A program made the translations under genes and the position numbers. Below, one piece after another: positions 1 to 64,000 of a DNA stretch of 64,000 bases. The DNA comes from Methanobacteriota archaeon (GTDB taxonomy: Archaea; Thermoplasmatota; Poseidoniia; MGIII; CG-Epi1): NCBI GenBank assembly GCA_002687355.1, contig NYZZ01000041.1, forward strand, positions 38,156-102,155, read 5' to 3'. Each line of letters opens with the position of its first letter. Positions within the stretch are counted from its first letter, which is position 1. The notes under the pieces were generated by a model. The model saw only the letters and a list, made by a program, of their open reading frames with translations. It ran no database searches and was not told the DNA's origin.

Positions 1-270
1 CAGGTCAACCGAGACTTGCTTCCCTTTCTTTGTCGCGCTGCCGTTGGCCACCCAGCGATCGAGAGATTCTTCTAGTAGTTTCAGGTTTAGAATTGTACTG
101 GCAGAGACGACAGCTGGTGGCCGTGTAAAACCAGAACGGCCCCACACGCGACCCACCCGCTCGTACATCACTCGCTTAGTTTTGTGTGAGCCAGCATTGC
201 CACGCCCGCCGCGCAATCCCGCCCCGCGCCCTTTCTTGTGGCCACGGCCCCGTGTGCGGCCGCTACGCAT
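1..270 (-). CDS. rpl15: 50S ribosomal protein uL15 (3'-truncated by window edge; N-terminal 90 aa present)
   Basis: Manual minus-strand translation from ATG at 270: MRSGRTRGRGHKKGRGAGLRGGRGNAGSHKTKRVMYERVG..., a Gly/Arg-rich uL15 N-terminus. It sits directly downstream of uL30, as in archaeal spc operons. Confidence 0.8.
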   Translation of the reverse strand, partial: MRSGRTRGRGHKKGRGAGLRGGRGNAGSHKTKRVMYERVGRVWGRSGFTRPPAVVSASTILNLKLLEESLDRWVANGSATKKGKQVSVDL

Positions 271-274
271 TGAC

Positions 275-748
275 TTACGCGTCGCCACGTGTCATCCTCC
301 TCAATAGTGTGTTGATGGCATCGCCACGGTAGCCTAGGGCACCGCCTTTGCTAAAAGCACGCTTAACGCCCTCCCAGCCTTTGCGGGGTGGATGCAACCG
401 CAACACCGGTTTCAGGCGAGGGACGTCCCGGAGTCGGGCCTTGCCGGCAGTCACTTTCTTCGCGAATGCCTTTACCGTTGTAAAACCGCCTTCCTTGAGT
501 GCAGTTTTGTCGAGTGGCTTGCGCCCGGCCAGCATTCCAGCATCGTCTAGGAGCAGCTCGGTCGTCTCGGCGTCCGCCTCGCCCCAAGTAACATAATCCT
601 TCACTTGTCGCAGCATCCCGAGATGGGTGGCGTCCTCCGGGACCATCACGCAGTGGTTGACTCGATTGAGTCGCAGCAGTCGCATCGTCTCGCGAATCTT
701 AGGCTTGACATTCACCTCGCCGCGTACGCGGATAACTGCCCAGGTCAT
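275..748 (-). CDS. rpl30: 50S ribosomal protein uL30
   Basis: 157-aa ORF with length and sequence typical of archaeal L30; it occupies the S5/L15 junction of the conserved cluster. Confidence 0.85.
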   Translation of the reverse strand: MTWAVIRVRGEVNVKPKIRETMRLLRLNRVNHCVMVPEDATHLGMLRQVKDYVTWGEADAETTELLLDDAGMLAGRKPLDKTALKEGGFTTVKAFAKKVTAGKARLRDVPRLKPVLRLHPPRKGWEGVKRAFSKGGALGYRGDAINTLLRRMTRGDA

Positions 749-1521
749 TCGGTCGCAGCCCCCAGTAGCATGTTATGTGTCTCTTCCTGACCCGGCAGAA
801 GCTTAGTAGAAGCAGTTAGTTCCAATGCCTTGAACATCGCGCTGGCATAGTTGTAGATAGTCTGTGTTTGCCCCTTGCTGAACGACCAAATGTCTTGGAC
901 GCCTGCCAGTCTGAGCATAATTCTGCCAACGTCGTTAGTTACCAGACCCACGCCGGGCGGCGCCGGTTTGAGCGTTACGCGCGTTGACCCCGTTCGTCCT
1001 GAGACGGCGAATGGCAGTGAGTTTGGCGTCATGGTCGAGCATTCCCAGGAGCCGCTGCCACGTCGGATTTCAATTAGGTTCTGCTTGGCGCGGTCGAGCG
1101 ATTTTTGGATAGTCGGTCGCACTAATTTGCCGGAGACGCGCCCCAAGCCTATGCAACCATTACCGTTGCCGACCATGGTAGTCACGGCGAAGCGCACCCT
1201 GCGTCCAGAATCAGACATGCGCTGCACCATGTGGATATCAATAACTTCTTCTTTAAGGTCGGGCAGTAATATGTCGACGATTTCGGGCTCACGCAGTGGC
1301 AGCCCCGTCGTGAGAGCTTCATGAACAGTAGTAATATCGCCTGCTACAACCCTGCGCCCCAGCTCCGTTTTCGGGCTCCAGACGTCTGCGCGCTCGGAAG
1401 CGGCCTTGCGGCGTTGCTGCGCTGGCGTCAGCCGTGGTCCGCGGTCGCGCGGCGGTCCGCCTCGTTTGGGACCTCCACGCGGTGGAGGCCCCCCCCTCTT
1501 CCTTTCGGGCGGGGGGCTCAT
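745..1521 (-). CDS. rps5: 30S ribosomal protein uS5 with Pro/Gly/Arg-rich N-terminal extension
   Basis: Conserved S5 core (GNGNGCIGLG...). The N-terminus PRGGPKRGGPPRDRGP is low complexity. 4-bp overlaps with flanking genes. Confidence 0.9.
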   Translation of the reverse strand: MSPPPERKRGGPPPRGGPKRGGPPRDRGPRLTPAQQRRKAASERADVWSPKTELGRRVVAGDITTVHEALTTGLPLREPEIVDILLPDLKEEVIDIHMVQRMSDSGRRVRFAVTTMVGNGNGCIGLGRVSGKLVRPTIQKSLDRAKQNLIEIRRGSGSWECSTMTPNSLPFAVSGRTGSTRVTLKPAPPGVGLVTNDVGRIMLRLAGVQDIWSFSKGQTQTIYNYASAMFKALELTASTKLLPGQEETHNMLLGAATE

Positions 1522-2003
1522 GCCTTTACCTCCTGGATAGTAGCCGACAACTTCTCCACTTGCTTGACCGTAGCCTTTGAGATGTGTTCGCCGCGGATAC
1601 GCTCCTCGCCTGGATAAAGAGAATCGGAGTGCGGTACTTCCATACCACCGTCGACCAGTCCTTTCAGGACTGCAAATACACGACCGCCAGGAGTCGGCGT
1701 TACGCGTCCGATGTCAAGGACGGCGTGCGCCTCGCCAGCCGCCTGTGCTTTACGTGCCGCGAGCAGCCCGGTCAGGTAGGCAGCGGGAACGCTTGTGCCC
1801 GAGCCTTTCCATCCCAGACCGGCTAGCTGCTGCGAACTGACCGCGGCGACGACTTGGTCGCCCTCCATCGTGAAACGAGTCAGTTGGATAAGTACCTGTC
1901 GATTGGTAACGCGCACGACCGCGCGCGGCAGCCCCGATTTGAGAAGCGCCAGTCGCTTACGATAATCCGTTGCGCCTTCACGTCGGCGGCGGAACTGCCT
2001 CAC
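1518..2003 (-). CDS. rpl18: 50S ribosomal protein uL18
   Basis: Position between L19e and S5, and L18-like sequence (RRRREGATDYRKRLALLKSG). Confidence 0.85.
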   Translation of the reverse strand: MRQFRRRREGATDYRKRLALLKSGLPRAVVRVTNRQVLIQLTRFTMEGDQVVAAVSSQQLAGLGWKGSGTSVPAAYLTGLLAARKAQAAGEAHAVLDIGRVTPTPGGRVFAVLKGLVDGGMEVPHSDSLYPGEERIRGEHISKATVKQVEKLSATIQEVKA

Positions 2004-2458
2004 TGTTCCACCTCGATACCGTCGGTCTGTATATGGGCGCGCAGATGCGCCCTCGAGTTATACATGCCACCCTTGGCGCGGCGGTAGTAATGGCGATACT
2101 GTGATGCAGTGAGGATACCAGTTCCGCGCAGCTGGCGCAGCTCGTCGCGCAGTGCACGAATGCGCGTCATCCATGCCTCTTTCTTTGGCGTGCGTGCTTT
2201 GCCGTGGCCGCGGCGCGAGCCGTGACCACGCTGCCTTCCCTTGGCGCGCTGCGCGTCACGGTGGCGCGCTCGTCCACGGGAGATGCCCTGTTTTTGGTGC
2301 TTGCGGATGAATTTCTGGACAATCAGCTGGCGCACGTCGTCGCGCGTGACTGCCTCGTCAATGCGCTCCTGATATTCGGGCCGGTCATCGACCCAGACTC
2401 GGTCCAGCCCACACTTGAGCAGCCGCGCCGCGACACGGCGCTGGTAGGCCAGATTCAT
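2000..2458 (-). CDS. rpl19e: 50S ribosomal protein eL19
   Basis: Basic 152-aa protein in the conserved L32e-L19e-L18 order. Confidence 0.85.
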   Translation of the reverse strand: MNLAYQRRVAARLLKCGLDRVWVDDRPEYQERIDEAVTRDDVRQLIVQKFIRKHQKQGISRGRARHRDAQRAKGRQRGHGSRRGHGKARTPKKEAWMTRIRALRDELRQLRGTGILTASQYRHYYRRAKGGMYNSRAHLRAHIQTDGIEVEQ

Positions 2459-2901
2459 TCTTCCTCCTCCTTCTCTGAATCGTCTTCGTAGACGCGGCTG
2501 TTCAGCACGCGGATTTTCAGTTCCGCTGCGCGCGTCTCAATGACCTCACGCTTGCGGTCGCCGACGGTAGCGGCAATTCGTGCCGCCTCGCGCAGAGGAT
2601 CCATTACTTCCAGATCTGCGGGTCGATGCACGACTACATCGGCGAAGCCGGACGGGTGCAGTCCTCGTGCAGCAGCAGGACCGCGGTAGCTGGTCGACGC
2701 CATAGGCGGGCGATATTTGCGGCGAGTGCGCATCTTGCTGTGCATCCCGCGCGGTTTGCGCCATTTTTGGCCGAGCCGCTTGTAGCGGAACCAGTTTTGC
2801 CGCTTGAAGGCCGGGCGTTTGCGGTTGGCAGCGTTGCGCTTTGACAGAGCCTTTTGCATATCATCATCGAGTTGTGGTTTTGCCTTTGGCTTATGCATCA
2901 T
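2455..2901 (-). CDS. rpl32e: 50S ribosomal protein eL32
   Basis: Basic N-terminus, acidic C-terminal tail (EEEE), between L6 and L19e. Confidence 0.8.
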   Translation of the reverse strand: MMHKPKAKPQLDDDMQKALSKRNAANRKRPAFKRQNWFRYKRLGQKWRKPRGMHSKMRTRRKYRPPMASTSYRGPAAARGLHPSGFADVVVHRPADLEVMDPLREAARIAATVGDRKREVIETRAAELKIRVLNSRVYEDDSEKEEEE

Positions 2902-3439
2902 GCATCACTTCCTTCGAGACGAGATAGATGCCGTCCTGGAAGACGCGGATGTCGCGTCCTTTAACGATAGTAGCGCGCTCCAGATTGGCTGCAGTCTGGC
3001 CAACTCCTTCGCGGTCGTTGCCTTCAATGGTAACAGAGCTGCCCTTAGCGATTACTTTGGTGTCACCAACGACGGTAGCGTGACGACTCGCCTTCTCCCC
3101 TAGAAAATTATCAATAACGACGTAGTCATTTTTGACGGAAATTTTCATTGGGAAGTGCGCGAAGACCACCTTCATTTGATAGCGGAAACCAAACGCAACG
3201 CCGTTGACCATGTTAGCCAGATGCGCGCGCCACGTTCCGAGCAATGCCTTCTGCCGCTTCCGCAGCTTCTTCCCCGAAACGATTATTGCACTATCACCCG
3301 ACTGGACTCCAAGTTGCGGATGGCTGAAGCTGCGTTCCAGTTGTCCGCGTGGTCCCTCGACCACTAGCGTCTCCCCATCGTAGCTGGCGCTGACGCCCTC
3401 TGGCAGCGGGATAGTATGCGTCAGCTCTTCAATAAGCAT
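2891..3439 (-). CDS. rpl6: 50S ribosomal protein uL6
   Basis: 182 aa, L6-like sequence, in the conserved S8-L6-L32e order. Confidence 0.85.
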   Translation of the reverse strand: MLIEELTHTIPLPEGVSASYDGETLVVEGPRGQLERSFSHPQLGVQSGDSAIIVSGKKLRKRQKALLGTWRAHLANMVNGVAFGFRYQMKVVFAHFPMKISVKNDYVVIDNFLGEKASRHATVVGDTKVIAKGSSVTIEGNDREGVGQTAANLERATIVKGRDIRVFQDGIYLVSKEVMHDA

Positions 3440-3815
3440 ATGCGAGTAGCCTCCCTCCGGTGTGGCCAGCCTTAGCTTGGTCGTTGTTGATGATGCCCTG
3501 TGGTGTTGTGAGAATCAGGATGCCGAAATCTTTGGCCGGCAGGTAGCGCGCCTCGTGGCGGTCCATCTCGCTCACTTTGACCGAGAATCGGGGTCGGATT
3601 GCCCCGCAGCCGTTGATGCGGCCGTTAAGCTGCACACGAAACTCTCCGCCGCGACCGTTTTCCTGCCGTTCGAAACCGTTGATATATCCTCTCTCCTGTA
3701 ATAGCTGTAGCACTTCGCCAATCAGGCGTGACGCTGGAACGCGCGCGCCAACCTTGCCGATACGGTCGGCGTTCTTGATTGTCACTAGAGCATCGGACAA
3801 CGGATCGTGTCTCAT
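3429..3815 (-). CDS. rps8: 30S ribosomal protein uS8
   Basis: S8-like sequence. Start set at the internal Met ([16 protein letters not shown]) that abuts the S14 stop; the ORF is open to 3860. Confidence 0.8.
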
Positions 3816-3967
3816 GAGTATTTCTTGAACCCCAGAATAGTTGCTTTGTCTCGGAAGCATTGGCGGCAGATATGCAGTTTGTAGCGCCGCACGATGCCGC
3901 GCTTGCGTCCGCAGCGGCGGCAGCCTTCAATGCGCCCGCGGAACACCTTGCGCTCCTTGGTCTTCAT
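3812..3967 (-). CDS. rps14: 30S ribosomal protein uS14 (type Z, zinc-binding)
   Basis: CRRCGRK...CRQC zinc-ribbon S14 signature. Start set at MKTKERKVF, abutting the L5 stop; the ORF is open to 4012. Confidence 0.8.
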
Positions 3968-4473
3968 GCGACAACCTCTAGTTTGAAGTTCTGGCGCATG
4001 TATTCTTGACATTCCTCACGGGTGAGTCGATGGCGCGCGCCAACCTTGCGGCTGGCCACTTTGCGCCGCGCGACGCGGTAGCCGCGGCGCTCGAAAGCCA
4101 CAGCAACGTCCAACCCGAAGATGCCAATATCAGGATCATATTTTTCATCGGCAAAGCCGGTATAATCAGGAATGCCAAAGTTCAGTCCACCAGTGGCGGA
4201 GAAGCAGTAGGCGGGGAGCCGGCTCTCACGCACCCAGAGAGCATTCTTCAGGACGCGGCGCGCATTCTCACCGCGCAACGTCACTTTGCAGCCGATAGGC
4301 ATTCCCTTGCGCAGCCCCAGATCACGATTGGTCGTACGAGAGAGCGTGCGCACTGGCTGGCAGCCGGTCAGCTTTTGCAGCACCGTTTCCGCATTAGAGA
4401 GCCGGTCGCCCGCCTCGCCAACACCAATGTTCAGGACGACCTTGGCAATCCGTAGCTCGCGCATCGTGTTCAT
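3964..4473 (-). CDS. rpl5: 50S ribosomal protein uL5
   Basis: 169 aa, L5-like, in the conserved S4e-L5-S14 order. Confidence 0.9.
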
Positions 4474-5165
4474 ACCGCCACCTCTTCTACCAGCGCTTTT
4501 TTAGCACCAACGACGAACGCGTACTGTTTCAGCGTCTCAAACTCCGCGAAGCGAACGACGTTGGGTCGCGGGCTCCGCGTCTCCACCGCCTCTTCCAGCA
4601 ACGCAATTGTGCCGACGTGCGCCCCACCAGTCACCAGCGCCGGAGCACCTTTGCTGAACTTGAGTATTTTCTTCACATTGAGTCCCGGCAATGCCAGCTG
4701 TAGCACGTCGCCCGTGTTCACTTCCTTGTCAGAGAGCAGGTTGCTGCCGTCATGCAGGTTGAGTTGCGTCTTCCCACCACGCAGTGTTGTCTTGCCTTCG
4801 ATGCGCAGTAATTTCCATTTCGCCGCGACACCCTTGATTTCAGAGAAGTGCAGCCGGCCGTGATGATCGAGTAGACAACGGAAATTGGCCTTGATAGCAG
4901 GAAGTGAGATTACATCCATTAGCCCTATCCCTCGTTTTGGGTCGCGCACGACGCGCTGGTCGAGTAGTACGTCGCCGTTACCTAGAATGCGGCGTGCTTC
5001 TCGCGCAGTATCACAGACATGCAGGTAGTCGCGTAGCACCATCGCCAGTGGGACGCTGCCCTCGAGTGAGTGCGGTCCTGGCTTCGGCTTAGTAGCCCAG
5101 AAATGTGCCTTGCGACCGACGTTCCACGAACGCGGGACAGTGATGCGTTTTAGGTGATCGCTCAC
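4470..5165 (-). CDS. rps4e: 30S ribosomal protein eS4
   Basis: 231 aa, S4e-like (KRITVPRSW...), conserved position. Confidence 0.9.
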   Translation of the reverse strand: MSDHLKRITVPRSWNVGRKAHFWATKPKPGPHSLEGSVPLAMVLRDYLHVCDTAREARRILGNGDVLLDQRVVRDPKRGIGLMDVISLPAIKANFRCLLDHHGRLHFSEIKGVAAKWKLLRIEGKTTLRGGKTQLNLHDGSNLLSDKEVNTGDVLQLALPGLNVKKILKFSKGAPALVTGGAHVGTIALLEEAVETRSPRPNVVRFAEFETLKQYAFVVGAKKALVEEVAV

Positions 5166-5788
5166 TCGCTTTCCTCCAGCCGCGCTACCAACTCTGCTTT
5201 TTTGCCCGAAATCGGCAGGCCGCGCTCCTTCAATTCCCCCTTCAGCTCGGAGACGGTGAGTGCACTCCAGTCGCGCACATCATCCTTGCCAGAATCGCCC
5301 TCCGTGTCGGCTTCTGCATCAACTTCGCGTGGGTCGACGCCGGTAACTTCGGCTTCGTACTCATCTTCGGCAGCTTCCAATTCGGCCACAGTTTCATCAG
5401 TCCACTCGACTCCTTCGTTTGCACGGTCTAGAATGCGCCTGCGGCGTACGTCAGACCAGTCAGGGTTGATGACTACTAGGTTGGACGGATCAATCGGCCG
5501 TTGTAGTTCAGTCCCATCAGACTTGTGATAGGTAAAGCCGTCGACGTAAATCTTGCGCGCACGACGATCTACCTGCGAGATGCGGTGCCCCTCACTACCA
5601 CGCCCCTCGCCGCGCACAATAAGCACACGATCGCCGGTCCGCACCGGAATCGAACGGGGATAGATGTAGCCGCGCTCTTCCTGCCGGCGGCGCAGCCCCC
5701 GGTCTAGCGGGGCCGCCATTTCGCGGTGCCGCCGGTGGAGCGGCGCCGTGTGGCGGGCGAGTCTCTGTTTGCGCGGTTGTTTACTCAT
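5162..5788 (-). CDS. rpl24: 50S ribosomal protein uL24 fused to a C-terminal acidic linker and a SAP motif
   Basis: Canonical L24 start [20 protein letters not shown] and a KOW region. This is followed by an acidic ~70-aa linker and a terminal [30 protein letters not shown], which is a perfect SAP consensus. Start chosen at the Met abutting the L14 stop. Confidence 0.85.
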
Positions 5789-6183
5789 ACTATTGTGGAT
5801 GCCGTAGCGGCAATGCGCGGCCATCTCTCGGCCGCCTCGCGGGCGACGGGTCCCTTGATTCCGGAGCCCCGTGTCTCGCCTAACTCGTTGGTCAGCACGA
5901 CGGCGTTATCTTCGAATTTCACCATAGTCCCGTCAGCGCGACGGTGTGGTCGCCGACTACGCACAATGACTGCGCGTACCAGCTGTCGCCGCATTTCGGG
6001 CGTGCCCTTCTTGACCGATGCGATGACCATATCTCCGACGCCAGCAGCAGGTGACCGGCGGTGAACGCCCTTGTAGTTCAGGACCGTCACAATTTCGACC
6101 ACCTTGGCGCCGCTATTGTCGACGCATTCAATCCGCGCTCCCTGCGGAAGTCCGCGCATCTGCCGACCGGCGACAGCCCTCAT
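5785..6183 (-). CDS. rpl14: 50S ribosomal protein uL14
   Basis: L14 core ([10 protein letters not shown]...). Start set at MRAVAG, abutting the S17 stop; the ORF is open to 6237. Confidence 0.85.
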
Positions 6184-6521
6184 GCCCCCCTCCGTTCGAT
6201 AATTACGAATGACTTGGTTTTTGAGAGTGGGCGACACTCCATGATTGTAACGTTGTCGCCCTCCCGCGCGCCGACGCTTGCCGGCGAATGCGCCTGGATA
6301 CGCGACGAACGGCGCTGATAGCGCTCGTATTTTGAATCATATTTCATGCGTTCAATTTTGACCACTGCAGTGCGTTGCGCCCGGGCACGGACGACAATAC
6401 CCTGTAACAGCTGCCCTCGCACGGGGAGCGAACCATAGAACGGGTCGTGGGGGTCACCGTCCCATTTGTGTGCGGGTGGCTGCACCTCAACACCAATATC
6501 CCGAGGTTTTGTCACGCGCAC
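6180..6521 (-). CDS. rps17: 30S ribosomal protein uS17
   Basis: 113 aa, S17-like, in the conserved position. Confidence 0.85.
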
Positions 6522-6754
6522 CTCCGGGTGCGGTCCTGTGCCCGGAATGCAATCCGGTCGCCCACAACGTTTTTGCCGTCAAAGCTGAAGTTGCCGTTGC
6601 GCTTAGTGACGCGCTTCCGGCCGCTTTCAGTCTCAATAAAAAGTGTCTCACGCGTCTCATCGACAATTTTTCCCGCAATGCCACGCAGAGACGGGTCGCT
6701 GTGCTCTGCAACGATAACACGCTGACCAATGAATTCCTGTTGCGCTAGGCTCAT
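6512..6754 (-). CDS. rnp1: RNase P protein component 1 (Rpp29/Pop4 homologue)
   Basis: FIGQRVIVAEHSDPSLRGIAGKIVDETRETLFIETESGRK matches the archaeal Rnp1 core. Canonical location between SUI1 and S17. Confidence 0.8.
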   Translation of the reverse strand: MSLAQQEFIGQRVIVAEHSDPSLRGIAGKIVDETRETLFIETESGRKRVTKRNGNFSFDGKNVVGDRIAFRAQDRTRRCA

Positions 6755-7047
6755 GCATCACCTACTGGGAAGCCCATATCCCCCAGAATAATCTTCACCT
6801 TACGGGTGTGGTTTCCCTGTAGTTCGATGGCGCCATCTTTGTAAGTGCCGCCGGTGGCGCATTTTGTCTTGAGCGCCTTGAGCAGGTCGGGAATGTCTAT
6901 ATCACTGTCAAGTCCCTCGAGTACGGTCATTAGCTTGCCGTAGCGCCGCTTCTCTATGCGCACACGGATTTCTTGTTGTTCGCGCGCGATGTCCTCGCAG
7001 ACGCAGATTTCGATCGGCAGTGCGCAGGTGGAGCAGATGTCAGCCAT
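6751..7047 (-). CDS. translation initiation factor SUI1/eIF1 family protein
   Basis: 98 aa with an N-terminal CxxC...CxC and a SUI1 core (KLMTVLEGL...GGTYKDGAIELQG). Confidence 0.85.
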   Translation of the reverse strand: MADICSTCALPIEICVCEDIAREQQEIRVRIEKRRYGKLMTVLEGLDSDIDIPDLLKALKTKCATGGTYKDGAIELQGNHTRKVKIILGDMGFPVGDA

Positions 7048-7246
7048 ACTGTTCTCCTAGTTCGCGCATAATCGTCTGTAGTCGCGCTACCTGCCTGCGT
7101 AGCGAGCGCATCTTGCCCGGCGACGCTGGCTGACCCCCCATCGATGCGATGCCCCGCTCGTGCATCAACTCACTGCGCAGCTCACCCAGACGGGCAATCC
7201 GTTCTTCCGGTGCCAGCTCGCGCAGGGCATTTGCCTTAGGGCTCAT
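7040..7246 (-). CDS. rpl29: 50S ribosomal protein uL29
   Basis: 68 aa helical protein at the S3/SUI1 junction. Confidence 0.8.
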   Translation of the reverse strand: MSPKANALRELAPEERIARLGELRSELMHERGIASMGGQPASPGKMRSLRRQVARLQTIMRELGEQYG

Positions 7247-8079
7247 TTAGAATCCTCCACCTTAGCTTCGGGCTGGGTCACTTCTTTGGGCGCTTCAGCC
7301 GCGTCCACCGTTTTGCCCTTAGCCGATGTTTTTGCAGCCCCTTCACTCGCATCAGCATCCGGCTTCACCTCTTCCTCAGGAATGGATTTTGCCACGCTCG
7401 CCTGCTTATCATTAGCGGGAGCAGTTTCCTCCTCCTCCGTGACAGCATCTCCTTCTTCATTTGCGGATGGCTGCTCCACGACGGCCGGCGCGACGTCGAT
7501 TTCGTCGGGCAGTTTGGCGTCGGGCGGCATGATGACAACCTTGACGCCGATAGTACCTGGCTTCAGCTTGGCTTGCGAGTATCCGACCTGCATTAGCTGC
7601 AGCGCGGGCTCGCCGCAATGCTTGATGTGACCCTCGATGAACTTCTCAGTGCGGTGGCGCAACCCAGTTAGCTTGCCTGCAATCGTAATTTGGCAGCCTC
7701 GCGCACCGGCCCCCATGATGCGCTGTAGCATTGAGTTGCCAGCGCGGCGGTAGTTCCAGCCCCGCTCCAGTGCATTAGTGACCTTGGACGCCATTACATC
7801 GGGATTAAGCGCCCAGTTTTCGACGTCGCCCGCCTCGACTTGCAGGTTCTCGTAGCCGAAAGTGCGTTCCAGTTCTTCAGTCAGGCGATTGATGTCGGCG
7901 CCCTTGCGGCCGATGACGATGCCGGGCCGCTCGGCCAAGATGCGCACGTGCGTCCCAAGCGGGGTGCGCTGGATACTCAGTCCGCCGAAGCCAGCGCGGT
8001 CGACCTCCTTGCGGACGAACTCGTGGACTAGCATACGACGTACGCGTTCCTCAACCATCTCGCGCGCTATGGTCGTCAC
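7243..8079 (-). CDS. rps3: 30S ribosomal protein uS3 with acidic low-complexity C-terminal tail
   Basis: KH/S3 core, followed by an ~80-aa Glu/Ala/Lys-rich tail. Confidence 0.9.
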   Translation of the reverse strand: MTTIAREMVEERVRRMLVHEFVRKEVDRAGFGGLSIQRTPLGTHVRILAERPGIVIGRKGADINRLTEELERTFGYENLQVEAGDVENWALNPDVMASKVTNALERGWNYRRAGNSMLQRIMGAGARGCQITIAGKLTGLRHRTEKFIEGHIKHCGEPALQLMQVGYSQAKLKPGTIGVKVVIMPPDAKLPDEIDVAPAVVEQPSANEEGDAVTEEEETAPANDKQASVAKSIPEEEVKPDADASEGAAKTSAKGKTVDAAEAPKEVTQPEAKVEDSK

Positions 8080-8528
8080 TCGATGCCCTCCAGCACTACT
8101 TCAACGTTGGAAGTCTCACGCATCTTGGGCGTAGCGCGGCCGCGAGCGCGAGGGAAACGGGCTTCGAAAGCCGGTCCACGCGAAGTGGCGACATGCACGA
8201 TGCGCCACTCATCAATGTCAAGGTGCATTGTCTCACCGTTGCTCTGCGCCGACTCGATGACTTTTAGGATGGCGGCGGCCGCCTTACGCGGGTAGCGCCC
8301 TGCAGCGCGGCCCTTGCCTTTGCGGTGCCCCACCTTACCGGCGTGTCGCGTGAACGGCACTGGTTCTCGCATCTCGATTACGCGTCCCAAATAGCCCCGG
8401 GCGCGTTCAAGCTCCATCCCGCGAATAGCACGACAGATTTCGCGCGCGTGTCGGGGGGAGATTGACATATCCTTCCCGCGCGCGGCGGCGTGGATTTCTG
8501 GATCGTAGGGGAACGAGTAGCCTTTCAT
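8076..8528 (-). CDS. rpl22: 50S ribosomal protein uL22
   Basis: 150 aa, L22-like, in the conserved order. Confidence 0.9.
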   Translation of the reverse strand: MKGYSFPYDPEIHAAARGKDMSISPRHAREICRAIRGMELERARGYLGRVIEMREPVPFTRHAGKVGHRKGKGRAAGRYPRKAAAAILKVIESAQSNGETMHLDIDEWRIVHVATSRGPAFEARFPRARGRATPKMRETSNVEVVLEGIE

Positions 8529-8989
8529 TTGAGCGGCATGAACTTGGATGAACGGGTCGCCCCAACGCCGGGTCCCGTATGTGTCGGTGGCTTGCGCGTC
8601 TGCGCAAACTCGCCGAAGTAGTGGCCTACCATTTCCGGTTGCACTTCCACCTCAATGAATGCGTGTCCGTCGTAGATAGCAAACTTGCGGCCGATGAACT
8701 GGGGAATTACAATCATTTCGCGACGATGGGTTCGGATTATAGAATCGGGATTTGCCTTGGCATCTTGAATTATCTTCGCCTGTTCATGCGTCAATCCACG
8801 GCGAAATGTGCGGCGCTGGCGCGATGGCACCAAATCCAGGAACTCCTCCAGCGAGAGTGCTTTGAGCTCGTCAACGGTCAGCCCTCGGTAGGTAAATTCC
8901 TTCTTGCGACGTACCTGTACGCCTGCGCGCCGCTTGCGCTCGCGCCTCCGCGCGGCCTTTGGTGTTGCCGATTTGCGCTGGCGGGCCAT
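8525..8989 (-). CDS. rps19: 30S ribosomal protein uS19
   Basis: S19 core (GRKFAIYDGHAFIEVEV..GHYFGEFA) with a basic N-terminal extension. Confidence 0.9.
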   Translation of the reverse strand: MARQRKSATPKAARRRERKRRAGVQVRRKKEFTYRGLTVDELKALSLEEFLDLVPSRQRRTFRRGLTHEQAKIIQDAKANPDSIIRTHRREMIVIPQFIGRKFAIYDGHAFIEVEVQPEMVGHYFGEFAQTRKPPTHTGPGVGATRSSKFMPLK

Positions 8990-9687
8990 TAGCGCTTCGC
9001 CCCCGTACGCTTGGGTGCGATGTGACCAACCTTTCGTCCGGGCGGCGTGTTGCGCGAGACCGAAGACGGGATGCCGATGGTCTGCTTGCGGCCAGAGCCG
9101 TGCGGGTGGTCAACCGCGTTCATCGCCACACCGCGGACCTTGGGCCAGATGCGGGCGCGCGAGCGGTTGCGGTGGAAATTTTTACCAGCCTTGCCAATCG
9201 GCTTCTCGCCGCGGCCCGAGCCGGCGACCGCACCAATCGTGGCACGACACATGTTATCGAGCGTTTTGTGCTTGCGCGACGGGAGTCGCACAGTCGTCTG
9301 CTTGCCGTGCGAGACGACAATTGCGCGCTGGCCCGCAGCGCGCGCCAGTCGCCCGCCGTCGCCCGGCTGTAGCTCGACGTTGTAGACGCGTGTCCCTTCG
9401 GGGATTGAGCCAATATAGACGGTGTTACCATGCGCGACTTCAGCGCCGTGACCTGCCGTTACAGACTGCCCCACGCGCATGCCATCATGCGCTAACATCA
9501 CGTATTCACCATCACTATCGCGCACCTGTGCTATGGGGGCAGAGCGCCCCGGGTCGTGCAGCAGTTTCTCGACCACACCGCTCGATTCCTTCGAGCGCGG
9601 GTGGCGTACCTTGCCCTTGAAGCGGTGGTCAGCCGCACGATAGCGGTAACCTCGCCCGCGTCGTCGGTTCATGACGCGTTTGCCCAT
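8989..9687 (-). CDS. rpl2: 50S ribosomal protein uL2
   Basis: 232 aa, L2 signature (GSIPEGTRVYNVELQPGDGG). Confidence 0.9.
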   Translation of the reverse strand: MGKRVMNRRRGRGYRYRAADHRFKGKVRHPRSKESSGVVEKLLHDPGRSAPIAQVRDSDGEYVMLAHDGMRVGQSVTAGHGAEVAHGNTVYIGSIPEGTRVYNVELQPGDGGRLARAAGQRAIVVSHGKQTTVRLPSRKHKTLDNMCRATIGAVAGSGRGEKPIGKAGKNFHRNRSRARIWPKVRGVAMNAVDHPHGSGRKQTIGIPSSVSRNTPPGRKVGHIAPKRTGAKR

Positions 9688-9941
9688 CAGAGAATCCCCA
9701 GTCTATTGCTCAGGTCTTCCGCTGAATGGTCGGCCGTCAGCGTGACGATGGCGAGTTTACCTTCCTTCGTGATGCGGGTGTTAACCCGCTGTGCCTCGAC
9801 CTGAAACAGATCCTGCACCGCGGCGCGGATGTCTGGCTTGCTCGAAGTGCGAGAAACGTAGAACTCGAGCTTGTTATCATCAAGCATGTAGAGCGCACGC
9901 TCCTTCGAACGGGGGCTCAGGATAACGCGGTGTGAACTCAC
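9687..9941 (-). CDS. rpl23: 50S ribosomal protein uL23
   Basis: 84 aa, in the conserved L4-L23-L2 order. Confidence 0.85.
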   Translation of the reverse strand: MSSHRVILSPRSKERALYMLDDNKLEFYVSRTSSKPDIRAAVQDLFQVEAQRVNTRITKEGKLAIVTLTADHSAEDLSNRLGIL

Positions 9942-10720
9942 AGTCGCGCCTCCAGCGCTTTGAGGGCAGGCTGCGAAATCACCATCAGCCGCCCCAGGTC
10001 GCCACCCGGTGCGAGCATCTCGGTGTTGAGCTGCGCCGCTGTGGTTACGTCAACTCCGCCCAGATTGCGGAACGCGCGTTCGGTGCCGTTGAATTCGGAG
10101 AGCACAACCAGCGCGCTCTTCGGTCGGCGATAGCGACGTCCACGCCGCTTGCCTTTACCGGCGCGCACCTTACGCGTCGCGCCCCGTTCGAGTTCGGCGT
10201 CCAATCCGAGCGATACGAACAGCTTCTGTGCACGGCGCGTCAGCGATTCGCCTTCGTGCTTTGCTGCAAGAGATTCAATATCCTTGCTGACGACGAAAGG
10301 CGTTGTTGCTTTTTCCGATAGCTGGTGACCGCGTCCCGCGACGAGCGTCGCGTCAGCGGTGGCCGCCAGCGCCGAACAGAATGCAACGCGGCGTTCACGT
10401 GCGTTGATTTTCTGCGGCCACTGCTTTGATGTTTTGGGCGGATGCGCCCTGCGTCCCCCGACAGTATTGGGCGCCTCTGCTCCACGCCCGTTACCCTGGA
10501 TTCGCGGCGTGCGCGCCATCCCGCGACCCTTGCCGGGCCACTCGGCCGAGTGCTGCATCCCGGCGTGGCGCGAAGGCCCGTAGGGCTGCCGCCGGTTCGC
10601 CTGTGCGGCCCGCACGGCGCGACGCACTAGGTCCTTACGTACCGGGCTGTCGAAGGCGGCCGGCAGCGCAGTCTTTGATTTCCCGACCTTGCCACTGATG
10701 CTGTAGACCGGGACTTTCAT
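9938..10720 (-). CDS. rpl4: 50S ribosomal protein uL4
   Basis: 260 aa, L4-like, conserved position. Confidence 0.9.
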   Translation of the reverse strand: MKVPVYSISGKVGKSKTALPAAFDSPVRKDLVRRAVRAAQANRRQPYGPSRHAGMQHSAEWPGKGRGMARTPRIQGNGRGAEAPNTVGGRRAHPPKTSKQWPQKINARERRVAFCSALAATADATLVAGRGHQLSEKATTPFVVSKDIESLAAKHEGESLTRRAQKLFVSLGLDAELERGATRKVRAGKGKRRGRRYRRPKSALVVLSEFNGTERAFRNLGGVDVTTAAQLNTEMLAPGGDLGRLMVISQPALKALEARL

Positions 10721-10721
10721 T

Positions 10722-11732
10722 TCAGGCCCCCTGCGCAGATTCCTGCGAAAGCATCGTGATTTCCGGGGCGACCTTCGTATCGGCCGCCGTACCGTGGAAG
10801 CGAATGGCCTTGCGGAAGCGAATCAGTCGCTTGCTCGGCCCCGGCAGCGAGCCGTGGAAAAGGGCGTAAGGCCCTCGCACCAGCCCGTAGTGCAGGAAAC
10901 CCCCTTTGGGGTTGATATCGTCAGGATTGTCACCGACTCGCAGTAGCCGCTTGTTGAACTCGGTGCGCTGGTGGTAGCCGGTCTGCCCCGCCTGCGGCAC
11001 AGTTGGCTTGACATACCCAGGTTTGAACGGCCCCAGATTCCCAATCATGCGGCGATGCTTGGAATTTTTATGCGTCAGTAATTTGACTCCCCAGCGCTTG
11101 ACGTGACCCTGGAACCCCTTACCGGTCGTAATCGCAATCGCGTCCAGTATCTCTCCATCCTCGGCGAAGTCCCCCATCACTACTTCCTTACCGAGCATTT
11201 CCTTCGCGAAGGCGAGCTGCGCCGGCAAATCGCCGCCATTTATGGCGACCTCCATAACTTCTGGCTTCTTCTTCGGCACGCCTGTAATGAGTTTGGGCTG
11301 TGTCTGTACCAGTACCCGTATCTCATCTAGTTCAGCCTCTTCAAGCTGCTTCCAGCGCGCCTTGCGGTCCTGCCCCGCGGGAAGCGGCAGCCGCCGTGCG
11401 AGCACCTCGTCCAGCTCCTCGGCCCAGACCTCGCTGAAGGTTCGCAGGCCATAAGTGTCCTGAACATAGCCTCGCACGCCGACGGCGAACATTGGCGGCA
11501 CCTCAACCACAGTCACTGGCATTCGCACTTCCTGCCCTGCGGTCGTCGAAGAACGGCGGTAGTCTATCGCCATGATGTGGGTCATTCCGACCTTGTAGCC
11601 CGCGAATCCCTGCAGTCGTGGCTCGCTGTTGCTGCCAACCGGCCAGCTGGAGACGTGCGGCGTTTCCGAACGCGCACGCTTGCGTGGGCTGTAGGCGCGA
11701 GAGCCTCGTCTGGGTTTGTGGGTCTTCGGCAT
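10722..11732 (-). CDS. rpl3: 50S ribosomal protein uL3
   Basis: 336 aa, L3-like. It is the first gene of the cluster, with a 188-bp upstream leader. Confidence 0.9.
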   Translation of the reverse strand: MPKTHKPRRGSRAYSPRKRARSETPHVSSWPVGSNSEPRLQGFAGYKVGMTHIMAIDYRRSSTTAGQEVRMPVTVVEVPPMFAVGVRGYVQDTYGLRTFSEVWAEELDEVLARRLPLPAGQDRKARWKQLEEAELDEIRVLVQTQPKLITGVPKKKPEVMEVAINGGDLPAQLAFAKEMLGKEVVMGDFAEDGEILDAIAITTGKGFQGHVKRWGVKLLTHKNSKHRRMIGNLGPFKPGYVKPTVPQAGQTGYHQRTEFNKRLLRVGDNPDDINPKGGFLHYGLVRGPYALFHGSLPGPSKRLIRFRKAIRFHGTAADTKVAPEITMLSQESAQGA

Positions 11733-11920
11733 ATGCTGGCTTGCGCTCTCCCGTAGTAGGGACAGGCGCAGAACCGCGCTCTCCCGGGCAAACCGTGACG
11801 TCGTTTCCCGACGAGCAGGAATTAGCTCGCGGGGTGCAGGGATGATTACCCCAAACGTCTGGTTCAGCCAGGCGCGGCTCGCGTCGAAAAACGGACCCTA
11901 TATAAGCGCTGCCTTCGTTT

Positions 11921-13096
11921 TCACGACGATAACTCTACTTCAATCGCTGTCGCCATGCCTCCCCCCAAGCATGCAGTCGCGAAACCACGCTGGCCGCCAG
12001 TGCGACGCAGCGCGCTGACGAGCGTGATGACGATGCGCGCGCCGGAGCAGCCGATGGGGTGGCCCAGCGCGACCGCGCCGCCGCATGGGTTCAGCTTCGC
12101 GTGCTGCAGACCGAGTCCACGCATCACTGCCACCGACGCGGAAGCGAACGCCTCGTTGTGTTCGTAAAGGTCGTAATCTACCTCGGAACGGCCGCGTTGA
12201 GCCCAGAGCAGTTGTACTGTGGGGACCGGCGCCCACATAACATCCATGGGCGCAAGCCCAGTTGCTGCCTGCGCCGTGATGGTCGCCAGTGGCGCGATAT
12301 CGTGCTCCGCGGCAGTCTCGCGCGCCATCACTACCAGTGCCGCTCCCCCATCGGAAATCTGTGACGCGTTGCCGGCAGTCACGACACCACGATCGCCAAA
12401 GACCGGTTTCAGTACGGCCAAGGTTTCTGCCGACGCGTCGGGTCGGACGCCCTCGTCGCGTGTCACGTCACCTTGCGGCGTGGCTACAGGGGTGATTTCG
12501 TCCGTATACCAGCCTGCGTCAGTAGCGTGCGTGGCGCGGTGGTGTGACTCGAGCGCGAAGGCGTCGCTGTCGGCTCGACTGACGTCGTGCTCCGCGGCGA
12601 TGTGGTCACCAGTACACCCCATTGCAATGTCGTGGTAAGGGTCGCAGAGTCCGTCGTGGAACAGGTGGTCGATCGGCTCTGTCGAAGAGTCAGGCTTCCA
12701 CTTCTGACGACCAATGAGAAATGGCGTGCGCGACATAGACTCCATCCCACCCGCGACGACGACGTCACGCTCGCCAGCGCGGATGCTGTTGGCGGCGTTC
12801 ATCAATGCTTTCATCCCTGAGCCGCACATTTTGTTGATATTGTACGCCGGGACTGCGTCAGGAATCCCACCGCTGAGCGCCGCTTGGCGGGCAGGGTGTT
12901 GCCCTAGCCCAGCCGAAAGCACAATCCCCATCACTACCTCTTCGACCATTTCCGGTGCGATGCTGGCACGGGCGATTGCGGCCCGAATGGCGATTGCACC
13001 GAGTTCGGGTGCATCGACCTCGGCCAGCGCGCCGCCGAACTTGCCCTGCGGTGTGCGCGCGAAGCTGACGATAACTGGGTCTCGCTTACCGGGCAT
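11921..13096 (-). CDS. acetyl-CoA C-acetyltransferase (thiolase)
   Basis: Thiolase N-terminus VIVSFARTPQGKFGG and a conserved C-terminal Cys/His/Gly region. Start set at ATG 13096 (MPGKRDP); the ORF is open to 13333 and an alternative ATG lies at 13141. Confidence 0.8.
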   Translation of the reverse strand: MPGKRDPVIVSFARTPQGKFGGALAEVDAPELGAIAIRAAIARASIAPEMVEEVVMGIVLSAGLGQHPARQAALSGGIPDAVPAYNINKMCGSGMKALMNAANSIRAGERDVVVAGGMESMSRTPFLIGRQKWKPDSSTEPIDHLFHDGLCDPYHDIAMGCTGDHIAAEHDVSRADSDAFALESHHRATHATDAGWYTDEITPVATPQGDVTRDEGVRPDASAETLAVLKPVFGDRGVVTAGNASQISDGGAALVVMARETAAEHDIAPLATITAQAATGLAPMDVMWAPVPTVQLLWAQRGRSEVDYDLYEHNEAFASASVAVMRGLGLQHAKLNPCGGAVALGHPIGCSGARIVITLVSALRRTGGQRGFATACLGGGMATAIEVELSS

Positions 13097-13170
13097 GGGA
13101 CTTCCACCGTCAAGTTCGTAAAAGCACTTGGGGGAAGCCATTAAACCAAGAGCAGGGTCCGCAGCGCGCG

Positions 13171-15663
13171 ATGCCGGAATTCCGGATTTCCGAGAAACGC
13201 TGGTCAGTTGACCTAGAGCAGCGAATCCAGAAGGAGCACTACGCCGATGACGAGGTGTACCAGCGCCGCTATGGCTTCGACCCCGCTTCAGGGCGCGAGC
13301 TGTTCGTAATTGACACGCCGCCACCCTACCCATCGGGAACTTGGCACATCGGTGCTGTCGCGCACTACTCGATGATTGACGTTATCGCGCGCACCCAGCG
13401 CCTGCTTGGCAAGGATGTAAAATTCCCATGGGGCGTTGACCGCAACGGCATCAATGTCGAGTTTACTGTCGAGAAGAAGCACGGCCGCAAGATGCGTAGC
13501 TGGGAGCGTGGTGAATTCCTGGATTTGTGCCGCGAAACCATTGAATCTTACACTCGCGAAATGCGACATATCGCGCGCCGCGTTGGCCTCTCGTGTGATT
13601 TTGCTAATGAATACCAGACCGACGCCGCAGATTATCGCTCGGTAACGCAGTCCATCTTCGTTGATCTGTTTCGCCGCGGTGAGATAGTCGAGGCGTTGCG
13701 ACCGAACCTCTACGACCCGGTCGAGGGCACCACTATCGCCGAGGCAGAGGTGATGCGGTTGCAGCGTCAGGCCAAATTGTTAGACGTGCGTTGGTCGCCC
13801 ACCGACGGCGGTGATGACGTAATCATCTCGACTACGCGCCCTGAACTTATCTGCGCCTGTGGTGTCGTCATCGTCCATCCCGATGACGAACGCTATGCAC
13901 ATCTTGTCGGCAGCAAGCTGCAGCTACCGCTGCCAGTGGGTGATCGTCTCGCTGAGGTGGAAGTGCGCACTCGCTCTAGTGTTGACATGGAATTCGGTAG
14001 TGGAGTGCTGATGGTGTGCAGTTTCGGTGATCAGAACGACGTTGCCGTCTTTCGCGAAATGCGGCTGGAACCATTCCCTGCCATTAGTCTTGACGGTTGC
14101 ATGACTGAAGTTGCTGGCCCGCTCGCCGGTCTGCCGGTGGCGGAGGCGCGAAAGCGCGCGATTGAGCTTCTCGAAACGGATGAACGCATCGCCGCCAGTG
14201 TCGAGCGCAATCAGGAGATCCCAGTCTCAGAGCGCGGTAAGAATCCAATCGAGATTATCCTGCTCAAGGAGTGGTATGTGCGGCAGACGCACATCTTGGA
14301 GCGGATGCGCGAGTTGGCTGACGAAATCAATTTCGTCCCACTACGCAACAAGCAGTTCCTGCTTGACTGGATGGACGGCATCACCATCGACTGGCCGGTT
14401 TCACGCCGCCGTTGGTACCACACCGAAATCCCAGTATGGTATTCCGCTGACCGCACGCGCGTCATCGTGCCACCCGCCGGTAGCTACGTCCAGCCCTGGC
14501 GCGAGGCACCTCCTGCCGGTTCAACGGTCTTGGACCGTGAAAGCCGCGTAGAGTTGGGAAGCTATGAAACGCTCGCGAAGGAGCTAGGGGAGCTTGAGGG
14601 CGAAGAGAAGGTATTCGACACTTGGATGGACTCGTCGAATTCGAACCTGTTCGTCAGCGGGTACCTTCGTGATGACGAACTCTTCGCTCACTCGTTCCCG
14701 ACTACGCTACGCCCGCAGGGAAAGGAAATAGTTCGCACTTGGCTCTACTACACACTACTCAAGAGCGCGCTATTACTCGATAAGCCGGGCTTTGCCAACG
14801 TCTGGATTGACGGGTTGGGGATGGACCCGTGGGGGCGCAAAATGTCCAAGTCGCTCGGCAATGGTATTGACGCAGAGTCGGTGCTCGAGTGCGGTGCTGC
14901 TGGTCGCACCGGCGCATGGAAAATTCGTGGCCCGGGCGGCAAGCAGGTGACGCTGCGCGCCAACAAGGTGGGCTCTGAGTGTTTCCGGCTCTGGAAGGCG
15001 TGCGACGCGCAAGTGGGCGACGACTTTCAGATTAACCCGGAGGAAATTGAGGCGAAATATTTTGGGGTGCTCACGAAGATTTTCAATGTCGCGCGCTTCG
15101 CATCGCAGTTCCCTGTTCCGGTAATGGAGCAGCATCCCGAACTGGCACCGGAGGACCGCTGGCTGCTGGCCGAGTTCAGTGCAGTGCTCGAGACGGTCCA
15201 GCATGGCTACTCTGCTATCGACATCTTCCGCAGCGGACAAGCGCTGAAGCAGTTCGGCACCGGCCTCTTCCCAGGCCACTGGCTCGAGATGGCCAAGCAA
15301 CGGCTCTACTCTGGCAACGCCTCAGCAACCTGGACGCTGCACCGGACGCTGCACGATCTGTTGGTAATGCTCTCGCCCATTTGCCCATTCTTCTGCCATT
15401 TCCTGTCGGAAACACTCTACGGCCATAGCGCCGTCGAGAAGCGCGAGTTTCCCATGCCGCCGCTGACCGAGTTAGCCGTAAATGCCTCGGAAGGCGACCG
15501 ACTACGTGGCCTGACTACTGCACTGGTCGAGTTTAATTCGGCAACTTGGAAGTCGAAGAAGGACGCCGGGCTCTCGCTCGCGGCCGAAATTACCGGAATC
15601 ACCGTACCGGACGTGCTCGAGGAGTTCAATGACGCCTTACAGGCGATGCATAAGTTGGCTTGA
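13171..15663 (+). CDS. valS: class I aminoacyl-tRNA synthetase, most likely valine--tRNA ligase
   Basis: PPPYPSG..H.G..H region, a CP1 editing-domain motif TTRPE...VIVHPDDERY (VHPEDERY is ValRS-like), and an intact KMSKS (GRKMSKSLGNGID). 830 aa. Confidence 0.7.
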   Translation: MPEFRISEKRWSVDLEQRIQKEHYADDEVYQRRYGFDPASGRELFVIDTPPPYPSGTWHIGAVAHYSMIDVIARTQRLLGKDVKFPWGVDRNGINVEFTVEKKHGRKMRSWERGEFLDLCRETIESYTREMRHIARRVGLSCDFANEYQTDAADYRSVTQSIFVDLFRRGEIVEALRPNLYDPVEGTTIAEAEVMRLQRQAKLLDVRWSPTDGGDDVIISTTRPELICACGVVIVHPDDERYAHLVGSKLQLPLPVGDRLAEVEVRTRSSVDMEFGSGVLMVCSFGDQNDVAVFREMRLEPFPAISLDGCMTEVAGPLAGLPVAEARKRAIELLETDERIAASVERNQEIPVSERGKNPIEIILLKEWYVRQTHILERMRELADEINFVPLRNKQFLLDWMDGITIDWPVSRRRWYHTEIPVWYSADRTRVIVPPAGSYVQPWREAPPAGSTVLDRESRVELGSYETLAKELGELEGEEKVFDTWMDSSNSNLFVSGYLRDDELFAHSFPTTLRPQGKEIVRTWLYYTLLKSALLLDKPGFANVWIDGLGMDPWGRKMSKSLGNGIDAESVLECGAAGRTGAWKIRGPGGKQVTLRANKVGSECFRLWKACDAQVGDDFQINPEEIEAKYFGVLTKIFNVARFASQFPVPVMEQHPELAPEDRWLLAEFSAVLETVQHGYSAIDIFRSGQALKQFGTGLFPGHWLEMAKQRLYSGNASATWTLHRTLHDLLVMLSPICPFFCHFLSETLYGHSAVEKREFPMPPLTELAVNASEGDRLRGLTTALVEFNSATWKSKKDAGLSLAAEITGITVPDVLEEFNDALQAMHKLA

Positions 15664-15678
15664 TTTTCCTGACGACTA

Positions 15679-16500
15679 CTATTTAAATTTACGCAGCGCA
15701 TTTATGACATCAATCGCCTGCCGCGTTGCTGCGACATCATGTACGCGTACGATGTCGGCGCCCGCCAGCGCAGCGGTGACCGCAGCGGCGAGTGAGCCAG
15801 GCAGCCGCTGCTCAGGTCCAGCACCTACTAGCATCTCCAGCCATGACTTGCGGCTGGCACCGAGAAGCATACCACCAGCAATATCCTTGAACTCGTCCAA
15901 CCGCGCCATCAGCGCTAAATTGTGCTCTAATGTTTTTCCAAAACCGATACCGGGATCGATGATGAGCTGGTCACGCATGATGCCTGCTTCCTCTGCGGCA
16001 GCGACCCGTTTTGCCAGCCACAACTTTACGTCAGCGACAATCTCGTTGTAATCGGGGTTGCGCTGCATTGTCTCTGGTGTACCCTGCATGTGCATTACCA
16101 CCACTGGAACGCCCAGCTTCGCCACTGCGGCAACCATTTCCGGATCACGCAGACCGCCGACGTCGTTAATCAGCACAGCACCAGCTTCCACGGCATCGCA
16201 CGCGATTGCCGGCTTGCGCGAGTCAATTGAAATCGGGATTTTCAGCTCTGCAGCGAGCGCAGCGATGACTGGCACGACTCGCTCTCGCTCCTCTGCTTCC
16301 GGAATTGGAGGTGCACCGGGGCGAGTGGACTCTCCGCCGACATCGATGATTTCAGCGCCATCTTCGACCATCTCACGTCCACGCGCGATTGCTGTTACAG
16401 TTGTACTATAGCGCCCCCGGTCGTAGAATGAGTCTGGCGTGACGTTCAGGACACCCATTACGCGACAGCGACCGTCCAGCTCTAGGCTACCGATGTGCAT
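15679..16500 (-). CDS. folP: dihydropteroate synthase
   Basis: Pterin-binding fold motifs (VMGVLNVTPDSFYDRG...IIDVGGESTRPGA...). Its start codon directly abuts the stop of the upstream giant gene. Confidence 0.85.
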   Translation of the reverse strand: MHIGSLELDGRCRVMGVLNVTPDSFYDRGRYSTTVTAIARGREMVEDGAEIIDVGGESTRPGAPPIPEAEERERVVPVIAALAAELKIPISIDSRKPAIACDAVEAGAVLINDVGGLRDPEMVAAVAKLGVPVVVMHMQGTPETMQRNPDYNEIVADVKLWLAKRVAAAEEAGIMRDQLIIDPGIGFGKTLEHNLALMARLDEFKDIAGGMLLGASRKSWLEMLVGAGPEQRLPGSLAAAVTAALAGADIVRVHDVAATRQAIDVINALRKFK

Positions 16501-19500
16501 CTATTCGCGTAGGACGAATTGCGACTGGCAATGAGGGCAGCCAACTTGGATGGGGCGCTGCGGTGTGTGGACTGCAAGAGTGCTGTTACATGATGGGCAC
16601 GCCAGCTCGAGCGGACCGTCCACAGTGTCGTCAAACTCTGCTTCGCCACCGTCGCCGCGCAACCACCCTATCCCCATCGCACCACCTGCCAGCAGTACCG
16701 TTCCGAGCAGTACCAATCCTAGCAGTTTCATCAAGTCCAATCCTCCCTCGTCGCCGTCGTCAGTAGTAGTTACGGCCGCCTTGACCGTCACCTGCACCTC
16801 ATTGCTCCCGGTTCTTTCGCCGCGCTCATCTTCGACCCACACCGCTGCGGTGTAGGTGCCGGGGGTGTTGAACACCTTGCTGAAGCTGCTCTTGTCATAG
16901 TCGTTAAGCAGGTTTACCTCACGACCCATTGGATCTGTCACGGTCCAGTCAAAGCTCAGCGCCGTATTGTCTCCGTCCGGGTCACTTGACTCAGCCGCCG
17001 AGAAAGTGACCGCCTCGCCGGTCTGCACCTCAATCCCGGTATCTGATGTTATAGGATTCCCCTGAACGAAGACCGTCACTCTCGCCATTGCTAGTGGTGG
17101 TTGGTTAGTGGCTCGCGTGACCGTTACGTAGAATGGGTCTGATGGTGCGCTAGTGAGCAGGTCGTCATCACCCAGCCCCGATGATAATTCACGCACGATA
17201 AGTTTTGCTTGATAGGTAATCTGATTGTTACCGGCTGGCAGGGTGTAGTTGTAGCCGTTACCAGTCAGGCCGGAGTTATCAACCTCCAGGAACTGCCCGT
17301 TGACCAGCTTGAAGACCCAGTCACCGCTACCGACGGACTTGCGAACTAAATCTCCGCTATCTAAATCACCGTCTGGGTTGAAGATTGGGTTGCGGTAGAG
17401 CAGTGTTACTCCCCCATCCTCCAGCCAGTCACTATAGATCCCATCGCCCAAAATGAGTCGGTACTCCAAATCAGCCCGGTCGTCCGGGTCGTACGAGGTG
17501 GAGAAGTCAAAGGTAACATACTCGCCCAGTGCGACAGACGTAGTGTTGCCGTTCAGCATCGCTATCGGTTGGCTGTTGGCCTTTACTGTCAGCGAGAGTA
17601 CGACTTCTTCTGACGGCAGATTCCTGCTATCGCGTACCTGAACCCGTATTAGGTATTCACCTGGATTGGTGAATTCAATATCTTCATCCCAGTCATTGCG
17701 CCAGGAGGTCCACCCCCCCGCGTAGAAGCGGTACTGCAGGTTAGGCACTTCGTCATCGGCATCCGCCATACCGTCGGTGGTTTCGTTGTCCCACGAGCCT
17801 CTGGCATCAACCCTCACCTTCTCATTGACCCACACCGTCGCGGTATCGAGTGTGGCGACCGCGTGCGGTGCATCGTTGGGCACTCCGTCCACATTTAAGG
17901 TAGTGAAGTCGGCGTTGTTGCTCTTGCGCGTCTCCTGACTAGAAAGGTCAATAACCTCAGCATACACTTCGTGGTAGCCTGGATCCAGATCCAGGTAGCC
18001 CCAGCCCAGTTCTAGGCTCAGCTCGGCCCCTGACGCGAGTGCCTGGCAGCCGTCTGGTTGGTTTGGCTCACTAACGCGACACGTGAACTCGCGCACCTCA
18101 TTCGACGAGCGTGGTTCCCCATCATAGATAGTAAGTCGCCATTCCGAAGTCGCGGCACCGCCCACGTTGCGGAAGGTGACGTTCACTTGCAAGTCATTGT
18201 CTTCGTTGGGCTGGTCGCTCTCGGCTGGTGCCGGCTCTTCACCGCCGACTCCGCTCCAGCTAATGGCGATATCGTCGCCCACCACCACCAAATCGGGGGT
18301 ACTGGTCTGTCCCACAGAGGTCATGACCCACAGGTAGACATTGCTTCCTGTGATGATTTCAGGGACTCCATCATTTTGTAGGTCAGCTATCTCCAATCCC
18401 CCATAGTGGGCGGTCATCCCGGAGAGTGAGCTAGTATGGGCTTCGTAATCCCGGGTCTCGCCATCGTAAACCCAGAGTTGGCCGCCATTGGTGCCCCACG
18501 CAATCTCGGAATGAGTATCATTGTCGAAGTCCCCACCGGCAATACCCCAGACGGAACCATAGTCAACTTCGCGGCTCCACTCCAGTGCGCGGCTCTCGCC
18601 GTTGTAAATGATAACGCGTGCCTTTTCGTCACCTTTCTTAGCGGTGCCAACTAGGATTTCGTTGCCTCCATCGTCATCCACATCAGTCAGGGCCAATCCA
18701 TACGCCTCACTCCGGTCAGTATCGATGATGTCCCCGTCGAGTTCATAGCTGCCGCCACTGGCGTGGTAGACTCGCACACTCCCCGACGCGGTGCCCGCTA
18801 CCAGTTCGTTCTGCGCGTCGTCATCGGCATTGCCGGTCGCCAGCCCCACTACGACTTCTTCTAGGTCGCCGCTGCCCCACTCCTCGCCGTAGCTGCTGCC
18901 GTCATAGCCGAATACCCGCACTTCACCATGTGGGTATGGAGTCACGGTGCTTCCTGACAGGACATACTCAATGTAGCCGGTGGCAACGCCGATTTCAGGG
19001 TAAGTAGAGCCGTCCAACTCCGTCACTGACAACCCCAGTGCCGAGTCGATGTTGTCGCTCTGGTAGCTCTGGGTAAAGCTATTGCCAGAGCGGTCGAAGA
19101 TGTAGAGATAACCTTCGCTTCCCTCACCATCCACGCGTCCTTCGTCAGGGGCACCGGTGCTGATTACAATTTCCACATCATTATCGTTGTCCACGTCCGC
19201 CACCACGATACCAACAGGCAGCTTCTCCATTACAGGGCTGACCCAGTCCACGACGTGCGTTTCACCGTCAAAGGCAACAACCTGTCCTGAGCCGCAGCCG
19301 ACCAGTACTTCCAGTGCCGGGTCATCATCAATATCGCCAGCAGCGACCCCCCAGGTCTGTCCGCCTCGCAAGCTGTAGACCGGGCTCCACTCACCCTGCT
19401 GGGGCTCGGTGCTCCAGACTAGTTGCGGGTCGTTGTTACCATCAATTTCCCACGCCTTCAGGACGCCATCATCACCACCGTGGATGACCCACGGTTTGGT

Positions 19501-20649
19501 ATGCATTAGGGAGACCGTAACGCCAGCTCCATTGCTCATCGATTCGCCGCTGTCCCACTCCAGTCGGGTCAGCAGCGAGGAGCCGCTAAGTTCTAGCACA
19601 TACAAGTCACCGTTTCCGACGGCGACCACTAACTCCGGGTTGTCGTTGCTGAAGCCGAGGTCAACTGCTTCTAGCCCGTACGCCGCCTTCAGATCGGTTC
19701 GCTGTACCTCTGGATGGCCGTCTAATAATTCCCCATCACGAAACACAGCTAACTTGTCAGCGCATCCAACGACTAGCTCGTCAATGCCACTGCCGTCTAG
19801 ATCGGCCGCCAGCAGGCCGTAGCAGTAACCGTCTAACGACTCGCCACCGAATTTGTAGCGCCATTGCCGGTCACCAGTTTGCCCATCGAAGACGCCGACC
19901 CAGCCCTGCTTGGTGCCAACCGCGATTTCTAGCGCGGGATCGCTGTCGAGCTGCCCCATCGTGATGCCCCAGACGTTCTCAATCTGCTGGTTATTGAAGT
20001 CCTCTTGCAGGTCTCGGTTCCACTCTGCTTCATCTGGGAAGACTTCTTTGTCCTCGTAAATCTCGGGAGTTACCGCGTCAACGACCCACAGACGCCCCAA
20101 ATCGGCCCCCACAGCCAGCTCAGGGCGACCATCACCATCCAGGTCGCCTGCTGCCAGCCCGAACGGTTCCATCTCCGCGTCGGTGGGGTTGTAGCCGTTG
20201 GACCAAGCGATACCACCAGATGTCCAGTTCTCCTCCGACCGCAGTAGTACTCCGTCCAGAATGCCAACCTTGCCACCAGCCGACCACCTGTAGCCGTATG
20301 CAATCTCTAATGGATCATCATCATCCAGCTGGTCGACGATTAGTCCCCTGACGCTGCTTCCTAGGTCGACCGAGTGCAGCTGACTGCTGTATTTGCTATG
20401 AGTTGCGTTCCAGTCGAGCACGTGCAGATATCCCTGTGCGTTGCCGGCCACTAGCTCGTCGTCACCATCACCATCAATGTCGGCTGCCACGATGGAGTCC
20501 AGTGCCCCCAGCGCGGTGCCCAGCCCGGCACTCCACTGCTCGCTCAGATAGCCGCGATTGGTGTCCGAACGTGCGTCATTCCCCGCCTCGGCGGGCGGAA
20601 ACGTCGGAAGCAGTGTTAGGACAAGCAGAATCGCCAGCAGGCGTCGCAT
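16501..20649 (-). CDS. giant integrin-like surface protein: signal peptide, ~14 FG-GAP repeats, Ig/PKD-like domains, one TM helix, cytoplasmic zinc-ribbon tail
   Basis: N-terminal signal peptide (MRRLLAILLVLTLLPTFPPAEAG). Recurring DxDGDG..ELxVG motifs, e.g. DIDGDGDDELVAG, DLDGDGRPELAVG, DLDGSGIDELVVG. A C-terminal hydrophobic helix LLGLVLLGTVLLAGGAMGIGWL, then CPSC...CPHC. Confidence 0.8.
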   Translation of the reverse strand: MRRLLAILLVLTLLPTFPPAEAGNDARSDTNRGYLSEQWSAGLGTALGALDSIVAADIDGDGDDELVAGNAQGYLHVLDWNATHSKYSSQLHSVDLGSSVRGLIVDQLDDDDPLEIAYGYRWSAGGKVGILDGVLLRSEENWTSGGIAWSNGYNPTDAEMEPFGLAAGDLDGDGRPELAVGADLGRLWVVDAVTPEIYEDKEVFPDEAEWNRDLQEDFNNQQIENVWGITMGQLDSDPALEIAVGTKQGWVGVFDGQTGDRQWRYKFGGESLDGYCYGLLAADLDGSGIDELVVGCADKLAVFRDGELLDGHPEVQRTDLKAAYGLEAVDLGFSNDNPELVVAVGNGDLYVLELSGSSLLTRLEWDSGESMSNGAGVTVSLMHTKPWVIHGGDDGVLKAWEIDGNNDPQLVWSTEPQQGEWSPVYSLRGGQTWGVAAGDIDDDPALEVLVGCGSGQVVAFDGETHVVDWVSPVMEKLPVGIVVADVDNDNDVEIVISTGAPDEGRVDGEGSEGYLYIFDRSGNSFTQSYQSDNIDSALGLSVTELDGSTYPEIGVATGYIEYVLSGSTVTPYPHGEVRVFGYDGSSYGEEWGSGDLEEVVVGLATGNADDDAQNELVAGTASGSVRVYHASGGSYELDGDIIDTDRSEAYGLALTDVDDDGGNEILVGTAKKGDEKARVIIYNGESRALEWSREVDYGSVWGIAGGDFDNDTHSEIAWGTNGGQLWVYDGETRDYEAHTSSLSGMTAHYGGLEIADLQNDGVPEIITGSNVYLWVMTSVGQTSTPDLVVVGDDIAISWSGVGGEEPAPAESDQPNEDNDLQVNVTFRNVGGAATSEWRLTIYDGEPRSSNEVREFTCRVSEPNQPDGCQALASGAELSLELGWGYLDLDPGYHEVYAEVIDLSSQETRKSNNADFTTLNVDGVPNDAPHAVATLDTATVWVNEKVRVDARGSWDNETTDGMADADDEVPNLQYRFYAGGWTSWRNDWDEDIEFTNPGEYLIRVQVRDSRNLPSEEVVLSLTVKANSQPIAMLNGNTTSVALGEYVTFDFSTSYDPDDRADLEYRLILGDGIYSDWLEDGGVTLLYRNPIFNPDGDLDSGDLVRKSVGSGDWVFKLVNGQFLEVDNSGLTGNGYNYTLPAGNNQITYQAKLIVRELSSGLGDDDLLTSAPSDPFYVTVTRATNQPPLAMARVTVFVQGNPITSDTGIEVQTGEAVTFSAAESSDPDGDNTALSFDWTVTDPMGREVNLLNDYDKSSFSKVFNTPGTYTAAVWVEDERGERTGSNEVQVTVKAAVTTTDDGDEGGLDLMKLLGLVLLGTVLLAGGAMGIGWLRGDGGEAEFDDTVDGPLELACPSCNSTLAVHTPQRPIQVGCPHCQSQFVLRE

Positions 20650-20709
20650 GCATTGCCCGCACCGTTCCGGATATTTGTAGTTTACCGCTCTATTTCCGTC
20701 GGTAATGGT

Positions 20710-20979
20710 TCACTCCTTGGACAATCTAGTTTGCAATGCGGTGCGCAATTCGATTTCGCCTAACCCGTCCGTATTGAGGCCCAGCCGCTCCGCCGCGGCG
20801 CGTAATTGCTCTTCCTCGCTGCGCTTTCCCACAGTGCCAAGCGGAAATGCGCGGTAACCCCGGAACTCCCGCCAAGCGACACCCAGTGAACGTGCGGCGT
20901 CAGCCATTCTCTGAGGGCCAAGCAGAACCCACGCCAGCAGGCCGATGACCAGCAGCTCTAACAGGCCGGGTCCGTTCAC
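20710..20979 (-). CDS. tatA: twin-arginine translocase TatA/TatE family protein
   Basis: An N-terminal TM helix followed by an amphipathic helix (LLELLVIGLLAWVLLGPQRMADAARSLGVAWREFR), matching the TatA pattern. Confidence 0.65.
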   Translation of the reverse strand: MNGPGLLELLVIGLLAWVLLGPQRMADAARSLGVAWREFRGYRAFPLGTVGKRSEEEQLRAAAERLGLNTDGLGEIELRTALQTRLSKE

Positions 20980-21317
20980 GAGGCGCCAAGCGCTTGCTCC
21001 AGAAAAGCGCGCCGTTCCGCCTGCGTTGTGGCGCTGATGCCAAAATACTCGTCGAATGCTTCCGTTACGGAGAGTGCGAAGCTGCGGCCGGCGCGCTCCC
21101 GTTCAAGCATCCCTAGCTCGAGTAGCTCGCCGACATGTTCGTAGACTCGGTCGCCCAGCCGACGTTTGAGCTCCGACTGCAGCATTGGTTGTTCATGCGC
21201 CACGAGCGCCAGCGTCCGGAGCAGGTGTCCCGGGATTTCCTGCGGCGCCAGTCGGCGACCATACGTAATCGTTTCACGTCGCAGCTGCAGTGCATACTTT
21301 CCGCCCAGTCGCACCAC
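20976..21317 (-). CDS. small winged-helix protein, possible single-domain ScpB-like SMC partner
   Basis: 113 aa with a G-R-S-F-A-L-S-V-T-E-A-F-D-E-Y-F-G segment resembling the ScpB wH 'GY.L.T.pef.ey' motif. Lies 150 bp downstream of scpA. Confidence 0.4.
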   Translation of the reverse strand: MVRLGGKYALQLRRETITYGRRLAPQEIPGHLLRTLALVAHEQPMLQSELKRRLGDRVYEHVGELLELGMLERERAGRSFALSVTEAFDEYFGISATTQAERRAFLEQALGAS

Positions 21318-21469
21318 TTCCAGTGCACTTTCACGGCCTTGGCAGGCGGCAATCAGCTCCTGCAGGGCCGCGTCCGCCGCCTTGAGAGAGAGTCCCGTAG
21401 CTTCAGCGACCTCCTGCGGCGTCAGCGGCCGGCCAGCAGAGAAGAGTGCAGCCTCAACTGCCTTGACAC

Positions 21470-21988
21470 TCAGCCTGCAGCCTCCCGATTTCGCACGTAA
21501 ATCGAGTGACTGCGCAAGTCCTTCTGCTGGATATCTATGCGGCCTTCCCGCGCCAGGAAAAGCGATCCAACGAAGGTGCGCACGAGGCTGGCGCGCTCGG
21601 GCACATCAACCAGGTCACCAAGCGGAATCGGTTTGCCATTCAGGGTGTTGATTTTCTGCCACACTTGCTCTTTGTAGAGCGTTGGATCGTCGTTATGGAT
21701 TTTATCTGCGAGGTGGCTAGCGCGGTCGTCCAGTACGGTTTGACGTGCCTCGCGCAGTTGCTTTCGTCGCTCTAGTCGCGCGCGGCGCGCCAGTTCCACC
21801 TGCCGTGCATCCTCGAGCGCGCCAACTAGCTCCATCAGCGTCACTCGCCGTTCACCGCGGAACCGCACCGTCTCCTCCAACGGCGGCTCGGCCGCCATAT
21901 CGAGTTGCTCAGCATAGGTAGGTTCCCATCCGAAGTCGAACGGAGCCCACTCCGCCTCTGGCTCTGGAAGCGGCTCGCTCGCCTCGAC
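21470..21988 (-). CDS. scpA: segregation and condensation protein A (kleisin) homologue
   Basis: The HELDPWQLDL segment matches ScpA motif wording and sits at residues 59-68 of the ORF-track protein 21470..22312, not at its N-terminus. The provided DNA has a TAA stop at plus 21989-21991 (minus-strand frame) that contradicts the track's continuous 280-aa ORF, so the 5' boundary is set at ATG 21988 as the longest stop-free reading. The 4-bp ATGA overlap with the smc stop refers to the track start 22312, not this boundary. Confidence 0.5.
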   Translation of the reverse strand, partial: VEASEPLPEPEAEWAPFDFGWEPTYAEQLDMAAEPPLEETVRFRGERRVTLMELVGALEDARQVELARRARLERRKQLREARQTVLDDRASHLADKIHNDDPTLYKEQVWQKINTLNGKPIPLGDLVDVPERASLVRTFVGSLFLAREGRIDIQQKDLRSHSIYVRNREAAG

Positions 21989-22308
21989 CGCGCCCGCCGA
22001 GCGCAGTCGTAGCACGTCCCAAGCCCATCCTAGGATAGCGCCTGCGAGTGGCAAGTCCAGCGCGCCTGCTCTGAGCGCGTGGTTCTGATATTCCTGCAGC
22101 ACTAGACCGAGGTCGAGCTGCCATGGGTCCAGCTCATGCTCGCGCACTAGCTGGAACAGCACTGCGATGCTCCTGGCAAGTGGATCCTCAATGGCCGTGA
22201 TTTCCGCCCCCGCCTCTGAAGCCTGCGCCAACTCCAGGTAGCCGTCAACCCGCTCCGTGTCGCCGCCAACGATGGCCTTGTGAAACAGCAGATGGTTCTC
22301 GACCAAGC

Positions 22309-25300
22309 TCACGCCGCTACATCCCCGACGGGCAGCGAAGCGATGAAGCTGTCAACGTCATGAATTTGATGCATGTGTGAGATTCCATCATCGGCCATGA
22401 AGACACCCAGCACGTGCGCCGCCTCGCGCAGTGCGGCATGGTGCAGGCTCACGACCAGGAACTGTGCAACCGTTGATTGCAATGCAATCGCGCGACCGAT
22501 GTGTTCGGTGTTAACTCCGTCTAGATTTTGATCAGGTTCATCGAGGAGGTAGAAGGGGCTCGGGTCGTAGCGTTGGATGGCGAAGATGAACGCCATGCTA
22601 ACGAGGGATTTTTCACCCCCAGAAAGTAATTCAATTGGGAAGAGCCGCTTGCGCGGCATGCGCGCCTTGATTGAAACGCCCCCCTCGAAAACTGAATCTG
22701 GCTTCTCCAGTTCCAGCCATGCCTTACCACCTCCAGCTAGCTCGGTAAAGGTGGCTTGGAAGTTCTCATCGATGTGTTTATAAACTTCAGTAAACCGCTC
22801 CAGTTTGCGCGCCGATATCTTGGCTTCGAGCGACTCGAGCCTTCGCACTTCCTTGCGCAACTGCTTGCGGTCTTCACGGATGCGTACCAGCCGCTCTTCC
22901 TCCTGCCTGTAGTGCTCGAGTGAGAGCATGTTAACGTTACCCAGCCGGGTGCGCTGCCCTTCGAGCGACTCCCGCTGCACTTCCAGTTGTTCCGCTCCAC
23001 CCACTTGCGAGGGTTGCTCTGCATTCTTAGGCAGCCGCTGCCGCGCTTCCACCAGCTTTGGCTCACGCACCTGGATTTCCAGTTGCAGTTCATCTATAGC
23101 TGTATGCCGACCACGGCCGAATTCTTCGCGTTGTGCCAGTGTAGTTCGTTGGTCGCCGAGCTGGTCGCGTAGGCCGTCACGTCGCTGTCGCAATCCCTCC
23201 AGCTCCTCGAATTTTTCATGTTCCTCTTGCTCTAGTGAGGTAACTTGCTGCGCCAGTTTGCGCGCTAGCTTACGTTCAGTGGCATGCTGCTGCTGGGTCT
23301 CGCGTTGGCCAGTGTTGTTTTGCTCCAGCGCGGCGGCAAGTCGCTGCACTTCCACTGTTGCTGGCACCTCTCCCGCCTCCAACCGCGCCACCTCAGCGCG
23401 TGTCTCAGCCAGTTCGTCACGTAGTGCGGTGAGCGTTTCTTGCAGCTGCGCCAGCGCCTTCGCCTCGGTACCACCGGTAAGCAGCAGTAGATGTTCGGCG
23501 GCTTGCGCAACGCTCTCGTGCTGTGCCACGATCTTGCCCTGCAGCTTTGCCAGTGCTTTCTCGCGCTGCGCCAGCTCGGTTTCCAGCGTCGCCACAGCAC
23601 CTTGGCGTGCCGCGAGTGCATCAGCTACCAGCTGCAGCTGTTCGGCGCTACGTGACACAGTTGAGTCGTAATCGGTGACGCGCGTCTGTATAGTCGCGCA
23701 CTCACTCTCCAGGGCAGCCTTTGCCTGTACTACCACTGTGAGCTCCTCGCGCAGTGTGCTGGCAGTCGCTCCTAGCTCTAGGTTGCGCGCCTGCGCTACC
23801 TTTACGCCTGTGGCCAGTTCATCGAGCGTAGCACGGTCACCGGTCGCAAAGTGTACCCGCGCCCGCGGTGACGATCCACCAGTCATTGCGCCGCCTGGCT
23901 CGAGCAGTTCACCCTCAAGTGTGACCATGCGTCCTTTGCCTAGGAGGGTGCGGGCTTCACGCAGTGAGCGCATGATGACTGTGTCACCAAAAACATTTCC
24001 AAAGGCGTCCGCGTAGCGGGAGTCAAACTGCACCAGTTCCTGCGCAAAGCCAATCGCGCCGGGTTGCTTGAGCAGCAGTAATGCGTTGGCGCGGGGGCGG
24101 TAGCGTCGTAGTTTGTTGAGTGGCAGGAATCGCACCCGCCCCAGCCGGCGTTGTTTCAGGAATTCGATGGCTGTCTCGGCCGCCGCGTCGTCCTCGACCA
24201 CTACCGACTGCATGCGACCGCCCGCTGCGACTTCTAGCGCCAGAGCGTGCTCTTCATCAACTCGCCCTAGCTCGGCAATCGTGCCTACGATGCCAGGCAA
24301 GCCGCCCGCGTCGCGCGCCGCCAGTACTCCCTGCACTGCGCGCGCGTAGCCACCCAGTTCATCTTGCGTGCGCTGCGCAGCCTGTTCAGCAGCCAGTGCA
24401 ACGCTCGCTTCGTGTAGCTCGCGTTCCGCCCCCTCGAGCGCTTCACTAATCTGTGCCAGTTCCCCGTTTAGCTTGTCGTACTTGCGCGTTACCTTGCGCA
24501 GGTTATCTGCTGCGGACTTGCGCCCTAATTGTAGATCTTGCAGATGAAAGTCGATGTCATCAACGTCAGCCTGCGCCGCCACGAGCAACTGTTCGTTACC
24601 CGTCGCCTGCTCACGCGCCTGCGTTAGCTGTAGTTCAAGTTGCTCACGCTCGCCTTCCAACCGGTGGCGCTGCATTTCCAGCGCGCCTGCAGCCTGCCGT
24701 AGCTCGTCCAGTGTAACGCGCTGGGCCTCGATTTCCTGCGATCCACTCGCAGCCGCTCCCTCCCGTTTCGCGAGCTCCGTCTCATTCTCTGCCGCTTGCT
24801 CCACGAGCGTTTCAGTCTCGCTACGAGCTGTATCGAGCGATTTGCGCAGCACCTTTAGTTCAGCAGCAGCAGCGTGATGCTCAGTACGAAGTGTCTTGCG
24901 CATTGTTTCCAGCTCCGTCAGCTGCTTTTGCGCTTGTTCTGAATTGCTTTGGGCCAGTGCCTGTGCGACGCGGGCCTCATCCAGTTGCTGCTGCAATTCG
25001 CGAGCACGGTCGCCGCCGGCGGCGGAGATATCCTCTTCTACATTTTTATATTCGTTTTCGAGAGTTCCAATAGTTGTTTGCCGCTCTTTCAGCTCCCTTT
25101 CCAGCTCTTCCAGCTCTTCTCGGTAGCGAATAACAACCTCGCGACGCGATTCTAGGGAAGCTTCTAGGTCAAGCACCTGCCGCCAGTGACGCAGCAGTTC
25201 GTTTTCTTGCAATTGCAGTAATATGGCTTCAAGCCGTTCGGCATCCCGCTTCTCGCGCTCGAGCTGCCGCAGCAGGCGCTGGACCTCCCGCATTCTCTCT

Positions 25301-25893
25301 TCCAGCAGAGCTAGATCTGCGCCCACATGTTCGCGAGCGGCACGGGTCTTTCGCAATCGCTGGTCGTAGGCAGTTATACCAGCAACATCCTCCAGTTTGC
25401 GCCGTCGCTCGGTTCCTGACATCAGCGAAGTCTGCGTGACGTCCCCTTGTTGGATAATGTTGTAGCCGGTAGCATAAAGTCCGGCACGCGAGAACAGTGC
25501 TTCAAACTCGCTTGCCGAAGAGGGCTCGTTGTTGAGTCGATAGTGGGTAACGGGCTTGCCGCCGCGTAGCTTGACGCTCTTGGTGAACTTGACAACGTCG
25601 CTCTCGATTGATAGATAGCGATCAGAGTTATCGAATAACATGCTCACTCGGCAATGCTTAGCTGCAGATTTGCGTCGCTTTCCTTCTTGGTAGCCGTAAA
25701 TCAACTGACTCAGCCGTCGTGCGCGCAGCAGTTTGGTCGAGCGCGAGCCGAGGATGAAGAGGATGGCATCGGTGATGTTGCTTTTGCCTGAGCCGTTAGG
25801 ACCAGTGATGCAAGTGAAACCGGCTCCGAGGGGAACGGTGACGTGGCCTTTGAAGGATTTAAAGTTCTCGAACTCAAGTTCGAGAAGTCGCAA
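22309..25893 (-). CDS. smc: chromosome segregation ATPase SMC
   Basis: 1194 aa. Walker A GPNGSGKSN; long coiled coils; hinge GIVGTIAELGRVDEEHALALEVAAGG; signature and Walker B LSGGEKSLVSMAFIFAIQ...LLDEPD. Confidence 0.9.
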   Translation of the reverse strand: MRLLELEFENFKSFKGHVTVPLGAGFTCITGPNGSGKSNITDAILFILGSRSTKLLRARRLSQLIYGYQEGKRRKSAAKHCRVSMLFDNSDRYLSIESDVVKFTKSVKLRGGKPVTHYRLNNEPSSASEFEALFSRAGLYATGYNIIQQGDVTQTSLMSGTERRRKLEDVAGITAYDQRLRKTRAAREHVGADLALLEERMREVQRLLRQLEREKRDAERLEAILLQLQENELLRHWRQVLDLEASLESRREVVIRYREELEELERELKERQTTIGTLENEYKNVEEDISAAGGDRARELQQQLDEARVAQALAQSNSEQAQKQLTELETMRKTLRTEHHAAAAELKVLRKSLDTARSETETLVEQAAENETELAKREGAAASGSQEIEAQRVTLDELRQAAGALEMQRHRLEGEREQLELQLTQAREQATGNEQLLVAAQADVDDIDFHLQDLQLGRKSAADNLRKVTRKYDKLNGELAQISEALEGAERELHEASVALAAEQAAQRTQDELGGYARAVQGVLAARDAGGLPGIVGTIAELGRVDEEHALALEVAAGGRMQSVVVEDDAAAETAIEFLKQRRLGRVRFLPLNKLRRYRPRANALLLLKQPGAIGFAQELVQFDSRYADAFGNVFGDTVIMRSLREARTLLGKGRMVTLEGELLEPGGAMTGGSSPRARVHFATGDRATLDELATGVKVAQARNLELGATASTLREELTVVVQAKAALESECATIQTRVTDYDSTVSRSAEQLQLVADALAARQGAVATLETELAQREKALAKLQGKIVAQHESVAQAAEHLLLLTGGTEAKALAQLQETLTALRDELAETRAEVARLEAGEVPATVEVQRLAAALEQNNTGQRETQQQHATERKLARKLAQQVTSLEQEEHEKFEELEGLRQRRDGLRDQLGDQRTTLAQREEFGRGRHTAIDELQLEIQVREPKLVEARQRLPKNAEQPSQVGGAEQLEVQRESLEGQRTRLGNVNMLSLEHYRQEEERLVRIREDRKQLRKEVRRLESLEAKISARKLERFTEVYKHIDENFQATFTELAGGGKAWLELEKPDSVFEGGVSIKARMPRKRLFPIELLSGGEKSLVSMAFIFAIQRYDPSPFYLLDEPDQNLDGVNTEHIGRAIALQSTVAQFLVVSLHHAALREAAHVLGVFMADDGISHMHQIHDVDSFIASLPVGDVAA

Positions 25894-26889
25894 TCAGAAG
25901 GCCTCCAAGTGCGCCTGCCTAGGTTCGGCCGGCAGCACATCAAGATTGCCCCTGACTCCAGCATAGTGCTGCTGTCGGTACATCTTCCAGAAGCCAGAAA
26001 TAAGTCGGCCACGATCGCCGCGGTCGCCTGCGACCAGTGCCGAGAGGTAGCTGCTGCGGTCCTCACGTTGCCAGAGTGGAGTCGGCAGTCCCGCACGGGC
26101 GTACATTCCCTCAAGCAGCAGTCGCGCCACGAGTCCGTTACCCGCTGTGAAAGGTCGCAGCTGTAGCAGGCGGTGGTGGAATAGCGCTGCTCGTTCGAAC
26201 GGGTGCAGCGGCGAAGGTTCGTGCCACCACTCGAGCAACGCTTCTAGTTCATCTTCAACTAGTACCGGAGGTGGGGGAACGAACGCTGAACCAGGTAGGC
26301 TGGCACTCTCCTGCCGCAGTAGGCCGCCGTCGCCTTGCCCTTCGCGCAGTTCCTGATGCATTTTTAGGATGGTGCGTCGGTCGAGCCGTGCAACACGTTC
26401 GCCCGCTTCGCGGTGCAGCCTCCGCAGAGCAAGAAGTTCCAGCACGCGTGTCAGCGGAACACCTGCAGGCGCGCGATCATGCAGCAGAATAGCCTCGGTT
26501 TGTTCACGTGCCAGTGGCTCGGAGGTGAGTAGTAGGTTGCCATGTACTGCCTGTAGCTCGAGACGCTGTGATTCACGCGCTAGAGCTGCAGGAGGCTGTA
26601 GCCGATTCATCGCACGACGCAGGAACTTGAGACGTTGCAGTCCCTTCAGCGCTTTCAAATCAAGGTACGGAGTGCGGAACATGTCGGCCGATGCCTTCAC
26701 CATGCGCTCCACTGCAGCCAGCTCCAATTCAGGTCCGTGGACTGCCTTGAGACGCTCCTGTTCATTGTCATCCGGCTCTTCAGGACCGATATAGTGCTGC
26801 ACTTTCTCGACACGTCCATTGAACTTGAACGATTTGACGAGGTACCAGTACTGTTGCCCGCGTGTGGTCTTGCATGTAAGGTAAACCAT
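25894..26889 (-). CDS. Fic/Doc-fold protein with degenerate active-site motif (LRPFTAGNGLVAR instead of HPFx[DE]GNGRxxR)
   Basis: ALFHHRLLQLRPFTAGNGLVARLLL aligns to the Fic core. The catalytic His, the acidic residue and the first Arg are all substituted. Its stop directly abuts the smc start. Start set at MVYLTCK (ATG 26889) to leave a divergent promoter with arsC; the ORF is open to 27048. Confidence 0.55.
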   Translation of the reverse strand: MVYLTCKTTRGQQYWYLVKSFKFNGRVEKVQHYIGPEEPDDNEQERLKAVHGPELELAAVERMVKASADMFRTPYLDLKALKGLQRLKFLRRAMNRLQPPAALARESQRLELQAVHGNLLLTSEPLAREQTEAILLHDRAPAGVPLTRVLELLALRRLHREAGERVARLDRRTILKMHQELREGQGDGGLLRQESASLPGSAFVPPPPVLVEDELEALLEWWHEPSPLHPFERAALFHHRLLQLRPFTAGNGLVARLLLEGMYARAGLPTPLWQREDRSSYLSALVAGDRGDRGRLISGFWKMYRQQHYAGVRGNLDVLPAEPRQAHLEAF

Positions 26890-27053
26890 AAGCTTGGGGT
26901 TATTGGTTCCACCTTTTAAAGTTTTTGGATTAAGGTTTCCAGTGAGAATATGGGCGTTGCACCACCTTTCCATAGGGAATAGAGCGTAGTGGGGGGAACT
27001 ATAGGCGTCGAACAGGAGATAGGTTTTTGGCACACTGCAGAGTTCCACCCACT

Positions 27054-27458
27054 ATGCACTTGCTCTTCGTCTGCACGGGAAACGCAGCTCGCTCGCAGAT
27101 GGCCGAAGGATGGGCGCGTCACTTGGCACCAGCAGCCCTCATTGAAAGCGGTGGCACCCATCCTGCCGGTCTCTCGAGTCGTGCCGTGGCAGTAATGGCT
27201 GAGGTCGGCATAGATATTTCTGCACAGAGCTCGAAGTCGCTCGAAGAAACGGCATGGCGCAATGCAGATATTGTAATCACGCTCTGCGGCTCTGCCCGTG
27301 AGAATTGTGTGGCGCTGCTTTGGTCATCTCATACACGGCGCAAGCACTGGCGCATAACCGATCCGGTCTCTGGCATGGCCAACGATAATCCACTGATACC
27401 TTTTCGTATGGCGCGCGACGACATTCATGCGAGACTGGAAGAATTTCTCAAAGCCTAG
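27054..27458 (+). CDS. arsC: arsenate reductase / LMW protein-tyrosine-phosphatase family (thioredoxin-coupled ArsC type)
   Basis: P-loop LLFVCTGNAARSQMAEGW (the C-X5-R phosphate-binding loop) and downstream TLCGSARENC cysteines, as in pI258-type ArsC. Start set at MHLLFV. Confidence 0.7.
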   Translation: MHLLFVCTGNAARSQMAEGWARHLAPAALIESGGTHPAGLSSRAVAVMAEVGIDISAQSSKSLEETAWRNADIVITLCGSARENCVALLWSSHTRRKHWRITDPVSGMANDNPLIPFRMARDDIHARLEEFLKA

Positions 27459-28117
27459 TGACTTGCTAACGGCAACAACGAGTTGGCTGCGCGTTCGGTT
27501 GCGTTAGCTACATCATCTAGCCGTTGTGCGACACGATACATATGTGCCGCTGCAAGTGGTGCTTCGTCACCGTGTGAGAAGACATAGGCGGCTGTCGCCG
27601 CTTCCTTCTCGTCAGCCTTGTGCTCGAGGAGGTTAACGCTGGCAATCAGTTGGTGCAATTCTTCCTTCACCTTGGTGGCAAAGCCAGACTCCATCAGTTC
27701 CTGAAGCTTTTCGACCGCCTTTGCATACTCATTCACCGTTGTCTGCACTGCCTGTGCTTGCGTCATCAGCAACTTGCGTGCTTTCGTATCTTCGAACAGC
27801 GGCCGGAAGGAGATTATTTCAGCGACATTCTCGGCATAGTCTGCGATACGGTCCTGTTGCGAGATCATGTCCAAGAAGATTTCCTTGGAGATTGCGAGTC
27901 TCACGCTGCCACGCATCACCTCACGCAGTTCATTCTTGAGATCATCAGCCTCCAACTCGGTCTTTGAGGTGGCCCCAATTGCCTCACTCGCATCACCATC
28001 TTCGCAGGCCACCGCGACGCAGCGCTCCATATGTTCGACTGTCTCGAGCGCCTTGGCAGCGTGACGGTAGTAAGTCTCGAAAACGCTGGGTCCGACGCGA
28101 CTCTCGAAAAACTTCAT
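27455..28117 (-). CDS. DUF47/TIGR00153 PhoU-like phosphate-transport accessory protein
   Basis: 220-aa all-helical protein immediately upstream of, and overlapping, a PiT transporter. This is the classic pit-associated partner. Confidence 0.65.
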   Translation of the reverse strand: MKFFESRVGPSVFETYYRHAAKALETVEHMERCVAVACEDGDASEAIGATSKTELEADDLKNELREVMRGSVRLAISKEIFLDMISQQDRIADYAENVAEIISFRPLFEDTKARKLLMTQAQAVQTTVNEYAKAVEKLQELMESGFATKVKEELHQLIASVNLLEHKADEKEAATAAYVFSHGDEAPLAAAHMYRVAQRLDDVANATERAANSLLPLASH

Positions 28118-29517
28118 TGCGCACCTCCAATTTCAATTTTAGGTCCCGACCTGATTGATTGATAAAGGATCCACATGATGACGCTCAGTATCAGGCTGAC
28201 CGAGACGACGAACCGCGTTTCATCCAGCCCGAAAATCAGGTAAAGCAGGATCGCCCCGATACCGGCTGCCGGGATGCTGGCGACCCAGCTAGCAGCAATC
28301 TTTCCAAAAACGCTGAAATCCACTGATGAGGTTCCTCTTGCCAGCCCGACTCCCACCACAGAGCCCACAAGGGTATGTGTAGTGGAGATGGGCACAGCCA
28401 AGAATGGCATGGAGAATAAGAGAACGGTGGTCGCGGCGGCGAACTGAGCTGCAAACCCGCGAGTTGGAGTAATGTGAGTTATTTTCTCACCAATGGTCTT
28501 CATAACGCGATGGCCCCAGGTAGCTATACCGATGACGATGCCAACACTTCCCAGCAGTACCAACCATAGAGGGACCTCGGCTTCCGGACTTAGTACGCCA
28601 GCTTGGTAAACTTGCCATACTGCCGCCATTGGACCAATGGCGTTGCTACGGTCATTCGCCCCGTGTGCAAAGGCGACATAGCATGCGGTGATTATCTGGA
28701 GCCAGACAAATATGTGTTCGACTCCCGCATAACCTTTCTCCTTGAATTCATGCTTGCGTAGTAGTAAGTAGAGAGCCAGATTAGCTAGTGTTGCCAATAA
28801 CAGTGCTATCTGCAGGCTCTGTATAGGTAGGCATTCTACGACAGCATCCGTGAAACTAAGATTTGCGGCACAATTTTTGGCAGGTAGCCAGGCGGACGGC
28901 AGCAGGAATTTGAGGGCTTTATACTGGAGCGCCAGTCCAAGTACAAAGAATGTCGGGAAAGCCAGGATTGGTGCCATCCAGCGCGATCGTTGGATGGGGT
29001 CCTCAGCTTCCATAATTGTCATGCGTATAACCATGAAAGTCACGTAGGCCAACACTCCACCCAGTAATGGAGAAATAACCCAACTCAAGGCTATCTGGCC
29101 AACTTTCTGAAAATCCACCAACCCTGGGTCGATAAAGAGGCCGAAACCGATTATGCCACCCACAATGCTATGAGTTGTAGAGACAGGCAATCCGTAGCGG
29201 GTGGCAACAGTAATCCAAAGCGCGGCCGCTAGCATGGCAGCGATGAAGCCATATTGTAGCTCGCGAGAAAGACTAGCCATCTCCTCCTCGGAAATAACAA
29301 GCACCCCCTTGCGTACCGTGTCAGTTACGGCATCTCCAGCGAAGAAGGCACCGCAAAATTCGAAAACCGCAGCAATGATTATGGCGTTGCGCAGAGTCAG
29401 CGCACCGCTCCCAACGCTGGTGCCCATAGCGTTGGCGACGTCGTTGGCGCCGATGTTCCACGCCATGTACGCTGCTACCGCAATGGCTAGTAGTATCATC
29501 AATTCGAGTCCGAACAC
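28114..29517 (-). CDS. pit: inorganic phosphate transporter, PiT family
   Basis: 467-aa polytopic membrane protein with two GANDVANAMGTSVGSG / GANDRSNAIGPMA PiT signature repeats. Confidence 0.85.
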   Translation of the reverse strand: MFGLELMILLAIAVAAYMAWNIGANDVANAMGTSVGSGALTLRNAIIIAAVFEFCGAFFAGDAVTDTVRKGVLVISEEEMASLSRELQYGFIAAMLAAALWITVATRYGLPVSTTHSIVGGIIGFGLFIDPGLVDFQKVGQIALSWVISPLLGGVLAYVTFMVIRMTIMEAEDPIQRSRWMAPILAFPTFFVLGLALQYKALKFLLPSAWLPAKNCAANLSFTDAVVECLPIQSLQIALLLATLANLALYLLLRKHEFKEKGYAGVEHIFVWLQIITACYVAFAHGANDRSNAIGPMAAVWQVYQAGVLSPEAEVPLWLVLLGSVGIVIGIATWGHRVMKTIGEKITHITPTRGFAAQFAAATTVLLFSMPFLAVPISTTHTLVGSVVGVGLARGTSSVDFSVFGKIAASWVASIPAAGIGAILLYLIFGLDETRFVVSVSLILSVIMWILYQSIRSGPKIEIGGAQ

Positions 29518-29520
29518 TAA

Positions 29521-29607
29521 CTGGCGCTTACATGGGGGTTAAATAAATATTTTCTATATAAAATATATAATCTATATATTTAATATACCGACCTGTCTGC
29601 TGGGTAG
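29521..29607. promoter_or_regulatory. AT-rich divergent promoter region between pit and phoU-like gene (multiple TATA-like elements)
   Basis: ...aaataaatattttctatataaaatatataatctatatatttaatata... is an extreme AT spike in a ~62% GC background, sited between divergently transcribed genes. Confidence 0.6.
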
Positions 29608-29610
29608 GTG

Positions 29611-30588
29611 ATGGAAAGACGGAAGCTACAGCTGACTGGCGGCTCGACGATTACGGTATCGCTGCCTCGGAAATGGATTGATGAATCCAGGGTTGGGCGG
29701 GGAAACGAGGTGTCACTCATTCCTCAGGCCAATGGCACTTTGGTAATCGACCCACGCGACGAACATTATACGCACAAGAAGCGCCGCAAGCTCGAGGTAG
29801 CTGACGAAGTAGACCAGCAACTGTTCCGCAGGCTCATAGGTATCTACCTGACTGGTACAACTGAACTTTCTGTGGTGTCATCCAATCGCTTCACTGTCCG
29901 CCAGCGACAAACCGTCCGTGATTTCTCAGCTAGCGTTATCGGGATGGAGATAGTAGAGGAGGAGGCAAACCGTATCCTGCTCTATGATGTTACCAGCTCT
30001 GGCGCGTTACCGTTCGACCGGGCAGTTAAGCGACTCTACAAGATAGTGCGAGCGATGTATGATGACGCAGTCTCTATCTTACAGGGCTCTGATATCTTGG
30101 CAGATGAGGTTATCGACCGCGACCGCGAGGCTGACAAGCTCTACTGGTTTATTGACCGGCAGTTCAACATGACTCTAGAGACTCTACAGTTGGCTGATAA
30201 GGTTGCAGGTGGATTGCCTCACGGGCAATTTTTTACACACACCGCTCGCGCACTTGAACGGATTGGTGACCATGCTTGCCGACTTGCCGAAGCGGCGGAG
30301 GAAATGGAGACAGCCGATAGTCGACTGCTTAAACTAGCCGTGGAGGCAGGTGGAATCATGGAGGATGCCATGGCTAGCTTTTCAGCCATCAGGGCGAAGG
30401 CAGCCGTCGACATAGTGGATCGTGGGAAGGCGTACCGGAACCGCTGTCAACATTACTTACAGCAGTATGCCGCCAGAACTCCTGATGAGCCCCTATCGCT
30501 TTTCATGGCACTCGAGTCGATAATCCGTACTGCTATGTACTCGACCGATATCGCTGAGGCAACCATCAATTTTGCGTCGCAGGACTGA
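29611..30588 (+). CDS. phoU: phosphate uptake regulator: AbrB/SpoVT-like swapped-hairpin N-domain + PhoU domains
   Basis: N-terminal MERRKLQLTGGSTITVSLPRKWIDE (AbrB/MazE-like), then two PhoU-like helical repeats. Divergent from pit. The ATG at 29611 is preferred over the upstream GTG. Confidence 0.7.
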   Translation: MERRKLQLTGGSTITVSLPRKWIDESRVGRGNEVSLIPQANGTLVIDPRDEHYTHKKRRKLEVADEVDQQLFRRLIGIYLTGTTELSVVSSNRFTVRQRQTVRDFSASVIGMEIVEEEANRILLYDVTSSGALPFDRAVKRLYKIVRAMYDDAVSILQGSDILADEVIDRDREADKLYWFIDRQFNMTLETLQLADKVAGGLPHGQFFTHTARALERIGDHACRLAEAAEEMETADSRLLKLAVEAGGIMEDAMASFSAIRAKAAVDIVDRGKAYRNRCQHYLQQYAARTPDEPLSLFMALESIIRTAMYSTDIAEATINFASQD

Positions 30589-30612
30589 TTAACCGTCTGC
30601 CTCTGCCAGACT

Positions 30613-31302
30613 GTGAAGCTAGACGCACCTTTCTATGCACAGACAATGGATTTCAGTTGCGGCCCTGCGTGCGTAGTGATGGCGCTGGGTTACTTCAACC
30701 TCGCTAGCCCTCTGGACCGTGACCTGGAGGTCGAGATATGGCGCGAGACCAACGCGGTGGAGACTGGTGGCTGCGGGCGCTATGGTGCAGCAGCGCCACT
30801 GGCACTGCGCGGACTGCGACCGCATATAATCTGTAGCGCTGCTGGACTCGGCCTCATGGACAGCGTCCATGAGCGTGTAGCTGGTATAGATCCCGGCACA
30901 CTGGAGTTTTTTCATGTTATGCAGCAGCGACTCTGTGCGCGTAATGGAGTTACGGAAGAGCAACGACAGCCAGCTCTGGCCGATATTCGCGTCGCTTTGA
31001 GCGCTGAGCGTCTGGTACTAGCGTTGGTCTCGACAGCACTTTTTCCAGAAGAAGAAGACGAACTCCCACACTGGGTGCTGGTGACTGGTATGCGTGACAA
31101 CGAACTACTGGTGCACAATCCGCTTGACGGAGCGGAAAAGGCACATCGTCCAGTTGCCGCACAAGCGCTGCTGGCTAGTGCGGCACGGTTCCGCGAGCAA
31201 TCGCTGTTATCTGTCGACAGTCGCGAATGGTCTGGTGGAGAGCCGGTGGTAGAGCCACCGTTACCAGAGGATTTCCTCGATTATAGTTACGAGCCAGCCT
31301 AG
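30613..31302 (+). CDS. peptidase C39-like (papain-fold cysteine peptidase-like) domain protein, cytoplasmic
   Basis: An N-terminal Q...C motif (YAQTMDFSCGPACVVMAL), typical of C39/C39-like domains. No signal peptide and no adjacent ABC transporter. Confidence 0.5.
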   Translation: MKLDAPFYAQTMDFSCGPACVVMALGYFNLASPLDRDLEVEIWRETNAVETGGCGRYGAAAPLALRGLRPHIICSAAGLGLMDSVHERVAGIDPGTLEFFHVMQQRLCARNGVTEEQRQPALADIRVALSAERLVLALVSTALFPEEEDELPHWVLVTGMRDNELLVHNPLDGAEKAHRPVAAQALLASAARFREQSLLSVDSREWSGGEPVVEPPLPEDFLDYSYEPA

Positions 31303-31332
31303 AAGGGGGGAACAGAGTTATCCGCCAACAAT

Positions 31333-32724
31333 CTAGAATACGGTTGTCGAAAGGAAATAATAGATTAGGTATAGTCCGACAATAACCATGACTACACCTC
31401 CCCCTATCTCAATCTGGCGAGTAGAAGCTTTCAATTTATCAACAATCGTGGATTCAGATGCAGCGACTACCGTTGTGAATGCAACCATAAGGGCCCCAGC
31501 CGTAGCCGAGAATATCAAGAAAACAGACAGTCCCGTAAGGATTCCTCTCCCGATGCTCGCAGTTAACAGCCCTACAATGACTGGAGCCACACAGCCTGTC
31601 GCAGCAGAGCCATAGGCAACACCATACCAGAAAAGTCCAGTTCTAGTTCCGTCTGCGTTATCGGAGAAACTAAATTCTTTCCCCGTGGTCATCCTGATAA
31701 CGCTTTCGACACCATTCTTGACCATAATCATTGGTTGTGAACTAGATACGGCCGACATCAGGTCTCTGAATGGTCCGACTATCATGTTGGAGTCATATTC
31801 TATTACCATTACGGTACCCATGGATAGAATCAGGATGCCTACAACCAGTTCGAGTACAGGAATAAACCCTCCGATTATACTAACAAATGGAACTAGTAAA
31901 ATTCCAATTAGTAACAGAATCCCCATTAATCCAGCAGCGGCGGCTAAGCCATCTGGTAAAGCTTCTTTTGCGGTTTGTTCATTAAATTTACCGGTGCGAC
32001 TCTTCTTGCTAGACAGGTAGAAGGACATGTAGCCAGGTAACATGGGAAATGAACATGGTGAAAAGAAAACCATAACACCCGCTCCGACGGCAAACAAGTA
32101 TATCGAGGATTCCTTTACCTTAACGAGTGTACCTTGCCCTGTCAGGGCTTTATTAACTTCTAATTCCAGTTCATTTGAACTCTTGGGAACAGACTTCCCT
32201 GTCGTACCGCCTGCTTCGTAGGTAATTTGTCCATTCTTGTCAATAATGAATAGTTTAGGAGTTCCAGTGACGCCATATGCAAGTTCGATATCGCCGTTAG
32301 AATCGCCCATTGCATGTATCCATCCAAAATCCTCCGCATAATTTCGCAGCTCCGATTCATCATCTTCACCGAAGACACTTACTGAGATGATAACTACGTC
32401 GCCGTTGTCCATATTCTTAGAATATGGTTCAAGCGCATCATCCACAAATTTTTCACACGGCACACATGTAGTGAACATAAAATCCAGAACGACTACTTTT
32501 TCACCTTCGTAATCCGAGAGTGAGAATGTATTTCCTCCAGTATCTTTTAGTGTGAAATCCGGGGCATCAGACTCTCCTCCAATCATTCCATACAGGACAA
32601 CAGCCAGAATCAAAATCATGGCTGTTCCTATGCCAAATAGTACCTTGTTCTCGAGGATGGTATTGTATGCCTTGCTCCGACTTACGTCCTCAACCAGAAC
32701 ATCCCAATTCGTCTTTTGAGTCAT
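31333..32724 (-). CDS. TlpA/ResA-like thioredoxin domain fused to CcdA/DsbD-type transmembrane electron-transfer domain
   Basis: An N-terminal TM anchor, then the thioredoxin fold with CVPC active site (DFMFTTCVPCEK). This is followed by a polytopic domain starting FFSPCSFPMLPGY (CcdA TM1 Cys motif). Lower GC than its surroundings. Confidence 0.75.
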   Translation of the reverse strand: MTQKTNWDVLVEDVSRSKAYNTILENKVLFGIGTAMILILAVVLYGMIGGESDAPDFTLKDTGGNTFSLSDYEGEKVVVLDFMFTTCVPCEKFVDDALEPYSKNMDNGDVVIISVSVFGEDDESELRNYAEDFGWIHAMGDSNGDIELAYGVTGTPKLFIIDKNGQITYEAGGTTGKSVPKSSNELELEVNKALTGQGTLVKVKESSIYLFAVGAGVMVFFSPCSFPMLPGYMSFYLSSKKSRTGKFNEQTAKEALPDGLAAAAGLMGILLLIGILLVPFVSIIGGFIPVLELVVGILILSMGTVMVIEYDSNMIVGPFRDLMSAVSSSQPMIMVKNGVESVIRMTTGKEFSFSDNADGTRTGLFWYGVAYGSAATGCVAPVIVGLLTASIGRGILTGLSVFLIFSATAGALMVAFTTVVAASESTIVDKLKASTRQIEIGGGVVMVIVGLYLIYYFLSTTVF

Positions 32725-32783
32725 GCCTACGATAGGGCGTACTACAGTTTGTATTTATCTATTTGTTATCTGCCCTGCTTCTA

Positions 32784-34244
32784 CTAATCTGTAGCTACAG
32801 AAGGCTTTCTAGCCCAGAAAATAAATCCGGATACGCACGCTATCAATATAACTCCACCAATGATTAACAACACAGGCAGACCTTTCTTTTCTTCGGGCGT
32901 CATAGCCGAGACAGTAGCCACGTCGGTACTTCCCTTCGTCCAGTTACCATCGTACGCTACGATGCTATACTCAACCTCTGTAGAATCATCTACATTGAGA
33001 ACAGCAAAAGATTCTCCGCTCCCGATTGTACATATATCTCCATCACACACCTCTCCATTTATGGTCATAGGCTTGTAGGACCAATTATAGGATATATTTG
33101 AGATATGGGAAGCTTCGCGATAGATGACCAGAGCTGCAGTCAGTTCACCACCATCATCCTCGATAACAGCATTAATCTTCACTTTTCCATTTTCAGAAGT
33201 TGGTTTCTCTAGCTCAATCGACGGTGGGCTTGCTTCTTCATCGTAAGCAGTACCTTCGGGCGTCGCCGAATTCAGTGCTCTGGGGGACCCGTCATTTCCG
33301 TCTCCTCCATCTTCATTACCACTTCCATCCCCCCTACTAGAACTAGTGTCATCCATGTCATAAACAACAGCAACCGGGTACACGTTCCGGGGGTTAATAG
33401 GAACTCGAATAGGTTCCTCTATTCCATCTCTAACGATAGTGCTAGGGACCAACCAGTCAGCATAGATTTCATTCAGAGATTCACCTGGCTGAAGTTCAAA
33501 ATCTTTCCCCTCAAGAGCATATTCCCTGAACACATTGTGCATGGTTACGTCAGCATCATTGACGGTACTCCAAGCTGTAACATGATCCTCTACCATGAAA
33601 ATGTGAAGCCGTCCGTTGAGAGTATCATCTGGCAATTCCATGCTCATTGGATCGAAATTTTCGTTGTTCTCAATGTATTCTATATCTACCCTGACTGAAA
33701 AGCGCTGCCCGTCATAAATGGAGGCGACCTTAAGATTCACCATCTTAATCTGGTCCCTTTCTCCAGAATCTTGGAGTGCGCTTTTCATTTCCTCATAATT
33801 TGCACTCGGAGCATTCGCGCTATGTGAGCCTCCCATCTCTACATATCCACCATCAGCGTCTAGAGATGGAGTACCAGAGACTCCAGGCTGGTAATATTTC
33901 ATCCGATCCCGCGACTCATCAGTCATAAGATCATCCTCACCGCCTCCGTTTAGTTCATGGAATTCTATGTAGTTCCAAGGGTTCCCCTCTGTGTATCCTT
34001 CTTCCTCCCAGAGTCGCGTTGCGTCGGGATGCGCCACACTCATGCAAGGAGGACAGGAAAGCCCAGTGAAGTGCTCAAGTATAGGCCGATGGGTCCATTG
34101 ATATGGGTGTTCAGAATTCTCGGTTTCAACACCCTGAATCTCAGCCGCCAAGCTGGAAGTAAATGATGTGCAGAACGAAAGTGCAATCGCTATTGCTACG
34201 GCAACCTTAACCGACTCGAACACATTTCTGTACCCAGCAGGCAA
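32784..34244 (-). CDS. secreted/membrane-anchored protein with CPPC thioredoxin-like motif, acidic linker, Ig-like region and C-terminal TM anchor
   Basis: A signal peptide, then HFTGLSCPPCMSVAHPD, a Gly/Asp linker DGSGNEDGGDGNDGS, and a C-terminal helix LPVLLIIGGVILIACVSGFIFW. Low-GC island. Confidence 0.5.
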   Translation of the reverse strand: MPAGYRNVFESVKVAVAIAIALSFCTSFTSSLAAEIQGVETENSEHPYQWTHRPILEHFTGLSCPPCMSVAHPDATRLWEEEGYTEGNPWNYIEFHELNGGGEDDLMTDESRDRMKYYQPGVSGTPSLDADGGYVEMGGSHSANAPSANYEEMKSALQDSGERDQIKMVNLKVASIYDGQRFSVRVDIEYIENNENFDPMSMELPDDTLNGRLHIFMVEDHVTAWSTVNDADVTMHNVFREYALEGKDFELQPGESLNEIYADWLVPSTIVRDGIEEPIRVPINPRNVYPVAVVYDMDDTSSSRGDGSGNEDGGDGNDGSPRALNSATPEGTAYDEEASPPSIELEKPTSENGKVKINAVIEDDGGELTAALVIYREASHISNISYNWSYKPMTINGEVCDGDICTIGSGESFAVLNVDDSTEVEYSIVAYDGNWTKGSTDVATVSAMTPEEKKGLPVLLIIGGVILIACVSGFIFWARKPSVATD

Positions 34245-34263
34245 TATATGACACTATCTGTGT

Positions 34264-36162
34264 TCAAAGTGTTAGCATTGCACGAACCTTCGCCTCAATA
34301 TCTGCCGGCGCGAGTCCCTGATGCGGAATTTGCTCTGCTTGTCCGCAATTGCCCGGCCGCGTAGTACCGATATGGGCATACCGGGGGGTCAGTCCACGCT
34401 CTAGCAGCCAGGTACCGTAGCGAATGCCGAGGCCGGTGCGCTGGTTGAGACTCTCGACAACTAGTATAAAAGGAGAAGTACCGAGTTGTACAATCACATC
34501 ATCATCCACTGTATTTAGAGTTGGCTTGTTCACCAAGCCTACCGAGATTCCCTCAGTGCGCAATTTTTCCACCACGTGTAGGCAGCGATGTAGCATATCG
34601 CCAAAGCTCACAATCCAGCCGGTATCACCTTCACGTACTATCTCATCGCACCCTGGCTTGAATTGGTAGTCGCCAGCATGGAGCGGTTCGCCTCCTTCAG
34701 TGAGGATTTCTGGCAATTTAGAGCGGTTTGAGAACACGAATCGCATACCTCCTTTGGTGAAAATGTGCTTGATGACGGCGTCCATTTGGTGCACATCAGC
34801 GGGGAAGTAAAGTCCGGTCTGTGCGCCCTCGGATACGTAGTTGTCAGCGAAGAAGTTGTTGAGTCCGAAGTGACATGTGTTGTCGGACATCGCGTCAACC
34901 CCAGCATGCGAGAAGTGGCAGAGCAGATCGCACTCGTTGAGCCGTGACATGGTGATTTCGGAAATTACCATTTCTAGGAAGGCGGAGAAGGTGGCGAAAA
35001 TGCCTTGATGCCCCGACTGCGAGCCGAATCCCGCCGCTGCGAGGAAGTTGCCGCGCTCTTGCACTCCCCCACTGGTGAAACACTCTGGAAATTGTTCACG
35101 AATCGCTGTGAGGCCCACCGACCCTTCTAGGTCCGAATCGAAGGCGCGAACGCGTTGCCGGTCTGTAGGTGACAGGTCTTTTAGGATGGCAGAGAGCGAC
35201 AGTCCGAATTGCTTGCGACATGCGCTGGACGCACCGCTGCCAAGCAGCTCGGTTGAGCCCCCCGTCGCCTCTTCCGCCTCGATTTTATCAAGAAGCATCA
35301 GCGCTGTGTCGTAGTTGCGCGCAGTGAGGTACTCGCGCGCCGCAGCGAGTGTGATGACATCGTGCAGTTGCGGTGTCCCCTCAAGCTGTGGGATGCCTGG
35401 CCCCATGCTACGGCGGCAGAGCACTGCCACCGGACCGTCCTGCTGTAGCGCACTGACGATAGCAGCTAGCAAGGCACTTGAATCCTCGCCGTCGGCCGTA
35501 AAGATTGCGAAGCCATGGCCTCCAAGGGTGCGCTCTAGGTCGAACCCCGGAAGGTAACGATCGGGGTAGCCAGCTATGGTGACGTTATTGTCATCGATAA
35601 TCCATTTGACGTTGAGGTTATTGGCGACTGCCAGTCGCGCCGCCTCACCGTTGTTGCCCTCCATTTGTGATCCGTCGGAGCCGAACATCACTACCGCACT
35701 TCCAGGATTCGCAAATGCGACGCCGTTGGCGTGTCCTGCAGCGTGGCCGAGCCGCCCACTTGAGAAATCAATGCATTCCAGTAGTTCCTTCTCCGGGTGG
35801 CCAGCTAGTCCCGAGCCATACTCGCGGTAGTGCAGTAGTTGCTCCGGCGGTAGTTGGCCTCGCAGCGCAGCGCGCGCATATTGGAGAGCTGCGCGGTGGC
35901 CTGCTTCGTCGAAGAACTCAGGATGGATGGCCGCTCCTCCGTCGCGTAGGGCGTCGACAATCAGCACCTCCGGCACGATGTCGTACGGTCCACCGGTGTG
36001 GCCGCCGAGGCCACGTGCGCGGGCGACTGCGGTTAGTGTAATGATAGCGTCGCGCAGCAGAGTGATGTTACGCTCTAGCTGCGCCAGCACCGGCTCGCTA
36101 ATCTCAGGTTCAAGAGGTAATTTTAGCCGCGAAAAGCCACTTATGTTGAGGGGAAAATCCAT
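34264..36162 (-). CDS. tkt: transketolase (single-chain)
   Basis: 632 aa. A TPP-binding N-terminus (GHTGGPYDIV...GSDGSQMEGNNGEAARLAV) and a pyrimidine-binding/C-terminal domain. Confidence 0.8.
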   Translation of the reverse strand: MDFPLNISGFSRLKLPLEPEISEPVLAQLERNITLLRDAIITLTAVARARGLGGHTGGPYDIVPEVLIVDALRDGGAAIHPEFFDEAGHRAALQYARAALRGQLPPEQLLHYREYGSGLAGHPEKELLECIDFSSGRLGHAAGHANGVAFANPGSAVVMFGSDGSQMEGNNGEAARLAVANNLNVKWIIDDNNVTIAGYPDRYLPGFDLERTLGGHGFAIFTADGEDSSALLAAIVSALQQDGPVAVLCRRSMGPGIPQLEGTPQLHDVITLAAAREYLTARNYDTALMLLDKIEAEEATGGSTELLGSGASSACRKQFGLSLSAILKDLSPTDRQRVRAFDSDLEGSVGLTAIREQFPECFTSGGVQERGNFLAAAGFGSQSGHQGIFATFSAFLEMVISEITMSRLNECDLLCHFSHAGVDAMSDNTCHFGLNNFFADNYVSEGAQTGLYFPADVHQMDAVIKHIFTKGGMRFVFSNRSKLPEILTEGGEPLHAGDYQFKPGCDEIVREGDTGWIVSFGDMLHRCLHVVEKLRTEGISVGLVNKPTLNTVDDDVIVQLGTSPFILVVESLNQRTGLGIRYGTWLLERGLTPRYAHIGTTRPGNCGQAEQIPHQGLAPADIEAKVRAMLTL

Positions 36163-36202
36163 GCCTGCCGGGGCAGCCTGAGTCCCGGCTTAAACGTAAC
36201 CG

Positions 36203-36496
36203 TCAAAGTGTTGCGCACAGCCCCAGAATTTCGGAGTTGCCACCGTCCAAGATGGTCACGGCTGAAATTCCAAATGGTTTGCCGCATGCTATACCTAAGT
36301 CGGCATTAGTACCATCGAAATGGTATACAGGCACCTCGCCCCGTTCGATATCCTCGACAGCTGCTGCAGGGCAGTTGCGAGCCAGTAGCACAAGCTTCGC
36401 CTTACCTGCAGCAACAGCTTCACGACATTGGCTAGTGCCGAGTTGCACGTTGCCAGTGCCGATAGCACTGCGCAGCTCGCGGTTAATGTCCATCAA
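36203..36496 (-). CDS. rpl30e: 50S ribosomal protein eL30
   Basis: [13 protein letters not shown]...[30 protein letters not shown] is the L30e signature. Canonical position downstream of rpoA2. Confidence 0.8.
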
Positions 36497-38763
36497 GTCT
36501 CACTGGAAGGATTGTAGATAACGCTCACGGCACCGGTACCTAGATGCACTGGCTGGCCAACAATAATATTCTCAGCGACGCCGGTTAGCACATCCTCTTC
36601 ACCAGTCAGCCCGGCCAGCAGCAGGTGAGTGGAGGTAATCTCGAACGCTGCTCGCGCCAGGACAGAGGTTTTCGCCCCTGAAATGCCGTGGCGACCGATA
36701 GCGCGTATGTTGCCGTTGTTGGTCATTACGTCAGCCACCAGCAGATTGTGGCGCATATCGACTACAAGCCCCTGCTCTTCCAGCGTTTCGTTCAGTTCGT
36801 AGGCAATTGCGGTCCGCGTCGCCTCGACGCCAAGCACCGCGCGTATTTCATGCAGTGAGTTGGTGGAGGTTCGGGCTAGGTCGACTCGCTCCATTTCCAG
36901 TATTTCCTTCAAGTTGGACCCTTCGGTGAAGATAATGTACTCGTCCTTTTCCTTGCGCACAATGGCGCGGGCGATAGAGGTGATACCGTCTACTTTCGCC
37001 CGCCGCACCTTTTCCTCCAAGACGTAGAGTTTCTTGAACGACGGCTCAGGTTCCGACATAACAATAGAGTCGCCTTCGATGGTGATATCGCACCGCAGGC
37101 GGGCAGATTTGCGGATGCGCGCCCCGAAGTCGGTGAGCGTGATACCACGCTTCTTCAGCTCCTTCATGTTTGGTTCAACCACCAGTCTCAGGTTGGTCAT
37201 GTCGGTACGGATGTCAGCTAGGCTACCCGCCGAGCGCGACTCGATGCGTGACGCTAAGTCGAGCGCCGCTTCACGGTCAGTTGCGTGCTGCGGTTCGAGG
37301 AAAACTTCCATAATTGGAGTTTTTGGCTCTCGTCTTGCATCGACAATCTCGATTAGCCTCGGCAGCCCTAGCGTCACGTTCATCTCTGCCACGCCAGCAT
37401 AGTGGAAGGTGCGCATGGTCATCTGCGTCCCCGGCTCGCCGATAGACTGCGCGGCAATGATGCCGACCGCCTCTGTAGCATCGACACTTGATAGAGTGCA
37501 CTGCTCAACCGCTCGCTGAGTGATTTCGCTGAATTGCTTCGCCGAGAGTTTGCGTCCGACACTTCGCTTCGCTAGTTGGCGCACAATACCATGCGGCAGC
37601 GTGGCGCCTTGCTTTTCTAGAGCTTTCTGCAGCTTTGTTTCAGTTGCGACCAGTTCTTCGTAATAGGCTACCAGTTCTCCGATCGCTTTTTGCTTGAGCC
37701 TTTCGCGCTCAGTTTTCATCACAATTTCCTTGCGGTAGTGCTCCGGCAGTTTTCCCGTCAGTTTTAGTGCCCGGGTACGGAAGGGGTTGAGCTTTCGTTT
37801 AACAACATCATCGGCCAGCGTCTCGACTAATTTCGTTTTATCAATGGGAGAGGGCTGCACCAGTTCCTGCGCGGCAGCCGCCTCGGCCACCCTGCGGAAC
37901 TCTTCCAGACGAGTCTGTGGAACCTCGGCTGCTTTCAACTCTATGTCAGTTGCGGCGGCAGCCTGACTCGCGAGATGCAAGCCGGCACCGAATAGCCCCG
38001 CAGCGGTTTTCTCGGAGAAGCCTAGCTCGGTGTAGAGGTTGCGTGATGCGATACGCTCCTGCTCGAATCGCAGTCGATCGCGCTCCAAGTCGAAAGTGTC
38101 CTCAATCTGGGTGTAGTTGCGCGCCGATCGTACTGGCTTACCATCCATCTTCTGGAATTCATTCAATCGCAGCGTACGCGGCAGCTCGACCAGCCGTGCA
38201 ACGCGTAAGAAAGTGACGTAAGGCTCCTGCATATGCTGCGGTAGCAACGCTTTTGCCTCATCTGGAATATTAGGTCGGTCGAACGAAACCACCTCCGAGA
38301 TAACAGATAGAAAGCGGATACCGTGCGCTTCCTTTAGATAGATATAGCCGCTAAAGGGTGGTCGGAATTGTTTGGCATTGACTGGGAATGCGACTCCCAC
38401 CAGAGTCTCACCGCGCCGACCCATATGCTCGCGAATCTCATCAATAGTATATCCTTCTGGCAGTGACCAGATTACACCCAGCTTCTTTTCGACCCTCCGC
38501 AGCGCGGCTTCGGCTGAGACTACCCCTTCGCCAGTAGCCTCTTCTTCCTGTGCGCCAGCGATGACCGCCTCGCGATCAACTTGCCGGTTGCCCACAGATT
38601 CGACTAGTTCTAGGATTTCGCGGAAATGGAATTGCTTGCACAAATCTTCCAAGCTCGCTTTCTTGAGCGACCCGAGCTGATATCCGGCGTCGACTGCCTT
38701 CTCGGCTAGCGCCAGCGTCATACCGCGCCGCTCGAGCGCCCGAATGGTGTCGAAACGGGCCAT
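36493..38763 (-). CDS. rpoA2: DNA-directed RNA polymerase subunit A'' with ~340-aa N-terminal extension
   Basis: Canonical A'' begins around residue 340 (…[27 protein letters not shown]…) and runs to the end. The N-terminal 340 aa are extra, with HhH-like segments ([27 protein letters not shown]; [21 protein letters not shown]). ATGA overlap with the rpoA1 stop. Confidence 0.85.
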
Positions 38764-41438
38764 TAGGTGTTGCCTCCCGCGACCGCACTAACAATACCCT
38801 CGACGTCAACTCCTTTCCCATCCTTGCTGCGCGTCGGGTCAATACCGTCCCCGCCGTAGCGGAATTGCACCACCGTGTTAGCAGTGTTGCGCACGGTACC
38901 GTCGTACTTGACGCGCAAATCCTCGAGGGCGTTTACCAGCCGTCGCTGCATATAGCCTGAGCGACTAGTGCGTACGGCAGTGTCGACTAGCCCTTCGCGA
39001 CCTCCCATGGAGTGGAAGAAGTACTCAGTTGGATTCAAGCCCTGTTTGTAACTGGAGCGAACAAACCCTTTAGCCTCGGCCCCAAGGTCGTTCTTGTTGA
39101 AATGCGAGAGCGTGCGTTTGTTGTAGCCGCGTGAGACACGCTCACCTCGTATAGCCTGCTGACCAATGCTGCCTGCCATTTGTGACAGGTTTAGCATGCT
39201 GCCGCGCGCTCCAGAGCGCGCCATGATAACCGCGAAATTGTCCATGCCAAGGTGCCAGCCAGCGATTTCGCCGGCGCGATCACGTGCCTCTCCCAATTTT
39301 TTCATCACCTCGACCTCTAGCGTTTCCTCTAGGCTGCGGCCGGGTCGCCGCTCGAGTTTGCCTTTGTTGTAGGCTGCAGCTAGCTTGTCGACGCCAGTCA
39401 TCGCTTCCTCCATTGCATCGCTGATTTGCAGTGACGCCTCGGCCGGGATGTCCTCATCATCGATGCCAGTGGTGCACCCCGTCTCCATCAGTGCGCCGAC
39501 GGCGAGGCGGGTGACGCGATCAATGAACTTGCGTGCCTCAGTCGGTCCCTTGAGGCGTGAAATTTCCTCGAGGATAATTCCCTTAAAGGCAGAGATGGAG
39601 CGGCCGTCGACTGGTCCTCGCAGCATCTCACCATTCTTAATTTCGACAATCGTATCCAGCTCGGCATTCTCTTTTTCGCTGCGGTCAGCAAAAAAGACCG
39701 AGGCGTTGAACTTCAGGTTCATGTCATCTGGTAGTAGGGCTGAAAAAATCTGCCGTCCCGACCAGCGGGGACCGTCAGCAGTCTTGGGCCAGGCTGGCTT
39801 TGGCAATGTACCTTGGAAGTCGATGCGCGACAGGATGCGCACCGTCTGGTCGTGGTCGTAGTTGGCGTCACCGTGGGTTAACAGGAACATACCGGTGATG
39901 TGGTCATGGATAGCGCCAATCACAGCGCCGCCGAAGCGAGGTGAGCGAATGTGCTCCTGCACCCGCATTAGGATGCGCGCTTCTGCTCGTGCCTCTTCGG
40001 ACTGAACGACGTGCAGGTTCATCTCGTCCCCGTCGAAGTCGGCGTTGTAGGGGGGGCAAACGCAGAGGTTGATACGGAAAGTTTTACCCTTCATAATCCG
40101 CACCTCGTGCGCCATCATCGACATGCGATGTAGCGACGGCTGCCTGTTGAACAACACTATGTCGCCGTCCATCAGGTGGCGCTCGACAATATAGCCAGGC
40201 TCAAGCCGCTCTTGGTTGAACTCCCAATTTTCTTCGCTTAGCTTGACGCGTCGCCCATCGGGACGCACCATGTAGTTGATTCCAGGGATGTAACGCTCTG
40301 CGTCGGTAGGTTCGAAATTCTCCTTCATCAGCCATTTCATGAACTGTAGATTATGGATGTTCACTCGCACTGGAATAGTCAGCTCACGCGCTGCCATCTC
40401 AGGGACGCCAACCTGGTTGATACTCAGGTAAGGGTCGGGCGTAATCACGGTGCGGGCCGAGAAATTGACGCGTTTGCCACTCAAGTTGGAGCGGAACCTA
40501 CCTTCCTTACCTTTGAGCCGCTGGATGATGGTTTTCAGCGGCCGCCCGCTGCGGTGGCGCGCGGTGGGGATACCAGCGGTTTGATTGTCAAAATAGGTCG
40601 TAATGTGGTACTGCAGTAGCTCCCACAGGTCGTCAATAATCAGTTGCGGGGCGCCGGCGTCGCGGTTTTCGCGCAGTCGCTGGTTGATGCGTAGCACATC
40701 GACTAGCTTATGGGTCAGGTCGTCCTCTGACCGCTCGCCACTTTCGAGCGTGATAGTGGGGCGCACCGAGACAGGTGGCACAGGGAGTACGGTGAGCACC
40801 ATGTATTCAGGGCGCGTGGTTTCAGGATTGAATCCGAGCGGCCACAGGTCACCGTCTGGAATCTTCTCCAGCCGGCTGCGGACGTCGCGCGGAGTGAGCT
40901 TGTGCCCTCCCTCGCGGAAAGTGGTTGGCTTGTCGAGCGTTAGCTTAATTTTCCTCTCGTTGCAATGGGGGCAGGTCTTCTGCTTGACGGTTTCGCGGAT
41001 TGCGCGTCGGATGAATTCCTGCATTGTGACCGTGGTCCCCGCCTCCGATTCTTGGATGGCGCGTATTTGGGAGGTATAGGTATCGATGCGCTCCTGTGGT
41101 AGTAGCATCCGTCCGCATGCTGGCGCTGCGCAGGTAGAAGCGAGAACGTCCTTGATGTTCTTGTTGTAGCCAGCGTGGATAACCGGCAGCGCGAAATCGA
41201 TATGGCCGAAGTGACCGGGGCACTCATCCAGTTTCTGGCTACAGGTCTTGCAGCGCAGGCCGGGTTCGATAACGCCTAGATGCATGTCCATCAGCCCCAG
41301 CGGGATTGGAAACCCGTCATTGTCGTAGGTGTCGGCGGTGATGATCTTAGTTCCACCAGAGAGTTTGCGGATATCGTCTGGTGACATCAGCCCGAAGTCA
41401 ATGCTGCTAATACGCTTGGGAATCATGTGCCGAATCAC
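38763..41438 (-). CDS. rpoA1: DNA-directed RNA polymerase subunit A'
   Basis: 891 aa. N-terminal zinc-binding clamp (C..C..H...C), NADFDGD active site ([14 protein letters not shown]). Confidence 0.9.
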
Positions 41439-44400
41439 GAGCGATCCTCCAGCCTCAGTTTGGCAGCGATTCCGAGTGCTTTCAATTCTTCTAGTAGCAG
41501 TTTGAAGGCATACGACATGTCGACCGGATAGATGGCAGTGTTGTCTCCCATCGGCGAACTGAGCACCCCACGTCGGTCCTTGTAAGCCAGATGGCCCGAG
41601 CGCCCATCGACGAATTGGGTAGTTTTATCACTCTCATCAAGTAATCGATCTTTGATAACCATCGAGACGCCATGGCCGATGAGGCAGTCGCGCTCCATTT
41701 CGCCGAATCGCAGGCCACCCATGCGGGCACGCCCTTCAGTCGGCTGGCGTGTCAGCAGCTGCATTGGCCCGCGGCTGCGCGCGTGCAGCTTGCCGCTGAC
41801 CATGTGGTGCAGTTTCTGGTAGTAGATGACACCAATAAAAATATCAGCGTCGATACGACGGCCGGTTTGCCCGTCATAGAGTGACTCACGGCCGGAGTGT
41901 TTGAAGCCGTGGTCGGCCAGCTCACCACGCAAGTAATCTTCCTTCTCGCCAGAGAAGGCGCTACCGTCGATGAATCGCCCAGCCATGGCACCCACCTTGC
42001 CGCCCACCATCTCCAACACATGTGCGATAGTCATGCGGCTCGGAATGGCGTGTGGATTGATAATCAGGTCCGGGACGATGCCAGTGGCGGTGAAGGGCAT
42101 CCCCTCCGAAGAGACGATGTGACCGATAACCCCTTTCTGGCCGTGTCGGCTAGCGAATTTATCTCCTAATTCGGGGATGCGCTGATCGCGAACACGGATG
42201 CGCGCGATGCGCGATCCGTTTTCAGTCTCGGAAAGCATTACCGAGTCGACAGTACCTTTCTCCCCATGACGCACTGTTAGCGACGACTCGCGCACGCGTG
42301 CTGGCGTCATGAAATCCGTCGGCTCGGCAAGGAAACGGGGCGGACTGGTCTTGCCGATAAGCACTTCGCGACCACGTAGTTCCACTTCAGGGTAAATCAG
42401 CCCATCTTCCTCCAGATTGAAGTATGCATCTTCGGAGCGCGCACCGCGCACTTCCGGGTCGGGGATGAGAAAACGGTCCTCCTGTCCGCCAGGGTAGCGC
42501 CGTTCCTCCGAAATGTAGGAGCGCATGAAGCTGGAACGACCGATGCCGCGATCAATCGAGCCGCGGTTGAAGATGAGCGCGTCCTCCATGTTGTAGCCAT
42601 GGTAGCTCATTACTGCTACGACCATGTTCTGACCTGCTGGACGCGTGAGCAAGGTGTTATGCTTCATCGCCTCGGTCTGTACCATCGGTTTCTGGGCGTA
42701 GTGCAGCAGATGGCCACGCGTGTCGGGCCGCAACCGATAGTTGGACTGCCCCATGCCAAGAGATTGCTTCGACATGCCGGCCCCCATTGTGCAACGCGGT
42801 GAGGAGTTGTACTCCGGGAAGGGAACGTTAGATGTTGCGACGCCTAGGATGACCATTGGATCAACTTCCATGTGTGTGTAGGCGTGCGTTTTTCGGTTGC
42901 GTTTCAGATCTTCCTCATTAAGTGCAATGAGGCAGTCTTCCTCCTCTTCGGCGTCAATGTACTCGACAAGCCCCATGTCAAGTAGGTCTTCCCAGACTAG
43001 CTTTCCAGCCTCGAGGCGGTCAATGTGCTTCTTCCCGAGCGCCAGCTTGTTGTTACGGTGGATTAGCAGCAGCGGCCGTCGGATTCGTCCCGGGTCGCTA
43101 TTGACCAGCACGTCATTTAGATGATCTTCATGACGTACGTTGACTGTATGACTCAGGCGTGCCTGTCTCCGCAATCCCCTCAGCCTTTCAACCAAGTTAC
43201 GGGGTTCCGGTGTGCAGCCTGCCAAGTCGCCGTTGAAGTAGACCTTACCCCACTTCTCTTGCAGGTTCTCGAGCGGCTGCATGTCCAACTCACGCAGCGT
43301 TTCGAGCACCTCGTCAGGAGGCAGGTTTTCCGCAACATCAACCATCAGTGCCAAATTCTTCACTAGTCCGCAGTTCTGCCCTTCCGGCGTCTCGTTAGGG
43401 CAGAGCCGTCCGAACTGGGTTGAGTGTAGGTCACGTGCTTGGAAGTGAGGTTGGCTACGTGTCAGAGGCGAAATAACTCGCCGCAGGTGGCTCAGCGTTG
43501 CCATGTTGCAGGTACGGTCGAGCAACTGTGACACACCAGCTCGGCCACCAATCCAGTTTCCCGTCGCCATGGCGTGCATTATTTTGTTGGTCAGAACGTC
43601 GCGTCGGATAGCGTTTTTGACCCGCTTTTCCTTGCGCTTGGTGTAGGAACGCTCCATCTGGTATTTCATGTCGTTGAGCAGCGCCTGCAGACCAGCGCGG
43701 AACAATTCCTCCATCAGGTTGCCCGCAAGCTTGAGCCGTTTGTTGGCGTAGTGGTCCTTGTCATCCGGTTCTCGCGTTCCGGTCGCTAGCTCCAGTACCT
43801 CACGCGCCATGCGCCCTAGGAAAAGCGCTTTCTTGTACCGCACCTCTAGACTAGTTGAGAGGTGCGGCAGCAGAGTGTTGTCGAGAATATAGTTGATGCG
43901 CTTGCGCCGGTATTCTTTAGATTGCCCGGCTGCAAAGCGTCGTTCCAGATACTCCAGTGCCTCCTCAGTAGTATAGACCTGCTCTTCGCGGTGGATGCCC
44001 TCGATGTTGGCCAGAACAAGGTTCCGCGTTGCATCGTCATTGGTGATAGCTTCCATGATGTCGTCAGCAGATTCCATCCCCAGTGCCATCATCAGTACCA
44101 CTAGCGGAACCCCTCCTGAGGCAACAGGGATAGAAACATGCAGGATGCCATCCTTTTTCTTCTCAACCATGGTCAGTGCACGGAATCCTTCACGCTGCGA
44201 GAATACCTTGGCGAATTCAGTCTGTCGCTGGTATCGAGCCTCGCGCTCCACCATCACTCGGTTGGGTGCTAGGTCTTCAAGGCATACGAGCACCCGCTCG
44301 GTGCCATTGATAATGAAGTAGCCACCCGGATCTTCCGGATCCTCCTGCTCCAGTTGCAGGATAGTGGCGTATTCGTTGTCTGTAAAGCCTCCATCAGATC

Positions 44401-44908
44401 CCAGCCGCTTTTCGTACTTGGTGCGGAGGTATTCGCTCTCCCGGTGCAGGTTGCAGCGTGTTGACTTTACCATTACTGGCATCATCCCGATTTCCTCCTC
44501 TCCTGCCTCGATTTCGAGTTCTTCTTCGATAACGGTGAATTCTAGGAAGACGGGCGCAGCGTATGTGAGGTTGCGCAGTCGCGCCATCATTGGCGTCGCC
44601 ATCGACTGCGAGCCGTTTGCTTCGACCACCATCGGCTGCCCCATCCGCGCCTTGCCAAGCTTTACAACAACATCCAGATCGCCTAGTTCGAGCCGGACTG
44701 AACCTCGCATGCTCTCGTCTGTGCCAACAGCAATATTGTTGACAACGCGTTGCATCCAGGGTGCAGAATTGCCTTTGTGTGGCAGGAAATCGTTGTATGA
44801 ACCCAGCTGATGGTTCACCAGTGCCGCACTCGTACCTGCCGCATTCTTGCTCTGGAAGAAAGCCCTGATAAGCGGATGGTCCTCATTATGCCGCCGCATC
44901 TGTGTCAT
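41435..44908 (-). CDS. rpoB: DNA-directed RNA polymerase subunit B (unsplit B''+B')
   Basis: 1157-aa single ORF covering both halves of the beta-like subunit. C-terminal zinc site and the GDKFASRHGQKGV motif are present. Confidence 0.9.
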   Translation of the reverse strand: MTQMRRHNEDHPLIRAFFQSKNAAGTSAALVNHQLGSYNDFLPHKGNSAPWMQRVVNNIAVGTDESMRGSVRLELGDLDVVVKLGKARMGQPMVVEANGSQSMATPMMARLRNLTYAAPVFLEFTVIEEELEIEAGEEEIGMMPVMVKSTRCNLHRESEYLRTKYEKRLGSDGGFTDNEYATILQLEQEDPEDPGGYFIINGTERVLVCLEDLAPNRVMVEREARYQRQTEFAKVFSQREGFRALTMVEKKKDGILHVSIPVASGGVPLVVLMMALGMESADDIMEAITNDDATRNLVLANIEGIHREEQVYTTEEALEYLERRFAAGQSKEYRRKRINYILDNTLLPHLSTSLEVRYKKALFLGRMAREVLELATGTREPDDKDHYANKRLKLAGNLMEELFRAGLQALLNDMKYQMERSYTKRKEKRVKNAIRRDVLTNKIMHAMATGNWIGGRAGVSQLLDRTCNMATLSHLRRVISPLTRSQPHFQARDLHSTQFGRLCPNETPEGQNCGLVKNLALMVDVAENLPPDEVLETLRELDMQPLENLQEKWGKVYFNGDLAGCTPEPRNLVERLRGLRRQARLSHTVNVRHEDHLNDVLVNSDPGRIRRPLLLIHRNNKLALGKKHIDRLEAGKLVWEDLLDMGLVEYIDAEEEEDCLIALNEEDLKRNRKTHAYTHMEVDPMVILGVATSNVPFPEYNSSPRCTMGAGMSKQSLGMGQSNYRLRPDTRGHLLHYAQKPMVQTEAMKHNTLLTRPAGQNMVVAVMSYHGYNMEDALIFNRGSIDRGIGRSSFMRSYISEERRYPGGQEDRFLIPDPEVRGARSEDAYFNLEEDGLIYPEVELRGREVLIGKTSPPRFLAEPTDFMTPARVRESSLTVRHGEKGTVDSVMLSETENGSRIARIRVRDQRIPELGDKFASRHGQKGVIGHIVSSEGMPFTATGIVPDLIINPHAIPSRMTIAHVLEMVGGKVGAMAGRFIDGSAFSGEKEDYLRGELADHGFKHSGRESLYDGQTGRRIDADIFIGVIYYQKLHHMVSGKLHARSRGPMQLLTRQPTEGRARMGGLRFGEMERDCLIGHGVSMVIKDRLLDESDKTTQFVDGRSGHLAYKDRRGVLSSPMGDNTAIYPVDMSYAFKLLLEELKALGIAAKLRLEDRS

Positions 44909-45114
44909 TCTACCACCTGGCGATACGCTAGGTTAATCCCGGCTCGCTCATCGACTCGTTCGATTTCAATAACATCACCCGTGGCAATATCATCACCCAG
45001 CGCCTGCACTGCTGGGTCTGTTTTCAGAATTCTGGGCAGCTGCTCAACACTGACGTTCAATATTGCCAGCTTTTCAGTAGCTTGTTTCGGCTCTAGCCGT
45101 CGATGCCTAGGCAC
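44905..45114 (-). CDS. rpoH: DNA-directed RNA polymerase subunit H (Rpb5 homologue)
   Basis: 69 aa, PRILKTDPAVQALG...GDVIEIER. First gene of the rpoH-B-A1-A2 operon. Confidence 0.85.
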   Translation of the reverse strand: MPRHRRLEPKQATEKLAILNVSVEQLPRILKTDPAVQALGDDIATGDVIEIERVDERAGINLAYRQVVE

Positions 45115-45189
45115 AAGCTTATGGTGCCACAGAAATTCGTCTTCCAGACTACTTCACCTTCCTTGTCGCACTTACTCTCCTGCTATCGG

Positions 45190-45263
45190 CGGGCCTGAAG
45201 GGATTCGAACCCTTGACCGTCCGGTTAAAAGCCGGACGCTCTACCTGGCTAAGCTACAGGCCC
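45190..45263 (-). tRNA. tRNA-Lys (anticodon UUU)
   Basis: Minus-strand sequence GGGCCTGTAGCTTAGCCAGGTAGAGCGTCCGGCTTTTAACCGGACGGTCAAGGGTTCGAATCCCTTCAGGCCCG. 7-bp acceptor stem. Anticodon stem CCGGC/GCCGG with loop CTTTTAA. T-loop GGTTCGAATCC. CCA not encoded. Confidence 0.8.
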
Positions 45264-45414
45264 TTCTACGCACCGCCGACACCCTGGGAGCGGGTCGCCA
45301 AACAAGCGCGCTATTTAAGAATTACTATTTTTAATAGTTTTGACGAACTTTTCCACGATGATAGTAGCCCATTTTCACTTCTAGAGCGACACCCGTGTGG
45401 ACTTTGCAGCCACC

Positions 45415-45422
45415 ATTATAAA
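45415..45422 (+). promoter_or_regulatory. TATA box (ttataaaa) ~25 bp upstream of glpX GTG start, implying a leaderless transcript
   Basis: caccattataaaaccgcgcg is located 22-29 bp before GTG 45444. Confidence 0.5.
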
Positions 45423-45443
45423 ACCGCGCGCAATCACGGACGC

Positions 45444-46397
45444 GTGGGACCTGTAGCTGAGCTGGCGCTGGAGTTTCTGCGCGCTACCGAGGCAGCCGCT
45501 ATCGCCGCTGGGCGCATGCGCGGTTGCGGTGACAACAAGGCAGCTGATGCCGCTGCGGTGACTGCAATGCGCGCCATCTTTGATACAATTGCTTTCGATG
45601 GCCGCGTCGCTATCGGTGAGGGCGAGCGTGACGATGCTCCAATGCTTTGGATTGGCGAGCCGCTTGGTTCATGCCAAGGGGACTTTGGAGCGGTGGCGGT
45701 AGATATTGCCGTAGATCCACTCGAGTGCACCAACAACTGTGCTCGCAACGAGCCCGACGCACTAGCGGTAATGGCAGCGGCGCCGCGGGGCTCACTATTA
45801 CACGCACCTGATTGCTACATGAACAAGATTGCAGGCCCACCAGAGTTGGCCGGGCATGTCAGTCTCGATGCGTCTGTCGCTGACAACTTGGCAGCAGCGG
45901 CGAATGTGTTGGGGAAGCCAGTATCTGAGGTTCGGGTCATTGTTCTGAAGCGGTCGCGCCACAAGCGTTTGATTGCTGAAATTCACGCGGCCGGTGCGAG
46001 ACTGCAGTTGATTGGCGACGGCGACATCGCGGGTGCGCTGCGCGCTGCGACTGGCGAAGTCGATCTGTTGCTGGGTATCGGTGCCGCGCCCGAGGGAGTA
46101 ATCGCTGCTACTGCGTTGCGCGGAATCGGTGGTGTTTTCGAAGGACGGCTTCATTTCCACGAGCCGGAGTTCCGGTCACGCGCGGTCGAGATGCTAGGTG
46201 AAGACGTCGACCGACTTTGGCAACGCGACGAGCTTTGCACATCTGACGACGCAGTTTTCGTCGCGACTGGCGTCTGCGACGGCTGGCTTCCCGGGCCCAA
46301 AGCCGGAGAAGGCGGGACAGTGACGACTAGCCGCATCATCACGGTAGCTGATGGTCGTGACGAAATAATCCGACACGAGCACGCGCCAGCCTCTTAA
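45444..46397 (+). CDS. glpX: class II fructose-1,6-bisphosphatase / sedoheptulose-bisphosphatase (GlpX type)
   Basis: LALEFLRATEAAAIAAGRMRGCGDNKAADAAAVTAMR...DPLECTNN is GlpX-like. There is no in-frame ATG; GTG 45444 gives a 317-aa product of normal GlpX length. The ORF track opens at 45213, overlapping the tRNA. Confidence 0.7.
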   Translation: MGPVAELALEFLRATEAAAIAAGRMRGCGDNKAADAAAVTAMRAIFDTIAFDGRVAIGEGERDDAPMLWIGEPLGSCQGDFGAVAVDIAVDPLECTNNCARNEPDALAVMAAAPRGSLLHAPDCYMNKIAGPPELAGHVSLDASVADNLAAAANVLGKPVSEVRVIVLKRSRHKRLIAEIHAAGARLQLIGDGDIAGALRAATGEVDLLLGIGAAPEGVIAATALRGIGGVFEGRLHFHEPEFRSRAVEMLGEDVDRLWQRDELCTSDDAVFVATGVCDGWLPGPKAGEGGTVTTSRIITVADGRDEIIRHEHAPAS

Positions 46398-46418
46398 GCT
46401 GCGCGAGCCTCGGGACAC

Positions 46419-47438
46419 ATGGACAGAGCAGCCCTCGAAGCAACGGCTCACGCACTGGCGGCGCCAGGCAAGGGAATCTTGGCGGCTGATGAGTCGAACC
46501 CCACAATGGGCAAGCGCCTGTCGCAGATTGGGATGCCGAACGAGGAGCGGCTACGACGTGAATTCCGCGAGACGTTATTCACCACGTCAGAAATGGAGAA
46601 TTATATTTCCGGTGTTATCCTGTTCGACGAAACGCTACGGCAGTCGGCCAGCAACAACCGCAGTATGGTTGAAATCCTGCAGTCGAAAGGAGTCATCCCT
46701 GGCATCAAGGTTGATGGCGGTGCGCACTCTATGGATAGCGCACCGGACGAGAAGCTGACCACCGGTCTTGATGGGCTAGCAGAGCGATGCACTGAGTACT
46801 ATACGCTGGGCGCTCGCTTCGACAAGTGGCGCGCCGTGATTACTATAAGTGACAATCTCCCTAGCGCGGCGTGTGTGCAGGCTAATGCAGACGCGCTGGC
46901 TGACTATGCCCGTATTTCGCAGGGCGCCGGTCTCGTGCCGATTATCGAGCCAGAGGTACTGATGGACGGTACTCATTCCATCGCGCGCTGCTACGAAGTC
47001 AGTGAGTGGACGCTCAACACAGTTTATGCGGCTCTCGCGGACCGCGGGGTGCACTTGCCAGGTACACTACTCAAGCCTAGTATGGTCAACTCTGCCAGTG
47101 ACGCCGACAACCGCGCCGACGTAGAGAAAGTTGCCAGTGAGACACTGCGCTGCCTCAAGGCAACGGCCCCGGCCGAGGTGCCGGGCATCATGTTCCTCTC
47201 CGGCGGCCAGTCCGAGACGGAGGCGACAGCGCACCTCAGCGCGATGAATGCGATGGGTGGTGGGCCGTGGGAACTTTCCTTCTCCTACGGGCGTGCGCTA
47301 CAGCAGTCAGCACTCTATGCGTGGGGCGGTGATTCGGCCAACTGCACTACAGCACAGGCAGCGTTTCTGCATCGAGCACAGCTAAACGGCGCTGCGCGCT
47401 ATGGGTCTTACACGGCAGCGATGGAAGCTGAAGCTTAA
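46419..47438 (+). CDS. fba: fructose-bisphosphate aldolase, class I (eukaryotic/bacterial type, not archaeal DhnA type)
   Basis: GKGILAADESNPTMGKRL...GIKVDGG... with the Schiff-base lysine region. 339 aa. Confidence 0.8.
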   Translation: MDRAALEATAHALAAPGKGILAADESNPTMGKRLSQIGMPNEERLRREFRETLFTTSEMENYISGVILFDETLRQSASNNRSMVEILQSKGVIPGIKVDGGAHSMDSAPDEKLTTGLDGLAERCTEYYTLGARFDKWRAVITISDNLPSAACVQANADALADYARISQGAGLVPIIEPEVLMDGTHSIARCYEVSEWTLNTVYAALADRGVHLPGTLLKPSMVNSASDADNRADVEKVASETLRCLKATAPAEVPGIMFLSGGQSETEATAHLSAMNAMGGGPWELSFSYGRALQQSALYAWGGDSANCTTAQAAFLHRAQLNGAARYGSYTAAMEAEA

Positions 47439-47446
47439 CAAAATCT

Positions 47447-48232
47447 TCAATGTTCCAGACCGAGTAGTTCCCGACTGGAATCGCGAATCAATCCGAGCGC
47501 CCAGCGCGCAATCACAACTCCACCAATGATGCCGACCAGCGGGTCAAGGAATACCAGGGCACTGCCGGGGAACACCATCCCTAGTAACAGTGCTAGGATA
47601 ACGAAGACTGAAACGAGTGCGTCAGCGAGCACATGCAGGTAGGCACCGCGTAGATTCAGGTCTGCGATGTCTTGTGAACTGGCAAAGAGGTGCTCAATGC
47701 GGGAGAGGATGAACTCGAAGTCTTCAGCGTAGGATTGCACCAGCCGGTTCCACTGGCCATAATCACGTGGCGCGTGCGCGTGCGAGTGTGTGTGGCCATG
47801 CTCGCCGTGACCGTGTCCCAGGATCCAGGCGCACCATCCGTTGACTAACAGTCCTATGACTGCCACCGGCAACGCTTGTCCATAGTTTATTTCTGGCCGA
47901 TCAACAAAGTGGAGGAAGGCCTCGTATCCAATGTATAGCGCTACTATGCCAAGGACGATAGCGCTCGCAAAGCCACCCAGCGCATTAGCGCGGCTCGCCT
48001 GTACGCTACCTTCCTCAATGTCGGGGTGTACACGCGTAAAATGGTAGGCGTAAAGTGTGATTCCCAGCGCAGCTGCGTGGGTTCCCATGTGCCAGCCATC
48101 GGCGAGCAGAGCGATCGAGTTTGTGAATAGGCCGGTGGCGATTTCAACGACCATCATCACCAGTGTAATGGCTACGACGACTTGCGTCCGTCGCTCGCCA
48201 TCCTCAGCTATGGCTTGCGGGTCACCGTGCAT
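47447..48232 (-). CDS. cation diffusion facilitator (CDF) family metal efflux transporter, short form
   Basis: TM helices with LLADGWHMGTHA and HVLADALVS metal-site motifs, plus a His-rich loop (HGHGEHGHTHSHAH). Only 261 aa, so the usual cytoplasmic C-terminal domain is short or absent. Confidence 0.65.
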   Translation of the reverse strand: MHGDPQAIAEDGERRTQVVVAITLVMMVVEIATGLFTNSIALLADGWHMGTHAAALGITLYAYHFTRVHPDIEEGSVQASRANALGGFASAIVLGIVALYIGYEAFLHFVDRPEINYGQALPVAVIGLLVNGWCAWILGHGHGEHGHTHSHAHAPRDYGQWNRLVQSYAEDFEFILSRIEHLFASSQDIADLNLRGAYLHVLADALVSVFVILALLLGMVFPGSALVFLDPLVGIIGGVVIARWALGLIRDSSRELLGLEH

Positions 48233-48277
48233 TGTGGGGCGGCAGTCCGCGTTGGCTATAACAATGGCGCCAAGCGA

Positions 48278-48592
48278 TTACTGGCCCGTGAGGAAATCTC
48301 GAATGCGTCCCTCCAATTCAGGCTGCGTGACGGGTGGTGCAATTCCGACGCGTCGTAGCCGCCCTGCCATGCTTGCGCTGGCAATGGAATAGATAACTCG
48401 CCGCCCGTCGCGCCGCCGTTGGAGAATACCTGCTTCGACCAGCAGCTGTAGATGGCGCGACACTGTCGTACGATCGCGACCCGCCGCGACTGCCAACCAT
48501 CCAGCCTCTTGTTCACCTTCGAGCAGAGCACTTACGATACGTAATCTTCTCTCGTCGCTTAGTGCCTTAAAGAATCGAGCCAGCCCAACCAT
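48278..48592 (-). CDS. ArsR/SmtB family metal-responsive transcriptional regulator
   Basis: FKALSDERRLRIVSALLEGEQEAGWLA...TVSRHLQLLVEAGIL is an ArsR-type HTH. Directly upstream of the CDF transporter. Confidence 0.75.
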   Translation of the reverse strand: MVGLARFFKALSDERRLRIVSALLEGEQEAGWLAVAAGRDRTTVSRHLQLLVEAGILQRRRDGRRVIYSIASASMAGRLRRVGIAPPVTQPELEGRIRDFLTGQ

Positions 48593-48684
48593 ATATATGT
48601 ATAAATGTACAAATATAAAAGTGTTGGGTTGATTTGATGGCTATTCAGGTCTCTTAATCTAGCGAAACTAGCCTGCGTTGTCAC

Positions 48685-50397
48685 CTAATCCAGATACGTG
48701 TTAAGCACGGGCTTCTCGTCGAGGTGGAAGAACATGTAGAGCGCCCACCAAGTGATGATGTCCAGCGAATTGACCATGTTCTCTTCTCCCGTAGCGTTGT
48801 TGCCGTAAGGACGGGCGGGGGCGGAATTGTCCATCCACTCAGTCATCTCCTCGAGCGTGTCGCAGGTCTGATGGTAGCACCAGTAGCCGTCAACCAGCCC
48901 CCCGTAGCCGAGGGTGATGGTGCCCAGGTTGTCTTGGAAGCTAGCGTGGTCGCTGCGCGCTGTCGTATCTTCGTAGACGATGACTTCGGGGCGCTCCTGC
49001 CGCAGCCAGACATCATATTTCCAAGTCGCGGCATCGTCGCTCTCGTTGCCGACCAGCACGTCCATCTGCGCCGAGACGTTGATGGCGTCAGCGCCGACCC
49101 AGCGCGTCAGATGCACCATTCCGGGCTGGTTGACTGCGTTGTGGTCTAGCGACGGACCGATGTAGAGTCTCAATGGCCACACCTCCGAATCTTTGGGATA
49201 GCCGCTCTCTGCCGGTTGTGGATCAGGGTCACCGTGCGGGGCACCGCCTCCGCCAGGCCAGTTGACTCCCGCCATGTCCAAGTTAACGTAGTTGGTAACG
49301 GTGACCTCGGGATGGTCGCCCTTGACGTAGTATTCGGTCCAGTAGTCGCTGCCGCGCTTGCCTCCCTCCTCGCCCGACCAGAGACAGAAAACCATCGTGC
49401 GGCGACTGGCGAAATCGCTCATTGCTTCGGCGACGTTCAGCACCATACTTGTGCCGGCAGTGTTGTCGTAAGCGCCGACGCGGGTGCCGTAGCTGCGGCT
49501 GCCAGTAACGTGCGGATCGAGAAGACCCGCGTTGGTCGGCGGGGCGACGTCGAAATGCGCGCCGAAGACCAACCACTCGTTAGGATAGAGTGTCCCATAG
49601 CGGTAGCCGCAGATGTTGTATGCCTCCGGGTTTTGCATGCCTAAGATATCGGTGAATTGGAAGCGGTGCGCCTGAACATCCAGCCCGTACGATTCCAGCT
49701 CGCCAATCAGGAACTGCGCTGCGTCCTCGTAGGCAGAGTTGCCCTGCCCCGCCCAACGGTCGAGGTATCCTTCAGCAAGGTCTGGTGGGAGCCCTGGAGT
49801 ATCATCAGTGAGCATGTGAATGGTGTTAAACACTGAACGCCCATCAATGACGCCCGTCGCGTAGCGACTGCCTTCATCCAAAGTATACGCGGGAGATTGT
49901 AGCCGCATGACCGGCACGCGTAATGGGATGACGCGGCCGCCGTCCTCGCTTGAGGCATTGATGGCGTCAAACCCTGTTTCTTGCGGGACACGCTCGACCA
50001 TTGTCACGGCAGGCATTCCCCGTACAACCCACATCTCCCAACTTTCACCTGGGTCGCGTGCCGGCCAGTGCTGCCGGCCGCTCTCGCTGATGAACAGGTA
50101 GACTGAATCAATGCGGGGCGGCGCAAGCATTTGCAACTGCACAGTCTCGCCCAGCGCTAGGTCGATAACGGTCGAATTCTGAATGTAACCGGTCGCCGGG
50201 TTTAGCAGCAGGTACGGCACGTAGACTGCCATCGGCTGTCCCGCAGTCAGCACTAGTGGCTGAAACTCGCCTCCCGTCAATACTTGCGGCGCGACCGTCA
50301 GATCCCCGGCTGAGAGAGGCTGTATTTCCTCGCTATCAAGGCAGCCCGCCAGCGCAGGAAGCAGGAACAGGAATGCAGCTGCGCAAGGCTTCAGCAT
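48685..50397 (-). CDS. secreted M28-family metallopeptidase (aminopeptidase-like), probable lipoprotein
   Basis: Signal peptide ending in a lipobox (LLPALAGC). M28 zinc-ligand blocks FGAHFD..., GAYDNTAGTSMVLNVAE, WSGEEGG. Start set at MLKPCAAAF; the ORF is open to 50457. Confidence 0.65.
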   Translation of the reverse strand: MLKPCAAAFLFLLPALAGCLDSEEIQPLSAGDLTVAPQVLTGGEFQPLVLTAGQPMAVYVPYLLLNPATGYIQNSTVIDLALGETVQLQMLAPPRIDSVYLFISESGRQHWPARDPGESWEMWVVRGMPAVTMVERVPQETGFDAINASSEDGGRVIPLRVPVMRLQSPAYTLDEGSRYATGVIDGRSVFNTIHMLTDDTPGLPPDLAEGYLDRWAGQGNSAYEDAAQFLIGELESYGLDVQAHRFQFTDILGMQNPEAYNICGYRYGTLYPNEWLVFGAHFDVAPPTNAGLLDPHVTGSRSYGTRVGAYDNTAGTSMVLNVAEAMSDFASRRTMVFCLWSGEEGGKRGSDYWTEYYVKGDHPEVTVTNYVNLDMAGVNWPGGGGAPHGDPDPQPAESGYPKDSEVWPLRLYIGPSLDHNAVNQPGMVHLTRWVGADAINVSAQMDVLVGNESDDAATWKYDVWLRQERPEVIVYEDTTARSDHASFQDNLGTITLGYGGLVDGYWCYHQTCDTLEEMTEWMDNSAPARPYGNNATGEENMVNSLDIITWWALYMFFHLDEKPVLNTYLD

Positions 50398-50426
50398 TGC
50401 CCCGCTAGCCTTCTGGAGGATAAAGC

Positions 50427-52271
50427 TCACTCCGCCACACACGCCGGATGGCGGCACTGTGGCGGCAGGAAGTAATGCTCCGTGTCCGGGTCAACGATGT
50501 CGACACGCAGGACGCTGCTGGCGCCGGGTTCGATTTCAACCGGGGCGGAGGTTGAGGCAGGCAGGTAGTCATCTCCAGTCGAGCGCAGGCTCAATCTTAG
50601 CGTGTGACCTTCTGGGATAACAACGTCCATTGCCAAAAATTCCATTTTCGCGTTGATGGTGACACCAGGCGCTACGACTTGATAGTCAGTGCCACCAGCA
50701 TGATAGCGCAGATCCATGATGGCGTGGCCAACATGAATGCACCCTTCACTGTCGCAGTCCTGCAACAGCGCGTAGAGCTGACCACCTGAACCCTGAGGCG
50801 TGACATCAACATGTAGCTGAGGCAGTCCGCCAAAACGGAATTCTGTCGCAAATGCTTCAGTCTCGAAAACTACGTCTTGACTACCAGGGTAGACTAGTAG
50901 GCTACCTCCTGGGTGCACTAGTTCCTCACCAAGTGCGAACTCGCGCTTCTCGGCGCCTGCCTGTGGGTAGCGGTCGGTGACGCGCCACTGTCCGTGGTTG
51001 TCTTGGATTTCTGTCCACATATTCGGCTTGGGACCCTCCTCACGCAGGTACCAGGTAAACCACTCCAACAAGTCCTGCATCCAGTCGTAGCGCACCATCT
51101 GCGGGAACGCCTCCGAGCCACGCCCCGGGTCACTGCGGTCCCTCAGGTAAGTCGGCCGGTCAGGATAATCGTGGTCCCACTGCCCCATCAATAGCTTCGC
51201 TTCGATGCCGTAATCCTTGAGTATATTCAACGTCGGGATTGCCATATGCGGGTCAACGTTCCAGTCGTGGAAACCATGTACTATGTAGACGCTTCCTTCG
51301 TAATTTTCGAGCACTTCCGGCAGGAAGTAGCGCTCCTCCCAGTAGCCCTCAACCAACGTATTTTGGAACTCATTCCCGCCGAAGACATAGCCATTAGCAC
51401 CGTGGATTGGTCCAGCAATATAGTCCGGACACGCATTCTGCAAATCCTCGTCATCGCCATCGGTGCCAAATCCACCGTAAACAACATTATGCATGAATGG
51501 CGCCCGTGCTTCGGAGGAGCCATTGCGCCACATGAGTTCACGCACGCCAATTAAACCTGAGATGGGGACGATAGTTTTGAGGTGCGGGTTACCGAACTGC
51601 GCCGATTGCCACTGAGTCGACCCATCGTATGACTTGCCGATGATGCCAACATTACCGTTGCTCCATTCCTGGGTGCCGAGCCAAGTTACCGCTGCGTCGA
51701 CCCCTAGCTGCTCGGCGTATCCCATCAGGTCCATGCAGTGGTTGCTTGCACCGGTTCCAAAAACCGAGACCTGTGCAAAGGCGAAACCGTGCGGCAGGAT
51801 GTTGTTAATAATATTCGCGCCGAGCCAGCTCCCAGGCACGGTGATGTCAGGGGTGCTGACTACCTGCTCGCCAAAGTAGGGGCCGATTTCGACGATGACT
51901 GGCACCTGTTCTCCCGTAGGAACTGCAGGTCTCCAGTAGGCGAGTGAGACGCGTGGGCACTTGTCTGGATCAAGACCGCTGACGCAGAGAGGGTCGGTTG
52001 CCGCGCCCAGTTCGGAGGCAGGCAGGTCGACTGAGATGAACTCATGGACTGAGCCCCATTCATTCTCTGTCGCGAGCAGGCCATACTGCCCTGGTTCTAG
52101 CACATGCCCCCAGTCGCCTGTAGTGTTGTAATCCTCATAGATGCGGCTCCAAACCGGGACGTAGTCAACTGGCAGTCCGCGCTCTTCCTCTTGCAGCGCT
52201 AGCCAAGCTAGACTCGAGAGCATGAGCAACGCGGTGAGCAGAGCGAAGCCCCGCTCGGAGGTCGGCGTCAT
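50427..52271 (-). CDS. secreted CocE/NonD-family (Xaa-Pro dipeptidyl-peptidase S15-like) alpha/beta hydrolase
   Basis: Signal peptide, a nucleophile elbow GKSYDG, a catalytic region VYIVHGFHDWNV, and a C-terminal beta-sandwich domain. Confidence 0.65.
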   Translation of the reverse strand: MTPTSERGFALLTALLMLSSLAWLALQEEERGLPVDYVPVWSRIYEDYNTTGDWGHVLEPGQYGLLATENEWGSVHEFISVDLPASELGAATDPLCVSGLDPDKCPRVSLAYWRPAVPTGEQVPVIVEIGPYFGEQVVSTPDITVPGSWLGANIINNILPHGFAFAQVSVFGTGASNHCMDLMGYAEQLGVDAAVTWLGTQEWSNGNVGIIGKSYDGSTQWQSAQFGNPHLKTIVPISGLIGVRELMWRNGSSEARAPFMHNVVYGGFGTDGDDEDLQNACPDYIAGPIHGANGYVFGGNEFQNTLVEGYWEERYFLPEVLENYEGSVYIVHGFHDWNVDPHMAIPTLNILKDYGIEAKLLMGQWDHDYPDRPTYLRDRSDPGRGSEAFPQMVRYDWMQDLLEWFTWYLREEGPKPNMWTEIQDNHGQWRVTDRYPQAGAEKREFALGEELVHPGGSLLVYPGSQDVVFETEAFATEFRFGGLPQLHVDVTPQGSGGQLYALLQDCDSEGCIHVGHAIMDLRYHAGGTDYQVVAPGVTINAKMEFLAMDVVIPEGHTLRLSLRSTGDDYLPASTSAPVEIEPGASSVLRVDIVDPDTEHYFLPPQCRHPACVAE

Positions 52272-52317
52272 CTGTTGGGCCCATTCTGGCAGGATAAAGA
52301 AGTTCGCCTCTCACTAC

Positions 52318-53007
52318 TCATGGAAGCAGCTCCCCTGCCAAAATTGCGTTGGCTAGCAGTAGCATTCCCACAATTATTGGCTGATGCAGCAGGTAGATGG
52401 GCAACGTGTGCCGACCTAACCAGAGCAGTCCGTCCGGCCATTCGTATGGAAGCCGCGGTCGACTTTCGGCGTAGGTGTAGCTGCCAGCAAAATACGCAAG
52501 CAGGAACACTCCTAGCCACGGCTTCAGTGGAAAGTAGTCGACTGTCACATAGTCGTAGCCGCGCAGTCCAAGCCACTCGCCTTCTGGCAGTGTTAGCCAC
52601 GGCAGCAGCAAGCAAACTGTCCCGACGGGGAGCGCCAACCACGTGCGTCCCCGCATCAATAGCGCAAACAGTCCGGCCAGCGCTAGCAGGTGCAGCACAC
52701 CGAAGCGGACAAACGCCTGTGGGATAGCAATCCATGTAACGAGTGTAATTGCGTAGGCGCAGCCGGCAAGCCGCAATGAGCGGTACAGTACCTGGTGTGT
52801 GTTTCCTTTGCGGTTGGCTAGGAACGCTGCCACACCGGCGACTGCAACGAATAGCCCAGCTGTCAGGCGCGAAAACCACCACCAGCCACTGCCTTCGGCA
52901 ACATCCATGATGTCAAAGAAGTTCAGGTCGCTAACAAAGTTCGAGATTAGCATCATGCTCAGCGCAATCCCGCGCAGAGCGTCCAGTTCGTCGAGACGAC
53001 TAGTCAT
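52318..53007 (-). CDS. DUF1624/heparan-alpha-glucosaminide N-acetyltransferase-like integral membrane protein
   Basis: The N-terminal LDALRGIALSMMLISN motif and a polytopic hydrophobic profile typical of this acyltransferase-like family. Confidence 0.5.
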   Translation of the reverse strand: MTSRLDELDALRGIALSMMLISNFVSDLNFFDIMDVAEGSGWWWFSRLTAGLFVAVAGVAAFLANRKGNTHQVLYRSLRLAGCAYAITLVTWIAIPQAFVRFGVLHLLALAGLFALLMRGRTWLALPVGTVCLLLPWLTLPEGEWLGLRGYDYVTVDYFPLKPWLGVFLLAYFAGSYTYAESRPRLPYEWPDGLLWLGRHTLPIYLLHQPIIVGMLLLANAILAGELLP

Positions 53008-54389
53008 GTCTCGAATTCACGCCGCCCCAGCAGGTGCCTCAGAGCGTCCTCCAGATTCGGTAGTCGAAAGCGGTAGCCGCTTGCGATTAGCCGTTCCGAC
53101 GAAACGCGAGCGCTACTGAGCAGTAAGAGTCTCCCCATCTCACCCATTGCCCCGCTGACGGCGAATCGCGGTAGTGGAATTACAGCAGGTCGCCGCAGTA
53201 CACGACCAACGGTGGCGGCAAAGTCACGTTGCCTCACCGACCCGGTAACGACGTTGTGTGGCCCGCGCATCCTCTGGTCGCAGAGTGCATGGTGGATTGC
53301 ACCAATGGCGTCATCCATCGCAATCCACGACCACCACTGCTGTCCACCACCGATGGAGCCGGCACTCAGCGGTGCAAATAACGGGGGCAGCATCCGCGGC
53401 AACGCACCGCCTTGCGGGGAGAGCACAATTCCAAAACGTAAGTTGACGACACGTATCCCGGCTGCCACCGCAGGTTCGCAAGCAGCCTCCCAGTCACGCA
53501 CCACTTCAGCGAAGAAATCATCACCCGCCGGTTCATCTTCATCGAGCACATCATCGCCACGGTCACCATACCAGCCGACGGCCGACGCGCAGATGAGTGT
53601 GCGCGGCGGAACAATCATTGCAGCCAAGTGCTCGGCAAGTAGGCGTGTCCCGGCGATACGACTCTCGTGGATGCGCCGACGCTTGGCGGCCGACCAGCGC
53701 AGAAGCGCGCCGACGTTTTCGCCCGCTAGATGCACAATGGCATCATGCCCCTCCAATGGGCCGACATAATGCTGCGTCGGAGACCACTCGATCTCACCTT
53801 TACGCGGTTCACGGCGAACCATATTGGTCACAGCGTGGCCGCCCGAGGTCAGGAATGGCGTGAGTGCCGAACCGATAAGTCCACTGGCGCCGGTAATCGC
53901 GACACGCAGTTTTCCTGGCAAGCGATAGTGCCCCTCAACATCGTGACGCGTGACGTGATGCCTGTAGGCGAAGAGCTGGTGCACACGATAATCAACACCA
54001 CCAACGGCACGACCGAGCGCTCCGAATGGAGCTTCATATTCGACACAGTCATGTAGTAGCGATCGCCCATGACGTAGAGGTTCGAAGAGATGAGTGTGCT
54101 CCCAGTGGCGAAACGGTCCTCGTTCCATTGTGTCGACGAATTTCCTCTGGCGAACGTAGCTGTGGTGGCGCGCGACCCAGCGCCGGCGGAAAGGTGCGCG
54201 CACCTTCAGCTCAACTCTCCCGGACTGCAGGTCGCCTTCACGGCGCAGCAGCGTTACAGGGTCGAAAGGCGGTACCAGCCGATCGAAGGCACCGGGCCGT
54301 TCGTGCCACGCAAACAATTCTTCGACTGGCGCAGCAACCTCTGTTTCCCGCTCGAACAGTTCCACGCGCTCTAAATGGCACCACACCAT
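53004..54389 (-). CDS. SRPBCC (START/polyketide-cyclase-like) domain fused to TIGR01777/YfcH NAD-dependent epimerase-like domain
   Basis: A C-terminal Rossmann motif ITGASGLIGSAL and a DUF1731-like end, after a ~150-aa SRPBCC-like N-domain. Start set at ATG 54389 (MVWCHLERV); the ORF is open to 54455. Confidence 0.65.
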   Translation of the reverse strand: MVWCHLERVELFERETEVAAPVEELFAWHERPGAFDRLVPPFDPVTLLRREGDLQSGRVELKVRAPFRRRWVARHHSYVRQRKFVDTMERGPFRHWEHTHLFEPLRHGRSLLHDCVEYEAPFGALGRAVGGVDYRVHQLFAYRHHVTRHDVEGHYRLPGKLRVAITGASGLIGSALTPFLTSGGHAVTNMVRREPRKGEIEWSPTQHYVGPLEGHDAIVHLAGENVGALLRWSAAKRRRIHESRIAGTRLLAEHLAAMIVPPRTLICASAVGWYGDRGDDVLDEDEPAGDDFFAEVVRDWEAACEPAVAAGIRVVNLRFGIVLSPQGGALPRMLPPLFAPLSAGSIGGGQQWWSWIAMDDAIGAIHHALCDQRMRGPHNVVTGSVRQRDFAATVGRVLRRPAVIPLPRFAVSGAMGEMGRLLLLSSARVSSERLIASGYRFRLPNLEDALRHLLGRREFET

Positions 54390-54425
54390 AAGTAGCGTGG
54401 CCGGCGACCTTAAGCCACACGAGTC

Positions 54426-55853
54426 TTGCCGCGCGTGGCACGTCATCACGAACACATGCCGTCCGCCTACCGCACGCTGATACGGCGTTCGCGACAGGGA
54501 GCGCCAATGGAAGGGCTAGTTGAGCAGGCGCACGCGCTTGAACCCTACTATCGAGCTCAGGCACTGCTCGAGCTGTCAAGTCGCAACGACGTCACGCAGC
54601 GACAGGCACAATCGCTGGTTCGCGAAGCGCTCAGCACCGCCGAGCGTGTGGAACAAGAGTGGCGCCATGCCGAGTTGGTAGGTGAGCTGGCGAAGGGTCT
54701 CACCGATTGGCGCTCTGCGAGAGACCGCCCGCCAGCTATGCGTGCTTTGATGGTCCACCTGCGAACGCTGCACGGTGAAGCCCTAGTGACTGTGCTCAAG
54801 GAAGCTGCTTCGCGACTGCCAGCGAAACTACAGCACGATTTGCTTGAGCTGGCACTCGCCAATACAGGACAGGAAGTGGCGTCCGCCAAACCAGTACTGC
54901 GCGCTTGGGTGGGTGACTTGCAGCCAGTAGCAGTAATGGCGAACCTCTCCCAGCTGCCACGCCAGCAAGCGGTGCGGCTACTGGGCTACCTGCACCTGCA
55001 ATTACGGCGAAAAAAGCGCACAGTATCGCCGACACCGTTGGAACAGGCACTCACGCTCGGTCCGGGTGCAGAGGGGCTGCGCTACCTGGCTTCGGTCGCC
55101 GAACAGGATGAGCTGAATCTACTGACTGATGCATCCCGAGAGCGCCCACCAGATGAGGCTGCACGGTTGCTTGGCACCCTCGCCGGCACAGTACACCGAC
55201 TGGGCAATCGCACACTAGCGCAGGAGTGGCTGGCTGAGGGGAGTAAACTGGCTGGAGAAATCAATGATGATACTACACGCCAAAAAGTGCTTGAGACTCT
55301 TGCACGCGGTCAGGAACGACTGAGCAGCAAGGCTGCAAAAACTACGCCCGCAGTTGTCGCTGAACTGCCAACCCCGGCGGGAAAGCATGCACTTGGCCTT
55401 TGGAATGGCTACCGTGGAGGGTTGAAGGGACCGCACTTGCGGACGCTGGCACGTGCTGGAGCCCTCTGCGCCGGATTCGGGTTCGAGCTGGCGCTGGTCG
55501 ATTTTCCCGAAATGGATTTGCCCATACTGGCACGCAGGGTTGCGCAGGAATCACACGCTGATGGCGGTAGCTGGTTTGCCGCGCTTGTTGCGGAGAAACG
55601 GGTACGGCAGTTCAGCGGTGTTCCAGGGAAATGGGTTGGCACGTTGGTCGCAACGACTCCGCAACCGACCAAGCCAGAACCGCCTGATTCGTTCGAAGGA
55701 CGGCTCTGCCTACTGATGGGGGTCGGCCCGCAAGGATTACCGGGAAAGCTGCTCAAGGCATCTAAATTCCACCTCGAGCTGACCGGCCACAGCGTTGAAT
55801 TGGAGACCGCAACTGCGATGGGTGTGATTGCTGAACGGCTATCTCGCCTCTAA
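54426..55853 (+). CDS. fusion protein: N-terminal alpha-helical repeat domain + C-terminal Trm56-like SPOUT (tRNA ribose 2'-O-methyltransferase-like) domain
   Basis: The C-terminal ~170 aa align to aTrm56 blocks: GYRGGLKGPHLRTLARAGALCAGFG ~ [23 protein letters not shown], and GHSVELETATAMGVIAERL ~ NQPHSEVAALAVFLDRL. The N-terminal ~300 aa are helical repeats. The start is uncertain; alternative Mets lie at 54456 and 54507. Confidence 0.5.
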   Translation: MPRVARHHEHMPSAYRTLIRRSRQGAPMEGLVEQAHALEPYYRAQALLELSSRNDVTQRQAQSLVREALSTAERVEQEWRHAELVGELAKGLTDWRSARDRPPAMRALMVHLRTLHGEALVTVLKEAASRLPAKLQHDLLELALANTGQEVASAKPVLRAWVGDLQPVAVMANLSQLPRQQAVRLLGYLHLQLRRKKRTVSPTPLEQALTLGPGAEGLRYLASVAEQDELNLLTDASRERPPDEAARLLGTLAGTVHRLGNRTLAQEWLAEGSKLAGEINDDTTRQKVLETLARGQERLSSKAAKTTPAVVAELPTPAGKHALGLWNGYRGGLKGPHLRTLARAGALCAGFGFELALVDFPEMDLPILARRVAQESHADGGSWFAALVAEKRVRQFSGVPGKWVGTLVATTPQPTKPEPPDSFEGRLCLLMGVGPQGLPGKLLKASKFHLELTGHSVELETATAMGVIAERLSRL

Positions 55854-57580
55854 AATCCTGTTCGCTTGAATTTGCGATCGAGTTCCGCTGGTGTGATAGT
55901 CATCACCGTCGGACGTCCATGGACGCAAGCATAGGGGTTGGGAATGGATGCCATCTCACGAATTACGAACTCCATTTGCGCTAGTGTCAGCTTGTCGCCA
56001 GCACGCAGCGCTGAGTGGCACGCAATCGAGTAGAGCAGTCGTTCATGCCGTTCTTGCGCCGACTTCATGCTGCCCGATTCAATGATTTCCTGTAGCGCCT
56101 CACGCACGCGTCGTGGACCACCACCAGCGAGCAGTGCCGGGACCGAGCGCACGATGAAGCTGCTGGCGCCGAAGCGTTCGATAGCGAATCCAAGTTCGCC
56201 CAGTTCCGGTAGCACCTGTTCCAGCGCTGAGCTTTCGGCGCGCGACAGCTCTAGACTGAGCGGTTCGAGTAGTTCTTGCGTACCTACTCGCTGATATTGC
56301 GACTGGAGTCGCAATCGCTCGTACATCACTCGCTCGTGCGCGGCGTGGAAGTCAATAATATAGACGCCATCCGAGCCTTTTGCTATTATATATCGGTCGT
56401 CGAGAAGTTCTAGTGGCCTCATTCCCGGCAGATTGCTTGTCGACAGTGGTTGGTCAGTCTGCTCTACCGCCAGTTGTGCCTGTACTCCAGCCGTGGTAGT
56501 CATTGCTACGTCACCGGCAGTGGCTGCTGCTCCTGCAGTCGCAGTATGCGACAGTGCGGGGACAGGTTCGCCCAGCTCTAAATGTGGTACCAGCGCCTGT
56601 TCCCGCAGCACCTCCTCAACCACCTGACGCAGTGCTGAACAGACTGCGTCTTCGCGCGCAAGCCGCACCATTTGTTTGGCGGGATGGACGTTAGCGTCTA
56701 CATCCTCGGACGGCAGTGTCAGGAAGAGAGTGCCGACGGGAAAATGCCCTTCGTGCAGCAGGTTTCCGTAGGCGGCGCGAATTGCGTAAGCTAGCGGACG
56801 TGCCTGCACCGGGCGGGCATTGATGTGCAGGAAAAGCTTCTGCGGTGACCGCAGGGTGATGGCAGGCTTAGCGAGCATTCCTGCAATGGAGAGTGTCGAT
56901 GATTCGAAATTGAGTTCGACCAGTTCGCGTGCAGTCTCACGCCCCAATAGCACCCCAATACGCTCGCGCATATCGCCTGGCGGAGCGTCGATGAGCGTGC
57001 GTTCACCATGTACCAGCTCGAAACCGACGTCAGGATTGGCGATGGCGAGCACCGTTACAGCGCGCATGATGTGTCGCAGTTCGGTTGCCGGTCGCTTCAG
57101 GTGTTTGGCGCGTGCCGGCAGCGCGTGGAACAGCTCAGCCACCTCAACCGTGGTGCCAGCTGGTGCAGCAATGTCCTCAACAGCTTCAACGCGGTTGTCC
57201 TCAACTAGCACGCGCGTTCCGTTCTTGGCATCAGGTTCGCAGGTAGTAAGCCGTACCCGCGCTACGGCGGCGATTGACGCCAGCGCTTCGCCGCGGAAGC
57301 CAGCGGTCGGCGCTGCAAGAAGATCGTCAAAATCACGGATTTTGGAAGTGGCGTGCTTCTGGAATGCGAGAAGCGCGTCTTCGCGCTCCATACCGTACCC
57401 GTCATCGCGCACGCTTACCAGCGCAATACCTCCCTCCTCGACTCGCACTGCGATGCGGCTGGCTCCGGCGTCGAGCGCATTCTCGACCAGTTCCTTGACC
57501 ACTGACGCTGGCCTTTCGATGACCTCGCCGGCGGCGATACGGTTTACGGTATGTTCATCCAGCAGCCGGATACGCCCCAT
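55850..57580 (-). CDS. mutL: DNA mismatch repair protein MutL
   Basis: GHKL ATPase N-terminus (VNRIAAGEVIERPASVVKELVENALDAGA), a C-terminal dimerisation domain. 576 aa. Confidence 0.9.
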   Translation of the reverse strand: MGRIRLLDEHTVNRIAAGEVIERPASVVKELVENALDAGASRIAVRVEEGGIALVSVRDDGYGMEREDALLAFQKHATSKIRDFDDLLAAPTAGFRGEALASIAAVARVRLTTCEPDAKNGTRVLVEDNRVEAVEDIAAPAGTTVEVAELFHALPARAKHLKRPATELRHIMRAVTVLAIANPDVGFELVHGERTLIDAPPGDMRERIGVLLGRETARELVELNFESSTLSIAGMLAKPAITLRSPQKLFLHINARPVQARPLAYAIRAAYGNLLHEGHFPVGTLFLTLPSEDVDANVHPAKQMVRLAREDAVCSALRQVVEEVLREQALVPHLELGEPVPALSHTATAGAAATAGDVAMTTTAGVQAQLAVEQTDQPLSTSNLPGMRPLELLDDRYIIAKGSDGVYIIDFHAAHERVMYERLRLQSQYQRVGTQELLEPLSLELSRAESSALEQVLPELGELGFAIERFGASSFIVRSVPALLAGGGPRRVREALQEIIESGSMKSAQERHERLLYSIACHSALRAGDKLTLAQMEFVIREMASIPNPYACVHGRPTVMTITPAELDRKFKRTGF

Positions 57581-57623
57581 TGGAACCGGGGCATTCGCAA
57601 GCAGTTAATCAGCCTGATGCAGG

Positions 57624-58400
57624 TCAGGTATCGTATCTCTTTGGCAAACCAAGCAGGTCCCCTATTCCTTTGAACGTTCCTGTTACAGATTCTATCAAAG
57701 AAACGCCATATTTTTCCGAAACAAAATGGGCTATGACCAAGTATACCGACGCCCCGATCACTTGTAGTGGAAAACTTTCTGGTATCCCCATAAATCCAAT
57801 CTCACCAAACTCATGTATAGATTTCATCACAAGATAAGCTGCAAATCCAATTAGTAATGAGGTAGACAGATTGAACATGAATCTGATATCAAGATTCTTA
57901 GTGGAAGCAAAGAGTGCATATCCAATTATTACGGCCAACACAATCCCAATGAATAGACCCGTAATGGCATCACCACTTTCCGTTCCTGCACCTATGAAAA
58001 TGACGGTTTCAACACCTTCTCTCCAAACTGAAATGAAGGCTAGTAGGCCAATTCCAAATGCCTCACGCGTTTCAATCGCCTTTTCTGCTTTATTTTCTAG
58101 AACTTCTCTAGTCGCGTGTCCTATAACGTGCAGAATGACAGTGGTAATCAGTACTGCGGCAATTAGATACAGCACACCTTCAAAAAGCTCCTCATTCGTC
58201 TTTGAGAACTCACCAACAATGACCTCGAAGGCTTGCCAAGTTAACACGCTAGCTACAAGCGCGAGTAAGACTCCACCCCAGACCCATTTGGCCATAAATT
58301 TTCTATCAGTTCTATACAGTAGACTAACCAATACACCTATTATAAGTGCAGCTTCGAGAGCTTCTCGAAATCCAATCAGAAAGCCCGCTTCCATGTCCAT
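57624..58400 (-). CDS. FTR1/EfeU-family high-affinity iron permease
   Basis: Two RExxE motifs in TM helices (FREALEAAL, WREGVETVIF). 258 aa. Markedly lower GC than flanking genes. Confidence 0.7.
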   Translation of the reverse strand: MDMEAGFLIGFREALEAALIIGVLVSLLYRTDRKFMAKWVWGGVLLALVASVLTWQAFEVIVGEFSKTNEELFEGVLYLIAAVLITTVILHVIGHATREVLENKAEKAIETREAFGIGLLAFISVWREGVETVIFIGAGTESGDAITGLFIGIVLAVIIGYALFASTKNLDIRFMFNLSTSLLIGFAAYLVMKSIHEFGEIGFMGIPESFPLQVIGASVYLVIAHFVSEKYGVSLIESVTGTFKGIGDLLGLPKRYDT

Positions 58401-58432
58401 TTTTCACATCTCTATTACTTAGGGCAGTCCAA

Positions 58433-58448
58433 TTTAGGTCAACCTAAA
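58433..58448. promoter_or_regulatory. operator-like palindrome 1, TTTAGG-tcaa-CCTAAA
   Basis: A perfect 6-bp inverted repeat with 4-bp spacer in the ftr1/dtxR divergent intergenic region. It resembles DtxR/IdeR box half-sites (TTAGG...CCTAA). Confidence 0.55.
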
Positions 58449-58466
58449 AACCATCTCTATATAAAA

Positions 58467-58482
58467 TTTAGGCCACCCTAAA
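58467..58482. promoter_or_regulatory. operator-like palindrome 2, TTTAGG-ccac-CCTAAA (adjacent TATA-like tatataaaat)
   Basis: A second identical-arm palindrome 34 bp from the first, immediately flanked by an AT-rich TATA-like element. Confidence 0.55.
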
Positions 58483-58513
58483 TCATATTGTATATAATAC
58501 GATAAATGAGTTA

Positions 58514-58529
58514 TTTAGGGTTTCCTAAA
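58514..58529. promoter_or_regulatory. operator-like palindrome 3, TTTAGG-gttt-CCTAAA
   Basis: A third copy 47 bp from the second and ~30 bp upstream of the dtxR ATG. The position is consistent with autoregulation. Confidence 0.55.
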
Positions 58530-58559
58530 TTTTTTATACGACTCCATCTGTAATCTGCC

Positions 58560-59219
58560 ATGGCAGTTATGGATGCTCTATCCGAAAGCGCTGAGATGAT
58601 GATTAAGAATATCCATGATTTATCCTTGGATGGAAAGCGTGTTAGAACCTCCGATTTGGCGCAGAAAACTGATTTGAAGCCAGCATCTGTAACTGAGATG
58701 ATTCAACGTTTAGGCGAGATAGGGCTTGTTGATTATCAGGCCTACCACGGCGTTTTTCTTACTAAACAGGGGCAACATGTAGCGGATGTAATAGGATATA
58801 GATTCAACATACTTCAACGATTTCTAACTGAAATATTGGGTGTGGAAAAAGAAGAAGCCGCCGAGGTTGCTTGTAGAATGGAACACATTCTAACCCGAGA
58901 TGTCGAGACTCGTTTGAGTAATTTCTTAGGTGTTGATTCAGATAACGCTTCAGAGATTATCAATAAGAAAATAAGCGTTGATTCCGAACCCGAACCTGAT
59001 TTCCTTCCATTAACTAATTTTAGAGAAGGCAAAACAGGCAAGGTACGCATAATTCTAGAAAAGAGCGAGCTGACAGAAACTTTGGAACAGGCCGGTCTGT
59101 CTCCAGGTCGTACGATTATAGTCAAGAAGGTTAACGACAAATGCTATGATGTCGAAACGGAGAATGCCTCATTATCTTTGGACAGAGATCTAGCAGCCAA
59201 GATAATAGTCCAGAATTAA
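58560..59219 (+). CDS. DtxR/MntR-family metal-dependent transcriptional repressor with C-terminal FeoA (SH3-like) domain
   Basis: An HTH plus the metal/dimerisation region (…FNILQRFLTEILGVEKEEAAEVACRMEHILTRD…), and a C-terminal FeoA-like GKTGKVRIILEKSE...GRTIIVKK. Divergent from ftr1. Low GC. Confidence 0.8.
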   Translation: MAVMDALSESAEMMIKNIHDLSLDGKRVRTSDLAQKTDLKPASVTEMIQRLGEIGLVDYQAYHGVFLTKQGQHVADVIGYRFNILQRFLTEILGVEKEEAAEVACRMEHILTRDVETRLSNFLGVDSDNASEIINKKISVDSEPEPDFLPLTNFREGKTGKVRIILEKSELTETLEQAGLSPGRTIIVKKVNDKCYDVETENASLSLDRDLAAKIIVQN

Positions 59220-59557
59220 TGGCTTCCAAAGGCGTTCTCTATCTGTTGCTAAGCGGGCCTGCCAACACAGCACACGCGCTGGAATTGCTACGCCTGGCTG
59301 AGTCTCAGGCCGGCTTGGGCGACCACGGTGTTGCGGTGCTGCTGCAGGGTGACGGTGTCGAGTGGCTGGCTGAAGGAGCGAGCAGCGAGGCGCAGGCCGC
59401 ACTACAGGTAGTCTCAGAGCTGGGTGGCGGTGTGTTCGCTTGCTCCCACTCGCTTGCCGAGCGAGGCGTTGTGCCGGCACTGCAGGTACGCGAGGCGCAC
59501 GCGCCACAGCGGATTTCGCAAGCAGTCGCGCACGGCTGGCAGGTTATCTCTGGCTAG
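59219..59557 (+). CDS. DsrE/DsrF/TusD-like (YchN fold) small protein
   Basis: 112 aa with MASKGVLYLLLSGPANTAHALE...VFACSHSLAERG, the pattern and conserved Cys of DsrE-like sulfur-relay proteins. Its start overlaps the dtxR stop (TAATG). Confidence 0.5.
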   Translation: MASKGVLYLLLSGPANTAHALELLRLAESQAGLGDHGVAVLLQGDGVEWLAEGASSEAQAALQVVSELGGGVFACSHSLAERGVVPALQVREAHAPQRISQAVAHGWQVISG

Positions 59558-59636
59558 CCGGCGCAAAAGCGTTTAACTACCTCCTAAGTGGCGCGCCCAC
59601 CGCGGTCCAGAGGGGCCCGATAATGGAGTGAATCAT

Positions 59637-59957
59637 ATGGGCAATGCAATTGAGGTAACAGACGACACATTCGCGTCAACCATCGCAGATAACCAGCTAG
59701 TGCTGGTGGACTTCTGGGCACCGTGGTGCGGCCCCTGCCGCATGGTTGCACCAGTGCTGGAAGAAATCGCCGATGAGCACGGTGACAAGGTGACTGTCGC
59801 CAAGGTGAACACCGATGAAAATCAGGGAGTTGCGTCGCAGCACGGTATCATGTCCATCCCGACAATGATGCTTTTCAAGGATGGCGAGAAAGTCGACCAG
59901 ATGGTCGGTGCACTACCCAAGCCGCAGATAATGGCAACATTAGAGAAGCATTTCTGA
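59637..59957 (+). CDS. trxA: thioredoxin
   Basis: [18 protein letters not shown] is the canonical WCGPC active site. The ATG at 59637 is preferred over the upstream GTG 59628. Confidence 0.85.
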
Positions 59958-59964
59958 ATAAGGT

Positions 59965-60558
59965 TCAACCGCTGACAACACGTACTTCGTCGCGCTCCAG
60001 CTCACTCCGTAGCTCCGCTGCATCCTCGACCGAGAGCTGGCACCGCAGCGTGAATCCCTCATACATTCCTTCGATACCACACGCCTCAACTGCAATTGGG
60101 CCTTCCGCACCACCCGCCGGCGCTAGCGTGACGTTGACCAGCCCGTCGACCGGGATACCGCCGGTGGTCGCCCGTCCTGCGAATCGGTCCAGCAGCTCCC
60201 CCGCGGTCGGCGTGCCACCGTCTAGTACCAGCACGTCGCCATAGAGCATCAGCCATCGCCCCGGATGGTCAACAGCTGGCCAGGCACGCGAAGCAGGCAG
60301 TGGCGGTCGTTTGTCTTCTGACATGCCCGCCCAGCGTCCACGTTCGCCGCTCCAGCCTTCGTCACTAGCCCCGCCATCACTGGAAAACACGTCGGCGGGC
60401 ACAGCCAGTAGGGCAACAGCTGGCACCCAGCGTTTTCCGTCCCAGATCAGTGCCGAGTGCGACAGCTTGCCGCTGTCCAGGTCGGCGCGCAGCCTAGAGG
60501 CGGGAATCGGCCCGTAGGTTTCGTCGCCGACTTTGACAGGGTATTCGGGCTCGCTCAC
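59965..60558 (-). CDS. hypothetical protein with N-terminal DUF4339-like (GYF-like) domain
   Basis: YGPIPASRLRADLDSGKLSHSALIWDGKRWVPA matches the DUF4339 pattern (G-P-x...G-x-L...W.x.G..W.P). The rest is Gly/Ala-rich with no recognisable motif. Confidence 0.45.
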   Translation of the reverse strand: MSEPEYPVKVGDETYGPIPASRLRADLDSGKLSHSALIWDGKRWVPAVALLAVPADVFSSDGGASDEGWSGERGRWAGMSEDKRPPLPASRAWPAVDHPGRWLMLYGDVLVLDGGTPTAGELLDRFAGRATTGGIPVDGLVNVTLAPAGGAEGPIAVEACGIEGMYEGFTLRCQLSVEDAAELRSELERDEVRVVSG

Positions 60559-62837
60559 GCCTGGTTCGAGTCGTAGCGGTCGCCGTCGGTCCAGATAGTC
60601 TGGTGCCAGTAGGTACTGGTGAAGGTAGCGTCGGTGACGGTGGCGCCATTGAAATTGGCGAACTTGAGGTCCGCACTATACAGGTAGGCATCCGTGAGAT
60701 CCGCCTGATACAGGCTGACATCCGTGAGGTCCGCACTAAACAGGCTGGCATCCGTCAGGGTCGCATAAGCCAGGTAGGCATTCGTGAGGTCTGCATAATC
60801 TAGGTTGGCATCCGTCAGGTTCGCATACTGCAGGTAGGCATCCGTCAGGTCCGCATTCTTCAGGTAGGCATCCGTTAGCTTTGCATTCCTCAGGTCGGCA
60901 TCCGTGAGATCCGCATAGGCCAGATAGGCATCCGTCAGGTCCGCATACCCTAGGTAGGCATCCGTCAGGTCCGCATACTGCAGGTTGGCGCTCGCCAGGT
61001 TCGCATCATCAAGGTCGGCATCCGTCAGGTCCGCACCGTACAGGTTGGCCTCCGTCAGGTTTGCATACTTCAGGTGGGCACCTGTCAGGTGGGCACCCTC
61101 CAGGTCGGCCTCCGCCAAGTTCGCATGCTCCAGGTTGGCCTCCCTCAGGTCCGCATACTTCAGCCAGGCATCCGTCAGGTCCGCATCCTCTAGGTGGGCA
61201 TTTGACAAATCTGCACCCCCCAGGTCGGCCCCTGTCAGGTTGGCTGCCGTTAGGTCAGCTCCCACCAAGTAGGCCTCCGTCAGGTCCGCACCCACCAAGT
61301 AGGCCTCCGTCAGGTCCGCATACTGTATGTCGGCGCCCGTCAGGTTCGCATCCTCCAGGTAGGCATTCTCCAGGTTCGCATACTGCAGCTTCGCATACCT
61401 CAGTTTGGCCTCCGTCAGGTTCGCATCATTCAGGGTGGCGCCCGTCAGGTCCGCATACGCCAGGTAGGCACTCGTCAGGTCCGCATACCATAGGTTGGCA
61501 TTCGTCAGGTCCGCATCCTCCAGGTTGGCGCTCGTCAGGTTCGCCTGATACAGAGTGGCATCCGTCAGGTCCGCATCCACCAGGTAGGTGTTCGTCAACT
61601 TCGCATCCCCCAGCATAGCATTCGTCAGGTCCGCATCCTCCAGGTAGGCATTCGTCAGGTCGGCATTCATCAGCCAGGCCTCCGTCAGGTCCGTATACTG
61701 TAGGTTGGCACCATGCAGGTCCGCCCGATACAGGTCCGTATCCGTGAGGTCCGCATGCTTCAGGTTGGCACCTGTGAGGTCCGCATACTGCATGTCGGCG
61801 CCCGCCAGGTTGGCGGATATCAAGTAAGCTCCTGCCAGGTCCGCCTCATACAGGTTGGCATCCGTCAGGTCCGCACCCGCCAGGTACGCACCCGCCAGAT
61901 CCGCATCCTCCAGGTTGGCATCCGTCAGGTCCGCACAATACAGGATGGCTTCCGTCAGGTCCGCCTCATACAGGGCGGCTCCCGTCAGGTCTGCATACGC
62001 CAAGACGGCTTCCGTCAGGTTCGCCTCATACAGGTTCGCAAACCTCAGTTTAGCATCTATCAGGTCAGTCCACTTCAGGTCCGCACCCGTCAGGTACGCA
62101 CCTGACAGGTCCGCACCATACAGGTTGGCATCCGTCAGGTTCGCGCCACTCAGGTTGGCGTTGCGCAGGTCAATCCACCTCAGGTCCTTCCCACTCAAGT
62201 TCATTCCTCCCATCTCGGCATCCTCGCACTTGCCGTACGGCACCAGATAGCAGGAGTTGACGTTAGCGAGGTCCTCCTCCAGCGCTTGGATATCGGCTGC
62301 GTGCTCCGCTTCGAGCAGCGCGATTTGCGTGGTGTGCTGGTCGAGCATCTGGTTGATATTCGTGATCGCAGTCTCGAGTGTCGTGACCCTCGCATCAAGA
62401 GCTGCGAGCTGTGTCTCGACTGCATTCAGGTCGGCTGTGACCGTGCTGATGTTTGTTGCGGCTGCGTTAAGGTCGTCTGCGCCCGCGCTCAGGTTTGCCT
62501 CCAGTGCCTCTATCAGCAGCAGGTCGGCATCGAGGATATCGATGATGGTATCGAGTTCCTCCTGTAGCTCGGCAATCTGCGCGTTGGTTGTGTTGTCCTC
62601 GCTCTCGTTCACGAGCGCGTCCATACGCGTGTCAAGAGCCTCGATGAGTGCAAGGTCGGTATCAAGGATGTCGGAGATTGCCTTGAGATCCTCGTTCAGC
62701 GTGGCGATGTCCGCGCTGTTCTGGCTGGTACCTTCTTCCAGCTTACTGGTGTCAACCGGTTCAGCTCCGTCCAGACAGCCGATTAGTGCCGTGGTCAGCA
62801 GCATTAGTGCTAACGGCAGGGTTGCGATGCGGGTCAT
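60555..62837 (-). CDS. secreted pentapeptide-repeat lipoprotein: lipobox signal peptide, ~180-aa coiled-coil with internal repeats, ~105 consecutive A(D/N)LT(D/E/G)A(N/Y)L pentapeptide repeats
   Basis: MTRIATLPLALMLLTTALIGC lipobox. Triplicated DL.AI.DILD.DL.LIEAL coiled-coil units. Then ~520 aa of uninterrupted pentapeptide repeats (…ANLTDANLYGADLSGAYLTGADLKW…). The ORF is open to 62891. Confidence 0.8.
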   Translation of the reverse strand: MTRIATLPLALMLLTTALIGCLDGAEPVDTSKLEEGTSQNSADIATLNEDLKAISDILDTDLALIEALDTRMDALVNESEDNTTNAQIAELQEELDTIIDILDADLLLIEALEANLSAGADDLNAAATNISTVTADLNAVETQLAALDARVTTLETAITNINQMLDQHTTQIALLEAEHAADIQALEEDLANVNSCYLVPYGKCEDAEMGGMNLSGKDLRWIDLRNANLSGANLTDANLYGADLSGAYLTGADLKWTDLIDAKLRFANLYEANLTEAVLAYADLTGAALYEADLTEAILYCADLTDANLEDADLAGAYLAGADLTDANLYEADLAGAYLISANLAGADMQYADLTGANLKHADLTDTDLYRADLHGANLQYTDLTEAWLMNADLTNAYLEDADLTNAMLGDAKLTNTYLVDADLTDATLYQANLTSANLEDADLTNANLWYADLTSAYLAYADLTGATLNDANLTEAKLRYAKLQYANLENAYLEDANLTGADIQYADLTEAYLVGADLTEAYLVGADLTAANLTGADLGGADLSNAHLEDADLTDAWLKYADLREANLEHANLAEADLEGAHLTGAHLKYANLTEANLYGADLTDADLDDANLASANLQYADLTDAYLGYADLTDAYLAYADLTDADLRNAKLTDAYLKNADLTDAYLQYANLTDANLDYADLTNAYLAYATLTDASLFSADLTDVSLYQADLTDAYLYSADLKFANFNGATVTDATFTSTYWHQTIWTDGDRYDSNQA
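60630..62190. repeat. intragenic tandem DNA repeats (15-nt unit with 30/60-nt higher-order periodicity) encoding the pentapeptide array
   Basis: Recurring ggcatccgtcaggtccgcata(c/t)... units are visible every 15-60 nt on the plus strand from ~60.65 to 62.2 kb. Confidence 0.8.
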
Positions 62838-62954
62838 ACGTGGGCATTTACGCTGGTCTAAATTAGTATAATCTATAGGGACGACCACCACGCCGGGTTG
62901 GAGTTGTAGCGCTCGCTGTTGTTCCAGACGCTGGGAGCTAGTATGTGCTGAGTT

Positions 62955-64000
62955 TCAGCTGCCGAAAATACGTTCGCGGTAGATGTAGCCCAGTGCCCCA
63001 AAGGTCGACGCCACTACTGCCACAATAAGTGCGATTGACACCCAGTCGCGTCCATCGTCACTCACGGCCACGGTCAGTGGTTTGACTTGCTGGCTCTCTT
63101 CCTTCTCCTCTACAACTACATTTCCAGAATCAGCGACTACGATAACAGTATGCTGTCCCGACGGGAGGTTGCTCCAGGTCGCCTCAACTACGTGTGTGTT
63201 CTCGATGCCAGCCACTAACGTAGAGCCGTCAACAGTAACGTTGGCAATCAGGTGCGCTGTGTCAGCCAAGTCGTAGTAAAATGCTACACTGAAGTTCTGA
63301 GTGATGTTCTCGTTGAACAGCTTCAGTTCAGCACTGATTAGTATGCTATCACCTTCAGTCGGCGCATCGTTCGAGAAATTGATTTGGGCGATTCCCAAAT
63401 TAGGCCGCAGCTGTTTGCCTACCATCACGGTGCGCACCGCCACATCTGAGTTGCCGGCGCGGTCAGTGACTGTTAGCAGCACGCTGTAGCCCTCATCGCG
63501 TGCAGCATCGTAAATATGGTCTGGCTGCATTCCACTGCCATTGACACCGTCACCAAAATCCCAATGGAACGTTAGCTGTTCGTGCGTGTCATAGTTGTCT
63601 AGAGTTAGGTTGGCGTTGAAAGTAGTAACTATATTCTCAACAGCAGACTCATTGAAGCTTTCACTTCCGGCCTCGTAGTAGGTGAAGGCAGGCGCGGGGC
63701 GAGTAATGTCGTTGACGTGGACAGTCTGCACGACGCTAGCAGAGTTTCCAGCTGCGTCGGTGGTGCTCAGCGAGACCTGATAGTCACCCGGGTCGAGATA
63801 CTGCTTGTTGACCACTTCGCCACTATTGGTGGTGTTGTCGCCAAAATCCCACTCCCAACTGCTGATGTACGATTGACCATCGCTTGATCCAGAGCCGTTA
63901 AACACCAGCGTCGAGCCGGTCGCTTCGTCGTCGGAGAACAACTCATCGACATTGGTGCCGTTGTATGGCTCGCCCGGATCGGTCGAGGCGATAGTGCCCT
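62955..64000 (-). CDS. PKD-domain surface protein with C-terminal TM anchor (5'-truncated by window edge)
   Basis: WDFGDNTT... and WDFGDGVNG PKD signatures. A C-terminal helix WVSIALIVAVVASTFGALGYIY. The reading frame stays open upstream of the TTG at 63941 to the window end (manual translation …GTIASTDPGEPYNGTNVDELFSDDEATG…). Confidence 0.7.
   Translation of the reverse strand, partial: GTIASTDPGEPYNGTNVDELFSDDEATGSTLVFNGSGSSDGQSYISSWEWDFGDNTTNSGEVVNKQYLDPGDYQVSLSTTDAAGNSASVVQTVHVNDITRPAPAFTYYEAGSESFNESAVENIVTTFNANLTLDNYDTHEQLTFHWDFGDGVNGSGMQPDHIYDAARDEGYSVLLTVTDRAGNSDVAVRTVMVGKQLRPNLGIAQINFSNDAPTEGDSILISAELKLFNENITQNFSVAFYYDLADTAHLIANVTVDGSTLVAGIENTHVVEATWSNLPSGQHTVIVVADSGNVVVEEKEESQQVKPLTVAVSDDGRDWVSIALIVAVVASTFGALGYIYRERIFGS

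Follow-up and report, generated by a model that had tools for sequence, protein, structure and literature searches.

Each monomer of the actinobacterial metalloregulators IdeR and DtxR binds a CCTAA/TTAGG pentamer, and the consensus for a single dimer is TTAGGNNNNCCTAA, a 14-bp core of the form TTAGG-N4-CCTAA (Marcos-Torres et al., NAR 2021, PMC8464063). IdeR/DtxR boxes are 19 bp long and carry two interdigitated dimers that are offset by 5 bp. In archaea, excerpts of the work on Haloferax volcanii TroR (Martinez-Pastor et al., NAR 2023) describe a ChIP-seq motif, TTTAGGC-NNN-CCTAAA, with tandem copies about 30 bp apart, either of which suffices for Fe-dependent repression (PMC10783522). According to the same excerpts, TroR represses iron uptake at TATA/BRE promoters under iron-replete conditions. 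It leaves the promoter of its own gene unbound, which shows that autoregulation is no rule of the family. Archaeoglobus fulgidus MDR1 (Bell et al. 1999, cited in PMC3074139 and PMC4158304) is, as these citing works summarize it, an archaeal DtxR-family repressor that is autoregulated. Its operators lie at the transcription start and block recruitment of RNA polymerase (PMC4158304). The distances among BRE, TATA box and transcription start in archaea have been described, and repression can result from operators located at either the BRE/TATA or the start site (PMC4158304). A literature search on DtxR and Marine Group II returned nothing beyond the preprint on TroR and a metagenomics study on another subject.

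We analysed a 64-kb stretch of DNA from a marine planktonic archaeon, called the window below, in which a 159-bp spacer separates the divergent genes ftr1 and dtxR (Table 1). A scan of the window for the exact pattern TTTAGGNNNNCCTAAA (TTTAGG-N4-CCTAAA) finds three sites, all of them in this spacer. The first-pass annotation had described three such palindromes with perfect arms and variable spacers; their coordinates are exact and shuffling indicates that they are non-random. Dinucleotide shuffles of the 64-kb window contained no site, and only 1 in 200,000 shuffles of the spacer at its local GC of 0.31 yielded even one. If up to two mismatches are allowed, the window has one further site, at 62847, which is within chance expectation. 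A degenerate fourth operator, O0, had been overlooked. It abuts site 1 in a 15-bp register from the site 1 core, and a perfect TTAGG-N4-CCTAA is found at its position in three relatives (L006, L018 and L082). The offsets between dimer sites in the window are 15, 34 and 47 bp. Among the orthologous loci the commonest spacing is the 15-bp abutting pair (25 cases); spacings of 33–36 bp occur in 29 cases.

Table 1. Features of the ftr1–dtxR locus (positions within the window)
Feature	Position	Strand	Details
Low-GC block	57600-59220		~0.41 GC within ~0.60 GC genome
ftr1, FTR1/EfeU-family iron permease, 258 aa	57624-58400	-	GC3 0.37
Predicted ftr1 5′ leader, ~36 nt	58401-58436	-	putative SD-like GAGATGTGA just before ATG
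O0, degenerate fourth operator	58419-58432		TTAGGgcagTCCAA; 2 mismatches, right arm
Site 1	58433-58448		TTTAGGtcaaCCTAAA; spacer TCAA; overlaps predicted ftr1 transcription start; kept in orthologous loci
ftr1-promoter TATA box	58458-58466	- (predicted)	minus strand reads CCTAAA-TTTTATATA-G
Site 2	58467-58482		TTTAGGccacCCTAAA; spacer CCAC; left arm on BRE position of ftr1 promoter
Extra module of "window-type" spacers	58488-58513		TATA-like TATATAATA (58491-58499) and conserved block CGATAAATGAGTTA
Site 3	58514-58529		TTTAGGgtttCCTAAA; spacer GTTT; right arm on BRE position of dtxR promoter
dtxR-promoter TATA box	58530-58538	+	TTTTTTATA; -28/-27 from ATG in ~28/32 loci
dtxR, three-domain DtxR/IdeR-family metalloregulator, 219 aa	58560-59219	+	GC3 0.38
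DsrE-like gene (dsrE), 112 aa	59219-59557	+	Pfam DsrE; native high GC

The sites were compared across 32 orthologous loci of Marine Group III-type archaea, 306 kb in total. Of the TTAGG-N4-CCTAA cores in this set, 92 are found in the 170 bp before dtxR and only four occur elsewhere in the 306 kb, as two pairs that each precede a gene for a transferrin-like (iron-)binding protein; shuffles lead us to expect 0.44 cores in total. The motif co-occurs with dtxR in 32/32 loci. There are 41 distinct spacers among 81 unique sites, while the arms are invariant, a pattern that we read as the mark of an operator bound by protein. The invariant columns of the locus alignment are the operator arms and both TATA boxes, and the most constant feature of all loci is an operator directly abutting the ftr1-side TATA box. 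Most orthologs have site 3 at −46 relative to the ATG. In a "−60" group, the third operator does not abut the dtxR TATA box but is 14 bp away from it.

Genes linked to the core in the orthologous loci are all iron-uptake genes. Among relatives they encode FTR1/EfeU, Fea1, FecCD with Peripla_BP_2, and a transferrin-like/phosphonate-binding lipoprotein with an ABC transporter and an HmuY-like protein. Distant relatives have dtxR-feoB operons with the same core. In MGII-type loci a ferredoxin gene is also preceded by the operator–TATA geometry. In the window, the ftr1 product has the FTR1 domain (Pfam FTR1, 1.7e-32) and its translation contains both REXXE motifs (REALE and REGVE); the NCBIfam EfeU model scores 139.6 bits, which is under the equivalog cutoff. 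The sites are therefore non-random, conserved in about 35 loci, linked to iron uptake only and identical to experimentally defined IdeR/TroR sites.

The three exact sites each consist of two inverted CCTAA pentamers with a 4-bp gap, so that the arms are indeed DtxR/IdeR half-sites, as had been proposed. The locus shares with IdeR/DtxR the pentamer, the single-dimer spacing, the Met/Cys/Glu/His ligands and the three domains of the regulator (PMC8464063). It differs in having separate dimer sites and archaeal promoters. The classical 19-bp iron box of four overlapping pentamers, TTAGGTTAGSCTAACCTAA, is absent from 58401-58559, where the best match has 6 mismatches. The resemblance to TroR, which we judge on motif and geometry, extends to the whole 16-bp motif, to a similar separation of copies (about 30 bp for TroR versus 34 here) and to the archaeal promoter type. 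However, TroR is described in the excerpts cited above without an SH3-like domain, which the regulator here has, and the sites here occupy the regulator's own promoter. The 15-bp abutting pairs and the placement of arms on the BREs of mirrored promoters do not feature in those excerpts. MDR1, as the citing works present it, offers a precedent for site 1 and O0 lying over the ftr1 start. However, its motif is GTT-N8,9-AAC (PMC3074139), which has no occurrence in 58401-58559, and it heads an ABC-transporter operon rather than belonging to a divergent pair.

The two flanking genes were named correctly in the first-pass annotation, as an FTR1 permease and a DtxR-FeoA repressor, according to Pfam. 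The dtxR product has an N-terminal winged-helix domain (Fe_dep_repress, PF01325, 1.1e-15, residues 7-65), a dimerisation and metal-binding domain (Fe_dep_repr_C, PF02742, 1e-14, residues 68-124) and a C-terminal SH3-like domain (FeoA, 1.3e-09, residues 150-218). Its PDB matches to IdeR, DtxR and MntR range from 1e-9 to 1e-16. In an ungapped alignment, M13/C105/E108/H109 correspond to the primary metal site of IdeR, M10/C102/E105/H106, and these residues are invariant in 19 homologs. The ancillary metal site of DtxR/IdeR, which we take to be His79/Glu83/His98, is not kept in the IdeR alignment, where F82/Q86/A101 are found instead. Similarly, the base-contacting Gln43 of IdeR aligns with Glu46. 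Given that neither the ancillary ligands nor Gln43 are conserved, details of recognition may differ. All in all, the palindromes are real and strongly conserved sites, and the neighbouring DtxR-type repressor is their likely ligand.

Two TATA-like elements had been noted in the spacer. The one at 58458-58466 is strongly conserved, as CTATATAWA is invariant in 33/33 loci. The other, at 58491-58499, is conserved only loosely and reads CATATAAC, CATATCAC or GTATCAC in relatives. This pair was incomplete, since the invariant dtxR-side element TTTTTTATA had been missed. The looser element belongs to an extra module present only in the window and in seven relatives (L001, L006, L010, L013, L016, L018 and L082; the window is WIN in this series). 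Within the module, CGATAGATTGGTTGT is the conserved portion and the TATA-like portion is variable; the module could be a second promoter or the site of another factor.

The combination of CCTAAA and TATA box is mirrored on the two strands: sites 2 and 3 abut the mirror-image TATA boxes CCTAAATTTTATATA and CCTAAATTTTTTATA, at the positions where a BRE is expected. From archaeal promoter geometry we infer the promoter directions and the transcription starts. The centre of the ftr1-side TATA box is at 58462, and a distance of about 26 bp predicts an ftr1 start near 58436. A GATGTGA/GGTGA sequence before the ATG of the divergent gene is conserved in relatives. As the dtxR TATA box is centred about 26 bp ahead of the ATG, the dtxR mRNA is predicted to be leaderless. 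The ATG of dsrE overlaps the dtxR stop codon (TAATG), so the two genes are probably co-transcribed from the same promoter, and they are neighbours in nearly every orthologous locus. AT boxes 21–34 bp before the start codon are also seen at other lone genes of the window.

We propose, with a probability of roughly 80%, that the spacer consists of back-to-back archaeal promoters carrying several single-dimer operators to which the adjacent DtxR/IdeR-type repressor binds. A metal-loaded dimer would sit on each TTAGG-N4-CCTAA core, its two monomers taking one pentamer each. With sufficient Fe2+, site 2 would be occupied by a dimer that covers the BRE of the ftr1 promoter and abuts its TATA box. 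A dimer on site 1 and, weakly, one on O0 would lie over the ftr1 start and the early leader. Together, these dimers would silence the permease gene. Occupancy of site 3 would mask the BRE of the rightward promoter, from which the probably leaderless dtxR-dsrE transcript is made, so that dtxR would be negatively autoregulated. Under iron scarcity the repressor, now in its apo form, would leave and both promoters would fire. The first-pass annotation had predicted Fe/Mn-dependent repression of ftr1 as well as autoregulation of dtxR. The positions of the operators relative to the conserved TATA boxes and other promoter elements favour repression of ftr1 by iron and autoregulation of dtxR, both of which we regard as likely on sequence grounds.

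The identity of the binder, the acting metal and the sign of regulation can each be read differently. If the regulator were a manganese sensor of the MntR/SirR type, the same sites would mediate Mn- rather than Fe-dependent control. The MntR of Bacillus subtilis and Thermococcales belongs to the same family, the best NCBIfam match of the dtxR product is the Thermococcales-type MntR model, relatives carry the JGI name "DtxR family Mn-dependent transcriptional regulator" and the recognition helix PASVTEMIQRL resembles PSSVTKMVQKL of B. subtilis MntR. However, the MntR model scores 103 bits against a cutoff of 350, and all NCBIfam scores of the protein are far below equivalog cutoffs. In a BLASTP alignment to MntR, only 2/6 residues of the binuclear site (Asp8/Glu11/His77/Glu99/Glu102/His103) are kept, the counterparts being M13/K16/F82/C105/E108/H109. 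The changes of D8/E11/H77/E99 to M13/K16/F82/C105 thus include the Fe-type Met/Cys pair of DtxR/IdeR. In addition, the linked transporters are all iron systems, with NRAMP and MntABC absent among the linked genes, and the identical motif serves the iron-responsive TroR. On ligands and regulon content we reject an MntR identity, consider manganese control improbable and favour Fe over Mn as the effector. We think it more improbable still that another DtxR-family paralogue, for example a two-domain TroR-like protein, binds the sites and that the adjacent dtxR is just a target. MGII-type loci do have two-domain DtxR homologs with the same core 5 kb away before the ferredoxin gene, and in haloarchaeal cascades TroR represses idr. 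However, this reading fits poorly with the joint presence of motif and gene in every orthologous locus, with the occurrence of the core immediately before the genes of distant homologs that have the same PASVTEMIQ helix, and with the fact that no second paralogue was seen within the 64-kb window.

Regarding the sign of regulation, site 3 and its TATA box might instead serve positive autoregulation. Fe-DtxR would then recruit TFB/TBP at dtxR-dsrE, and only ftr1 would be repressed. TrmBL1, Tgr and Ptr2 are cases of activation from operators upstream of the BRE/TATA (PMC4158304), and TroR activates dpsA according to excerpts of its description (PMC10783522). The same geometry precedes the ferredoxin gene, where Fe-dependent repression would be odd, and in some loci the operator is 14 bp upstream of the dtxR TATA box. 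However, this geometry is also found at the iron-uptake promoter, which must be iron-repressed. Moreover, in the window and most loci the AAA of the operator arm falls on the BRE adenines (−34/−33), so a bound dimer would compete with TFB. We therefore consider activation of dtxR unlikely and retain repression at both promoters. As to readings without a protein, each site can fold into a 5-bp stem with a tetraloop, and the spacer is AT-rich. However, the stems are of low stability (−3.2 to −4.0 kcal/mol), the arms stay invariant over about 35 loci instead of covarying, and two of the sites, 2 and 3, are upstream of the predicted starts. Rfam contains no corresponding family, its sole match being a sub-threshold sR30 inside the dtxR coding sequence. 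Chance or AT-richness is rejected by the shuffles of window, loci and spacer. We thus give RNA hairpins, a repeat element or chance next to no credence.

The ftr1-dtxR block had also been described as a low-GC, horizontally acquired iron-uptake cassette. Its low GC is confirmed by comparison with its neighbours: ftr1 and dtxR have a GC of about 0.41–0.42 and a GC3 of 0.37–0.38, versus a GC3 of 0.59–0.74 for adjacent genes, and the breakpoints at about 57600 and 59220 are sharp. Acquisition from low-GC relatives is likewise upheld. The ftr1 gene is 93.5% identical at the nucleotide level to the allele of a low-GC genome (L010), and mutL is about 71% identical. In the sister contigs L002, L081 and L083, ftr1 is the native high-GC version (GC3 0.64). 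The insertion of a foreign cassette, however, does not stand. The order mutL-[ftr1]-dtxR-dsrE-trx is conserved across the clade, with discordant sequence identities, and dtxR is at its conserved syntenic position, indicating allelic replacement in situ. The data support an origin of the low-GC ftr1 allele and spacer by recombination at the mutL/dsrE position, the partner being a low-GC Marine Group III-type relative. The replacement is clearly recent for ftr1 and may be so for dtxR.

An assembly chimera is rejected as the cause of the GC step. Similar steps occur in five other contigs (L001, L002, L003, L081 and L083), in which a low-GC dtxR is beside a high-GC dsrE, or beside a high-GC ftr1 and upstream gene, and the flanks share too little identity with the low-GC genomes to be mis-joined. 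Carriage by a mobile element is not borne out, as the flanks in the window are ordinary (mutL, DUF531, dsrE-like and thioredoxin). A second copy of the cassette (L012) is among ordinary genes.

In most loci the canonical layout is a single operator sandwiched between the two TATA boxes, which in the window would be duplicated into sites 2 and 3. A more speculative reading, which we advance as doubtful, is that the arms of one operator are the BREs of both promoters and that the dtxR-operator unit is a recombination anchor. A single operator between back-to-back TATA boxes would then allow one dimer to compete with TFB twice. In addition, Marine Group III-type lineages that differ by more than 20% GC would swap iron-uptake modules at one position, namely FTR1 alleles, transferrin-like ABC operons, Fea1 and FecCD.

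Because this operator type is already known from bacterial IdeR and haloarchaeal TroR, the locus is a clear but ordinary case, and it does not overturn current understanding. Nonetheless, Marine Group II/III archaea are abundant, uncultured inhabitants of iron-poor seawater whose gene regulation is essentially uncharacterised, and the locus provides a ready-made, predicted regulator–operator pair of high confidence. The search pattern TTAGG-N4-CCTAA beside a TATA box could define iron regulons in MAGs, and iron stress could be read from metatranscriptomes via ftr1, the transferrin-like ABC operon, fea1 and dtxR-dsrE. The haplotypes document recent exchange of an iron-uptake gene between lineages of very different GC, and the single-dimer IdeR/TroR operator is extended to another archaeal class, where it is laid onto the BRE/TATA elements.

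The window contains exactly three matches to TTTAGGNNNNCCTAAA, the palindromes reported in the first-pass annotation, and all fall between the divergent ftr1 and dtxR genes (see table). Dinucleotide-preserving shuffles of the whole 64 kb yielded no match to TTTAGGNNNNCCTAAA, and one in 200,000 shuffles at the spacer's own composition (159 bp, GC 0.31) had a single site. When two mismatches were tolerated, the window scan gave one further, unrelated match, which is within chance expectation. This match (62847-62862) is inside the 5′ end of a pentapeptide-repeat gene and is probably accidental. The 778-aa protein encoded at 60555-62891 (−) consists almost wholly of A(D/N)LxG/Y-type pentapeptide repeats, preceded by an N-terminal signal and a coiled-coil-like region. 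The flanking genes encode, as had been proposed, an FTR1/EfeU-family permease and a DtxR-family protein with a FeoA/SH3-like domain. To the two TATA-like elements noticed earlier must be added an invariant box, TTTTTTATA, that was overlooked.

Features of the ftr1-dtxR region and of MGII-type ferredoxin loci (window positions unless a locus is named)
Feature	Position	Strand	Details
Site 1	58433-58448		exact TTTAGGNNNNCCTAAA; spacer TCAA
Site 2	58467-58482		exact TTTAGGNNNNCCTAAA; spacer CCAC
Site 3	58514-58529		exact TTTAGGNNNNCCTAAA; spacer GTTT
O0, degenerate fourth site TTAGGgcagTCCAA	58419-58432		adjoins site 1 in 15-bp register; comparison with relatives
Invariant TATA box TTTTTTATA	58530-58538		comparison with relatives
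ftr1	57624-58400	−	FTR1/EfeU-family permease; both REXXE motifs seen in translation
dtxR	58560-59219	+	219-aa regulator; Fe_dep_repress, Fe_dep_repr_C and FeoA/SH3-like domains
Predicted leftward promoter		−	BRE is left arm of site 2
Predicted leftward start	~58436	−	within site 1
Predicted leftward leader		−	~36 nt; holds O0 and conserved SD-like GAGATGTGA
MGII-type ferredoxin-gene site, locus L064	10980-10993
MGII-type ferredoxin-gene site, locus L072	11007-11020
MGII-type ferredoxin-gene site, locus L080	11009-11022

The suggestion that the arms are DtxR/IdeR half-sites is well founded. Crystallography and EMSA assigned one CCTAA pentamer to each IdeR monomer; in the 19-bp box, repeats 1 and 3 are taken by one dimer, a half site binds a single dimer, and a 14-bp consensus, TTAGGNNNNCCTAA, was proposed instead (Marcos-Torres et al., PMC8464063). 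This consensus is exactly the core found in the window. For TroR, a DtxR-family protein of the archaeon Haloferax volcanii, ChIP-seq gave the motif TTTAGGC-NNN-CCTAAA, often present in several copies at iron-uptake promoters; the siderophore operon has two copies ~30 bp apart, each sufficient for iron-dependent repression (PMC10783522). The window sites are thus a model example of an operator that has been defined by experiment. Against the two-dimer box of 19 bp, the classical form, the best match here has 6 mismatches, and the MDR1 motif GTT-N8,9-AAC is absent. We consider it very probable (roughly 0.9) that the sites are DtxR-family operators, and almost as probable that the protein encoded beside them binds them.

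Both sequence and function place the array among TroR/IdeR-type single-dimer operators served by a DtxR-family regulator, an operator kind that is already known; the host clade is archaeal, marine and uncultured. The locus differs from its closest known systems in the SH3-like domain of the regulator, in abutting 15-bp pairs in place of interdigitated dimers, in the placing of operator arms on the BREs of a mirrored promoter pair and in ancillary metal ligands that are not conserved. Moreover, TroR is not autoregulated, whereas the sites here stand in the regulator's own promoter.

Each of the 32 full orthologous loci compared (306 kb) has TTAGG-N4-CCTAA cores immediately before dtxR: two to four in 30 loci and one in L021 and L025. 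Cores in the 170 bp upstream of dtxR number 92, against only 4 at all other places (0.44 expected in total from shuffles). The four outlying cores form two pairs, in L021 and L025, each directly upstream of a transferrin-like lipoprotein gene. The 81 unique sites have 41 different spacers, whose positions show mild preferences only, and the flanks lengthen the motif to T-TTAGG...CCTAA-A. In MAFFT alignments of both architectural types of the intergenic spacer, the invariant parts are the operator arms, the TTTTTTATA box, a CTATATATA(G/A)T box and a run of A following the second operator; variation is free in the operator spacers and in the ~21 nt ahead of the dtxR ATG. Palindromes could also be read as RNA hairpins, but these would not give invariant arms with free spacers, and the stems are weak (−3.2 to −4.0 kcal/mol). 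No Rfam family matches the palindromes. Judged from the alignments, invariant arms and free spacers without compensatory changes are the pattern of a dimeric DNA-binding protein. Inside the dtxR coding sequence, a sub-threshold Rfam match to the C/D-box sRNA sR30 (58569-58624, +; 21 bits vs. a gathering score of 38) is most likely noise.

The signal metal had been left as iron or manganese. Genes adjoining the motif across genomes have iron-uptake functions without exception: FTR1; a transferrin-like/phosphonate-binding lipoprotein with ABC ATPase, permease and HmuY-like protein; a Fea1 "low-iron-inducible" lipoprotein; a FecCD/Peripla_BP_2 system; and, in distant relatives with the same PASVTEMIQ recognition helix, dtxR-feoB operons. 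In an ungapped alignment, M13, C105, E108 and H109 of the regulator, invariant among 19 homologs, map onto the IdeR primary site (M10, C102, E105 and H106), and Glu46 is opposite IdeR Gln43. The ancillary-site residues H79, E83 and H98 are replaced by F82, Q86 and A101. The best NCBIfam match is an MntR model, which could suggest manganese, but the score is far below that model's cutoff. Relative to B. subtilis MntR, only two of six Mn ligands are kept, and the distinguishing positions D8 and E99 are Met and Cys. The iron-uptake linkage, Fe-type ligands and low MntR score therefore favour Fe2+ as co-repressor, and iron is the likely signal.

In archaea, the TATA box is at −26/−27 and the BRE adenines at −34/−33, and operators that cover the BRE/TATA (TrmB) or the start site (MDR1, Phr, TrmBL1) act as repressing elements by keeping TFB or RNA polymerase from being recruited (PMC4158304). 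Site 3 runs directly into the TATA box as CCTAAA-TTTTTTATA (58524-58538, +), whose centre is ~26 bp before the dtxR ATG, a distance fixed in ~28 of the 32 loci. Given the archaeal spacing, a leaderless dtxR mRNA is probable, with the BRE probably under the right arm of site 3. AT boxes also precede the start codons of several other lone genes in the window, at distances of 21-34 bp. A mirror image on the − strand, CCTAAA-TTTTATATA (58472 down to 58458), predicts the leftward promoter. Most relatives have a single operator flanked by both TATA boxes, and two abutting operators in 15-bp register cover the divergent gene's start; in window-type loci, an additional 47-bp module splits the single operator's roles into sites 2 and 3. 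Operators at the BRE/TATA and start would block TFB or RNA polymerase recruitment at the ftr1 promoter. Repression of ftr1 is accordingly a reasonable expectation from this layout; negative autoregulation of dtxR is only slightly favoured. Window-type spacers also conserve a block, CGTATATATAACGATAGATTGGTTGT (window 58488-58513; L006, L010, L013, L016, L018, L082), partly palindromic in L013, L016 and L018 (ATCGT-N7-ACGAT), that could be a second promoter or another factor's site.

A DsrE-like gene begins within the dtxR stop codon (TAATG, 59216-59221) and comes directly after dtxR in nearly all relatives. This gene is therefore probably co-regulated, and a DsrE/TusD-like sulfur-relay protein appears to belong to the iron regulon. 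In MGII-type loci, a conserved TTAGG-N4-CCTAA (spacer TTAA or CTAG) adjoins a TTTATATA box immediately before a 7Fe-type ferredoxin gene, with the same operator-TATA geometry as in the window. Since a ferredoxin would be a strange target for repression by iron, this site may be activating, like TroR at dpsA.

Regulator homologs come almost entirely from marine metagenomes and "Euryarchaeota archaeon" MAGs. Among species-representative genomes, the scan gave 33 loci with 60-98% identical regulators, labelled Marine Group III (CG-Bathy1, CG-Epi1), Poseidoniia and some Thalassarchaeaceae. The order mutL-[ftr1]-dtxR-dsrE-trx-hyp is common to the window and low-GC MGIII genomes, which places the host in that clade or close to it. 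Distant homologs occur in Poseidoniales, Methanomassiliicoccales, Methanosarcinales, Asgard archaea and one Dehalococcoidales bacterium. The dtxR-feoB operons of a Methanomassiliicoccales archaeon (L035), an uncultured archaeon (L040) and a Dehalococcoidales bacterium (L050) have one or two TTAGG-N4-CCTAA sites in front and an identical recognition helix, PASVTEMIQKL; this pairing of helix and operator is thus widely distributed and crosses domains.

The low GC of the ftr1-dtxR block, earlier attributed to a horizontally acquired cassette, is evident in GC3 (0.37-0.38 vs. 0.59-0.74 in neighbours), with steps at gene borders. Identities to low-GC genomes are discordant: 83-95% for FTR1 and 63-83% for DtxR, against 56-62% for MutL, ~50% for DsrE and ~38% for hyp197 (protein). 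The nucleotide identity of ftr1 is 93.5% with L010 and 90.7% with MGIII CG-Bathy1; that of mutL with low-GC genomes is ~70%, over part of its length only. L001 belongs to the window's lineage (95-98% nucleotide identity). Sister contigs of this high-GC lineage have 93-95% identical flanks and other states at the ftr1 position: L002, L081 and L083 carry a native-looking ftr1 (GC3 0.64, 62% amino acid identity to the window's) with a canonical three-site spacer, and in L003 a low-GC transferrin-like ABC operon replaces ftr1. Low-GC dtxR follows in all three states of window 57600-58560. An assembly chimera could mimic such mosaics, but the junctions recur in these five other contigs. Foreign origin thus holds for ftr1 and the spacer, but as replacement, not insertion, because the position is syntenic across the clade; the identities and sister contigs indicate that it is recent in the window/L001 haplotype. 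Because dtxR is low-GC in every haplotype (GC3 0.38-0.40) and, at 88% nucleotide identity between haplotypes, more divergent than the flanks, its introgression seems older or repeated. A second ftr1-dtxR cassette with three operators occupies a non-syntenic place on another contig (L012, 3698-5235) of the MGIII CG-Bathy1 MAG that holds the syntenic locus L004; it lacks dsrE and lies among genes for peptidases, a methyltransferase, RadA and aIF5B, with no mobile-element genes seen nearby. Elsewhere in the window, a divergent intergenic region (29517-29607) between ORFs at 28113-29517 (−) and 29607-30588 (+) is strikingly AT-rich for a 60% GC genome, ~50 bp of it reading TATATTAAATATATAGATTATATATTTTATATAGAAAATATTTATTTAA.

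To judge from these sequences, the 57600-58560 position acts like a small, flexible island that houses iron-uptake modules. The promoter design is neat, yet no surprise to the specialist; for archaea that are abundant but uncultured, the locus offers a useful way into the study of iron regulation.

What the first reader, a model, noticed from the sequence alone, without database searches (positions are those of the whole stretch)
60555..62891. Secreted lipoprotein with ~105 tandem pentapeptide repeats and a repetitive coiled-coil stalk
Pentapeptide-repeat proteins (Qnr/MfpA-like) are typically cytoplasmic DNA mimics. This one has a lipobox signal peptide (…TTALIGC) and a triplicated coiled-coil segment. 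It then carries ~520 aa of uninterrupted A(D/N)LT(D/E)A(N/Y)L repeats, predicted to form a ~25-turn quadrilateral beta-helix rod >100 Å long. It neighbours a PKD-domain anchored surface protein. The coding DNA is itself a long 15/30/60-nt tandem array, a likely hotspot for repeat-number variation, so the rod length could be phase-variable.
Basis: seen in the sequence. Interest (0 to 1): 0.6.

Follow-up and report, generated by a model that had tools for sequence, protein, structure and literature searches.

The report
Membrane-anchored pentapeptide-repeat rod of marine archaea
An abundant, uncultured ocean archaeon (Marine Group II) encodes an exported, probably lipid-anchored protein made of a coiled-coil stalk and an unusually long, rigid, acidic beta-helix rod; its relatives carry rods of very different lengths, which is a new variant of a known protein fold rather than a new kind of system.

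Summary
The gene at window 60555-62837 (- strand) most likely starts at the ATG at 62837 and encodes 760 aa. It has a Sec-type signal peptide ending in a lipobox (LIGC), a heptad coiled-coil stalk of about 155 aa, and a Cys-x7-Cys N-cap. These are followed by 107 pentapeptides in unbroken register (about 27 coils, about 13 nm) and a conserved aromatic C-cap.

The organism is Candidatus Poseidoniia (Marine Group II). Nine other contigs, from different samples and several assembly sources, reproduce the array with 1-4 mismatches, so it is not an assembly artefact.

The gene belongs to a narrow, apparently undescribed Poseidoniia family. Members share the caps but differ in anchor (lipobox or N-terminal transmembrane segment), stalk modules and rod length (about 16 to 112 pentapeptides). 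Near-identical strains differ by in-frame indels of 10-21 aa; here the alleles are 760 and 780 aa, a difference of one full coil.

"Phase variation" is not supported, since the DNA repeat units are only about 65% identical. Function is inferred: a surface spacer or adhesin-like fibril.

Verdict: new variant of a known kind, moderate interest.

The parts
62858..62868 (-). TATA-like promoter element (TACTAATTTAG), centred 26 nt upstream of the ATG.
   Evidence: The motif sits at the same position upstream of family genes in L013 and L012, and as TACTGATATAG in L030, L034 and L038. Promoter function is inferred from the archaeal promoter consensus.
60555..62837 (-). Complete coding sequence of the pentapeptide-repeat protein: 760 aa plus the stop codon at 60555-60557.
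   Evidence: Pfam PF00805 E=1.3e-152.
62778..62837 (-). Signal peptide, aa 1-20 (MTRIATLPLALMLLTTALIG): Arg3 in the n-region, a hydrophobic core, and no twin-arginine motif, so Sec-type.
   Evidence: Kyte-Doolittle 12-residue maximum of 2.32; pattern scan. No dedicated signal-peptide predictor was available.
62775..62786 (-). Lipobox L-I-G-C, with Cys21 as the predicted lipidated first residue of the mature protein.
   Evidence: Matches [LVI][ASTVI][GAS]C. Conserved as LAGC or LTGC in relatives. A second lipobox protein in the window, a Peptidase_M28 at 48685-50397, carries LAGC followed by LD.
62256..62720 (-). Coiled-coil stalk, aa 40-194. It includes two duplicated 44-aa modules at 62583-62714 and 62451-62582.
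   Evidence: AlphaFold2 helices 31-77 and 85-191. Heptad periodicity reached by 3 of 2000 shuffles. Module duplication reached by 0 of 500 shuffles. Net charge of aa 22-197 (linker, stalk and start of the N-cap) is -35.
62211..62255 (-). N-cap, aa 195-209 (SCYLVPYGKCEDAEM), with the conserved pair Cys196/Cys204, a putative disulfide staple.
   Evidence: The motif SCxLxP[YF]GxC is present in every family member examined and recurs, without the leading Ser, before each repeat module in P0061 and P0099. The disulfide is inferred.
60606..62210 (-). Pentapeptide-repeat array: 107 units in unbroken register (aa 210-744), about 26.75 coils of a quadrilateral beta-helix. Net charge of aa 198-745 is -75.
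   Evidence: AlphaFold2 beta-helix with pLDDT 70-95 over most of the region. Foldseek matches HetL, Np275/276 (TM-score 0.78, rmsd 2.9 A), Qnr, MfpA and Rfr23/32.
61879..61880 (-). Site of the 60-nt (20-aa, one-coil) insertion/deletion polymorphism. The 780-aa allele carries an extra GADLTDANLYEADLAGAYL(A/T) here.
   Evidence: The 760-aa allele is on the window, L001, L004, L005 and L010. The 780-aa allele is on L002, L003, L006, L007 and L008. The extra unit is 56/60 identical to the next unit, with a 46-nt exact repeat.
61261..61320 (-). The longest exact direct repeat inside this allele: a 30-nt unit in tandem (ADLTEAYLVG twice).
60558..60605 (-). C-terminal cap or tip, aa 745-760 (HQTIWTDGDRYDSNQA), preceded by YW.
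   Evidence: YWHQTIWTDGxRYDSNQA is conserved across the family. AlphaFold2 confidence is low here.
59965..60558 (-). Downstream 197-aa gene whose start overlaps the stop of the repeat-protein gene by 4 nt. It has a weak GYF_2-like N-terminus and no signal peptide.
   Evidence: GYF_2 E=0.013, below threshold. Found only in Poseidoniia and 68-99% identical among hits. Syntenic in most loci.
62955..64000 (-). Upstream neighbour: the 3' part of a 778-aa surface protein (CarboxypepD_reg, PKD, CARDB) with a C-terminal membrane anchor.
62889..62950 (-). Degenerate relic of the 3' end (C-cap coding part) of a lost tandem paralogue, lying in the spacer upstream of the gene.
   Evidence: Local alignment to the gene's own 3' end scores 47; 0 of 500 shuffles reach it. 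Tandem paralogues exist in L013 and L021.

Best explanation
The gene encodes an exported cell-surface protein of a Marine Group II archaeon (Candidatus Poseidoniia).

**Proposed mechanism, step by step.**
1. A Sec signal peptide takes the protein across the membrane.
2. The lipobox cysteine (Cys21) is lipidated, in archaea with thioether-linked archaeol, and becomes the N-terminus that tethers the protein to the outer face of the membrane.
3. A heptad coiled coil of about 155 residues forms a stalk roughly 15-22 nm long, probably as a dimer or trimer.
4. The stalk carries a rigid, highly acidic beta-helix of about 27 coils (about 13 nm). Its N-terminal end is stapled by a Cys-x7-Cys loop and its far end carries a conserved aromatic cap (YWHQTIWTDG-RYDSNQA).
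5. The rod most likely acts as a stiff extender that projects the conserved tip, or sets a fixed distance at the cell surface. This would make it a spacer or adhesin-like fibril.
6. Rod length evolves by unequal recombination between the degenerate 30/60-nt repeats. This gives lineages with about 16 to 112 pentapeptides and strain-level alleles differing by 10-21 aa.

**What is shown and what is inferred.**
- Shown here: domain order, motif conservation, predicted fold, family distribution and length polymorphism.
- Inferred: export, lipidation, disulfide bond, oligomerisation and the spacer/adhesin function.
For: **Architecture.**
- Pfam PF00805 at E=1.3e-152 and 107 pentapeptides in unbroken register.
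- AlphaFold2 predicts long helices followed by a beta-helix. Foldseek places the rod with solved pentapeptide-repeat structures.
- The stalk shows heptad periodicity.

**Export.**
- A canonical lipobox follows a positively charged, hydrophobic N-terminus.
- The lipobox cysteine is conserved as LIGC, LAGC or LTGC in relatives. One sub-lineage replaces it with an N-terminal hydrophobic anchor (MAEGNPTQTALVAGGLAVVLLLNVFF). Two interchangeable membrane anchors argue that the N-terminus functions as a tether.
- A second protein in the window, a Peptidase_M28, has the same LAGC-LD signal. A TSP3-repeat lipoprotein sits in the same locus of another species.
- The N-cap cysteine pair is conserved in all members. 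Cysteine pairs at helix ends are a stated feature of secreted pentapeptide-repeat proteins (PMC12864828), and Rfr32 and At2g44920 have disulfide-stabilised caps (PMC8145042).
- Archaeal lipobox proteins are lipidated with archaeol, are prevalent in Euryarchaeota, and use the Sec pathway outside halobacteria (PMC12462473).

**The array is real.** Nine other contigs from ENA, NCBI and JGI differ from the window by 1-4 mismatches over the array apart from the 60-nt indel; L008 additionally diverges at its 5' end. The longest exact repeat (30-46 nt) is short compared with the k-mer sizes suggested by contig names such as k119 and k127.

**Length variation.**
- Cap-to-cap distances are 79, 159, 239, 318, 538 and 558 aa, plus intermediates.
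- Alleles of 760/780 aa occur here, and 588/599/609/619 aa in another species next to an identical or near-identical downstream 193-aa gene.

**Narrow family.** The stalk plus N-cap finds only 18 proteins at E<=1e-3 among 1.84 billion representatives. The named hits are all Poseidoniia, Thermoplasmatota or Marine Group III.
Against: - No dedicated signal-peptide or lipoprotein predictor could be run, and lipidation and cleavage are untested.
- The known archaeal lipidation enzyme AliA has "several gaps in Thermoplasmata" (PMC12462473). Its presence in this genome was not checked.
- The structure model is of moderate confidence: mean pLDDT 69.5, low around aa 470-520, at 630-670 and in the C-terminal cap. 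It is a monomer, so oligomerisation is a guess.
- Nothing here tests binding, spacing or adhesion, and there are no expression data.
- The co-oriented downstream gene has no export signal, so the operon gives no functional support.
- Several of the short family members sit on 1-3 kb contigs. Their arrays could be collapsed by assembly, so the lower end of the length range is less certain.
Confidence: 0.6

Rival explanations
1. The protein is exported but not lipid-modified. The N-terminal segment would act as an ordinary cleavable signal peptide or an uncleaved signal anchor, so the protein would be released or held by a transmembrane helix. The rest of the architecture is as in the best explanation.
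For: A sister lineage of the family uses a plain hydrophobic N-terminus without a lipobox. AliA is reported to be patchy in Thermoplasmata (PMC12462473). No predictor was run.
Against: The lipobox cysteine and its -3 to -1 context are conserved across diverged members as LIGC, LAGC and LTGC. The same motif recurs on other exported proteins of this lineage.
Confidence: 0.2
2. It is a rapidly switching (phase-variable or antigenically variable) surface protein. Rod length would change at high frequency by slipped-strand mispairing, for example to evade viruses that use it as a receptor.
For: In-frame length alleles occur among near-identical strains in at least two species, always at near-perfect tandem duplicates. 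The locus between the conserved flanks varies in gene content and holds tandem paralogues and a paralogue relic. L008 has a mosaic 5' end.
Against: The repeat units average 65% identity and the longest exact repeat in this allele is 30 nt. Only two alleles are seen among the ten copies compared, and the rest of the array differs by 1-4 nt. No frame-shifting on/off tract is present.
Confidence: 0.1
3. It is a cytoplasmic DNA mimic of the Qnr/MfpA type that protects or regulates a topoisomerase.
For: The rod is strongly acidic, with a net charge of -75. Foldseek and NCBIfam detect similarity to Qnr, MfpA and AlbG.
Against: Scores are below the family cut-offs: Qnr 171 against 240, MfpA 130 against 360. 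The protein also has a signal peptide with lipobox, a conserved cysteine-stapled cap and a stalk. Its rod is about three times longer than any gyrase-binding member.
Confidence: 0.03
4. The long array is an assembly artefact, either an expansion or a collapse of a repeat.
For: Several contigs end inside or at the edge of this gene (L005, L008, L010, L011). One MAG copy (L012) carries ambiguous bases and a frameshift in a much shorter array.
Against: Ten contigs from different samples and several assembly sources give the same array with 1-4 mismatches. The repeats are too degenerate to confuse large-k assemblers.
Confidence: 0.02

Closest known systems
Secreted pentapeptide-repeat proteins of the YjbI type (Caulobacter crescentus YjbI/PerA; PMC12864828)
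   Same: Both have an N-terminal secretion signal, a quadrilateral beta-helix with charged faces, cysteines stapling a helix end, and a location in the cell envelope.
   Different: YjbI is 183 aa with no stalk and no lipobox. It has cysteine pairs at both ends and lies in the lipopolysaccharide layer of a Gram-negative outer membrane. The protein here is archaeal, 760 aa, has a coiled-coil stalk, about 27 coils, and a cysteine pair only at the N-cap.
Lumenal or luminal pentapeptide-repeat domains: Rfr32 and Rfr23 (Cyanothece), At2g44920 (Arabidopsis thylakoid lumen), SV2 luminal domain (PMC8145042)
   Same: They are extracytoplasmic and share the fold. Rfr32 has a signal peptide. Rfr32 and At2g44920 have disulfide-stabilised caps. 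Foldseek hits 2o6w and 2g0y.
   Different: They have only about 4.5-5.5 coils (Rfr32, At2g44920, SV2), no coiled-coil stalk and no lipid anchor, and their functions are unknown or different (SV2 is a toxin receptor).
DotG/IcmE central repeat region of the Legionella type IVB secretion system (PMC6761968)
   Same: It is a long (about 500 aa) pentapeptide-repeat tract in the cell envelope whose length differs between species and even between strains through intragenic recombination. NCBIfam aligns aa 265-764 of the 778-aa ORF to it.
   Different: The score is 63.6 against a cut-off of 750. There is no TrbI/VirB10 domain and no secretion-system genes nearby, and the context is bacterial.
Qnr, MfpA and AlbG cytoplasmic DNA mimics
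   Same: Same fold and an acidic surface.
   Different: These are cytoplasmic proteins of about 180-220 aa that form C-terminal dimers sized to fit gyrase. Family score cut-offs are not met here.
Fibrillar adhesins with anchor-stalk-extender-tip layout, such as trimeric autotransporter adhesins and repeat-extended RTX adhesins (comparison from general knowledge, analogy only)
   Same: The layout is a membrane anchor, a coiled-coil stalk, a repetitive rigid extender of variable length and a conserved distal tip.
   Different: There is no sequence or fold relationship, and no binding activity is known for this protein.

Membership tests
Pentapeptide-repeat protein superfamily (Pfam PF00805) | At least eight contiguous pentapeptides with the consensus A(D/N)LXX. 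| tested here: met
   107 contiguous units, with Ala in 98 of 107 at i-2 and Leu in 101 of 107 at i.
Pentapeptide-repeat protein superfamily (Pfam PF00805) | Profile score above Pfam's gathering threshold. | tested here: met
   494.9 bits against 20.2, E=1.3e-152.
Pentapeptide-repeat protein superfamily (Pfam PF00805) | [quoted passage not shown] | tested here: met
   Prediction only. AlphaFold2 gives one short strand per pentapeptide over aa ~203-720. Foldseek probability is 1.00 to HetL, Np275/276 (TM-score 0.78, rmsd 2.9 A), Qnr and MfpA.
Lipobox lipoproteins (archaeal, AliA-dependent) | Lipobox [L/V/I][A/S/T/V/I][G/A/S]C after a positively charged n-region and a hydrophobic h-region. | tested here: met
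   MTRIATLPLALMLLTTA-LIGC with Arg3. Motif definition from PMC12462473.
Lipobox lipoproteins (archaeal, AliA-dependent) | The cysteine is conserved in orthologues. | tested here: met
   LIGC, LAGC or LTGC in the lipobox lineage. A sister lineage has a transmembrane-type N-terminus instead.
Lipobox lipoproteins (archaeal, AliA-dependent) | Thioether archaeol on the cysteine, and signal-peptide cleavage. | not testable with these tools
   Needs biochemistry: Triton X-114 partitioning and mass spectrometry.
Lipobox lipoproteins (archaeal, AliA-dependent) | The lipidation enzyme AliA (arCOG02177) is present in the genome. | not tested
   Only a 64-kb window was available. The paper notes gaps in Thermoplasmata.
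Qnr/MfpA topoisomerase-protecting proteins | NCBIfam equivalog score above the cut-off. | tested here: not met
   Qnr 171.3 against 240. MfpA 130.3 against 360. All Qnr subfamilies are far below their cut-offs.
Qnr/MfpA topoisomerase-protecting proteins | Cytoplasmic, about 180-220 aa, no export signal. | tested here: not met
   760 aa with a signal peptide, lipobox and stalk.
HetL (NCBIfam NF047416) and Alr5209 (NF052603) equivalogs | Whole-protein score above the cut-off together with matching architecture (a cytoplasmic cyanobacterial protein of about 110-240 aa). | tested here: not met
   The summed scores exceed the cut-offs (332.9 against 260; 300.8 against 125). However, they are spread over 5 and 8 separate stretches of a protein three to seven times longer than the profiles. 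Architecture and taxon do not fit, so this is a repeat-summing artefact.
YjbI-type secreted pentapeptide-repeat proteins | N-terminal secretion signal. | tested here: met
YjbI-type secreted pentapeptide-repeat proteins | Cysteine pairs at both ends of the beta-helix, and a small single-domain protein. | tested here: not met
   The cysteines are at positions 21, 196, 204 and 301 only, with no C-terminal pair. The protein is 760 aa with a stalk.
DotG/IcmE | NCBIfam NF033900 cut-off and a C-terminal TrbI/VirB10 domain. | tested here: not met
   63.6 against 750. No TrbI domain was found in the Pfam scan.

The most novel reading that the evidence does not exclude
The family would be a lineage-specific, length-tunable extracellular strut of Marine Group II archaea. 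A lipid- or helix-anchored coiled coil would carry a pentapeptide-repeat beta-helix of adjustable length, set by the number of repeat units, that determines how far a conserved aromatic tip is held from the membrane. It could act as a ruler for the envelope or surface-layer spacing, or as the shaft of an attachment fibril for particles. That would be the first structural (not DNA-mimic or regulatory) role shown for this fold, and the first defined surface appendage of this uncultured group.
Probability: 0.25. Interest if true: 0.65.

Novelty: new variant of a known kind. Interest (0 to 1): 0.45.

Why it matters
- **Ecology.** Marine Group II archaea are among the most abundant archaea in the surface ocean (general knowledge). 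They have never been cultured, so their cell surface is essentially unknown. A conserved, syntenic gene family for a surface fibril of about 30 nm gives a concrete target for metaproteomics and cryo-tomography.
- **The fold.** Functions of pentapeptide-repeat proteins outside topoisomerase protection are still mostly unknown (PMC8145042). A capped rod found at very different lengths in related genomes would point to a purely structural use.
- **Protein engineering.** Such a natural stiff rod of about 13 nm is of interest for design. The closest structural hits include designed solenoids.
- **Annotation.** The repeat-summed scores would make automated pipelines call this protein "HetL" or "Alr5209 family", and similar long-array proteins in public records are already named "PipB2" by their sources. 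Such names would be wrong here.

Tried and rejected
1. **GTG start at 62891 (778 aa).** Rejected in favour of the ATG at 62837. The GTG lies upstream of the conserved TATA-like box, and gene callers use the ATG.
2. **HetL or Alr5209 naming from NCBIfam.** Rejected as an artefact of summing many repeat stretches.
3. **Weak stalk matches.** Cbp1 adhesin, archaeal SMC-related protein, NPV_P10 and DUF7310 are all far below their cut-offs and reflect coiled-coil composition.
4. **Alignment-based metagenome scan.** It failed because no conserved stretch was available. The single-sequence scan worked.
5. **Downstream 197-aa protein.**
   - Pfam finds only GYF_2, at E=0.013.
   - AlphaFold2 with 20 homologues gave mean pLDDT 52.8, too poor for a fold search.
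   - Its role stays unknown.
6. **Literature.** No paper holds both "pentapeptide repeat" and "Marine Group II". A search on Poseidoniales surface proteins returned only irrelevant papers. No supplementary files of the archaeal lipoprotein paper are held, so lipoprotein prevalence and AliA presence in Poseidoniia could not be read.
7. **Other pentapeptide-repeat genes in the window.** None. The only other signal is the antisense frame of this gene.
8. **Bacterial promoter and terminator scan.** Uninformative for an archaeon.
9. **Whole-coil quantisation of rod length.** Considered as a rule and weakened. Most cap-to-cap lengths differ by multiples of 20 aa, but 10-aa and 21-aa indels and half-coil lengths also occur.

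Full report
**1. What is in the sequence**

The biologically likely start is the ATG at 62837, giving 760 aa that begin MTRIATLPLALMLLTTALIGC. Independent gene calls on related contigs all use this start. A TATA-like element, TACTAATTTAG at 62858-62868, is centred 26 nt upstream of it and is conserved at the same position in relatives. This fits a short-leader or leaderless archaeal transcript.

Pfam assigns the Pentapeptide family at E=1.3e-152, with 19 stretches. Written in groups of five, the register runs without a single break from aa 210 to 744. That is 107 pentapeptides, with Ala in 98 of 107 units at the i-2 position and Leu in 101 of 107 at the central position. A two-pentapeptide alternation (xYADL-TDAxL) explains why Tandem Repeats Finder reports a 30-nt period: 49.8 copies with 69% matches at 60667-62159. 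Only one such gene lies in the window.

**2. Organism and reliability of the assembly**

The neighbouring MutL is identical to proteins named Candidatus Poseidoniia (Marine Group II) in public records. Contigs that carry this identical MutL, from ENA, NCBI and JGI, show the same gene order:
- Ile-tRNA synthetase
- a 778-aa PKD/CarboxypepD_reg surface protein
- the pentapeptide-repeat gene
- a 197-aa gene
- thioredoxin
- DsrE
- an iron-dependent repressor
- FTR1
- MutL

Over the repeat gene these contigs differ from the window by 1-4 mismatches in 2283 nt, apart from one indel and a mosaic 5' end in L008. The longest exact repeat in the window allele is 30 nt, and it is 46 nt in the longer allele. 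Contig names such as k119 and k127 suggest larger k-mer sizes than that, so a collapse or expansion artefact is very unlikely. Several contigs do break at this gene (L005, L008, L010, L011), and one MAG copy (L012) carries ambiguous bases, a frameshift and a much shorter array. Repeat-related assembly trouble therefore exists elsewhere in the family.

**3. Anatomy of the protein**

- **aa 1-20: signal peptide.** It has Arg3, a hydrophobic core and no twin-arginine motif.
- **aa 18-21: lipobox LIGC.** This matches the published motif [L/V/I][A/S/T/V/I][G/A/S]C (PMC12462473).
- **aa 40-194: acidic alpha-helical stalk.**
  - AlphaFold2 gives helices at 31-77 and 85-191.
  - Hydrophobic residues show 3.5-residue periodicity, reached by only 3 of 2000 shuffles. 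A regular a/d pattern runs through about 15 heptads across aa 89-193.
  - Two 44-aa modules (aa 42-85 and 86-129) are clear duplicates, with 0 of 500 shuffles reaching the score. A third segment is only weakly similar.
- **aa 195-209: N-cap SCYLVPYGKCEDAEM** with Cys196 and Cys204.
- **aa 210-744: the repeat rod.**
  - At four repeats per coil this is 26.75 coils. At the roughly 4.8 A rise per coil of solved structures (established knowledge of the fold), that is about 128 A.
  - The model is confident over most of the rod, with pLDDT 70-95 for aa 200-450 and 540-630. It is weaker around aa 470-520, at 630-670 and in the C-terminal cap; mean pLDDT is 69.5.
  - Foldseek against the PDB returns only pentapeptide-repeat structures at the top: HetL, designed beta1 solenoids, Np275/276 (TM-score 0.78, rmsd 2.9 A), QnrB1, MfpA, AlbG, Rfr23 and Rfr32.
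- **aa 745-760: C-terminal tip HQTIWTDGDRYDSNQA**, preceded by YW.

The mature protein has a net charge of about -112. It contains 14 N-x-S/T sites; the 10 that lie in the rod all occupy the outward-facing i-1 position. Glycosylation is possible if the protein is outside the cell, but this is an inference.

**4. Evidence for export and anchoring**

No signal-peptide predictor was available, so the case rests on motifs and comparison.
1. The lipobox cysteine is kept as LIGC, LAGC or LTGC in diverged relatives.
2. A sister lineage of the same family replaces it with a different hydrophobic N-terminus, MAEGNPTQTALVAGGLAVVLLLNVFF. The stalk, caps and rod are unchanged. Two interchangeable membrane-targeting devices on one architecture argue that the N-terminus functions as a tether.
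3. Other exported proteins of this lineage use the same signal. A Peptidase_M28 in the window begins MLKPCAAAFLFLLPALAGCLD (48685-50397). A TSP3-repeat protein in the same locus of another species has SGCL.
4. The Cys-x7-Cys N-cap is present in every member examined. Cysteine pairs at helix ends are described for secreted pentapeptide-repeat proteins (PMC12864828), and disulfide-stabilised caps for the lumenal Rfr32 and At2g44920 (PMC8145042).
5. Archaeal lipobox proteins are now known to carry thioether-linked archaeol added in an AliA/AliB-dependent way. They are predicted to be common in Euryarchaeota and Sec-dependent outside halobacteria (PMC12462473).

Whether this genome has AliA was not tested; the paper notes gaps in Thermoplasmata.

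**5. The family**

A search with the N-terminal 234 aa found 11 proteins. All that carry names are Poseidoniia, Thermoplasmatota or "Methanobacteriota archaeon" fragments. An exhaustive HMMER search of 1.84 billion representatives with the stalk plus N-cap found only 18 proteins at E<=1e-3 and 8 at E<=1e-10. One cluster member is named Marine Group III.

Complete genes recovered from metagenome and genome contigs share the N-cap and C-cap but differ in three ways:
- **Anchor.** Either a lipobox or a transmembrane-type N-terminus.
- **Stalk.** One member lacks a module, some have an 11-aa insertion, and two carry a globular insert of about 100 aa.
- **Rod length.** Cap-to-cap distances are 79, 98, 106, 109, 119, 149, 159, 238-239, 318, 537-538 and 558 aa, which is about 16 to 112 pentapeptides.

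The 428-aa form is identical in three separate assemblies, two of them on contigs of 140 kb and 277 kb, and a fourth contig carries a copy cut by its end. Short rods are therefore real in some lineages. The shortest forms lie on contigs of 1-3 kb and could be collapsed.

Many lengths differ by multiples of 20 aa, a whole coil, but half-coil values also occur. The capped rod also behaves as a module. Two other lipobox proteins contain two capped rods in tandem: P0061 behind a cysteine-rich domain, and P0099 behind a collagen-like and coiled-coil stalk.

**6. Length polymorphism**

Among contigs with an identical MutL there are two alleles.
- 760 aa: window, L001, L004, L005 and L010.
- 780 aa: L002, L003, L006, L007 and L008.

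They differ by a single 60-nt unit encoding GADLTDANLYEADLAGAYL(A/T). That unit is 56/60 identical to its neighbour.

In another species, next to an identical or near-identical downstream 193-aa gene, four alleles occur: 588, 599, 609 and 619 aa. They differ by one to three copies of the 10-aa unit YADLTDANLQ and by the presence or absence of a 21-aa segment.

It is not phase variation in the usual sense, for four reasons:
- units average 65% identity at the DNA level;
- all changes are in frame;
- only near-perfect adjacent duplicates vary;
- the remainder of the array is almost invariant.

**7. Locus dynamics**

The flanks are conserved across species: TruD or a tRNA synthetase upstream, and the 197-aa gene, thioredoxin, DsrE and the rest through to MutL downstream. 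The content between them changes:
- one repeat gene;
- a repeat gene plus a TSP3 lipoprotein;
- tandem repeat-gene paralogues (L013, L021);
- here, a PKD protein plus the repeat gene.

The 117-nt spacer upstream of the gene in the window still holds a relic of about 60 nt from the 3' end of a family gene at 62889-62950, with 0 of 500 shuffles reaching its alignment score. A tandem paralogue was therefore lost here. L008 has a 5' end resembling another paralogue type, which suggests gene conversion.

**8. The downstream gene**

The 197-aa ORF at 59965-60558 overlaps the stop codon by 4 nt. It is restricted to Poseidoniia and is far better conserved than the repeat protein, at 68-99% identity among hits. 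It has no export signal. Its only family hint is GYF_2 at E=0.013, and its structure model is poor, with mean pLDDT 52.8. In one species another gene is inserted between the two, so tight coupling is not universal. Its role is unknown.

**9. Most likely mechanism**

The best-supported reading is an exported, membrane-tethered fibril. It would consist of a lipid (or helix) anchor, an oligomeric coiled-coil stalk of roughly 15-22 nm, and a stiff, polyanionic and possibly glycosylated beta-helical rod of about 13 nm that ends in a conserved aromatic tip.

The pattern of conserved ends around a freely varying middle is what one expects of an extender or spacer whose length matters more than its sequence. 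In this it resembles the extender regions of fibrillar adhesins (analogy from general knowledge) and the length-variable repeat tract of DotG (PMC6761968).

Architecture, conservation and polymorphism are shown. Export, lipidation, the disulfide, oligomerisation and the spacer or adhesin role are inferred. Rival readings are listed separately with their evidence:
- exported but not lipidated;
- fast-switching surface antigen;
- cytoplasmic DNA mimic;
- assembly artefact.

**10. Comparison with what is known, and novelty**

Membership of the pentapeptide-repeat superfamily is met on all testable criteria. Membership of Qnr/MfpA, DotG, HetL/Alr5209 and YjbI-type families is not. The HetL and Alr5209 scores pass their cut-offs only because many repeat stretches are summed.

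Exported pentapeptide-repeat proteins are known, and arrays of hundreds of residues are common in metagenomes. The full-length search returned 7513 hits at E<=1e-10, many of them 1000-1300 aa. By a crude count, the uninterrupted run here (105) was the longest among the 120 best hits, the next being 96.

What appears new is the combination and its setting. This is an archaeal, lipobox- or helix-anchored, coiled-coil-mounted, cysteine-capped rod family with lineage-specific lengths, confined to Poseidoniia. No paper in the searchable library links these repeats with Marine Group II.

I rate it a new variant of a known kind, with moderate interest (0.45). It is structurally striking and useful for an uncultured but globally abundant group, but it has no functional evidence yet.

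Noticed in passing
window 62889-62950 (- strand): The spacer between the PKD gene and the repeat gene contains a degenerate relic of about 60 nt from the 3' end (C-cap coding part) of a family gene. This implies a lost tandem paralogue. Its alignment score is 47, and 0 of 500 shuffles reach it.
   Followed up: yes
window 59965-60558 (- strand): A 197-aa gene overlaps the repeat gene's stop codon by 4 nt. It occurs only in Poseidoniia, is very conserved (68-99% identity among hits), has no signal peptide and has only a sub-threshold GYF_2 hit. AlphaFold2 confidence is too low to classify it.
   Followed up: partly
window 48685-50397 (- strand): A Peptidase_M28 protein carries the same kind of lipobox signal (MLKPCAAAFLFLLPALAGCLD). 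This suggests that lipobox-type export is used repeatedly in this archaeon.
   Followed up: partly
L008 1-190, compared with window 62650-62837: One otherwise near-identical strain has a divergent 5' end in the signal peptide and first stalk residues, with 43 mismatches. It resembles the L014/L021 paralogue type, which suggests gene conversion between paralogues.
   Followed up: no
L013 3634-4075; L021 100-193: Some genomes carry two family genes in tandem. A second family N-terminus starts right after the 759-aa gene in L013, and a family C-cap precedes the gene in L021.
   Followed up: partly
L034 3099-4964, L035 3069-4964, L037 1787-3682: In another Poseidoniia species a cysteine-rich lipobox protein of 621-631 aa with TSP3 (thrombospondin type 3) repeats is inserted between the repeat gene and the conserved downstream gene. 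The locus looks like a variable surface-protein site.
   Followed up: no
proteins P0061 and P0099: Two other lipobox proteins contain two complete capped repeat modules in tandem. P0099 places them behind collagen-like Gly-x-y repeats and a coiled coil. The capped rod therefore behaves as a reusable domain.
   Followed up: no
window 32784-34244 (- strand): A 486-aa ORF with no Pfam family lies in the lowest-GC stretch of the window (GC 0.447 against about 0.58 elsewhere). It sits next to a 463-aa AhpC/Redoxin-domain protein.
   Followed up: no
window 57624-59557 and related loci: The flank is conserved and holds iron- and redox-related genes: an FTR1 permease, a DtxR-type repressor with a FeoA domain, DsrE and thioredoxin. 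In other species the flank instead carries a CDGSH protein in place of the repressor, or a transferrin-like ABC transporter where FTR1 lies here. No link to the repeat gene is evident.
   Followed up: no
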